Shown: positions 1-49,888 of the stretch, piece after piece
Position numbering within the stretch: position 1 is the first letter of the stretch
Layout of the letters: each line of letters begins with the position of its first letter
NCBI GenBank assembly: GCA_001642005.1
Contig: LWCA01000123.1
Location: 1 to 49,888, forward strand
DNA from: Intoshia linei
Lineage: Eukaryota > Animalia > Orthonectida
Reading direction: 5' to 3'
Length of the DNA stretch: 49,888 nucleotides
The notes under the pieces: model-generated
What the model was told of the DNA's origin: nothing
Database searches by the model: none
The model's input: only the letters and a program-made list of their open reading frames with translations
Translations under genes and position numbers: made by a program

Positions 1-1131
1 AAAGAACTGATAGAATTATTATTAGAACCGCACTGGAAAACAGAAATTCCAGCTCCAATGAAATCGTATCTAAACTTAAAACCAAAAATATTAATTTATC
101 AAGAAAAACAGTGAACCCTAGACTTGTAGATGGAGGATAAAAATCATACAAAAAAATTCGAAAACCCCTCCTTTCCACACGAATGAAAAAATCAAGGATG
201 AAATGGGCAAAGTTACATCAAAATTGGAAAGAGAACGATTGGAGTAAAGTTAGTGCTTTCAATATTAACAAAAATATAATTATATTTAAATTAATCAATT
301 AATATTAAATCATAGTTTGGAGGAAATGTATTATTTTTTAGGTTATATTTTATTATTATTTTATTATAGGTTATAGGTTATTCTCGGATGAATCAATGAT
401 AACTGTCATGTGTGATCGATCAACTCGAGTTCGGAGAAAATCCAGTGAATCCTCAGGATCAGATTGTGTAAGACAAACTGTAAAATGTCAAGCGAAAGTG
501 ATGGTCTGGGGTGCTATATCCGTAAAAAGTATGAACAAATTGCAGATAATTGAAGGAACAATGGACCAAAAAGTGTACAAGAATGTGATGGAATTATTTC
601 TAAATGAAATTCCCCATTTTTTTGACAATACTGATTACACATTTCAACAAGATTCTGCACCATGTCACAAAGCAAAGTCTATAATGACTTTCTTTGAAAA
701 TAAGGGTATTACTCTGTTGAAATGAAATGGCCAGGAAATTATCCTGATATGAACCCAATTGAAAATATTTGGTCAATTCTGAAGGATGAAGTTCATAAAG
801 TAGAAATTAATACAAAAACACAATTGATTGATCGATTACATCAGGTTTAAAACCATTCTCCAAGAATTAAAGAATTATCGAAAGAGTTGATTGGGATGTC
901 TAGAAGAATTGAGAATAGAAGAATAGAAGAATAGAAGAAGTGATAATCACGTTCAACAAAATATTAAGTTGGTATATGTGTACCTAAATATACGTTACAT
1001 TACATTTTAGATTTTATAAACAGATTTTATTATAAGATACTGAAATTTTGTTTAATTTCCTCAATTGGTTATTTAATTATATATCATTCATATAAAAATA
1101 TCAAATTATTATAATTATATGGCCAATACTG
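1..1131 (+). mobile_element. Tc1/mariner (DD34E-type) transposon, decayed; 5' end lies outside the window
   Basis: Frame from position 3 gives an HTH_Tnp_Tc3_2-like segment (SRKTVNPRL...KPLLSTRMKKSRMKWAKLHQNW...DWSK), then an intron from 249, FSDES, VMVWGAIS, FQQDSAPCH, WPGNYPDMNPIENIW and TKY* near 967. Inactivated by an in-frame TAA (138-140) and a 5-bp duplication frameshift (about 720-729). The right TIR ends ...GGCCAATACTG (1131), followed by TA. Confidence 0.92.
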
Positions 1132-1284
1132 TATATTTTAAATTTTAATTGATATTGTGTCATAGTTACAAGAATTATACATTTTTATTTGGAGTGTAGG
1201 GGACCCCTACTAGGGGTATATACTGTGAATGTTGGGAATCTTTTTAATTAATTAATTATTTTTTCTATAAATAATAATAAATAC

Positions 1285-3638
1285 ATTTGTACAACTGTAG
1301 AAAATCGAGAAAAGGCATAATCATGAATATTTTCCGATGTTAATTGATTATACGACAGGTCTAACCACGTTAAACTTTGTAATTTATAAAAATCGTCCAT
1401 TTTTATTATTGTGATGGCATTTTTTTTTAAATTTCTATATATATTATATCAAAGTTAATTAAATTGATTACAATTTTTTAATGTTTTTAGAATTTGAAAA
1501 TTTGATATAATTGAGTTGGTCATAGTGAAATCTTCCTTCATGCCCCAATGGATAAGATAATTTGCATAAATCAGAAATAGCTTTGACGTTATTGTTGTCA
1601 ATATGTCTAATATATATTGATAATATTCATAATAATACAAACACTTGTTCCAATTTTAAATAACTTTCAATTGTAAATATTTGATGCGGATAACAAGATA
1701 ATTTATTGTTTCCTAGCCATCTAATCAAAATAAATTAATAAAATCTATTAATTTATTAATATATTTAAATAAAACACAATTTTTAAATTCTTGGCCACAT
1801 TAGTAAATGCACGAAACTCGATATCTTCTAATCCTGTCGCACTATTCAATTTTTGGGAGTGCAATTTCAAATATATAAGTTTAGGACAGTCTTGCAAGAA
1901 ACCATTTTTTACAATTTTGAATTCATTGTTGTATAAATCTCTAAATTTAAAAATATGCATCTTGTTTTATGTACTTTAATGGAACTTACAAAATATTTAA
2001 ATTTCCCATTTTATTTAAGAAATTTAGTGGCATATCTTTCATTCCATTTCCTTGCAATTCTCTAAATTTAGAATATAAGGTGTATTTGTTAAATTTAAAA
2101 TGTTAACAAAATATTAATTCAATTTCAAAAATTTTACAATATTCTAAGCGTCTGTATATTCGAAAAAACATATTGTTCTCCGGAAACGATTTGATTGTTA
2201 CTCAAATTTCTAAATAATAAATAAACTCGATAAATTAAAAGTTAATTTAATTTTTATGTAAAATAAATAAATAAAATAATTTTTCAGTAATTTCCAAGTA
2301 CAGTCATAATTATTAAAAATCCATCTTAATTTATTTTTTTAATTATGGGTACAATAAAAAATTTTCCTATCTGTAACTGAAATTTTCTTTTATAAATTAC
2401 AAGTGTTGGAGTTTTGTGTTTTTGAAATTCGCCAAATCCACTTTGCCAACTTTTTTTATTTTATTTCCATCCAAACCGCTAGAATTAATGGAATAAATTT
2501 TAAATGAATTAAAGGATAATTGAAGAATAAATACTCACAAATAAATTATATTTTTTAAATTTGTCGTGCTCTCGATTGGAACTTGATTTAATTTGTTGTA
2601 ACTCAATGTTCTAAATATAAAACATTCAATTATGGAATATTATTGACAATATTAACATGAATATTATATACAATTTATTCAAAATTCTAGAACTATTGTC
2701 AATTTTAAATAAAAGGTAATTTGTGGTTTTTGCCCTGATGATATACCTTTTTGAAATAAACATTCATGGTAATGTTGATGATTTTAAAATCTGTATTAGA
2801 GTATATATTTTATTACATTATAGGACTCGATTCTTTTTCAAAAAAATAAAAAAAAAGGGGGATATTTGGCGTTTTCTACAAGGAATGTATAAATTTCTGT
2901 GGTTAAAAATATAGCTTAAATTCTCTCCCGTGAAAATCTGACGTTGAATTTGTGATTGTTAAAATTCTAGAATTCTTAGTTATTGAACTAAACGATAACA
3001 CATTTAATTAATCTAACAAAAAAAATTAAAAACGCGAATTGGAAGAGAATAATATAATATAATGTACTTTTAAATATTATTTAAAATTACAAAATTTTTA
3101 TATTTTTAGTAAAAAAATTTGATGGAAACCAATTTATTTCATTGTATGCTAAATTTCTAAAATTTACTGTATATTTTATAATAAGATAAGATACAAGTGT
3201 GTCAGAGAATCAGGTATTTTGATGAATTTTTCAATAATAATTTTATTATATGCCAAGTTTCTAAATCTTTATAAGTAAGTTACACTAATATACTTGCAAA
3301 ATTTCCAAATTTATTAAATTATCAATGTTGAAAAATGTTTTGATCGATGTTTTTTGAATTATTCTAAAAATTTAATATATTTATTAATTAACATAAATGA
3401 ATGTTATAATTTATGGAAATAAAAAATATTACAATATTTTCAACAATGTCAAATGATTAAAAGCGTTTAAATCTATTGTGACTAAATCAGGCATGTTTGT
3501 TATATGTCTAAGTTTAGAGATTATAGTTTTTAAAATTCAATTTCAAGTAAATTGTATTCTAAAATTTACATTTCTGTGATTGCTGAATTTTTAAACATGT
3601 CGGCACTTATTTTTGTCGACTTTTGCTTTGAAATTTTT
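1285..3638 (-). CDS. Multi-exon leucine-rich repeat protein, probably extracellular or receptor-like; partial model
   Basis: About 13 phase-2 exons, each with one or two LRRs, e.g. 3638-3570, HITNMPDLVTIDLNAFNHLTLLKIL, 3363-3298, NLAYNKII, NLAYNEI, TLSYNKLNQVP, GLDGNKIKKV, NLSNNQIVS, ELQGNGMKDMP, DLYNNEFKIV, WLGNNKLSCYP, HIDNNNVKAI, and 1434-1285 (LTWLDLSYNQL). Start and end not resolved. Confidence 0.85.
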
Positions 3639-3736
3639 CTAAATATATTCATATTAGTAACTTTAAAATCTTTGTATAAGTGATTAGTGAAAGTGATTTA
3701 GGATTTTTGCAATCTTTTATCGAATTTTATGATCTA

Positions 3737-3770
3737 CTAGCTTAGCTGTTTTGTACTTTGTACAAATAGC
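3737..3770 (-). mobile_element. Helitron 3' terminus (hairpin plus CTAG)
   Basis: The minus strand reads GCTATTTGTAC-aaa-GTACAAAACAGC-taag-CTAG|T. A near-identical copy lies at 43986-44019 (+). Confidence 0.7.
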
Positions 3771-3842
3771 AAATTTTTATGAAAAATGGAAAAAGCTTTA
3801 AAGTGATCATTTTTAAATTCTAGGAATATTCGGGTTTTTTTA

Positions 3843-4217
3843 TTAAATAAAGATAATGCACATTAAATTGAAAAAAATGAAAAATTTTATCAATAGTAAA
3901 TGTAAAAGTGAGTCAATAATATTTTTAATCGTTCTGTCGTTAATTTTTGTTTTGAAACGTGCCGTGAATATCTCAGCTAGTCTTACAAATGTTGTTTTAT
4001 TTTCCTTATAATACTCTATTATCATCTTTTTTTGATTGTAAGTGAGTGTTTTTTTGCTGGTTTCTTTTTTAACCATGATTTTTTTATAAAAAAACGTAAA
4101 TTTGAGAAATCCGTTAATTTTGGTAGTTTCTATGTAAATGCATAATAAAGTATTTATTTTTGCGTAAATTTGGGATAAACGTAAATATTAGAAACGTAAA
4201 TTTTAGAGAGTTGACTG
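3843..4217 (-). mobile_element. pogo/Tigger-like (CENP-B-type HTH) transposon 5' fragment
   Basis: ORF MVKKETSKKTLTYNQKKMIIEYY...LAEIF...KINDRTIKNII resembles the CENP-B/psq N-terminal HTH. The terminus reads TA|CAGTCAACTCTC at 4217. Subterminal CGTAAAT motifs repeat at about 4095-4201. Confidence 0.7.
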
Positions 4218-4669
4218 TATATTATATATTACAAAATTAAAACTGAACTTTATTTTAACAGAAATTGGCGTTTGAGCTTTTAAACGTGGTACCGACTTTA
4301 TAATATTGTTCTCCATGTTTAGTTATACTGTTTATTTTTTAAAATTTGTTACTAGTTCAATTTTTTTTGATTTTATTAACGATATAATTTTTCGAAGTCT
4401 GGCTATTTACATTATTTAAATTGTGTTCAAAGCATCTCAAAAAAAATAAAATATATAGAAAACTTTAAATAGTCAGGCTAACTTCACCGTTAGGAGTTGG
4501 TCTAAAATATTTTACAATAGTTATTATTTTAGTAATACTATAATTTTAAACCTTAAGGATATTTTTTCTAAATACCCATGAGACATCTTAATGCACATAC
4601 AGGCATACACAAAAACTGTCGTTATACTTTAGAATAAATTAAAATACTACTTAAACTTTAAAAATTTCA

Positions 4670-5260
4670 AAGTCTCGTTTTATTTTTAAAAATAGGATGG
4701 GTAATTTGTGGCTTTTATTCTGAAAAAGTTAATTTCTGAAATCTAATTTGCGAAAAAATCTAATCCTCGAAAAACTGCTTTAGATATTGGTGTTTTTAAA
4801 ACTCTACATATCTAACTTTAGTAAATAAGATGGAACAAACACAATTAAAATTAAAAAACTGAAACTCTCCTTAAAATTTGGTACAAAAATTTTTTTAAAA
4901 CCCTCTTTAAAGTATGATTAAAAAAAATTTTTCCCAAAAACCCCCTTGAAATAAAGTAAAAAAGTCACATAGTGTGATCAAAAGTTAAAGTGAGTATGTA
5001 TATGTGAATATGTGGAGATAACTGTATGAACTGTAATTTTTATACATTCTGAAACAATTTTTATTTTTAAAAAAAAGGGTCATTTGAGGTTTGGACTAGT
5101 GTGTTCAACTTTTGTAAAAAGTATACTAAAATTAACTACTTTTACCCCTAAAAAATCTATAATAAAAATGTGGGATTGTAAAAATTCTGTGACTCTTAAT
5201 TATTGAAATAAACGATAGCACACACAGACAGACAGACAAAGAATTTTATATAAGTAAGGA
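4670..5260 (-). mobile_element. Helitron-like non-autonomous repeat, 5' portion
   Basis: The minus strand starts A|TCCTTACTTATATAAAAT followed by a (TGTC)n microsatellite. Internal GGGTAATTTGTGG-type units are shared with other copies. Confidence 0.6.
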
Positions 5261-5280
5261 TCATTCCAAATTCGTAAATA

Positions 5281-5540
5281 TTACACTATGGATTTTTCGC
5301 AAATTTGAATTAGACCATTTTTACATGTGCAACCACCACATTGCTTTTTAAATTCGGTTGTAGGTCTACTAATGTGATCTTCCAAGGAGGCGTCATCTGA
5401 CCATAGACCATTAATTGTATCAACTAAATTAAACGGTAAAGTAGTTGAATCTATTTTATCTTGTACCAGAGGTATAAGGTACGTAATCTGCAATATTTGA
5501 CAATTGGTCGTTCCAATAGTTGTGGGCTTTCCATGAGTTT
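5281..5540 (-). CDS. Cys-rich exon, possibly the N-terminal part of the LRR gene
   Basis: Open frame ending TEFKKQCGGCTCKNGLIQICEKSI (CxxCxC-x2-G-x4-C, VWC- or LRRNT-like). Same strand as, and upstream of, the LRR exons. Splicing link not established. Confidence 0.4.
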
Positions 5541-5927
5541 ATATTACTCAAATATAAAAATAATAGTACTATTTTTATCATTAGCAGATTATAAATATTT
5601 ATATTACCAATATAATTATTTATTAGACAGATATTATTTATATATCATTTTCTTAGATATGTCACGTAATATTTGTAAACAATGTAAGCTCATATATTAT
5701 GATATCATATCTATATATTTTATTATATATTTATCACGTTTAGTGATAGCGATTCTCAACATTTTAACACATGGTTAACAGTTTAAACTTTACATTAAAG
5801 TAGTATTCCTTACTAACTTAATAAATACTTATTACTTTGGTTTTTAAAAAATCCAATTATGCAAATATACTGCCTGGTTTTGAATATATTATACAAAATT
5901 AGTCTGAATTTGTATTTGGTCTAACTC

Positions 5928-6449
5928 AGTGTTTGTCAACCGTGGGTCAGGCCCACTGGTTGCGCATGACGAAATTTTTGGTGGGGCCTGGTAAATATTA
6001 CCAGTTTATAAAATTATGAAAACTTTAGATTCATTTATTATTAGATTTTTTTGTAGAAAATATTTCATTCAATAATTATAGTCATTTATTTTGGTTATTA
6101 TTTTTAAATGATATTAATACAAGTTTCGAAGATATCAAAGTTATGGAGTTCCATTGTGGTTGATAGAACTTTTTCTGGTGGAAATGTCAATTTCAAATAC
6201 CAGATAGAACTAATAACACTAAAAAGTCTATACATTATTCACATGTTTTACTAACTGTATTTGGCGAGTATAAGAATAATAATGCGGAGTTAGTAAAGTT
6301 TTAGACTTAAAAAACTGTTTGTACTAACAAAAAATAGATATAACATCCATATTTCAAAACAAGGAGATATAAGTTTAAAGCTTACAACATTAGTGTTTAT
6401 TATTCAGAAAATCTATAAGAATATTCAGGCTCATCTCATTATTTATTAG
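5928..6449 (+). mobile_element. hAT (Buster/Charlie-type) element remnant with degenerate transposase C-terminus
   Basis: Left TIR-like CAGTGTTTGTCAACC at 5928. Frameshifted fragments FEDIKVME/PLWLIELF and LTKNRYNIHISKQGDISLKLT...IQAH match the Buster-type C-terminus (TKxRNRLxI...GDLRL...QAHxSH). Confidence 0.65.
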
Positions 6450-7337
6450 AAAATTGGCCGTTTGGGCGAATTATTTTTTAATATCTCATTTTACTAACAT
6501 TTCATCAATTCCCCGAAAGGGGGCAAAAATAAAATTACAAATGGAGATCAGTATCGGAATTTATGTTGTTAAAAACAATTATAGCATTTCTTTATTTTAG
6601 ATCTACTTCATATGAAGTAGATAATACACATTGTGTTAATTGAGTAAATTTTCCCAGGTGACATACAGGAAAAAATTCAATTTCCGAAATTAACGACTTC
6701 TCGGTCAATCTAGTATTCTACAGGTAAAGATGATGATATGATAAGACATATTGGACAGCGGTGTCCTGAATGGAAATATTATAGTTTATTAAATTTATAC
6801 AAGGGAAAATTATGTTCCTCTTTTCATTGATTCGGAATGACCAGTTGAATGTAAACCAGCAGTAATATTAAATGAAGAATTGAGACATCTATTGACCTTC
6901 ATTAAACTTTTTGTCTCATTCCATGGATTGACTTTGACTGCTAAATTAGCAATTATTTCATTTTACAGACTTTACTTGACACGAAATATAAGTCTATAAA
7001 ATCTAATGCATTTGTTTCTGCGTGTTCCCGTTTAATTAACAAATTAACAGTCCTAAAATTTATAAAAATCCAATTTCCAGTACATTTTTTCGAGAGCGAT
7101 GTTTTATCGCAAATTTTATTTTCAAAAATTGAGTCCTAGAATTTTACAAAACATCAATTCTGGGACGCGTTTTAAAATCATTAATATTGTCGTAAATCTC
7201 AATCCGTGAAACTTACATATTTATAGTCAAAACCGATATTACCCTTTTTTATAAATAAAAAAATAATCGAATTTGATAAAACTATGACGCATACGCAAAT
7301 AACAAAATAGTAAAAATTTTGACGTCCATTCATAGAG

Positions 7338-8360
7338 CAGTGATTCTAAACCTTTATTACTACATTACTAATATTACCGTACTTATTTCGAAATTACCCA
7401 CAATATTTTTTTAACTGCATATTTGATGGTCAGGTTTTTAGAATAAGAGTTATATCATTCTTATAATAATTTAATTAAAATTTTAAAAAAACTAAATTTA
7501 CAAAATAGTAAAATAATTCCTAATTTTTTTTGGAAATTGTAGGAAGAATATTTAAATTTTCATTTTTAAAAAACGGGAGTAAATTTTGTTTTTTCCGGTA
7601 AAGATGCAAATTTCTTCGAGGGAAATATATCTTACTCGCTGTACCAGAAATAAACTTAATTAGAATTTGTGTTTTTAACTTTCTGAGACTGTCGCGACAT
7701 GTCGGCTTAAGATATAATAAAAAATATTGTTTAATTGTTTTCACATATAATAAAATGTTACTTTTTTGAATATAATAAAATAGTTTATGAATAAAAAAAA
7801 ATAAATACTAAAATGCTTTTTTGACCGTGAAGGCTTCACTTTGTCAGACTGAAATTTTTTGTGTGTGTTAACTGAATACGCTGTATCAACTGTAGTATTT
7901 TTTAAAATTCTTGGACTATTTTAATTTTTTAAAAAAAGGGTAATCTGGAGTTTTTATTTGAAAATACACTTTTTGAAGGTTGCCATTCATGATAATGCCT
8001 ATAATTTTAATAACTATCCCAGAATGTATGTTATTTTTAATTTTTAAGTTAATTTTATTTTAAAAAAATGGCAAATTGGGTTTTTGCCGCTGTAAAATTC
8101 AATTTAGGGAAATATAACTTAGATCTAAACATCATATGCGAAAAAATGTATTAGAAATTGGTTTTATTAAATTACGACTTTTAGTTTTTTAAATAGACTG
8201 TAACACAAACAAACATTCAGTTTTATACATATTTTGAAGTGTGCATTAGACGCAAAAAAAAATAAAAAAAATCTTAATTTTTATACAAATTTCACCATTA
8301 CCCATGAAAAGTATCAAATTACCCACTCATCGGTAAATACCCACAGATTGGGAATTACTG
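7338..8360. mobile_element. hAT-type MITE with a nested Helitron-like repeat (about 7790-8230)
   Basis: Ends CAGTGATTCTAAACC and GATTGGGAATTACTG. Flanks tcaTAgag / cacTAgag form a degenerate NNNTANNN TSD. Confidence 0.6.
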
Positions 8361-8841
8361 CACTAGAGCGAAATTCACTTAAGCTTTGTATTTTAAAGAT
8401 TTAGAAAAAAATGTTAAACAAAAAAAAGTGTTCCTTTAAAGACTCTACCAAATCTTGGTGCCAAAATTATCTTAAAAATCTTTCATAAATTGGGTGAAAA
8501 AATTTCCCTTAAATCACCCTACCAAAATTTTGATCCCAAAATCAATAATATTATTAATTAGAAAAATCTAGTATTATGCCGCTCAATTGAATGTTTTTCA
8601 AACATTTTATATTCGTTCGGGTTTTTACTCAAAATCTTTAATATAGTGTAAGATTTTGGAACTAAAAGCTGCAAATTTAAGAAAAAAAGTTATTTCAGTA
8701 AAACAAATCTGATTTATTATAAAATTTAACTAATCCTTTGTAAAATGGTATATAACTTGTTTGAAATTTTTAACGGCACATATAAAATATTCTGGCGCAC
8801 CGATTCAGAATAATTGATAGGTGTTGACTAGTATTCAATGA

Positions 8842-9654
8842 CTAGAATGTTGATTTACCTGAAAAAGGTTGTTTAAAAATTCTTTTAATAATGCAACCAT
8901 GTTTATCCTTATAATTGAGTCGTTTGGAATATTTATTATCTGAAACACCAATCTCAGACCGACATTGAATTCCAATATTTTGCATAAGTTCTTCTATCGT
9001 AGATTCATCCAAGTACATTTTATCTTTATAATATTGTTGATACCTTTTAAAATCAATATTGGTGGAGTTGCGATTACTTGGTACACCTTTAGATTTCTGC
9101 CAGATGGGAAATTGCGAATATAATTTCTGGTGGTGCACATATCTGACTTGTTTAGGATCTGAAAATGAATATTTTGGAGAAAAGTCATAATTTTCTTTAA
9201 AACTGACTTTTTTGACTGTAATCACACTTTCAGGGTCTTTATGTTTTGTGTCTATTGTATTTTTGTTTTTGGGTGGCTTGTAAAAATTTTCACTTAAATA
9301 CGACTCTGCGCGTTGGACGTATCGTTGTTTTTTATTGAAATATAGATTTTGGGAGATTTTTTTAATTTTTGTATCAGTTAAAGTCACACAACCTCTGTCA
9401 TCCATACAAGCCACTAAAGGTTTTTCCGTTTGATCCACACTTTCGTTTTTATTTTCAGCTTCATTCTCATTAAAAGTGGTAATTTTAGGTAATGTCAAAT
9501 TTTGTGGAGATATGGCATATAATTCAAATTTAGGTTTGATATATTGCTTGGTTTTGTTTTTCATAAGATTTATGTCTCTTTTTTTAAATATTCTAGATAT
9601 ATTGTTAATGTTCAAATCCACCAAATAATCTCGAGTTTGTGAGTGTATATTCAT
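8842..9654 (-). CDS. Hypothetical 270-aa K/N/S-rich protein, single exon
   Basis: 813-bp uninterrupted ATG-to-stop ORF, unlikely by chance in such AT-rich DNA. An in-frame TGA lies just upstream. No recognisable domain. Confidence 0.7.
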   Translation of the reverse strand: MNIHSQTRDYLVDLNINNISRIFKKRDINLMKNKTKQYIKPKFELYAISPQNLTLPKITTFNENEAENKNESVDQTEKPLVACMDDRGCVTLTDTKIKKISQNLYFNKKQRYVQRAESYLSENFYKPPKNKNTIDTKHKDPESVITVKKVSFKENYDFSPKYSFSDPKQVRYVHHQKLYSQFPIWQKSKGVPSNRNSTNIDFKRYQQYYKDKMYLDESTIEELMQNIGIQCRSEIGVSDNKYSKRLNYKDKHGCIIKRIFKQPFSGKSTF

Positions 9655-10397
9655 TTTTTTTCAAAGTTTCATATTTTAATGGCAGTGCAATGCATTGTCT
9701 GGAATAATTATATTGTTAATTATGTACTCTAATTATATATTTTTTATTGGTGACATACATATTTCATTAAATCAGAATCTTTATAAGTAAACTTTTTTCT
9801 TTTCTTTGCTTGTTAAATAATATTTTTAATTAAAATGTTCTAATTTTTCAACACACCAATGTCATTTTATTTTGTTTGGATACTAAAGAAATTTTCAACT
9901 ACAATACACAATTATCTACTACCTATGAGCATTTATTTATAGACCTTCAATTGTAATTACCAAGTTTTCTCAAAAATGGTTAAACAAGACTTTTCATAAT
10001 TTCTCGTTTTAGTTACGCGTGTGTTGTGTTGCTGTACATAAATGATTTATGTAAAATTAACATTATCAATATCAAATTATTGTATTCAATTTCAAACTAA
10101 TTTAATTTAATTAATTAATTTAAAATTCTTCGATAAATATTAGTATAATAAACCGTAAAATAAATTAAATATAACTAAAAAAAAATAAAATTATGAAAAT
10201 AAAATAAAAATTAAAACAATTAAAAATCGTAAAAATTTACTTGGAAATATTTAAAGTTTAAACTTTTTTACAATATATAAAAATATTAGTAATACACAAA
10301 AGATTAGTGTACTGTAAAAGAATTTTAGATAAAATAATATGCAAATTGTACAATGTACATTTGTTTTTCTTGGTGATTATATAATATTAAACTTGGT

Positions 10398-13300
10398 ATG
10401 TCTGAACAAAGTATTTTATTGATAAAATATGCGGAAATGGGCGATTCCGCCCCCATGCAAAAATTGATTAATGAATCATTCCAATTGATTGATTTCTATT
10501 TTACCGACATTATGAACCGCAATGCAATGGATCTAGCTATAGAAAATGAACATTTGGGAGTTATTATACTTTAATGTAGACTAATAAACAATATATAGGT
10601 TATAGAAGTATTAATGAATTACATCCATTCAGACCAAATATACGCTAGTCTAATGCTTTCGATCAATTTAGACTTGGAAGATTTAGCAGTAGTCATTTTA
10701 AGGTATATTACTTAAAATTATATATTAAAACAATGGGTACTTAAATGTAACGACTATAAAGGTATGCTCGTCCAAAGACACTAACAAATTTTAACATTAA
10801 TAAAATCTATTAAACTTTCATTTCCGGTAGAATAATATTTTTCAGTACACCCAAATTTCTGAAATTTCTAAAAACTAATTGTAACACCATTCTCCACAGT
10901 ACAAACTAATGTTAGCAGTAAATTCACATAATTATTTATCATTTAGCCACCCAAGATGTGATTATGAGGAACAACATTATAGTCTCATCTCCAATATATC
11001 ATCCGAATTTACCCCTTTAACTTTGGCAGCATACAAAAACCAATATAGAATTGTAAAAATAATGCTGTCACGTGGTATGATGATTTATGAACCACATATT
11101 GTTGACTGCAGGTGTGGAGATTGTCTAAAAAACGAACAGTTTGATGGGTTACTGTTTGCTCGATACCGTCTGAATACCTACCGTGGTTTATCATCTCAAG
11201 CCTATATTTGCTTGTTCAGCAACGATCCTATATTGACATCGTTTTTACTAGCCAATCTATTCAAAAAACTGTCCAATATAGAAAAACATTATAACGTAAA
11301 TTTTATTATGACATTTATTTATATTAATACTGTATATATTTCATGTTTGTTTTTCAATTCATATAAGAAACTGATTGTTTGTTCATGTTTAAAGACCGTA
11401 GAGATGATTATGGCATATGACGGATCTATGATTCTAAATTTCATATTTTATTTGAATCTCACGGATCTCAGGTATATAGTTTCGGACACCTATGGGGTCC
11501 AGGGACCCCAACCCGGTAACCACTGATGTATGATGAAGTGTATTTATTTTTTATGCAATTCATAATCACCATATTATTGAACTGTCGATGTAAGAAGTTT
11601 GAAACTAATTTATAAAATTTTTTAAAATAAAAAATAAAAAAAAACTTTTTTATAAAATAAACTCAAATATCTTTGCGGTTCACGGGTTAAGAATCACTGG
11701 AATAAAGGAATTACTCATTTTTTAATTAGTACATAAGTTCCTGCCACATTCATATTTCATCCTCATTTTCACCGATTTTTGCCTCTACACGGCCGTGTCT
11801 TCAATGTATTTTTATTATTTTTACTAAAACTCTCATAATTCATACTTCATACCCAATCTCCAATTTCAGTTATTGGTGTAGATCAGTACTTCTCAAAGGG
11901 TCCACAGTAGGGATTGTGATTTCCCAGGAATAATAAAAAATTTTTATTCATATATAATATAGAAGCATTAAAAATTTTAGAAACAAAAAAAAATTTAATT
12001 AATGAAATAACACGAATGTAGATTGAAATTTACAAATTTAATTAGAAAAAAATTTATTTATTTAGATTGTTGAAAAAGTGTTTTAAAACACACATAATAT
12101 TGATAGATTGGTCTTTTAAAAGCATTTTACGTTTTGTAACGAAATTAGAAGCAGTAGAGAAATTTCTTTCATTTTATTTTGACATAGGTTGAACGGTCAT
12201 AAGGCTTCCCTTAATTTTAACAATCTTGATAATAGCGTTCCAATTCGTAACAACTCATAATATTTTTCAAAATAATATTGGAAAAAGAGGATAATTCCCT
12301 TAAGCGTTAGTAATTTGTGGTTTGAATAAGAGGTTTTTAAAAAAGTATTAGATATTTTTCCATTAAGAACTGGAAAATTAGATTTTTTATTTGTGGTTTG
12401 ATGAAGTAGATTTTTGTCATAAAATTTCGTAAAATCGGATTTTTGAAAAGAATATCGGTGTAAGTCAATTTTTCCATAAGGGCTTAGAATGGTATTGTTG
12501 ATTAAATTTTATTAGTGGTGGAATTTTTGAAATGGTAAATTTTAAATACATTCTAATATAATATAATCATATTTTCATAGTAATAACAAATATAAATCAA
12601 ATACAGGTATGTCTCAATTTTTTTCAATTTTCGGGAAATCCCGGGAAATTATTAAATATCCCAGAAATTTTGTCCCGGTTTTTTTCCCGGCACAATCACT
12701 AGTTCATAGTAGTTCACACTATATAACATGAGTTTCCGCTATAGTAATGTATTATTTCAGGAATTAAAACATCACTAAATCCAACTCCAAAAGAGAAAAT
12801 TCAAATTTACCAACACTTGAGGGAAAAATCCCATTTACCAACCCTTAATGAAAAAATCTACTTAATCCAACCAAAAAGAAAAAAATCCACTTTTTTAAAT
12901 TTTTCTTCGAAAATTGCGATTTTATCAAACCATCCGAGAAAACACCTCTTATCTTTCGCGTATTCAGACATTTTTTGATTAAAATTATTTTTTATGATGC
13001 CACAATTTCCACGTTGACCTGAAAAACTGTATAAGAAAATTCATGTTTGTAAAAAGTTTGTTTGTTTAAGTAATTAACGTCAATTTAAAGTTCCAAACTG
13101 CATATGCAGTTCATGAATGTAAGAGTGTTAATTCAAATAATAAAAATTAAATCGTTTATTTCAATAATTAAGGGTCTTAGAGTTTTTAAAATTCCACTCT
13201 TCTATTACAGTTTTTTTCGATGCTGAAATTAAGATCAATTATAATCTCAGAAACTTATATCTCATCCGTCAAAAGTCCCACTTATCCTTTTTTTAAAAAT

Positions 13301-16300
13301 CAAACGAGTCCTATAGTTTAAAAAATATAGACTCTGATACTGACTTTAAAATTATGATAATTGTCTTTAATTTTTTTAAAACATTTAATTTTCAAAAATT
13401 TATGTCTTCAAAACCAAAACCTCAAATTACCCTTTTTACAAAAAATAAAAATAGTCCCAGAAATTTAAAAAAAAATACAGTTCATATATAAAGTAAAGAT
13501 TAGTGTAATTATAATTGATAATTTTAAATACGGTACCAGAATTTATGTTTTTTAAATTGTAAAAATTTTTTTAAGTCACGAAAAAAGATATCATTTTAAT
13601 GTACAAATTTAAAGGAATTAGGATGGTATAGAAAGTGTGTATATATATTTGAAAATATTTATTGTATTTATTCAATTTTTTAGAGTGAATACATAGAAAT
13701 GGAACAAAAATTACATATATTTAGTAAAACATTATTGGATTATATTCATTTAACTGAAGAAGTTGAGGTAGTATTGAATGATATAGGCGATATAAACAAA
13801 CCACCTCCTAAAAAAAATACAAATTTAAATAGATTAAGAATAGCTCTAAATTACAACGAAAAACATGTAATTTTTAAAAAATATTTTTGATACTAAAAAA
13901 CAGGTGTTTCAAAAATTAATATAGCAATATTCTATAATTATTGCAATTTTAGATAATTACAATATAAGATATCAAAATTTAGTTTGTAGCTCATTCAATC
14001 TGTCAGAAAAAGATTACCACTCTATGGTACGGGGAAGCATCTTTTCTGAGAAACAGAAGTCTAAAAAACATACTCCTATTTACTCTGTTTTTTATTTTCG
14101 TATATCCAGTATCATTTGTCATTCAATTAATTGCTCCAAAATCCACCGTAATTTGACAGTAATCCATTCACTTTTATTTTTATATTTTAGGTTGGTTCGT
14201 GGTGCAGAATACCTTTTGTTAAATTTATTACTCATTGTTTATTTTTTGCAATTTTTCTAATTTTTATATTAATTAATGCAATGAACAATAGTGATCAAGT
14301 TAACGAACAAATGACATTTCAATTTTATAATATCACTTTTGAATATTTTGATACATCAATTTCTATCAGTTCATTCCGACAATTTAAATCAAATACTTTT
14401 GAATATTTTGTTTTTTTATTCATAATTGGTAATATTTTAAAAGTAATTGTATAATTATTATAATGATGATTATGTAGGTATATTTTTTCAAGAAATTATT
14501 CAGTTGTATCACGTCGGGTTTGCTGATTATGCTGTATCTCCCTTTAATATTATTGATAGTTTCAGTTTGATGCTGTATTTTATCACATTTGCCTTAAGAT
14601 ATGTTTCCTTTTATTATGTAATTTTATTTTTTATTGTAAAATAATTTTTTTCAATTTAGACAATGAAAGGGTTTGTATATTTCAAAAGTAATTTGAATAA
14701 TTTGGTTTTATTACATAATTTCGACAATGACGCTATAACTCATTATTATTGGATTAATGGAGGTTGATATACATTTTTTACAATTCAATATATTTATAGA
14801 TCGAAAGAGGTGGTTTTACAGTGATCCATATATTGTAAGCGAAACTACATATGCTATTGCTAATTTTCTCAGTTTTACCAAACTATCCAGTTATTTAGCC
14901 GCCGATGAACATTTGGGTCCACTACAATTGGCTTTGATGAGAATGATCAATGTAATAATCCATACTAATCAATAATCTTAAATTTAGGATTTTTTAAAAT
15001 TCTTGGCAGTTCTACTTATTATTATGTTTGGCTTTGTGGTAATACATTATGTATTCATATTAATATTCTTACTCGCGTAAAATCAAATGGCTATATCAGC
15101 GGTAGGGCTCGCAAAAAACCGAAAATTTTAAAACCGATTTTATTCGACTATCATTTATATAAAACCGATTTCAAGCCCTAATCAGCGGTTACAAAAATAC
15201 TTGCAGTGCCTTTGTTACTAGAATAATTGTAAATGTAGTTATTGTTATCTACATTACTCTGAAGGACTCAATTTCGGAAAATAGCATTTACGATACTGTG
15301 TCACTCTCGAAAACGGTATTATTAGTGGGATTTTTTATAATTTAGGAATTAATTTTTTAAATTAACGATAACACACTAATACATACAATTTTATCCAAAC
15401 AAACGATTGAGTTAATGTAAAAAGTGTATGTCTATGTGTCTACGTGTCTGTGTGTCTGTTGTCATTTAATTAATAAAAGTCGTAAAATTTTAAAAATACC
15501 AATTTCTAATACAGTTATTCGAGGATAAGATTTTATCGCACATTTTATTGTTGAAATTGGTCCTTCAGAGTCAAAAACACAAAGTATCTTTTTTAAAATC
15601 AAACTAGTCATAGAATTAAAAATAATATTCAATCTGGTACAGATTTTAAAACTAAATTTAGATTGCTTTACGTAATCTTTACTGGTACTATCATAAAGAC
15701 ATAATAGACAGTGCTTTTGGAACGTTATTATTTCAATAAAATGATTCAAATACATTTTAGATATGAAAGTTCGTTTAAAACAATATTTTGGTCTTTATTT
15801 GGCATGTCAGATCTGATTTCAATGGAAATATCGAAAGACTATGATGCTGGAATATTAACGAACCGTGCTGGCTTAATAATGTTTGGGTTATACAATTTTA
15901 TTGCAGTTATCATTCTATGTAATTGAATGATTTCATAAAATATTATATTAAATTTTCATTAAAATACAAATCTATTTAGTAAACATGCTTATTGCAATGA
16001 TGACAAAGTCATATGAAAATATTAAAGTAATTATACAAATGATACAAGATTAAATTGTAACTTTTCTGATATAGAACGATTCAGATACTGAATGGAAATA
16101 TGCTCGAACAAAGTTGTATTTAGAATACACCAAGGGTGGGGTCGGAATGCCAATAATTTTAAATTTGATTCCAAACGTTTCATATTTTTTCAGAAAAGTT
16201 TTCAAAGTGGAATTATGGAAATATGTCACAGTAATCTTTAAAATTTCATTGTTAACTGTAATATTTTTAGAAAAAATGTAGTTGTTTGAGAAGAAAAGAT

Positions 16301-19131
16301 AAAAAATCCATTACCCCTCTACACAATGACAAGAAAAGTTCCATCAATGCCGGGAGAACGTATTTTGTAAGATTTTAAATTATGCATATTTTTATAATTT
16401 ATATCTTCAATTCATATCAATATGTTATATGTTTGTTTTAACCTATAAAAACAAAAAAATTCACGTAGTGTTGTTTTTTTTTGTTAAATTTTCTTCTGAA
16501 CAGTAATGAAATCTCTTATTAGGCATAATAATAATAGTTCTGGGGTCTTGTCAGTTGTACCAACGTTATATAAATTTTAAAACATAATTGTATTGCCATT
16601 ATAAGATAGTTCTGTTGTAGAACAAGCAGCGTGGTTCTATGTCCGTATATATCTAATTCAGGGTTTCTTAACCTTTTTTAAATTTAGTACCCCGTTAGTC
16701 AACTATTTCTAGTACATCTATAAAAAATAAAAAAGTGGTCCACTAGGTGCAAAAGATTTCCGATCCCTAGTTTAAGTCTTAATAAAGATGTATAAAAAAG
16801 TGTATTATTTGTTATATAAAATCAAATATTTTTTAATATTATCTTTTAAATAGTTTCTTTGTTTTGTTAGTAGGTGGTTTAATAAGCTGAAGCTCCTTTC
16901 GACTGCAATTGAGGTTGACGGGGCATTCCGTAAATAGCTGTATAAAATTGGAGGTTTCGATTGATCAACGTTAATCATAATATTTGTAATGTCGTTCTTT
17001 TTCAATCTGTTTATAACATAGTCATTGATATTGGCTGGGTCTGGGAAGAAATTGATATCATTCATGAGCTTGAATGATTTTTCAATACTAAAGTTGTTTT
17101 CTTCGGTCCTATCAATAATATCAATTAAAGATTGATAGCCACTTAATTCAATTAATTCATGATGCAAATTTGAATTTGACAATGCTTTCTTTGCTCTTTG
17201 CATAATAACCCCCTCACCATCGATACCATCAATTATATCTTTAAAATTTTTTAAATTATGCATATAATAGACACTAGCTTTAAGCTAGCTACCCCATCTA
17301 GTTATAATGGGTCGAGGTGGATATCCAATATTATGGAATAACCCTCGAATATCTTTATTTTTTAAAGTAAGAAATTTGAATCCTCGTGATTAATTCATCA
17401 ACAAGTACGTATTTTTATTACGTGCTATAAAAACTATTACATAAATTAAAATATTTTTTTTATAACATCTTTTTGTTGCTTTTATATATTCGATAAACAT
17501 ATTTGTTAACTGCAATAATGTATAATTTAAATATTATACTTTAATAAAGCTTATATGTTCATTTCTATCATTTATTGATTATGTTCGATATTTATAGGGT
17601 GGTTTTTAAAAATATCAAAATACTATTTTTACTTTGAATTTTAAGGCATCATTTTTTTATTTTTTAGAGGGGTGCTAAATTTAAAAAAGGTTAAGAAATC
17701 TGATCTAGAGAAAAGCACTAATTAAATTATATAAATATTTATTTAAAAGCAATTTTTAACTTCTCACTAGAAAACGAAAAAAAATTATATTTAAATTACC
17801 GTGCAGCATCAATTAAGAATAAGCAAAATTGTTCACGAGTTAGATCCAAATTTTTAATTATATCATCAAAAGTATGAATGACCATTTGTCCGTTCATACT
17901 ACTTGTAATATTTTTACAATCATATAATATTACATTCTGAGATTTTTCTAATGTTCCGATCATAGTATTAATGGTAACTAGTATTAAAATAATTTAACTT
18001 TTAAAAATAAAATTTAACTTTTGAAAATATTTTTTAATTTTATTAACTTTATTAACTTAACTTTAATTAGCCAATTAATACACCCAAAATTATTATCATT
18101 ATGATTGTAATTTAATGCTTATGAACATATCAAAATTTTCCCTAGTTAAAAAATAATCGCCCTAGTTATAACTCAGCGTTTCCTAAATGCCAGTTTGCGA
18201 ACCAGTACTGATTCGTGAAAAAATTTCACTAATTAGAAGTCAATTAATGCGTTTTTTATTTATTTTTTTTAAAGGTTGCCTAGTAATTGTCATTTAATGC
18301 CCTCACGTGAAAAAAGTGATGGAACCCCTATTATGACTGATATGTGTAATATATTTTTTACTTACATAACATTGAATGTCTATGTGTCTGTTTGTCCGTG
18401 TGTTTATATTTTTAAATAAAAGAGTACATTGGATTTTTCACCCTGATATTAACTCAAATTCATCAACTGAAAAATAAACATCAACATTCCCCGCGAAAAA
18501 CTTAAAAGTAGATATTTGGTTTTTTAAATTCTATAACAGTTGCCGTCAATTTTTTAAATATACGGTAACAGACACACATACGTTCAATTTTATATAAGTA
18601 AAGGATTAGTTATTTTTCTTTTAAAAATACACATTTTCTAACTGACAGCTTTATCAAAAGCTTATTTATTTTATTTTACATATGTGACAACATAAAATAT
18701 GTGAATAATTATTAATATTTAGACAATAGTTAAGAATTTGGTTCAATGTTACATTAATGATCACAAACATGTTAGCTCGCGACATCAGAGTATATTTATT
18801 TTATTATTATTCAATAATTTATAAAGATGACATCAAGGAAATGAAACAGGACATGACTGGCATACGATACGACATATCAAACGACGTCAAAAGATACAAC
18901 GAGAATTTGAAAAGTAAATTAATGGATTCAAATGTCACCCTTGTTGACAAAATAACTAATGTACATGAAAACCTGATTAAATATATGAAGCAAAATGAAC
19001 AATTTCAATCAAATTATGAAAATTACGTAATCAATTATGATGAACATCAAGTTTTTTTGGATAATCAGGATGATGATGACTATACACAAAATATCAAACA
19101 ATTAACAAAAATGTTAATAAATATTAAATAA
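10398..19131 (+). CDS. TRPC: Canonical TRP (TRPC-family) cation channel, multi-exon
   Basis: Ankyrin exon (YAEMGD...DIMNRNAMDLAIENEH), TRP_2 domain (TPLTLAA...PHIVDCRCGDC...RYRLNTYRGLSS...DPILTSF), FVAHSICQ, HLGPLQLALMRM, DFLKFL, LRNLYWYY, pore TIFWSLFG, S6 LLNMLIAMM, TRP box EWKYAR, and C-terminal DDIKEMKQD. Stop at 19129-19131. Confidence 0.93.
11908..12701. mobile_element. hAT-type MITE nested inside another MITE within a TRPC intron
   Basis: TIRs TAGGGATTGTG / CACAATCACTA. Flanks gtccacag / gttcatag match 6/8. The host element begins CAGTACTTCTCAAA at about 11884. Confidence 0.65.
15103..15180. mobile_element. 78-bp hAT (Ac/Ds-like) mini-MITE
   Basis: TIRs TAGGGCTCG / CAAGCCCTA. Perfect 8-bp TSD ATCAGCGG (15095-15102 and 15181-15188). 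Three internal AAACCGA motifs. Confidence 0.85.
16659..17702 (-). mobile_element. hAT-type element with about 35-bp TIRs carrying a degenerate transposase fragment
   Basis: CAGGGTTTCTTAACCTTTTTTAAATTTAGTACCCC versus GGGGTGCTAAATTTAAAAAAGGTTAAGAAATCTG. ORF 16805-17263 contains APSTSIAVERSFS (hAT dimerisation motif). Upstream PPRPIITRWGS* is interrupted by a stop. Confidence 0.8.
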
Positions 19132-19439
19132 ATCAAAATAATTATTTTTGAACGGGAATCCGTCGATTATTTGGTTAAAATTTTTTTCTAGGTCAACTGG
19201 AATAAACTATATCAAAATAATATTTTTTTTAGATTCTAGGACTTTGTTATTGAATATTTTTTGTAGTTATTTTAGTAGTATAACATAGTTTAGAAATAAA
19301 AAAAATGAATATTAAGTGATTTATTGACCTTAAATGCGTCAATTTGTCAGATTCACTATAAGGCAGTGTTTCCCAACCTTATTTATGCTAGACCCCACTT
19401 TCACTCTATAAAAAATCCCAGGTCCCACTGAAAAAAATA

Positions 19440-20310
19440 AGCTTATAGTGTAAGCTGTAATTTTTTTAAAAATATTGGACTATTTTCATGTTTAAAAAAC
19501 AATAATCTGGGTTTTGATCGTAAAAATGCACTTTTTTAATGTTTCGATTTTAAAAAATATATCAGCATGTATGTTCTATAAAATAACGGGAGATTCTTAA
19601 AACAAAACGTAATTTGTGGTTTTGACCAAGATGTGCGTTTCTGATGCTGATATTTGCGACAATCCTAATGAATATAAAACGCGTGCCAGAATTTATTTTT
19701 AAAAAAGGGTAAATTGGGTTTATGACCATAAATCTCCATTTCTGAAATGACATTTACAATAAAATATCATTCTCGAAAAACGGTATTATAAATGTTGTTT
19801 TTTAACTTGATATAACTGTATAATCTGTAATTTTTTTTAAAATCTAGGGTTGTTTTCATTTTTATAAAAAAGGTAATCATGGTTTATGATAGTAAAAATT
19901 ACCTATTTTTAGGTTACCATTTATGATAATGATTATGAATTTAAAAACCATCCCAGATCCTATGTTATATAAAATTCCAGGACTTTCTTAATTTTTCAAA
20001 AAAGGGTAATTTGTGGTTATGACAGTGAAGATATAAAATTTTGAAATTGAAAATTATGTTAATATTGATGAATTTAAAACGTTTTATTAGAATGTGTATT
20101 TTTTATAATACTGGGACGGTTTTGAAGTTAAAAACAAAGCCAATTAGAATTTTTAACCTTTTAGGACTCAATTTCTAAAATTGAAATTTGCGCTAAAACA
20201 CCACTCTGGAAAAACTGTTATAAGAATATGGACTTTGTAAAACTCGACTGCCCTTACTTTCTTAAATAAGCTGGAACAAATATATAAATAAACAAATAAA
20301 CAGACATACA
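19440..20310 (-). repeat. Helitron-like repeat with several internal diverged tandem units of about 110-120 bp
   Basis: Repeated AAAAGGGTAATTTGTGGTTTTGACC...TTTAAAA..TCCCAGAAT units. Homologous blocks at about 2680-3005, 7790-8230, 25230-25795, 39400-39700, 41130-41885 and 48870-49220; inverse copies at about 7000-7260, 13150-13500 and 47100-47762. Confidence 0.7.
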
Positions 20311-20779
20311 TTTTTAACCATTTTACTTCATATAATTAAGGCCAACAATAAATAGATTACAGCAGCTTAAACATCATCAATAATTTTTTGAATTAAAAAA
20401 CAAAATTTTTAGAATTTTACATGTATTTATAAACCAAATTATCAACCAAATGAACTTTATTCAACGAAATTCAAAGATATTAAAAAAACACTTACCAATA
20501 AAGAAATGTATCCTTGTTCGAGGAATTTCTAGTTTTATTAATTTTGAAAAGATTGATAAATCAGATATATCCCATTTAAAAGACAGATTTCTCGTTAAAA
20601 ATATATTTCCCAGTGATAGGTAATTTATTACGATAATTAATAAATAAATATGCATACAATTATAAGTCAGTGATTGTCATTTTTGTTCATTTACATTAAT
20701 AAACAAAATGATGTTGGTAGTAAAATTGTTTTTTTATCACTTCTTTCATTTCACAACCGGGTCCGGTTGCGAATGACTA

Positions 20780-23272
20780 ATGCAATTAAACACGTTATGG
20801 CGAGAACAAAACAAGTATTTAATTTATTTCATTAATTCATTGAATTTAAATTAGAGTTGACCAACTTAATAATCTTTTACGTGAAAGACAGACTGTTTAC
20901 CTAGGAATAGACGCCACATCAAATTCATTACACTTGGGTCATTTGATTCCTCTCTTAACATGTTTCCATCTCAATATGATGGGACATGGAGTTATTATTT
21001 TGATTGGTAATTTTTATTAATAAAAATAAGAATAAATTTCCCAATGTTTTTATATACAAATGGATTTATATTAGCCATATAACGCCGAACCTACAATACC
21101 AGAGTGACCTCTTTTGACGAAAAATTTCTGAAGTGGCGCCTAACTTTTGCAAATTGAGCATTTAATATGATTTTATTTTTGAATATCATTAATATTTTGT
21201 GTATCAAATTTAACATGAAAGTTTAGACCAGTGGAGGGGCTAGAGTAATATGCATGGTGTGTGAAAAAAATGCATATTTTTATAGACCTATTTTTGATTT
21301 TCTGTCTCTAATTTGGTAGGGTGGGCTCGGTAATTGATCTAAGCCTAGTGCTCTATGATAATTTTTCATAGCAAGAATTGCAAACTTTTAAATTAACTTA
21401 TAGGTGATTGTACGGCTTGTATTGGAGATCCTAGTGGTCATACGAAAGATAGAAATGTAGATGATAAAATTAAATATAATGCCAAATGTTTGTCTGATTC
21501 AGTCAATTCTATCTATAATAATATAAACCGGGATATAGAATTAACGTCAGATTTTAGGTTATTATAAATTGCAATACTTATAATTATTTTAAACATTTTA
21601 AATTTAGAATTTTATTCAATTCAGAGTGGTACAATGATATTAATTGCATAGATTTCGTTTCCAATGCTTGTAAAAATATTAGAACAAAAACATTACTTAC
21701 TCGTGAGAGGTTTTTATTAAATTAAAGATTTATTAAAGATTAATCCTTTTTTTGATAAAGTTTTTTAAGGGTTGCAAAAAAATAATAAAATGTCCTTTTT
21801 GTGGGTTACAAAAAGATTAAACCTTTATTAAAATACTTTTACCTTGATATTACTAAATAGCGTTAAACAGCGAATGAAAAGTCAACATGGTCTTTCACTG
21901 TCTGAATTTATTTATCCCGTGTTCCAAGCTTATGATTGGTATCACATGTTAAGAAAATATCAAGTGAAAATTCAAATTGGTGGAGACGACCAACATGGGA
22001 ATATACTGACTGGGTTTGAATATATTAGAAGAAATTTGTCTGAATTTGTATTTGGTCTAACTACTCCACTTTTGACGGATTCCACCGGCGCAAAAATTGG
22101 AAAATCAAGTGAAAACGCTTCTCTAGTCAATTTGTCACCTGATAAAACACTTCCGTACACCTTTTATCAAGTATTTTTAACTTTGTGTTAATTTTAAAAA
22201 TAAATTTTAGAATTTTTACAATACACCAGATTTCATGTTAGACGTGTATTTACGTCAATTTACCTTTTTATCTGAAAATTTTATTGAAAATTTGTTACAA
22301 AATCATAAAGTATGTATGTAATTGTAATCAGTGTTCTCTTTAAGTATCCATATTGGGAATTTTATAATTCTGGCTAAACGTAGAAGCAACACATTACTAA
22401 TAATTTTTAGTAATAAATTATTCATGCCTTGGTCCCCCTATTGAATAAACGTATCTATAAAAATTTATCGAGACTTAAAGAAAATACTGTATAGATTATA
22501 TACTATAGAACATATTTAACAATGAACAATTTAGAAACAACCCCATCTACGTTTGGGTCAAAAAACTCTTGCAAATTCACTATTAAAATTAGTTCATGGA
22601 GGTTTTAATGCTAAAGATAATGATTAATATATGCAGAGCCGAACCTACCCAACTTGAGACTGAAACTGAAAAATAGGTCCCTAAAAAATTCGCACACGAA
22701 AAAGTGTCATATAGCCTTATCCACTTTTCTAAGGCTCTCGGATTGACATTTCAAATTTACCACACATAATTAATATTGACGAGTACATTTTTTAATGCTC
22801 AATTTGGAAAAATGCGGCTCCGAAGAGGTGTCTCTGGGTAGGGTAGGTGGCACTGAATTTTATTTATTTATTTTATTTAATTTAGAAAAAATTTTAAAAG
22901 ACGTAATAGAATTGACAGAATTGATAAACTCGAAAGATGTTCAATTATTATCAAATATTTATAAAAATGACTTAATTCGACTTTTTAAATATTTATACAT
23001 TGAGCTTGAATTTTTTCCAATAAATTTACAAAAATTACTCGAAACTTGTAAACTTTTTGAAAAAAACGGTAAAATATGCATAATGTATTCTTATTTCATT
23101 TATGAAAAATGTAGATATTTCTAAAATTAAAAGTGGTACAATATACGTCAATTTTAAACAGATTAAGGATCAAAATTATAATGTCACTATGAATGATGTT
23201 TTGACCAACGGATCTACTCTGATTAAATATGGAAAGTCAAAATATATATTAATTGTTTGGATTAAACATTAA
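20780..23272 (+). CDS. YARS2: Tyrosyl-tRNA synthetase, mitochondrial/bacterial type; start codon uncertain
   Basis: TVYLGIDATSNSLHLGHL (HIGH motif), IGDPSG, NSEWY, LSEFIYPVFQAYDW, QIGGDDQHGNI, KIGKS (KMSKS motif), and an S4-like C-terminus GTIYVN...LIKYGKSKYILIVW. Stop at 23270-23272. Confidence 0.93.
22634..22855. mobile_element. MITE in a YARS2 intron; its right end recurs at about 23450-23517
   Basis: Left end CAGAGCCGAACCTACCC, right end GGGTAGGGTAGGTGGCACTG. About 66 bp are near-identical to 23450-23517, with a related piece at about 21080-21165. TSD weak. Confidence 0.55.
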
Positions 23273-23633
23273 TATAAACTTTATATAATAAAGTATTCTT
23301 TAACCCTGTAGGTCCTACAATATGAAAATATAATTCATATGGGTTGGGTTACCTATATCTGTGTCTAGCCAATTTTTGGACAATATAAAATAATCTGTTG
23401 AAAGATTTGACGTAATATATAATTGTTACATGTAGACATGATGTAGTTAATTTTTAATGCTCAATTTGGAAAAATGCAACTCCGAAAAGGTGTCTCTGGG
23501 TAGGGTAGGTGGCACTGACATTTATTTCAAATTAATTTAAAGAAACATTACATTTTATTTACAAGTTCATTATGATTTGTAACCATGTTAAGATTTTGAT
23601 TTTTGAGTAATTTACATAGAAGCTAAACGATAA

Positions 23634-24094
23634 ATGTCGAGTAATTAAAAACAATAATACAGTACTATAAAATTAGTTTAAATTACGATAGCCAACTTTT
23701 TGAATAAACATTGTTTAATCAAAACTTTAGGAGGAAATAGACGTGAAACTGACAGAAAACGAGCTGAAAAACGACACGAAGGCAACAAAAAAAAAACGGA
23801 GACATTGTCGCATGCCAAAAGAAAAGAATTGTAAGTTATAATATTATTATGAGAGTACAACATTTTTGTAACACTATCCAACTTGTACTAAACCATTTTA
23901 TGTAAAATTTAAATATAAAGATTTTCGTCATAAACTCAGTTCACAGAAAACTAATGACTCATGGCAGACCAAATGACTTTAAAAATATAAATTAAATTAG
24001 GGACGCTGCAATTATGAGAAAGAAAGTAGAAGAACATAAATTAAAAGATGCAGAAAATGAAAAAATGCAACAATGTAAAAGTGATACAAAATAA
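23634..24094 (+). CDS. SERF: Small EDRK-rich factor (4F5/MOAG-4 family), 66 aa, 3 exons
   Basis: Exons 23634-23640 (ATGTCGA), 23731-23830 and 24001-24094 splice in frame to MSRGNRRETDRKRAEKRHEGNKKKTETLSHAKRKELDAAIMRKKVEEHKLKDAENEKMQQCKSDTK*. This matches the MxRGNQRE...RK.RDA.IMR.K consensus, and the 7-nt first coding exon is typical of SERF genes. Confidence 0.88.
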
Positions 24095-24138
24095 TTTATT
24101 TGTTCATATACATATTTTTACTATTAAACATTGTACCT

Positions 24139-26457
24139 TTAATCATTGTATCGAGCCTAAAAGGTGATTAAAATATTTTTACAATCAGATTCATATATTC
24201 CAAGCAGGCCCGTGGAGAGAGCCTACAATCATGAGTTGCCTATTTTTTTAATTTATTAATAGGTAATATTGGAAAATTTCCATAACCAATGTGATTTCCA
24301 ACGATTATTTTTAATTTTTAGAAATAAAAGATCGATTAAGCCAAATGTTGGTCCATGAAAAATTTTTATTAATTAACAATTTAAATGTAAGTCAATTTAT
24401 TACGATTTTTATTAAATTTTTTTTAAAGTTGCCCTGTAATTTTGCTTTAATCGTTCACGATAAATATTAAAATTAATTAGCAGTGCGTCGTGAAAAAAGT
24501 TTGGGAACCCTTAGATTAAGCAATGTATAGATATCCCATTTGTTATAGAGCTTATTAGTGACTGTCCACGGCCCTGTTTTCAAGTAATATTAGACTCAAC
24601 GATTTTTCAGTTATTCACCGTGATTATTACAATACATATGAACTATTTATAAAATCTACCTTCCAATAACCAGTTTTGTATCCACATAAATACCACGACA
24701 TAAGCATGCTTTTAAGGCCAGCTTTATCACAACAATTTTTGGGGATATCCAAAAAATCAATTGGAGGCATAGCCATATCTTTCTAAAGTTTAACTTTATG
24801 TAAAATTCATTGATAAAAACAAAAAATATAATATAAATTGATAAATCTACTATAAATTCTGAGTTTTTTTGGGTATTTTTCTATAATTAAAATTATTAAT
24901 GAATAATATTAAAAGTAGATAAAAACTTTTAAAGACACTAAATAACGTATGTAATCAATGACGAGTAAATTTATAATTCACTAGATGGACTGTTATACAC
25001 TTCGTACAAACAGGACCTAGCTCTGCCGAGGGCGAAGTTTTTTAATTCTTCCCAAAAACTACATTCAATAATAAAATCTTACTTAATGATGCTACTATTC
25101 ACTATTATCAATGCCTTAAAGGGGTGGTTCCCAAAGTTTTTTCACCACAAGCCGGTCATGTCACATCTTTTAATTTAAAGTGAATTAATCCACTACATTT
25201 TGTTTTATTTTTTTAATAAAATACAGTGTCGTTTCGAAAAAAAATGAAATCTAAAGTGCTTTTTTGACCATTAAGGCGTAACTTTGTCAGATTGATAATT
25301 ATTGAGTGAATTAACTTTCCAGTTATAATTTTTTTAAATTCTAGGACTATTTTCATTTTTTAAAAAAAGTAATCTGGTTTTAAACATGAAAATGCACTTT
25401 TTTGAGGTTACCATTTATGATAGTGATTATAATTTAACAAACTATACCATAATTTGTTTTATAAACTTTTAGAGCTTTTTTCATTATAAAAAGGGTACTT
25501 TGAGGGTTTAATTAAGAAAATGTACGTTTCTGACGCTGAGATTTACGACAATGTGATAATAATTTTAAAACACGTTCCAGAATTTATGTTTAATTCAATT
25601 TTTGGTTGATTTATTTTTAAAAAAAGGCAAATTGAGTTTTTGACCCTGAAGGACTCAAATTCTGAAACTGAAAAATAGATAATCATAATATAATCATCCC
25701 CAGAAAATACTGTATTAGAAATTGCGTTTTTTAAATTTTACGGTTGTTAATATTTTAAACATACGATAACACAGACATTCAATTTTGTACAAGGATACTT
25801 GTCATTTTTGCACAGTAAATTTAATCACTGATTTTTAACAAAAATATTTAGATTTATAAATATTTTTATTTTGTTACTAAGAACAAATCTTTGGGTGAGG
25901 TTTTTAGTTGGTTAATCAATGATTATACAAATGAATGTAAATTAACCTCTTTTTTGTTGTTTTCCTTTTCCTGATAAGTTTAAATTACACAATTAATTTA
26001 TTGTTAATAAATAAAAATCTTTACAATTACTTTTAAATTTGTAGGAATGATGGGTAGTAATTCAGTCATTTTTTTCTTTTCGCAATTTAAATAATATTCA
26101 TACTCTACGACACAGGTATCTTCATCGATAATAGACAAAATGGTACAATTATATCTCATACCATCCTCTTCATAAATTGCAGAAAATTTGTCGCCTATTG
26201 AGTGTTTCTAAATTAATTTTAATGCCAATTTCTTTATGCAAACATCTTAATTTAAAAAACACTGATGCACAATTTACATAATGTAATTCGCTTGCTTTTT
26301 TAGTAAAATGTAAACATAATTTAATTATAAATAACCAGTTTAGCAGAGCAGTTATCCATACTATCATTGAATTTATTTACAAGTTCGTCTTCACTGCTCT
26401 AAATTTATCTTTTATTTAAAGTTTTTTTAAATAATATACCTCGTTTATAGAATTCAT
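24139..26457 (-). CDS. SMN: Survival motor neuron protein, about 150 aa, 7 exons
   Basis: Phase-0 exons 26457-26440, 26398-26336, 26207-26031 (Tudor: IGDKFSAIYEEDGMRYNCTILSIIDEDTCVVEYEYYLNCE), 25970-25947, 24880-24851, 24782-24660 (YG box: LKSMLMSWYLCGYKTGYWK) and 24156-24139 (ARYND*). Micro-exons and the last exon are less certain. Confidence 0.92.
24205..24576. mobile_element. hAT-type MITE in the last SMN intron
   Basis: TIRs CAGGCCCGTGGAGAG / CTGTCCACGGCCCTG. Flanks attccaag / ttttcaag match 6/8. Confidence 0.75.
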
Positions 26458-27352
26458 TTTAAAATTTAAAATTTTAAATTTAAATTAAATTAACGATAAT
26501 AAATTTAGCTAACAAAAGTAAATACAGATAAAAAATATATACATGTAATTGATAAATTATCAGTACCAGACGACATTAATGATATAATGAATAGCCAAAT
26601 AAACCTTCATAGTTTCAAAATCAATCAAAAGCACTTGTCTTTTTACTATTTTCAATTTTAATCAAGAACAGTCACTAGACAATTATGATCTGGAACCTAA
26701 GAGCATTTCATCTTTTTTTATACCCTCCGATTATAACAAATATTGGAACAAGCGATATAAATAATTAAAGGCTAAACTAAACTAATTGTGATAATCACAA
26801 ATAATTTCGGAGACAACGAAATCTCTTAAAGTCAAAGCGAACATTTATCTAAATTTGCATTTGCAATTGTAGAGGCAATTTGTGCGTGATAGCACAATGT
26901 AGTAGCTAGCTAAGCACATGATAAATAACAATATAAAGCTTCTATAGTATACAATATTATAATGTATGATAATAGATCATACAATTTACAAGACTTTCGA
27001 TTACTTTCAGTCATGTTCCAGAAAATTCATGTAAATGAAAAATAAGAAATTGAATATGAAACAATAAAGTCTATCAACAAAAATGGTCCTATCACTAGAA
27101 ACTAAAACCAGTTTAATGCTGACCATTACGTTTCATATCCCTCAATTGTTAATGTATGGAAATTTTTTTATAACGTTTCATAATTTGTAGACAGAAGAAT
27201 GATACTTTTGTATTTTGATCAACTTTATTTGTTGAAATTAGGTAACTCTGTGATACATTCAGTTTATTTCATAACACATTGCTATAGATTTTAGTTTTAT
27301 TTGATTGAGTTTATATTTACGATTTATCGTTCTATTCTTTTACAAAATAAAA

Positions 27353-30300
27353 ATGGTCAACTTAACCGTACGTACTTTGAATGGACAAATACGACAATTT
27401 TGTATAAACGAAGATGTAAATTGAAATAATATGAGTCTAACCAAATTTTAGATTCAAATAAGTCGTTTTAAACAAATGATTGAAAATCAAATTGTAATTT
27501 TATTTTTAATTCATATTTACTGTGTAATGTAGAATATACCTTCTGACCAACAACGACTTTTGTATCAATGTACTACAATCGCAGACGATGAGTCTATATC
27601 TAATTATGATGGTAAAACTTTATACGTTGTCAGCAGACAACCTCCTGCGCGTACAGTGAATCGCAATGAAAATGAAGATATACATGTGTCTGTCAACGGA
27701 AATTCCAATGTTATATATCGATCTATGCCCATAACGAATCAACCAAATGCTCCAAGAATTGAACAAGTTATATCCAATTCTTTGAGACCGGGAATGACAG
27801 CATCCCGCATACATCTTGAATCTGCAGTAAAAAGTTTTTATATTTATATTTATACGATAATTAGAACGATCGCAACGTGCATGCATATGTGGTAATGAGT
27901 AGTCCACTTTCCATGAGTAGTCCAGTTCCCACCAGTTCTGAAACCACTCCAGCTACCAATACAACGGGTCAGACCCAGACTCAACGTCAACCTACAAATA
28001 ACTCTCAACCAACTAGAGTACCTCCACCCACAGCTATAACATCAGCAATACCACAAAATGTTATGTTTCCATTTGTGCAGAGAATAGATCGCCATGCTGA
28101 TATGAATCGATTTTTATCTAATAATACACTTGAACAAGCTTTAGCTGCTTTAGAGGTAATTATATTTTTTATTATAAACTCATTTACGTTAATTTATTAG
28201 CATCAATCTGCAGTTCAAGCAACAGGAATTAATTTGACGTGATTTTTAATTTTAATAGTATATCAGTAGCATAATAATGCATCATATCAATTTGTTTTGG
28301 GTCGATGACGATGGAAGATTAACTATATTCATTTCTTGTCGGTTGACTAACAATTCGTTATATTCTTTTTACTATATAGTGTTAAAATGGTTAAAATAGA
28401 TTGTCAAAACTTTGAATTTTGACTAATTTATGAAATTTTTAAAGCAGTTGTGTATAATCTTTTTTTTGGAAAGTGAAACCGTTGAGAAAAGTTGTTTTAT
28501 AATTTTGAATAAACACTTGATATGTTATACCGTGTAGATGATCTAGGGGCGATATGTGCATACAATCTTGAGGGCGGCTATTTTAATTTATTAATAAATA
28601 CTGTTGCAAAAATATATATTTTTGGGAAATTTCATTATGATCGATGAGATTTCTAACTTAATTTAAATTTTTAGAGGATAAACGATTAAACTATCTCGTA
28701 AAATCGTATTTTTAAAAAAAATATTGGAAAAAGGAGATTTTCCCTTTAGGGTTTGTAAAATTAGATTTTTTATTTTGAGGTTTAAATGGATTTTCCCGTA
28801 AGGGTTGATAAAATTGAATTTTTTATTTTAAGGTTTAAATAGATTTTTCTCAAGGTTTTGTAAAATTGTGTTTTTCAAAAAAATATTGCAATAAGGTATT
28901 TTCCCTTAAGGTTTGGTAAAATTGTATTTTTTATTTTTGAGTTTAAGTTGTATTTTTTGAAAAAATATCGATAAAAGTCAATTTTTCCTTGACTGTTTAA
29001 AATGGTATATTTATTAATGGTGGGATAAAAGTAGGATTTTTCAAATGATAATAGTGGTCGTTTAGGCTTTGGGATAATTTCCCAAAATCTAGAAACTATG
29101 TAATAAATAATTAAATAAACAAAAGTTAACAAATTTTTTTATATATTTTATTTGAATCTCACGGACCCCAGACATATAGTTTTTGGACCCTAAGGGTTCA
29201 ATGGTTCTTGAAGTTCAAGAACAATCTGTAACGACTAGTATATACGTTCTATTTTAAAAAAAAATATATGGGTCTATTATTTCCTCTGATTCTGGACTAC
29301 TTCTGCCTTCAAGTATGTATGTAAGTCTGTATATGTCAATGTGGTTGGTGAAGATATTTTGAAATTTTTCCCGTTATTTTAGTATTCTACCACTAAAAAA
29401 ATGTATATTCTTGCAGTAACGCAGAAAAAGTTTATTAACCCATTATCTATGTAATATCTAAAAATATTTTGTAAAAGTTTGCTATTTTTATCTTAAAAAT
29501 GTTTTTAATTTTTATATATTAATTTGAAGTATAACCGAAAATGTATTTTTTCTTTTTAAAATAAACAATATTGATATTCTTCTGTGAAAGTTACGGGTGT
29601 CATGATATATCATATATGCTATTTTTTAATTTCACAAATCGGTAAAAATAAATAACTTAAGCTCTTAATGCCGCTACAATAAAAAATTGATTTCTGTTAA
29701 AACCATTTATAATACATTAATATAATCCAGGGTGTTCACAATAAGGTCCACTGAAGATTATTCATGATGAATTTTCGCTCGAAAAACAAGGTTAAGAGGC
29801 CAGGTTTAATGAATATATTTAATTTTATCGAGTTGATCTGATTTACGATTTTATATTATATAAGTGGCCCGGGTCCGATTAAAATGGTCACCCTATATAC
29901 AAGTTGATAAAAATGGTGCCTTGATGTATCCATTGTTTTTTTCAGCGCTTCTTTGCTGGAGTAAAAAAAATCCTACTATTTTTTTAACATCAACTATTAA
30001 TTTAGCATATTAATCTAGTCATATGATTCTGGCCTCTCTACGCGGCCCTGAACTCTACCAGATTTTTCTAATTCAAAAATTAACGCAATTGATATGTTGT
30101 TAAATGTTGCTGGCTCACAATGAGAAACCAATATTGTTGTATTTACATTTTAGACAACATATTCGACATTACAATTTATTATTACAACGATTAGAAAGAT
30201 TCGTTCGAATTTTACGATCCTTTGTAATTCATAATTATAAATATTTATTACACATTAGAGATTGTTTCATAATGATGGAAGTTATATAAAGTAGCTGTAA

Positions 30301-33202
30301 TACAGTTGTCCCGATTCAAATAGTGTACGGACCCCAATTTAAAAATATTTATATTTTTGAACCCCAAGGGAAACATAAAATATAAAACATTTATAAAAAA
30401 GTGGAAGGTTTTTTTTGAACACCATTTAGTAAAATCATGTTATTGAAAAATATCAGTAAAAGTGTATTTTTACATGAGGGTTTGAAGTGGTATTTTTTTA
30501 TTAAATTTTATTAATGATGGATAAAAGTCGTCTAGGTTTAGGGATAAATTCCCAACATCTGGCAACTATGTAATAAATATTAAAAATTCTTACGGGCCGC
30601 AAGGGATAAAGGGACCCCAATCAGTAAACACTACTGTAATATAACTTACATCAATTGTAGTCTAATATATAATATAAGTAACCAATGCTTGTCGCTTTCT
30701 CTATTGAAATTTTTGGTAAATTAATAAAGTAATACATTTTAAAATTAAACCAAAGACAACTTAATGATATTGAAATATTTTTTATGAAACTTATCTTAAC
30801 GAACCAAAATATGAAAATAACAAATATTATTAATATTTTTTAATTTTTCTCACCATCTACCCTGGTAAATTTTAAAGTTAAGCTAAACCATTATGAATCA
30901 ACTTTAATTCGAAAAAAATTTAATAACGTTGACTAGATTATGTTTGATATTATATTTTTAGTCCACACTTTCAATCACCATAAGAAGCTTCTATAATCTT
31001 ATAACTGTATTTGATGCTTTAAACGAGGCAATGCCGCTTGCCGTTGAAATAATGGAAAGGTCTAATATTAGAACTCCACCTACTAGTAAGTCTTATTGTA
31101 TATTATTTTAATTTGCCAAAATTTGATGACCATGGAAATTTCCATTAAGCACTAACCAAAAGTTTTTTAATAATTTTCATTTCATGTAGTTGAGGATCAA
31201 GACATTTAAAACATGTCTAATATGTTAATTACCTAAGATTAATAAAAAATTGCGTTAAATCTATCTTTTTCAATTCTTAAAAATTAGTTGCTGATTAAAT
31301 TAGTACAGTATAATGGTTGGAATAATTTAATTTGTTAACTTTTAAATTAGCTGTTGAAAATGGACCTCAGAGATCAGCACACAGAGAAAGATTTGAAAGA
31401 TCTGGCAATGGGATAAACCAAGGCATGAGAAGCAGCAACCCACGAATATTTAGAAACTTGCCACAAACGTTTAGAGGCGGTTTTAGACCCACTAATAGAA
31501 ATATGATTCAGTATCCTCAAGTATCTATAGCTCATATGGACCAACCAATTTACAACACCACCATAAATATTTCTAGCGATTTGGTAAACAACCAAACATC
31601 TCAAACACCAACTACAAATCCTCAAAATGACAATAATAGTTCAAACCAGGCATTGTCTGGGATTATTTCATCAATTTTAGATCGTGTAATATCGTCACGA
31701 ACTGAAACCACTAGAAATGTAAATAATAACAATGAAAACAATAACATTAACCAAAATGATAATGTGAATTCACAGGTTTCAAGTAGTTTTACATCTAATC
31801 GTCAGCCCGGCGACACCGAAAGGGAAATTGGTTCAAATTTGCAGTCTACAACGACACCTACAGTGTCTAGATCCCAGAATACCCTTTTAAGGGTTTTAAG
31901 AGATAACAAATCTGAAGATGAATCTTCTTCTAACCAAACAAATGGAGACTCTAGGACCGACGGAGAAAGAATAGAATCTTTGACAGCTAGGCTAAATTCG
32001 TTTCAACCGGGTCCCGGCGAAGAACAAATATTTGGAATTCTAAACATGTTTTTAAATGAAACGCAGGAATACGCAACCAAATTGCTTTCTGATGCTTTTT
32101 CTGCTTTGGGTATAGCCACAAATTCTAGCAATGGAGAAACCTTCAAATCTTTTATTGACATAATTATTTCTAAAGTAACAGCGCGGGATTTAATAGCAAT
32201 CCAAACCGATAGTAGTGCTATTCCAAATGGTTTTATTATGAGCCTTCGAAATTTTGTTTTGAGTATAGATGTTCAGGATTCGGGACCATTTATTTTAAAT
32301 GGAGTAGTTTCTCCTGACAACATCCGATTATACGTGGAATCCATTCTCTTCGGAGCTTCGTATTATTCTTACTACGATAAACAAAAAATCGCAACCAAAG
32401 ATAACATTGACCTTATGCACAGTCTTTTAAATTGTGATGTATCAAACATAAGTAATCTGGTTAATTTCTTGTGTTGCAATAGTATTGGTAAGTATTATTA
32501 ATAGAATTGATAAAATCAATTTTAGATGATTCGCGAAAATGTAAGGAACAGTTTTTAGAACTAGCCAACGAGTTTATAGCTCAACACTTTGCCATAATTG
32601 TGTATTCATTAGTTTCTTTGGATGATGATATTCTCAACAATGTTATAATTCACATTTTGGTAATTTTGTATTTTAGTCGTCCTAACTTTTATTAATGAAA
32701 ATAGGAGCAACTATTTAATTTTTCTGATGATGTACGTTCATTTGTTTGTGGATTTTTGATTACATGGGTCAAAAAAATTTCTAGTGTTTACCGAGAAACA
32801 ATATCCAGCAAATTTATATACACTCACAAAACCAAAAAAGAAACACCAAATGAATCTTCCAATATTGAAATTAAACCGATTAACGTGAAGGTTTGTTCCT
32901 TTTAAATTTACATTAATAATTTTAATTTATTATAGAATGATGTTATCGAAAACAAAATAATTTTAGACACTATTCAAAATGAATCGCTAGAAAAGTTTCC
33001 TATCCCTAATTTAGAATTGGGTCAAAATGTTTGTCTTAGTGTCTATCAATTTAATTGAATTTAGAATATTATCAACATTATTAAAAAAGATAAATCCATG
33101 TATGAAAACTCTTCAAACGGTAACATTAAAAGAGACAACTCGGATGATTTACCCAGCGTTTACATAGATGGAAATATGTCTAAAAAGCGCAAATTTAATT
33201 AA
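27353..33202 (+). CDS. BAG6: BAG6/BAT3/Scythe homolog with N-terminal ubiquitin-like domain
   Basis: UBL domain MVNLTVRTLNGQIRQF...NIPSDQQRLLYQ...DGKTLYVVSRQPP resembles BAG6 (IPSEKQRLIYQG...GKVIHLVERAPP). Long S/T/N/Q-rich exons follow. The C-terminus IIKKD...VYIDGNMSKKRKFN* resembles BAG6 AYLSGMPAKRRK. Middle exons only partly resolved. Confidence 0.82.
30303..30633 (+). mobile_element. hAT (Buster-type) MITE, family shared with 36699-37267 and about 33977-34228
   Basis: Perfect TSD CTGTAATA (30295-30302 and 30634-30641). The 5' end CAGTTGTCCCGATTCAAATAGTGTACGGACCCC is homologous to the other copies. Confidence 0.8.
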
Positions 33203-33239
33203 ACTTTTTAATTTCAAATCTATGCCGAATACTTAATAT

Positions 33240-33490
33240 CAGAGATCGGTAACCTTGTCCATCTCATGGACCACTTTTTTATATCAATAAATTGTACAGG
33301 CTCCGTTTTTTAAAATTTACACATGATAAATTTTAATTTTAACTAAACAAAAACGGTTCTAGTCTATTCAACAAAATAAAATCCAGGGCGAACTGAAAAT
33401 TCAGTATTAAAGTGATTACAATGAGCCAATTATATTTTAAAATAAATAATTTACATATTTACTCAAAGGGCCACTGGTTGCCGACCCATG
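33240..33490 (+). mobile_element. hAT MITE between the BAG6 and FPGS 3' ends; homologous to 44337-44599
   Basis: CAGAGATCGGTAACC ... GGTTGCCGACCCATG. The internal sequence aligns by eye with 44337-44599. Confidence 0.75.
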
Positions 33491-33542
33491 CATTGTATTA
33501 ACATGTAAATATATTGAATTTTAATGTACATTTATTCAAAAA

Positions 33543-36500
33543 TTATATATATGACAAAAAGGCACCCGTCAATTTAATGCTACCAGTTATTAGAACATCA
33601 ATTTTTGATATTTTCTTGATTAGGTTAATTGTTTTCATTAAATTGTGAATAGAATTAAAATAAATAAAATTTGGTCCTGTTTTTGTTTGTATGTGATTTA
33701 TACCAATACAAGTTCCATAATTGGCAGTGTCGTGTGTGTAATGGTTTCTACCTATCGGTGCAACAATGAATTTATAATCAAAGTCAATTTTCTAAATGTT
33801 AAAATAAATTAAGATTTTTTCAATGATTGGTTATAAATACATTTTATTAAGGCTCGATCTGTGTGTCAAAACCATACCAGTAAGAGTACATTTATTTGAA
33901 CATATTACAGGGCCCCAATCTTTAAATTTTAATAAGTTTAGATAACTGGTTCAAAACTATGTCTGGTCAGTATGATTCAAAAAAATACCATTTCAAACCT
34001 TGAAGGAAAATCTACTTTTATCGATATTTTTTTTAAAAATCCAATTTTACCAACCCTTAAAGGAAAATCCTTTTTTCCAATATTTTTTTGAAAATTGATT
34101 TTACTAAATCTTATGAGAAAAACCTTTAATTTTTTCATAAATGTTTTATATTTCATGTTTCCTTTGGGGCCCAAAAAAATCAATATTTTAAAATGGGGTC
34201 CCTACATTATTCGAATCGGGAACCACTGGTTTAGAATATATTGATAAAGTCAATAAAAAAAAAATTATTAACAAAGTTTGATAGATATTGAGTTAACAAT
34301 TATAAATGTACCTGCAAATTTTTTAACAAATTTGACGGATTTCTATTTCCGGTCAGATAAAATACCAAAATTTTACATTTTGAGGTGGAATTTGATAGGA
34401 ACCAATTTTGAACGTACTGAAAGTTATAAATATAAATTTTATTAAGTGAAAATTACATTTAAACTAAGTGACGTATGAGCGCCGTCAATGTAAAAAACTA
34501 CATTTTTTCGTCTCAAAATTTGAAAGCGTGCGTCAATGTCTATATTTTCAAGGACTAAATTTAAATTAGAATAAGATATTAATCAAGTTAACCAAATTGA
34601 GAATTCGTTTTGGTTAGAATTTGGCAAATCAACTACAAAGTATTTAAAATTTTACGGTAACATTTAACATACATGGACTGATAGTACAGCGTTTCCCAGA
34701 GCTCTGAGGGTCCGGTCAAAATTCGACATTTTATCATGTTATGATTTCCGAATAATATCTTTATGAAAGGATCGCATGTTTTAAATTAAGGGAACCGCCG
34801 TAAATCATGTTAATTTACTTGAGCATGAGAAAAATTGATAATTTTCACAAGCGAATCTACATTTGGGTGTTTTTTCAGCATTTCTTGAATGTGACTTTTA
34901 GTAACAAAATATACTTGCGACTATATAAAAAAAAATATTTGTTACCGTCAATTTAAAGTTTCAATATTGTTGACATTTAAAACGAAAACGGGTTTTCATA
35001 TTTGTGAAACGGTAACGTTTCCTTCAGTGTAGATTACACATTTTCCTTGGGTTTGGTTACAATTGATATTTTTTAATTAGTAAAATTAAACAATTTTCTA
35101 TAGATTTAATAAATAAGACTAATATTTCTCAGCTGTTCAAATTAACCAAAACTCCAAACGAACGGATTTATTCATATTAAATTTAAAAAAAAAGTACGTT
35201 TAATTTGTTGGCAACAGTTTTTATTTGGTTCAGTGATATACTTGATTGTCCATAACCAATTACTGTAGGTACACTAGGCTAAAAACTTGACATGTATATT
35301 TTATACTGTATATGTATTAAATGTACTCTTAAAATGCCTAATTTTTGATTAGTGATTGATTTCAAATCTCCACCTAAAATTTCTGTATGGTCATAATCGA
35401 GGTTAGTTATTCCACAAACTTGTTTATTTCTAAATTTTTTAATGTAATGATTAATAAATAATTCATTAGATAGATAAACATGTAAAGTAACTTCTTACGG
35501 ACAGCAGAACCGTGGAGAGCCAGATGAAAAATTAAAATAGAAAAATTTTAATTTTTGGAGTAATTCGTTTTTACCATATCTTTAAAAATGTTTTAATGTT
35601 ATTTTTGGATCAAATTTTAAAAAAGGTTTTTTTGGGATAATTTTATTTTCTCAAATTTAAAATGCATTTTAGTTTAACTTTATTAGAGGTTTTTGTGAAA
35701 TGATTCCTTTTCATTAACTTAAAAATAGATTAAATATTTTAGGCTCATTTGTTTAGAAAAATTTAATTAGTATTTTCAGAGTAATTCGTATTCGCAAACT
35801 TTAAAAAGTGTTTTTTCCTTTTTATCAATTTTAAAATGGGTTTAAAATGCAGTAATTGCTTTATAAAACTTTAAATTTGGTAATATTTCAATAAATTTTT
35901 AGTCAAACTTTAAATCGATAGTTTGTGGTAATTTTTTTTTATCAAACTTTTAAAACATTGATTTTAGTGTTGTTTTTTTATGTAAAATTAAAAATGGTTA
36001 TTTTGGAAAATTCTTTTAATCAATTTTAATTTCAGTGGTTTTTATAGAAATTTTTTTTTACCATATTTTGAAGGGTGTTTTAGGTAAATTTTTATATCAT
36101 ATTGATAATGAAAATATTTCTTTTTATTTAAATTTAAAGCAATTTAAGCGTCATTAAAAATTATTACCATAAAACACCTTAAAGTCACAGTAAAGTTACC
36201 ATCTCATTTTAAAATCTACATATAGAAATTTGCATTAAAATCTTACGTAGGAACATTAGTCGAATCAAATTTTCCTCCAATACCTTATTAAAATATATAA
36301 TTTCAAAAAAACTACATACCAACTTCCAATATCGAATAATCAATATTTTCTGTACAATTAATATAAAGAGCCATTAACGTAAGAAATTCAAAATAGGAAG
36401 GCATTTTTTCAGAATCTGTCTAAATTAGTGACCATTAAGTTTAAATTCATTTTATGACCATTACGATCAAAATTTCGAAAAATTGAAATTTTCAAAATTA

Positions 36501-37676
36501 ATTTCAAAGAGATTTTAACGTTAATTTATCAAAGCAATATCAAATTTACTTTCATTAATAGCTGGTACAAATGATCCACAAGTATAGAGAATCGATCTTT
36601 ACTAATATTCGCTCCATTAATACGTATTCTTTCACACACATCATATAGATGAGGTGAACTAAAACGAAAGTTATTACATCCTTTATTTGAGTTTAAAACA
36701 GTGGTTCCCCATTCGAATAGTGTACGCGGACCCCATTTCAAAATATTTATTTTTTTGAACTACAAAGGAAACCTGAAATATATAACATTTATGAAAAGAT
36801 TGTAGGTTTTTTCTCATAATATTTGGTAAAATCGTGTTTTTCAAAAAAATATTGAAAAAAGAGGATTTTCCATTAAAGAATGGTAAAATTAAATTTTTTA
36901 TTTTAAATTAGTAAGTTGTTGCTCATAAGATTTGGTAAAATAATATTTTTCAAATAAATATTGGGAAAAGGGGATTTTTTAAAAAAATAAAATGAATAAG
37001 TTTTGGTAAATGTCGATTTTTTTCTAGAGTTCGAGATGATATTTTTAATTAAATTTTATTAATGGTGAGATTTTTGCAATAATAATGTAGCTATCATAGG
37101 TTTTGGTATAAATTCCCAAAATCTGGCAAGTCTGTAACATATATTAAAATCTATCTCATAAAAACAAACAAAAGTTGATAAAATTTTTGTATATTTTATT
37201 TGAATTTGACCCCAGGCATATAGTTTTAGACCCCCAAGTGGTCCAACGCCCCAATTGGCAACCACTGGTTTGAAAGTGTCTTAATTATTCAATTCACTAA
37301 AAATACCTAAACAAACTGGTTCTATAACCTAGTTTAACTAGCAATTGTTGACAATAAATTGCCGTTGACCCTTTACCTTTCGTACCAGCAATATGTATGG
37401 TTTTCATTTTTTTAATTTCAGAAATCTTAATTAAAATTTGTAATTTTAATGTTGATAAATTATAGATAAGCAAAAGCACCAACGGGCAATTGTATACGCC
37501 TTAAATACGTAATCATGTCAATATTGGATTTTTTGCGGTTAGAGCAATTTTTCAAATAAGAAGCATTACTTTGAAGACAATTGAGCACAATCAATGCTCT
37601 CTAAACAAAATAAATAGATATGCTGATCAATAAACAACATGAGATGACTAACCTTATATTTAAACTGCGACCTCAT
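33543..37676 (-). CDS. FPGS: Folylpolyglutamate synthase
   Basis: ALIVLNCLQSNA, IHIAGTKGKGST (P-loop), FSSPHLYDVCERIRING, PSYFEFLTLMA, GITNLDYDHTEILG, YIDGAHTS, and C-terminal VLITGSIKLTGAFL. Stop at 33543-33545. Confidence 0.93.
35504..36140. repeat. Degenerate minisatellite (unit about 33-35 bp) inside a MITE-like element in an FPGS intron
   Basis: Recurrent AAATTTTAAAAxGGTTTTTGGxTAATTTTTTTATC-like units follow a CAGAACCGTGGAGAG terminus. Inverse-orientation relatives lie at about 4860-4960 and 8400-8540. Confidence 0.6.
36699..37267 (+). mobile_element. hAT (Buster-type) MITE in an FPGS intron
   Basis: TIRs CAGTGGTTCCCCATT / AATTGGCAACCACTG. TSD gtttaaaa / gtttgaaa matches 7/8. Confidence 0.85.
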
Positions 37677-37782
37677 TATAGGAATGTATACAATCAAGTT
37701 TAATTCATATGAACATCTAAACAACAATATGATTGTTTGGTTATTTTATCATTAAAGTAATTTTGATAAATTTCAAAATTTC

Positions 37783-40290
37783 ATGGCTTCAAATTATACT
37801 TTCAAGGTTTTTATTTTTATTTGTAGAGTCAATTTGAATAGATCTCTATTGTGGGGATTGGAGGAGTAGGAAAATCAGCTATAGTGCGTAGATTTACCCA
37901 ACAGAGAGTATTTATAATATTTATATACGTTTGATTTCTCAATATTAGTATTCCGAAGAGTATGTTCCAACCAAAGCAGATTCTTATACTCGAAAAATTA
38001 TTGTCGATAATGTAGAATGCGTATTGGATATTTTGGACACTGCCGGGCAGGAAGATTTCATTTCATTGAGAGATCCATATATTCGATCTAGTGAAGGGTT
38101 TATACTGACTTATGCTGTTGACGAAAAAGAATCACTGGATGAATTATCCACAATTTAGTAAATTTTATTTTTTTTATTTTTAATTGTTTGTATAGTGAAC
38201 AAATTAAACGCATCAAGTGCCCTTTAGAAACCTCCCCTAATCCTCCCATTGTCATTGCTGCAAATAAATCTGATAAAGAGGATTTTCGAACTGTTTTATA
38301 CAATGATGGTAAAGAATTGTCGGAAATTTGCTTTGCTACTTTTTACGAATGCTCTGCTAAAAAAGATATTAATATTGAAAATGTAATTTTAGTAACGTTA
38401 TTGTTTTTACTATTTACATAATACTTATTCATACAATTATATTATTTATTTATTTACATTAATACATATGTATTTGCATAATAGTGCTAGGTTAATAAAA
38501 TAGTTTTGTTTTAGGGTTGGTCAATGACTTTCACAGTAATCACTAAAAGTAATTAATAAATATATGTGTTCATCTAAAAAATATATAGCACATTAATTAA
38601 TAATTATTAATTATTATAATCATGTACTTAATGTACAATAATGGATGTACTTGATTTAGTGTTATCCTGAAAATCTGATATCTGTATGAATATGTAACTA
38701 AAATATGTTCAATGAACATTGTTCATTTAAACATGTATGTCAAAGAAATTATTTCAACAGATATTACTTTTTTCATCGTTTCGTGCAAAATCTGTCATGT
38801 TAAATATTTAATTAAAATTTGTAATTATCAATCAGCTGACAAGCTTTAATAACTAGTAAACGACTGGTAATGTAAATTACTTTGGGAAAAACATTAGTGA
38901 AGTGATTTTTCAAACTTTAGATTATAAAATTTTATTTTTTGAGCCTTCTGACCCCACTAAAATATTTAATATAAACAGTTCATAGTGCAAGATAATATCT
39001 CATAATATTCTTTTATCTACGTAGCATTTTTTTAATTAATTAATAGTTTAATTTGTTTTTTCAATGGAATATTCACAAAAAGTTTGAGTAAATAGTATTT
39101 TTTTTTTGATTATAGAATTTTGTTAATTATGTTAATTTTTTGTGTGTTCACTTGAAATTATACGAATATAGTCAAACCTCTTTATAAACAAAGATTTTGA
39201 AAATTTAACAACTAATTTGTTTTTTGGAGTATTACAAAAACGTAATAAGTGACAAAATAACGTCATTCCATAAAACGTAAACTTTGACATGTGAAAATGT
39301 AATAAACAAATTATATACGATTGATATATTTTTAAAAGCATAATAATTTGTTTATAAAGAGGTTTCACTGTATTTGTTATTTCCTTTTTCAAAATAATGA
39401 GTAATTTAGGTTTTGATCGTGAAAATGCTCATTTTGGAGGTTGTGATTTATGAAAATGTTTATCATTTTAAAAAAACTATCCGCACAATTCATGTATAAA
39501 ATTCTCGACTTTTTTATTTTTTGCAAAAAAGGATAATTTGGGTTTTGCCGTGAAGATATAAGACTTTGAAATTGAAAATGATCATAATGTTTCTAATTTT
39601 AAATTTTAATCTAATTTTAATTTTAATGTTTCTAATCTTTATCAGATTATGTATTTTTTATTATTCTTGACGTAAAACAACTGGATATTCAAAAATATAA
39701 TTTTTTAAATTATTAATTTGGAAATAGAGAGGGGTTTTTAAATTAATTTATATGTGGATAGTTTTGTTATAACATCTAAAAAAATGATCACTTTTCTACT
39801 AATATTAAAATAAAATAAAAAAGTGTCTACTTAAGAGTGTTATACAAGTAAGGGTTACTAAAAAATATTGAAAAACTGTAATAAAGTCAGAATTTAAAAT
39901 ATAATTCCATTTTTACATTCTGTCTATTTTTGGATTTTTGGGACTGAAACATTTAAAAGTTAAAAGATCGTACCTATGACGACCTCTGTCATATCCTATA
40001 TAGTAAATACAAACTTTGATTATTTTATGGATTGTTTATATAGACATGGTTTATCATTCTTATTTTAATGTACACTGCACAACTGTATTCACTATTAATT
40101 TACTAATGTACATTTCTGTAATGTATGTATTAGGATCATTGCATCAATGGTCCTATTTATATTTGAGTTAATTATTATTTAGCTTTTCGAATGCCTTGTT
40201 AGAAAGATCCAATTGCAACGTCACAAAAGTCACAATCCCAAGCCTGTCAAGAAAAAGAAAAGAAAATTTTTTCCTTGTACAATACTTTAA
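37783..40290 (+). CDS. RAL: Ras-family small GTPase, Ral-like
   Basis: GIGGVGKS P-loop, effector loop YVPTKADSY (Ral signature YEPTKADSY), DILDTAGQED, NKSD, ECSAK. The last exon (40183-40290) ends in polybasic KKKKRK plus CAAX CTIL*. Confidence 0.85.
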
Positions 40291-41129
40291 CTACCCACGT
40301 TTGATTAAACCTCACTTTTATTAATATACTACCTTGAATACATATTTCGGATGAATTTTACCAACAGTGCAAAGCATTGTAATAAATATAAAATGATAAT
40401 ACAGTCCGACCGCCGTTTGGGACGAACCCTGCAGCGGGCACTTTTTCAATATCATGTTAGTTTCATTGTAATTTGTACTATTTCCTATAAATATAGCTAA
40501 ATTAAAAGCCCTAGTATAAAAAGTTATCTGAACTAAAAATATGTGTAATGTATGCAACGAGTAAAGGAACAATATCTCGAATAAAAAAGGAAATTGTACT
40601 ACATTTGAATAATCAAGTGATGAGTGTTAATTTTGATGAAGAAATATCGTCAACAAGCGGACATAATTATTTTTTATTTGAAGATAATTTAAGATCTTAA
40701 TACCAAATTTTATTAATTTAGAAAAAAAAACAATAAGATAACCGATTATTTATATCAGATCCAATAATTTTTTATCAAATTTCTTTTTATCTAATATTAT
40801 GTATACATTAAGATTTTATTGTCGTCTTAATATTCTTGCGTTTCTCAAATTTTCAATATTATAAAAGTCTATTTTTTAAATAAATATAATATATCATTCT
40901 TCAATGAATTTAATAGATAACAGAATTTTATGATTACCCTCAGTGTTTGGGGCACTTTATAAAAAAGGTACCCAAAACGGGGTTATACTGTAACAAAGTT
41001 ATACTTCGCTGTTGTAGTTTTAATTTAAAATTTAAACTAAAATTTCGTTAAATGTTTCGAAAATGAAAAATTGCGTAGCAATGAAAAAAAATCTCAAGGG
41101 AATAAATTATATAGATTTTCATCCATATT

Positions 41130-41885
41130 TTTGAATTGGAAATGTGTAGACGTTCAATGCACATTTTTTTTGTAATTGTAAATGATTATTTATTTATTCG
41201 TTTTGAATTTGAAAAATATTGGTTCATAATATATTAAACATTATTTTTCACCGGGAATGCGTAGATTTCTGGGGTTGAAATTTTGTATTTATATCAACTG
41301 GAATAAGCTCTATCAGAATAATTTTTTTTTTAAATTTTTGGACACTTAATTATTTCAAATTTTTCGTTTTAATAAAATATTTTCGAATTAAAAAAAAATT
41401 AATACTAAAGTGCTTTTTTAACCGTGAAGGCGTCACTTTGTCAGATTGAAATTTTTTGTGTGTGTTTACTGGATATAACTATTTGAGGTATTTTGTTTGA
41501 AATTCAATGACTCTTCATTTTTAATAAAAGGTAATCTGGGGTTTTGATCGTGAAAATGCACTTTTTAAGGTTGCCATTTATTATAATGCATATGATATTA
41601 AAAAATATCCCAAGTTTATGCTTTATAAAATTTTAGTACATATTTTTATTTTTTAAACATTGGGTAATTTGTGGTTTTGATTATTAAGGGTTACGTTTCT
41701 GAGGCTTAGATTTACGACAATTTTAATGATTTTAAATCGTGTCCCAGAATGTATGTTATATTAAATTTTTGGGCAGATTTTATTTTTATAAAAAAGGTCA
41801 AATAGGGTTTTTTTAATTCTGCTAGTCAATTTTTTCAATAAATGGTAACAAACACACAGACATTCAATTTTATAAAGTAAAGGAT
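41130..41885 (-). mobile_element. Helitron-like element, long copy
   Basis: Ends ACACACAGACATTCAATTTTATAAAGTAAAGGAT, which is A|TCCTTTAC on the minus strand. Extended inverse homology to 47100-47762 (e.g. TGTGTAGACGTTCAAT, CACCGGGAATGCGTAGAT). Confidence 0.65.
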
Positions 41886-42444
41886 ATACTCATTTTGTAC
41901 AAATTATGCGTGGGAAACGTTTGGCACTATGTCGGATTGACCTTTTTTACATTTACACGTTGAAATGTATACAATACGTAATTAACTTGTACATTTAAAT
42001 GTACATCATAAGAAATCAGTTTAACTTAATTGAAATTAAAAATTTCCTCACATGATCATTTAAGATGCCCTCGCAAGTTGCGAGGCTTGCAGTCATTTAT
42101 AAAATGCTAATAATTTTATTTATACTTGTACTCGTTGGCAATTAGAACGATATTGCCATATTAACTTAATTTGTGAAATATAGGGCATTATTAGTAAAAG
42201 TAATGAGTAAATATATATAGTTGCTGTTGGATCAAAATAGTACAATTCGACCAAGTTCAATTAGATATTACTGTACTGCGTCAGTGACATGTAATTTAAC
42301 CAAATAAAGTAGACATAATTGTATGTTTCCATATATATACAACTTTATTGTTCTATAAATCGACGTTTTTATTGCATTTTTAGTTTACTTGATTCACATT
42401 TTACATTTCATTGCTAGCGAAAAATTACTCTTAAACGTTTTGAA

Positions 42445-43137
<693 letters not shown>

Positions 43138-43985
43138 TGATCCTTTTAAATTTATACATTTATATTAAATTGTGTCATATTTATTATTTTTTTATATTCA
43201 TTTCATTTTTTGGAATATTGTACAAATCGGAATAAGATCAAATTAATTTTTTTTTTTTGTTCGTGCAATAGAATAATTTCAAGCATAAAATTTGAGATTG
43301 ATAAAATAACTCATTTTTGGAATAGATGGAACGATACAGTTAATGTATGTTTTTTTAGTCTAAATAAATAAATCAAAAAAGCATCTTCAAGGCAAAAACA
43401 GTCAACAATCAAAATTCTTTTTCATTGAGCAGTGGGTTTAAGTGGTTTTGTTAATGAAACATTGGGTTTTTTGATAATTAAGGCTTGGTGTTAATACATT
43501 CATTTATAAGTGGTCATCTGGCTCTAATCATGAACATATGCCTAACGGTAATATTATTTTTTTATTGTCACGACAATTGTAAACGTCACCATGTTATAAA
43601 ACTATACTATATATATGTATATAACTAGTAAGCATAGATTGGATAAAAGGTCAGGTGCGAACGCATCTCATTGAAAATTTTAAAGTCGATCACATCAAAA
43701 AAAGGTTGCGTAATGATGAAAACAAAGTTTTGCACCATTGTATTAAGTCATGTATGAATGAATCAAATTACGTTTTAATGCAGACTTTTTTTTATAATTG
43801 GTAGTATATATAGAGAACTATAGTTTTCATCTAATTGAACCCACTGTTGTCTTTCCACGACTCTTCTATATTTATTTTTTATAGTTTAAAAATATTTTGA
43901 ATACATATAGCGGCTCGACGACTAGAACAATGTTCAAAATTGAGACTGAATCTAAAATTATGATACATAATATAATATACTAGGT

Positions 43986-44019
43986 GCTGTTTGTACGTAG
44001 TACAAAACAGCCAAGCTAG
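43986..44019 (+). mobile_element. Helitron 3' terminus
   Basis: GCTGTTTGTAC-gta-GTACAAAACAGC hairpin followed by caagCTAG|T. Confidence 0.7.
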
Positions 44020-44336
44020 TAATAATATAATATTATTTAGATTAATCATGTAAAAAAATAATTAGCATGAATGAGATCTAAAAAATAAATAATTCTCATT
44101 CGGTACGCCAAGAAAATTTGATAACAAGTCATACCGTTTCGCAAAGGTTCAATTACATCACATTTTTTGCTTTTTGTACGGAAATAATTTTTTTTCTTAA
44201 ATTTACAGCTTTCATTCCAAAATCTTATACTATGGTTTATAATCTTAGTTGTCTTCTTCAATCTTGGTTTACTAAAATTTTTTATTTGCTTCCAAGCGCG
44301 GCCCAAGAAAAAAGTTTGAGAAACATGGTTCTAAAC

Positions 44337-44599
44337 AAAGGGTCGGCAACCTTTTGCATCTCATGGGCCACTAATATACCAAAAAATTAGACGGAACCCG
44401 TTTTTGAAAATTCACACATGATAATTTCAAATATAATTTCAATTTTAACTGAAGTGAAGCGGTTCTAGTATATTCAACAAATAAAATCCAGAGTGATCTG
44501 AAAATTATTGTAATGAGCCAATTGTAGTAGAAAATATTTAAAAATAAATAATTTACATATTTACTCAAAGAGCCACCAAAATTATTCTGTGGACCACTG
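44337..44599 (+). mobile_element. hAT MITE
   Basis: Perfect TSD TTCTAAAC (44329-44336 and 44600-44607). Abuts the right end of another MITE (GTTTGAGAAACATG). Confidence 0.8.
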
Positions 44600-44883
44600 T
44601 TCTAAACCGACAGAATATTAATCTCCGCTATAAATGTTTTTTCTTTAAAACTGCAAACAGTAAAGACTTTATTATGACGACATAATATTTATTTAGAGAA
44701 TTATCTTAAACCTAACCATTTTTACTAAAATACTTTCATAGGCAGCTTAGCTTCATGCTATTATTGCATAAAACGCCGAAAAGTAAATGCAATAAGTTTT
44801 TTCGGTTTCATCTGCATAATTACGACAGGTAAAACAAAATTCTAGTTACTTTAAAAATAATACGAAAATTATTTAATGAAATT

Positions 44884-46935
44884 TTAATCGACTTCTTCGA
44901 TAGTTGGACCTGATGCACCGGGGCCAGCAGCACAAGGACCTCCCATATCTCCATGCATACCGGCTCCTCCGGGCATATTAAAATTTCCTGGCATTTGACC
45001 ACCACCAGCAGCTTGCAATTTCCCCATTGCCGGTGTATATACTTCCTGCAATTCTTTTTTATGTTGTTCATACAATTCCTTGTCCTCATTCTAAAATTTA
45101 AAAGATTTAAATGTAACTTATATAAATAGATAATTATAATAAAATAAAAAAAAAACTTGATTATTGTCACAAAATTCTATCTTTGATTTGGCCATATTGA
45201 CAATTTTATCACATTCTTCTTTACCAATTAGTTGTACCGCTTTTTCTTCTGAAAGGGCAGATTTAATTCCAAAAGCATAGTTCTCCAGTTCATTTTTAGC
45301 GTCGATTGAGGCTTTTTTAATATTATCCTCTTTTTCAAATTTTTTAGCCTCATTAACCATTCTGTCAATTTCTGATTGAGAACTTTTTTTTTCGTTGGTA
45401 ATAATTAAATCTTTTTTTTGGTTGGCTTCTTTACACTCTGCCGTAACCTTCAAAATACCATTAGCGTCCATATCAAATGTGACTTCTACTTTGGGTCCGC
45501 CTCTTGGACCCGGAGGGATACCAGTTAAATCAAATTTTCCTAATAAATGATTGTCTTTTGACAACGGCCTTTCTCCTTCATAAATTTCAATTGAAACTGC
45601 AGGTTGGTTATCGGCGTACGTCGTAAACGACTGCATCTTTTTGGTGGGAATAGTGGTATTACGTTCAATAATTTTAGTCATTACAGAGCCTGAAGTTGTA
45701 ATGCCCATCGATAAAGGAGCTACGTCAAGTAACAATAAATCTTGAACTTTTTCACTTTGATCGCCAGCCATAATCGCAGCTTGAACTGCCGCACCATACG
45801 CGACGGCTTCGTCTGGATTAATGCTATGATTTAATTTTTTACCATTAAAGAATTTAGAAAGCAAACTTTGAATTTTTGGAATTCGAGTAGAACCACCAAC
45901 AAGAACAATATCGTGTATTTGACTTTTATCAAATCCTGAATCACGCAATGCTTTGTCGACCGGGTCGAGTGTGCTGGTGAATATATCATTGCATAAATCT
46001 TCCAATCTAGCTTGAGTCATGGTAGTCTGATAGTCGATACCATCAAACACTGAGTCTATGTTGATTATAGTTTGCGATTCAGAGGATAAATTTCGTTTGG
46101 CACGTTCGCATTCAGTTTTCAAACGACGCATAGCTCTTCTATTTCCAGTAATATCTTTCTTGTGTTTCTTTTGAAAATCTTGGACGCAGTGCTGCACTAA
46201 TCTCTCGTCAATGTCTTCACCTCCCAAATGAGTGTCTCCAGCCGTTGATTTTACTTCATATACACCTCCGACAATAGTCAAAATAGAAACATCAAATGTG
46301 CCACCTCCCATGTCAAAAATTAAAACGTGTCTATCTTCGTCGCCAATTTTGTCCAACCCATACGCTAGAGCAGCAGCCGTTGGTTCGTTCAAAATCCTCA
46401 AAACATTAATACCAGCAATAGCACATGCATCTTTTGTAGCTTGTCTTTGACCATCATTGAAATAGGCTGGAACTGTGACCACTGCGGAAATTTTCGTATT
46501 GTCGTCTGCTGGAGCACCAAAAAATTTTTTTGCCGTTTTGACCATAAAAGATAGTACCATTCCAGAAATTTCTTCAGGGTAAAATCTTTTTTTTTCGTTT
46601 TTGTAAGTCAAACAAATTTGCGGTTTATCTTTTCCGTCTGGTTTGATATCATACGTCATATTTTTAACATCCTGTTGAACAGTAAGGTCGCTATAATTTC
46701 GACCAATTAATCTTTTTACATCGTAAATTGTATTTGCTGTATTAGATGCAGCCTGGTTCTTGGCAGCGTCTCCAATTAATCTTTCAACGTCAGTGAAACT
46801 CACGTAACTTGGTGTCGTTCTTGTACCAACATCGTTTGCCAAAATTTCGACACTATTGTGTTGATATACTGCAACGCAAGAATATGTTGTTCCCAAGTCG
46901 ATTCCTATTGCTGGATATTTCCCTGTTTTAGACAT
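44884..46935 (-). CDS. HSP70: Cytosolic heat shock protein 70
   Basis: [45 protein letters not shown]-terminal GPTIEEVD. A single 66-nt intron (45156-45091) joins the two ORF-track pieces in frame. Confidence 0.97.
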
Positions 46936-47099
46936 TTATTATTTTTTCACAATATAATTCAAAAATAATTATGATAAAAATGTTATGGTATTTAATAGTT
47001 GTTATAGTATATTTTTTCTAGACAATTTTATCAAATACTTTTACATACATAAGTGTATATTTAATTGATTATCCGTCTATAATTTTGTTATGCACAATG

Positions 47100-47762
47100 T
47101 GCACAAATTCATTTATTTAAAACATAAAAAGTTCTAGAATTTAAACAAACCCAATTTCTAATACAGTTTTGTTCAAGTGATGTTTTTATATGTTTTATTT
47201 CCCTAAATTAAATCCGTCAGGTAAAATTCCAATTTCCCTTTTTTTTAAAAAATAAAATCAATCCTATAATTTAAAAAAACATAATTCTGGGACGCATGAT
47301 AAAATCATGAACATTGTCGTACATCTCAGCCTCAGAAACGTACATTTTTGTGGTCAAAACCACAAATTACCCTTTGTTATAAAAGTGAAAAAAGTTCTAA
47401 AATTGTATAAATTACAGATGATATAGTTATATCCAGTTAACACACCAAAAAATTTTTCAATCATATAAAGTGAAGTCATGGTCAAAAATACACTTTAGTA
47501 TTCATTTTTTTTAATTCGAAACTATTATATTATAAACAAAAAAATTGACATAATTAACGCTCCTCCAATTAAACAAAAGAGAGTATTCTGATACAGCCTA
47601 TTCCAGTTGATATAAATACAAAATTTCAACCCCACAAATCTACGCATTCCCGGTGAAAAATAACTTATAACTTATTATCAACCAATATTTTCAAAATGTT
47701 GAATTAAAATTAAAAAGTTCATCCTACAATTAGAAAAAAATGTGTATTGAACGTCTACACAT
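47100..47762 (+). mobile_element. Helitron-like element copy just upstream of HSP70
   Basis: Reverse-complement homology to 41130-41830. Confidence 0.65.
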
Positions 47763-47866
47763 ATCCTCTGACGCGTTTGAAAATCATGACATTTAAATTT
47801 ACTTGATCATTAGTAATGATTCATAACATTTTAAAAAAGGGAAATCTGGGGTTTTGGTAGTGAATA

Positions 47867-48345
47867 CAGAGCCATTTTAAGTCATGGGCAATATGGGCTG
47901 TAGCCCAGGGCCTTTTATTAAAAAAGGCCCAAATTAATAAAAGTACTTTACATTTATATCTTAAAAATAGGCCACCAATTTATTAAAAAATACTTAACAT
48001 TTATATCTTAAGAATCAGTTTATAAGTGTGGGAATTCCAATAGCTAAAAAGAAAGTCAAAGTAGAATATAGAATCAAAGTTCAGGTAATTATTCAATTTA
48101 AAATATACTCTACAATGTTTATCATATAATATTGATATAAAACTGTTTCAAATGATAATATTTAAGTGAATATTTAAAAAAAAAAGTAGCAAATCTTTAA
48201 TTTTCTTTTATTAATTTTCAACTGTTTATATAATCAAACTTTCATGATAATTAGATAATACAGAATTGAAAATAATATTGACAAAAAAACTATTTCAAAT
48301 GAGGATTACAACAACCGGGCTACGAAGTGGGTTAAAACGGCTTTG
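47867..48345. mobile_element. hAT MITE inserted into a Helitron-like repeat
   Basis: TIRs CAGAGCCATTTTAA / TTAAAACGGCTTTG. Perfect TSD AGTGAATA. The host repeat reads through once it is removed. Confidence 0.85.
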
Positions 48346-48385
48346 AGTGAATATGCACTTTTTTTAGGTTGCCATTTTTTATAAT

Positions 48386-48864
48386 TAGGGCGACTAAAAG
48401 TTAAAAAAATTAATTTTTGTTATGTTTATCGGCATGAAATTACAAGCATGATGATATTAATATTATGCATATTAATTAGCTAATTAAAATTTAATTAAGT
48501 TACAAAGTGAAACAGGTGATTTTAAAGTACATTTTTTTAAAATATAAATATGGTTATATCAAAAATTATTTACATTCACTTGCGATTTAACAAGTCATTT
48601 AAATTTTATATTATTTATATGACATAGATTGATATAGTATATATTATATGACAGTAATATTATTAGAATCCCAAAATTTCCTAAAAGTCGATCTGAAAAG
48701 ATATCAATTTGAAAATAAATATATTGCAAAATAGAAATTTACATTTCCCAATTTGAAGTTTATATTTTTGTAATTATAAAATTTTTATAGGTTAATAAAA
48801 TTACATAATTTTTTTTTATAAGTTACAATTTTTTTATTTTATAGGTTAAAAAAAAACCGCCCTA
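48386..48864. mobile_element. hAT MITE with TAGGGCG termini, inserted into the same Helitron-like repeat
   Basis: TAGGGCGA... / ...ACCGCCCTA. TSD tttataat / gttataat matches 7/8. A similar right end lies at about 18164. Confidence 0.8.
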
Positions 48865-49385
48865 GTTATAATGCTTAATTTAATATTTTAAAACTATCCC
48901 AGAATTTATGTTTTATAAAATTTTGGACATGTTTAATTTTAACCATAGGGTAATTTGTGGTTTTGATTGTGAAGATGTGCGTTTCTGAGGCTGAGATTTA
49001 CGACAATGTTAATGATTTTAAAATGCGTCCCAGAATTAGTTTTAAACAAAAAGGGAAATTGGGTTTGACACGGAAGGACTCAAATTCGGAAACTTAAAAA
49101 TAGATATAAACACGCCCTAGGAAAACTGTATTAGAAATTGGAGTTTTTAATTCTACGACTGCCAATTTTTTAAATATACGCTAACACACACATATACAAT
49201 TTTATATAAGTGAAAGATTAGTTTTCACATAAATTCAGTCGTAATCGAAAGATATTAAATTAGTATTACAATTACTATCATTGCCGAAATATAACTTTTG
49301 ACTTCTCTAAATAATTATAATTTAACTAGAATTTTCAGCACCAAAAAAACTGATGTGGACACCGTTGAGAATGGTTGGTTTAGTC

Positions 49386-49717
49386 CAGTGTTTAACCTTT
49401 TTACTTTAGTGCGTAAATGTGAAATAAATATTTAAAAATAAAATGTAACAGAAATTTTTTTAAAACGGTTGTCATTGTTTTATTATTGTTTTTTCCATTT
49501 TTTTAATTACTTAAAACTAATATACTATATAAAACTGTAATAGTTGGAGTAAAGAATTTTTTTGTGTGACCCGCGTGATAATTTTTTCACATTGCCAAGC
49601 AAATTAAAAATATCCCAAAACGTAATCAAAGAATGTTAATGTAAAAGTTTGACACAAATTTTTAAAAATTTATAAAATACTCAAATTTCTATGCAGCGCA
49701 CAAATTATGAATCACTG
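49386..49717. mobile_element. hAT MITE
   Basis: CAGTGTTTAACC ... TATGAATCACTG with perfect TSD GTTTAGTC. Confidence 0.8.
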
Positions 49718-49829
49718 GTTTAGTCACTTATACAAGATATATAAAATCGATATAAGTGATAGCCTAGTAAGGCAGACAGTATACCGTCAGACTCACGCTT
49801 AGGATACACTGGTATAGTTCGATATTGAG

Positions 49830-49888
49830 CAGGGGTGTCAGACTCAATTTGCTTGGCGGGCCAAATGTGAAAAAAAATTATTACGCGG
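49830..49888 (+). mobile_element. Left end of a hAT (Charlie/Buster-like) MITE, truncated by the window edge
   Basis: CAGGGGTGTCAGACTCA...GCGGGCC is a typical terminus. Confidence 0.6.

What the first reader, a model, noticed from the sequence alone, without database searches (positions are those of the whole stretch)
23634..26457. SERF (4F5) sits directly next to SMN, as at the human SMA locus
Seen: a 3-exon SERF gene (+) and a 7-exon SMN gene (-), neither called by the ORF track, are immediate neighbours. Known: human SERF1A/H4F5 is the gene adjacent to SMN1 at 5q13 and was proposed as an SMA modifier; there the pair is tandem, here it is convergent. Inference: the same pair in a divergent, compacted invertebrate genome suggests ancient metazoan microsynteny and possibly a regulatory or functional coupling.
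Basis: partly seen in the sequence, partly recalled or inferred. Interest (0 to 1): 0.8.

Follow-up and report, generated by a model that had tools for sequence, protein, structure and literature searches.

The report
Ancient SMN–SERF neighbour gene pair
In the tiny parasite Intoshia linei the spinal-muscular-atrophy gene SMN and the small gene SERF lie tail to tail, and the same arrangement in a ribbon worm, a sea star and an acorn worm shows that the pairing known from the human SMA locus goes back to early bilaterian animals.

Summary
The window is a whole 49.9-kb contig of the orthonectid Intoshia linei. It carries a 3-exon SERF gene (+, 23634-24094) and an SMN gene (-, 26457-24627), convergent, with 532 bp between the stop codons. 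The deposited SMN protein (OAF70667.1, 137 aa) uses 4 exons, not 7.

SMN orthology is firm: the Tudor domain and YG box both score above the Pfam cut-offs, and the only other SMN-type Tudor gene is SMNDC1, on another contig. SERF exon 2 alone scores just below the Pfam cut-off. Both intron positions, the size and a C-terminal motif match SERF genes elsewhere.

I read ±10 kb around SMN in 10 other animals.
- The same convergent SMN→←SERF pair occurs in Lineus (nemertean), Patiria (sea star) and Saccoglossus (hemichordate).
- A bird has the tandem, human-like order.
- Two molluscs, zebrafish and two cnidarians have no SERF there.
- Nine environmental SMN contigs also carry a convergent SERF.

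The adjacency is therefore inherited from the bilaterian ancestor. The convergent form is ancestral and the amniote tandem form is derived. It is not shown for Metazoa as a whole, and functional coupling is untested. I found no paper that describes this.

The parts
23634..23640 (+). SERF exon 1: ATG plus 4 nt (7 coding nt), followed by a GT donor
   Evidence: Read directly. The same 7-nt first exon, with a phase-1 intron in the Arg3 codon, occurs in Lineus, Patiria, Saccoglossus and Lagopus SERF.
23731..23830 (+). SERF exon 2, the EDRK-rich N-terminal domain
   Evidence: Its only Pfam hit is PF04419 SERF-like_N: 18.8 bits, E 0.003, below the 22.3 cut-off. Exon 1 residues are missing from that query. 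Alignment A1. The phase-2 donor sits at the homologous place.
24001..24094 (+). SERF exon 3, with the DAAIMRKK motif and a TAA stop
   Evidence: Translation. Alignment A2 with exon 3 of four other species.
24095..24626 (.). 532-bp spacer between the two stop codons, which must hold both 3' UTRs
   Evidence: Poly(A)-like hexamers are frequent on both strands, so the transcript ends cannot be placed.
24627..24782 (-). SMN last exon: YG box and stop
   Evidence: PF20635 at 30.7 bits against a 21.3 cut-off. It is the only YG-box hit in the genome. It forms residues 87-137 of P0002.
24783..26030 (-). SMN intron 3 (1,248 nt), holding a dispersed repeat at 24960-25200 and an unsupported 24-nt micro-exon candidate at 25970-25947
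   Evidence: P0002 skips this stretch. The repeat has 2,246 first-look candidates, and 39 of the 40 other scored copies are 77-84% identical. Frame scan.
26031..26207 (-). SMN exon 3: Tudor domain
   Evidence: PF06003 at 31.4 bits against a 22.7 cut-off. Best solved relatives are SMN Tudor domains at 36 bits, against 21 bits for SPF30.
26336..26398 (-). SMN exon 2, at the position of the Gemin2-binding region but not recognised as such
   Evidence: Translation. No Pfam hit. Part of P0002.
26440..26457 (-). SMN exon 1: ATG plus 5 codons
   Evidence: Read directly. It forms residues 1-6 of P0002.

Best explanation
The stretch holds the Intoshia linei orthologues of SERF (small EDRK-rich factor, 4F5) and SMN as tail-to-tail neighbours.

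This is not a coincidence with the human SMA locus. It is what remains of a gene block of the bilaterian ancestor, in the order SUGP-like (Surp + G-patch) <- -> SMN -> <- SERF.
- Ambulacrarians keep the whole block.
- Molluscs keep the SUGP-SMN half.
- Nemerteans and orthonectids keep the SMN-SERF half.
- Amniotes keep SERF next to SMN, but with one gene turned round, which gives the tandem SERF->SMN order known from man.

Shown here: gene identities, adjacency, orientation and phylogenetic spread.

Inferred: why the pair persists. My leading specific guess, at about 30%, is coupling through the shared 3' region. The two convergent transcripts end in a very short common spacer: 150-310 nt in compact environmental genomes, 532 nt in Intoshia and 2.4-4 kb in large genomes. 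Overlapping or abutting 3' ends would tie their termination or dosage together and make any breakpoint harmful. Plain inertia of a small breakpoint target, without function, is about as likely overall (about 45%).
For: Identity:
- SMN. The paralogue is SMNDC1.
- SERF.

Synteny within ±10 kb of SMN:
- Saccoglossus: Surp/G-patch(-) | SMN(+) | SERF(-, called, PF04419) | PC4.
- Patiria: Surp/G-patch(-) | SMN(+) | uncalled 3-exon SERF(-).
- Lineus: NUDIX(-) | SMN(+) | uncalled 3-exon SERF(-).
- Lagopus: BDP1 | SERF(+) | SMN(+) | GTF2H2.
- SERF exon 2 of all four passes the Pfam cut-off, at 24-35 bits.
- SMN strand and ends were checked by tblastn.

Environmental contigs: 9 of 60 SMN contigs carry SERF on the opposite strand just downstream, and none carries it in any other arrangement.

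Human linkage of H4F5/SERF1 and SMN: PMC6030859.
Against: - There is no SERF within ±10 kb of SMN in Lottia, Ostrea, Danio, Hydractinia or Stylophora. This was checked with gene tables, a motif scan and a small HMM. The pair is therefore dispensable and not shown before Bilateria.
- Only 11 named species were sampled. No annelid was among them, although annelids are the likely closest relatives of orthonectids. No ecdysozoan, amphioxus or sponge was sampled either.
- Intoshia SERF exon 2 is below the Pfam cut-off. An HMM built from the four other exon-2 peptides gives it only 4.6 bits.
- There are no expression or 3'-end data, so the coupling mechanism is pure inference.
- Turning one gene round in amniotes did not break the pair, so a strict need for convergent 3' ends is not general.
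Confidence: 0.85

Rival explanations
1. Chance or convergent adjacency. SERF landed next to SMN independently in the heavily rearranged Intoshia genome, and the likeness to human and to other phyla is coincidence.
For: Genome-wide, about 0.5-1 chance adjacencies shared with human are expected (my estimate). Intoshia has lost the other ancestral neighbours: no G-patch, Surp or PC4 hit lies on this contig. The two sampled molluscs, also lophotrochozoans, lack the pair.
Against: The same pair in the same convergent orientation occurs in another lophotrochozoan phylum (Lineus) and in two deuterostome phyla. Re-creating both adjacency and orientation by chance has P of about 6e-5 per genome.
Confidence: 0.05
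2. The pair is ancestral but is kept by inertia alone. A tail-to-tail pair with a tiny promoter-free spacer offers almost no harmless breakpoint, so it survives for a long time without any functional link between SERF and SMN.
For: Different lineages keep different halves of the ancestral block, as stochastic decay predicts. The pair has been lost at least three times. The spacers are short. The three non-vertebrate species that keep it, other than Intoshia, come from lineages generally held to rearrange slowly (my own knowledge).
Against: The pair is retained in fast-evolving Intoshia, and again in amniotes after a local inversion. It also occurs in at least 7 further unidentified organisms. 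Pairs kept across several phyla are usually read as constrained (Irimia et al. 2012, PMC3514665).
Confidence: 0.45
3. The + strand 'SERF' is not a SERF orthologue. It would be a fortuitous lysine- and arginine-rich ORF in AT-rich DNA.
For: The exon-2 Pfam score of 18.8 bits is below the 22.3 cut-off. The six-frame family search missed it. A small independent HMM gives 4.6 bits. There was no PDB hit.
Against: PF04419 is the only family hit, at E 0.003. The first exon is 7 nt, intron 1 is phase 1 in codon 3 and intron 2 is phase 2 at the homologous site, exactly as in four other phyla. The DAxIMRxK motif opens exon 3. The model is 66 codons long. It sits where SERF sits in Lineus, Patiria and Saccoglossus. 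No other SERF candidate exists in the genome.
Confidence: 0.05

Closest known systems
Human and mouse SMA locus (5q13): SERF1/H4F5 beside SMN1
   Same: The same two gene families are immediate neighbours. H4F5 was identified by human-mouse comparison and proposed as an SMA modifier (PMC6030859). A bird shows BDP1 | SERF | SMN | GTF2H2, the amniote form of the locus.
   Different: In amniotes the genes are in tandem, with SERF upstream of SMN. In Intoshia, Lineus, Patiria and Saccoglossus they are convergent. No human sequence was fetched or compared here; the human arrangement is taken from the literature and from my own knowledge.
Ancient metazoan microsyntenic gene pairs (Irimia et al. 2012, PMC3514665; Simakov et al. 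2013, PMC4085046)
   Same: It is a pair of unrelated genes kept adjacent across phyla on both sides of the protostome-deuterostome split.
   Different: Neither gene is a developmental regulator with a bystander. The pair is tail to tail, so it cannot share a promoter. I found it named in no paper text and in neither of the two supplement sets that were held as text and searched. The supplements of the two papers named here were not held.
Convergent gene pairs with overlapping 3' ends (natural antisense at 3' UTRs)
   Same: The orientation is tail to tail and the stop-to-stop spacers are very short: 150-532 nt in compact genomes.
   Different: Overlap of the transcripts is not shown here. No RNA data were available.

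Membership tests
SMN (survival motor neuron) orthologue | SMN-type Tudor domain | tested here: met
   PF06003 at 31.4 bits against a 22.7 cut-off on the exon at 26207-26031. It scores 36 bits to solved SMN Tudor domains against 21 bits to SPF30.
SMN (survival motor neuron) orthologue | C-terminal YG box (oligomerisation motif), which is absent from SMNDC1/SPF30 | tested here: met
   PF20635 at 30.7 bits against a 21.3 cut-off. It is the only YG-box hit in the genome. The other SMN_Tudor gene (L002) is named SMNDC1 by NCBI.
SMN (survival motor neuron) orthologue | N-terminal Gemin2-binding domain (PF20636) | tested here: inconclusive
   There is no Pfam hit on exon 2 or on P0002. Exon 2 lies at the right place but is only 21 aa and divergent. 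No Gemin2 (PF04938) exon hit was found in the genome, which is not conclusive.
SERF / 4F5 family | SERF-like N-terminal domain (PF04419) above the curated cut-off | tested here: inconclusive
Exon 2 alone scores 18.8 bits against 22.3, at E 0.003, and this is its only hit. The first three residues lie in exon 1.
SERF / 4F5 family | Family gene structure: a 7-nt first coding exon, a phase-1 intron in Arg3 and a phase-2 second intron | tested here: met
   The structure is identical in Intoshia, Lineus, Patiria, Saccoglossus and Lagopus.
SERF / 4F5 family | About 60-70 aa, rich in E, D, R and K, with a conserved D[AS]xxM[RQ]xK start to the C-terminal part | tested here: met
   The model is 66 codons long. 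Alignments A1 and A2.
Ancient (bilaterian) microsyntenic pair | Adjacency in several phyla of both protostomes and deuterostomes | tested here: met
   Orthonectida (the window), Nemertea, Echinodermata, Hemichordata and Chordata/Aves.
Ancient (bilaterian) microsyntenic pair | Presence in non-bilaterian animals, which the label 'metazoan' would require | tested here: not met
   Hydractinia and Stylophora have other genes on both sides of SMN and no SERF signal within ±10 kb. Sponges, ctenophores and placozoans were not sampled.
Ancient (bilaterian) microsyntenic pair | Retention above the neutral expectation, or a demonstrated cis-regulatory link | not testable with these tools
   This needs genome-wide matched controls and expression or 3'-end data.

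The most novel reading that the evidence does not exclude
SERF and SMN would form a conserved convergent transcription pair whose overlapping 3' ends couple the dosage of the two genes. SMN is an RNP-assembly factor and SERF is a small modifier of protein and RNA condensates. On this reading, the link has been selected since the bilaterian ancestor, and the old idea of SERF1 as an SMA modifier has a deep biological basis.
Probability: 0.2. Interest if true: 0.8.

Novelty: new member of a known kind. Interest (0 to 1): 0.6.

Why it matters
SERF1 (H4F5) was proposed as a modifier of spinal muscular atrophy in 1998 only because it lies beside SMN1 and is deleted together with it. That idea was never settled.

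This work shows that the two genes have been neighbours since before protostomes and deuterostomes split. It also shows that the human tandem order is a derived form of an older tail-to-tail pair. The linkage is therefore not a quirk of the primate or mammalian locus, so a functional or regulatory tie becomes a reasonable, testable hypothesis. Natural controls exist, because zebrafish and molluscs have separated the genes.

Three further points follow.
- The ancestral locus can be reconstructed as SUGP-SMN-SERF.
- A heavily reduced and rearranged parasite genome still keeps part of that block.
- SERF genes are missing from the gene tables served for Patiria and Lineus, which is an annotation gap.

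Tried and rejected
- Six-frame family search for PF04419 in the genome found nothing, because the domain is split by an intron.
- A word search with the Tudor region of the SMNDC1 paralogue, meant to reach full-length SMN proteins, returned only itself. It was still useful for naming the organism and the paralogue.
- No single SMN exon is long enough to reach full-length orthologues by word search, and the claim stands or falls on orthologues in other genomes.
- Three context look-ups hit proteins that are not on record: Intoshia itself, and the shorter isoforms of Ptychodera and Arvicola.
- The third word search, with Lottia SMN, listed no annelid. The closest relatives of orthonectids therefore remain untested.
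- A small HMM built from four SERF exon-2 peptides did not recognise the Intoshia exon.
- The protein atlas gave no taxon for the environmental contigs.
- The supplements of Irimia 2012 and Simakov 2013 are not held. Those of two other microsynteny papers do not mention SERF or SMN.
- Extra SMN exons inside 24783-26030 are rejected. The deposited protein does not support them, and part of that stretch is a dispersed repeat.
- Rfam found nothing in the window.
Exons were searched one by one by reference, and for SMN the deposited protein P0002 returned by a search served instead.
- No human contig was fetched, and primate or synthetic human SMN hits in the lists were not looked up.
Full report
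**What the window is**

The window is the whole of contig C1444 (49,888 bases, 26% G+C) of a 41.6-Mb assembly in 3,520 contigs. A word search with a neighbour-free ORF of the same genome returned its own NCBI record, 'Survival motor neuron domain-containing protein 1 [Intoshia linei]'. The SMN protein encoded in the window is OAF70667.1 of Intoshia linei, on a contig of 49,888 bases. The organism is therefore the orthonectid Intoshia linei, a very reduced spiralian parasite with short introns (median 57 bp; PMC6543705).

**The two genes**

SERF lies on the + strand.
- Exon 1 is 23634-23640 (ATG plus four bases, then GT).
- Exon 2 is 23731-23830.
- Exon 3 is 24001-24094 (TAA stop).
- All splice sites are canonical, and the model has 66 codons.

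SMN lies on the - strand.
- The exons are 26457-26440, 26398-26336, 26207-26031 (Tudor domain) and 24782-24627 (YG box and stop).
- These four exons are exactly the deposited 137-aa protein P0002, which the representative search returned at 100% identity.
- The 1,248-nt third intron is unusually long. It contains a roughly 230-bp dispersed repeat with more than 2,000 first-look candidates in the genome.
- I saw one possible in-phase 24-nt micro-exon (25970-25947) with no support.

The stop codons are 532 bp apart and the genes are convergent.

**Orthology of SMN**

- The Tudor exon scores 31.4 bits on PF06003 (cut-off 22.7).
- The last exon scores 30.7 bits on PF20635, the YG box (cut-off 21.3).
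- The YG box is the only one in the genome.
- The only other SMN-type Tudor hit is a single-exon 224-aa gene on contig C2130 that NCBI names SMNDC1.
- Against solved structures the Tudor exon prefers SMN (36 bits) to SPF30 (21 bits).
- The Gemin2-binding domain is not detected. No Gemin2 exon was found in the genome, which is not conclusive. This is a minimal SMN.

**Orthology of SERF**

Two results weaken the case.
- Exon 2 alone hits only PF04419, at E 0.003 and 18.8 bits. That is under the 22.3 cut-off, and the query lacks the three residues of exon 1.
- A small HMM made from four other species does not recognise the exon.

The gene structure is decisive.
- Intoshia, Lineus, Patiria, Saccoglossus and Lagopus all have a first coding exon of seven bases. 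All have a phase-1 intron in the Arg3 codon and a phase-2 second intron at the homologous place.
- Exon 3 opens with the shared D-A/S-x-x-M-R/Q-x-K motif (alignment A2; exon 2 is in A1).
- No second SERF candidate exists in the genome.
- Exons were searched one by one by reference.

**Is the adjacency more than chance?**

On its own it is not. A named pair is adjacent with P of about 2/8,700. Over a whole genome, however, roughly one adjacency shared with human is expected by chance (my estimate, using a gene number from memory). The test had to come from other genomes.

The word search is nearly blind for this fast-evolving genome. I therefore used the representative search once, with the Tudor exon. 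I then ran word searches with the Hydractinia and Lottia SMN proteins it led to. Finally I read ±10 kb around SMN in ten other animals. I checked SMN strand and ends by tblastn. I searched the DNA itself for SERF exons, because SERF is often not called.

| Species (phylum) | Order around SMN | Stop-to-stop spacer |
|---|---|---|
| Saccoglossus (Hemichordata) | Surp/G-patch(-), SMN(+), SERF(-), PC4(+) | 3,086 nt |
| Patiria (Echinodermata) | Surp/G-patch(-), SMN(+), uncalled complete 3-exon SERF(-) | 2,369 nt |
| Lineus (Nemertea) | NUDIX(-), SMN(+), uncalled complete 3-exon SERF(-) | 4,027 nt |
| Lagopus (bird) | BDP1, SERF(+), SMN(+), GTF2H2 (tandem, as described for mammals) | not applicable |

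SERF exon 2 of all four passes the Pfam cut-off.

No SERF lies within ±10 kb of SMN in five other species.
- Lottia has G-patch on one side and XPG on the other.
- Ostrea has Surp/G-patch head to head on one side and a SWEET gene on the other.
- Zebrafish has MCCC2 and an F5/8C gene on one side and NOS on the other.
- Hydractinia has a PIAS-like gene and an EamA gene.
- Stylophora has a peptidase C15 gene and PC4.

In all five the immediate neighbours are other genes.

A scan of metagenome contigs with an SMN alignment gave 60 short contigs.
- Nine of them, from at least seven unidentified organisms, carry a SERF gene. Their SMN proteins are 30-42% identical to named ones.
- In every case SERF is on the opposite strand just downstream of SMN.
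- The stop-to-stop spacers are only 150-310 nt in the intron-poor contigs.
- Most of the other contigs are too short to judge.

**Reading**

The convergent SMN->, <-SERF pair is shared by two spiralian phyla and two ambulacrarian phyla. It therefore dates at least to the last common ancestor of protostomes and deuterostomes.

A Surp/G-patch (SUGP-like) gene lies head to head with SMN in Patiria, Saccoglossus and Ostrea, and Lottia has a G-patch gene on the same side and strand, 8.5 kb away. The ancestral block was therefore probably SUGP <- -> SMN -> <- SERF. Lineages then kept different parts. Intoshia has no G-patch, Surp or PC4 hit on this contig.

The amniote tandem order follows from turning SMN alone. 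For Intoshia, inheritance explains the data far better than chance re-creation, which has P of about 6e-5 for adjacency plus orientation.

- the reach is Bilateria rather than Metazoa;
- the convergent order is the old state;
- the pair has been lost repeatedly.

**How it may work**

Nothing here tests function.
- Tail-to-tail genes cannot share a promoter, so that mechanism is excluded.
- The orientation is conserved in all 13 non-vertebrate cases and the spacers are very short. This suggests coupling through the 3' ends: overlap, termination or antisense effects. Alternatively the spacer is simply a very small neutral target for breakpoints.
- I put about 30% on 3'-end coupling, about 25% on some other shared regulatory constraint and about 45% on inertia.
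- Several 1.1-1.2-kb environmental contigs begin and end at the outer borders of the two genes. That would fit merged overlapping transcripts, but the sample type is unknown, and one contig keeps SERF intron 1. I give this little weight.

**Novelty**

SERF1/H4F5 beside SMN is textbook for man and mouse (PMC6030859). No paper in the library combines SERF, SMN and microsynteny or synteny outside mammals. The supplements of two microsynteny papers that are held do not mention the genes. Those of Irimia 2012 and Simakov 2013 are not held, so the pair may sit unnamed in such lists. I class it as a new member of a known kind, the ancient microsyntenic pairs.

**Limits**

- Eleven named species were sampled, in windows of ±10 kb.
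- No annelid, ecdysozoan, amphioxus, sponge or ctenophore was included.
- The Patiria and Lineus SERF models are my own.
- No RNA data were available.
- No human sequence was fetched or compared.

Noticed in passing
L009 1-7824, L012 1-5677, L007 1-9758, L006 1-1494 (each upstream of SMN at 10001): A Surp + G-patch (SUGP-like splicing factor) gene lies head to head with SMN in a sea star, an acorn worm and an oyster. A limpet has a G-patch gene in the same position. This is a second conserved neighbour pair, probably ancestral to bilaterians. Only 243 bp separate the two called genes in Ostrea, so a shared promoter is possible. It has been lost in Intoshia, Lineus and the vertebrates looked at.
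   Followed up: partly
L009 20170-23479 (-) and L013 16279-18272 (-): Complete three-exon SERF genes in Patiria miniata and Lineus longissimus are absent from the gene tables served for these assemblies. SERF is easily missed by annotation because its first coding exon is only 7 nt.
   Followed up: yes
P0005, P0006, P0007, P0010, P0015, P0017, P0038: Several non-mammalian vertebrates have SMN-like proteins of 300-390 aa with two SMN-type Tudor domains as well as the Gemin2-binding domain and YG box. The species are Xenopus, turtles, a crocodile, a caecilian, a gecko, the coelacanth and a lungfish. This may be a second SMN-family gene that mammals lack.
   Followed up: no
window 24960-25200: A roughly 230-bp dispersed repeat sits inside SMN intron 3. 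It has 2,246 first-look candidates in the genome, and the scored copies are mostly 77-84% identical. It looks like a SINE- or MITE-like element. A short inverted fragment of it lies in the SERF-SMN spacer near 24489-24510.
   Followed up: partly
window 22789-22865 and 23451-23527: A 77-nt direct repeat (94% identical) lies upstream of SERF. Each copy starts a short ORF of the same reading. Its nature is unknown.
   Followed up: no
L012 24714-27535 and L008 14733-18809: A PC4 (SUB1-like) gene lies next to SERF and SMN in Saccoglossus and directly next to SMN in the coral Stylophora. It may be an older part of the same block. In Intoshia PC4 is on another contig (C3020).
   Followed up: partly
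window 26336-26398; whole genome G000: The Intoshia SMN is minimal, at 137 aa. It has no proline-rich region, its Gemin2-binding domain is not detectable, and no Gemin2 (PF04938) exon hit was found in the assembly.
   Followed up: partly
window 45118-46935 (-), 21844-22191 (+), 10909-11526 (+), 16805-17263 (-): Other genes on the contig: an intronless 605-aa Hsp70, an exon of a class I Trp/Tyr tRNA synthetase just upstream of SERF, a TRP-channel exon, and a weak hAT-transposase remnant.
   Followed up: no
L014, L016, L019, L021, L025 (metagenome contigs): In unidentified intron-poor eukaryotes SMN and SERF are only 150-175 nt apart, stop to stop. Several contigs end at the outer borders of the pair, as merged overlapping transcripts would.
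   Followed up: partly
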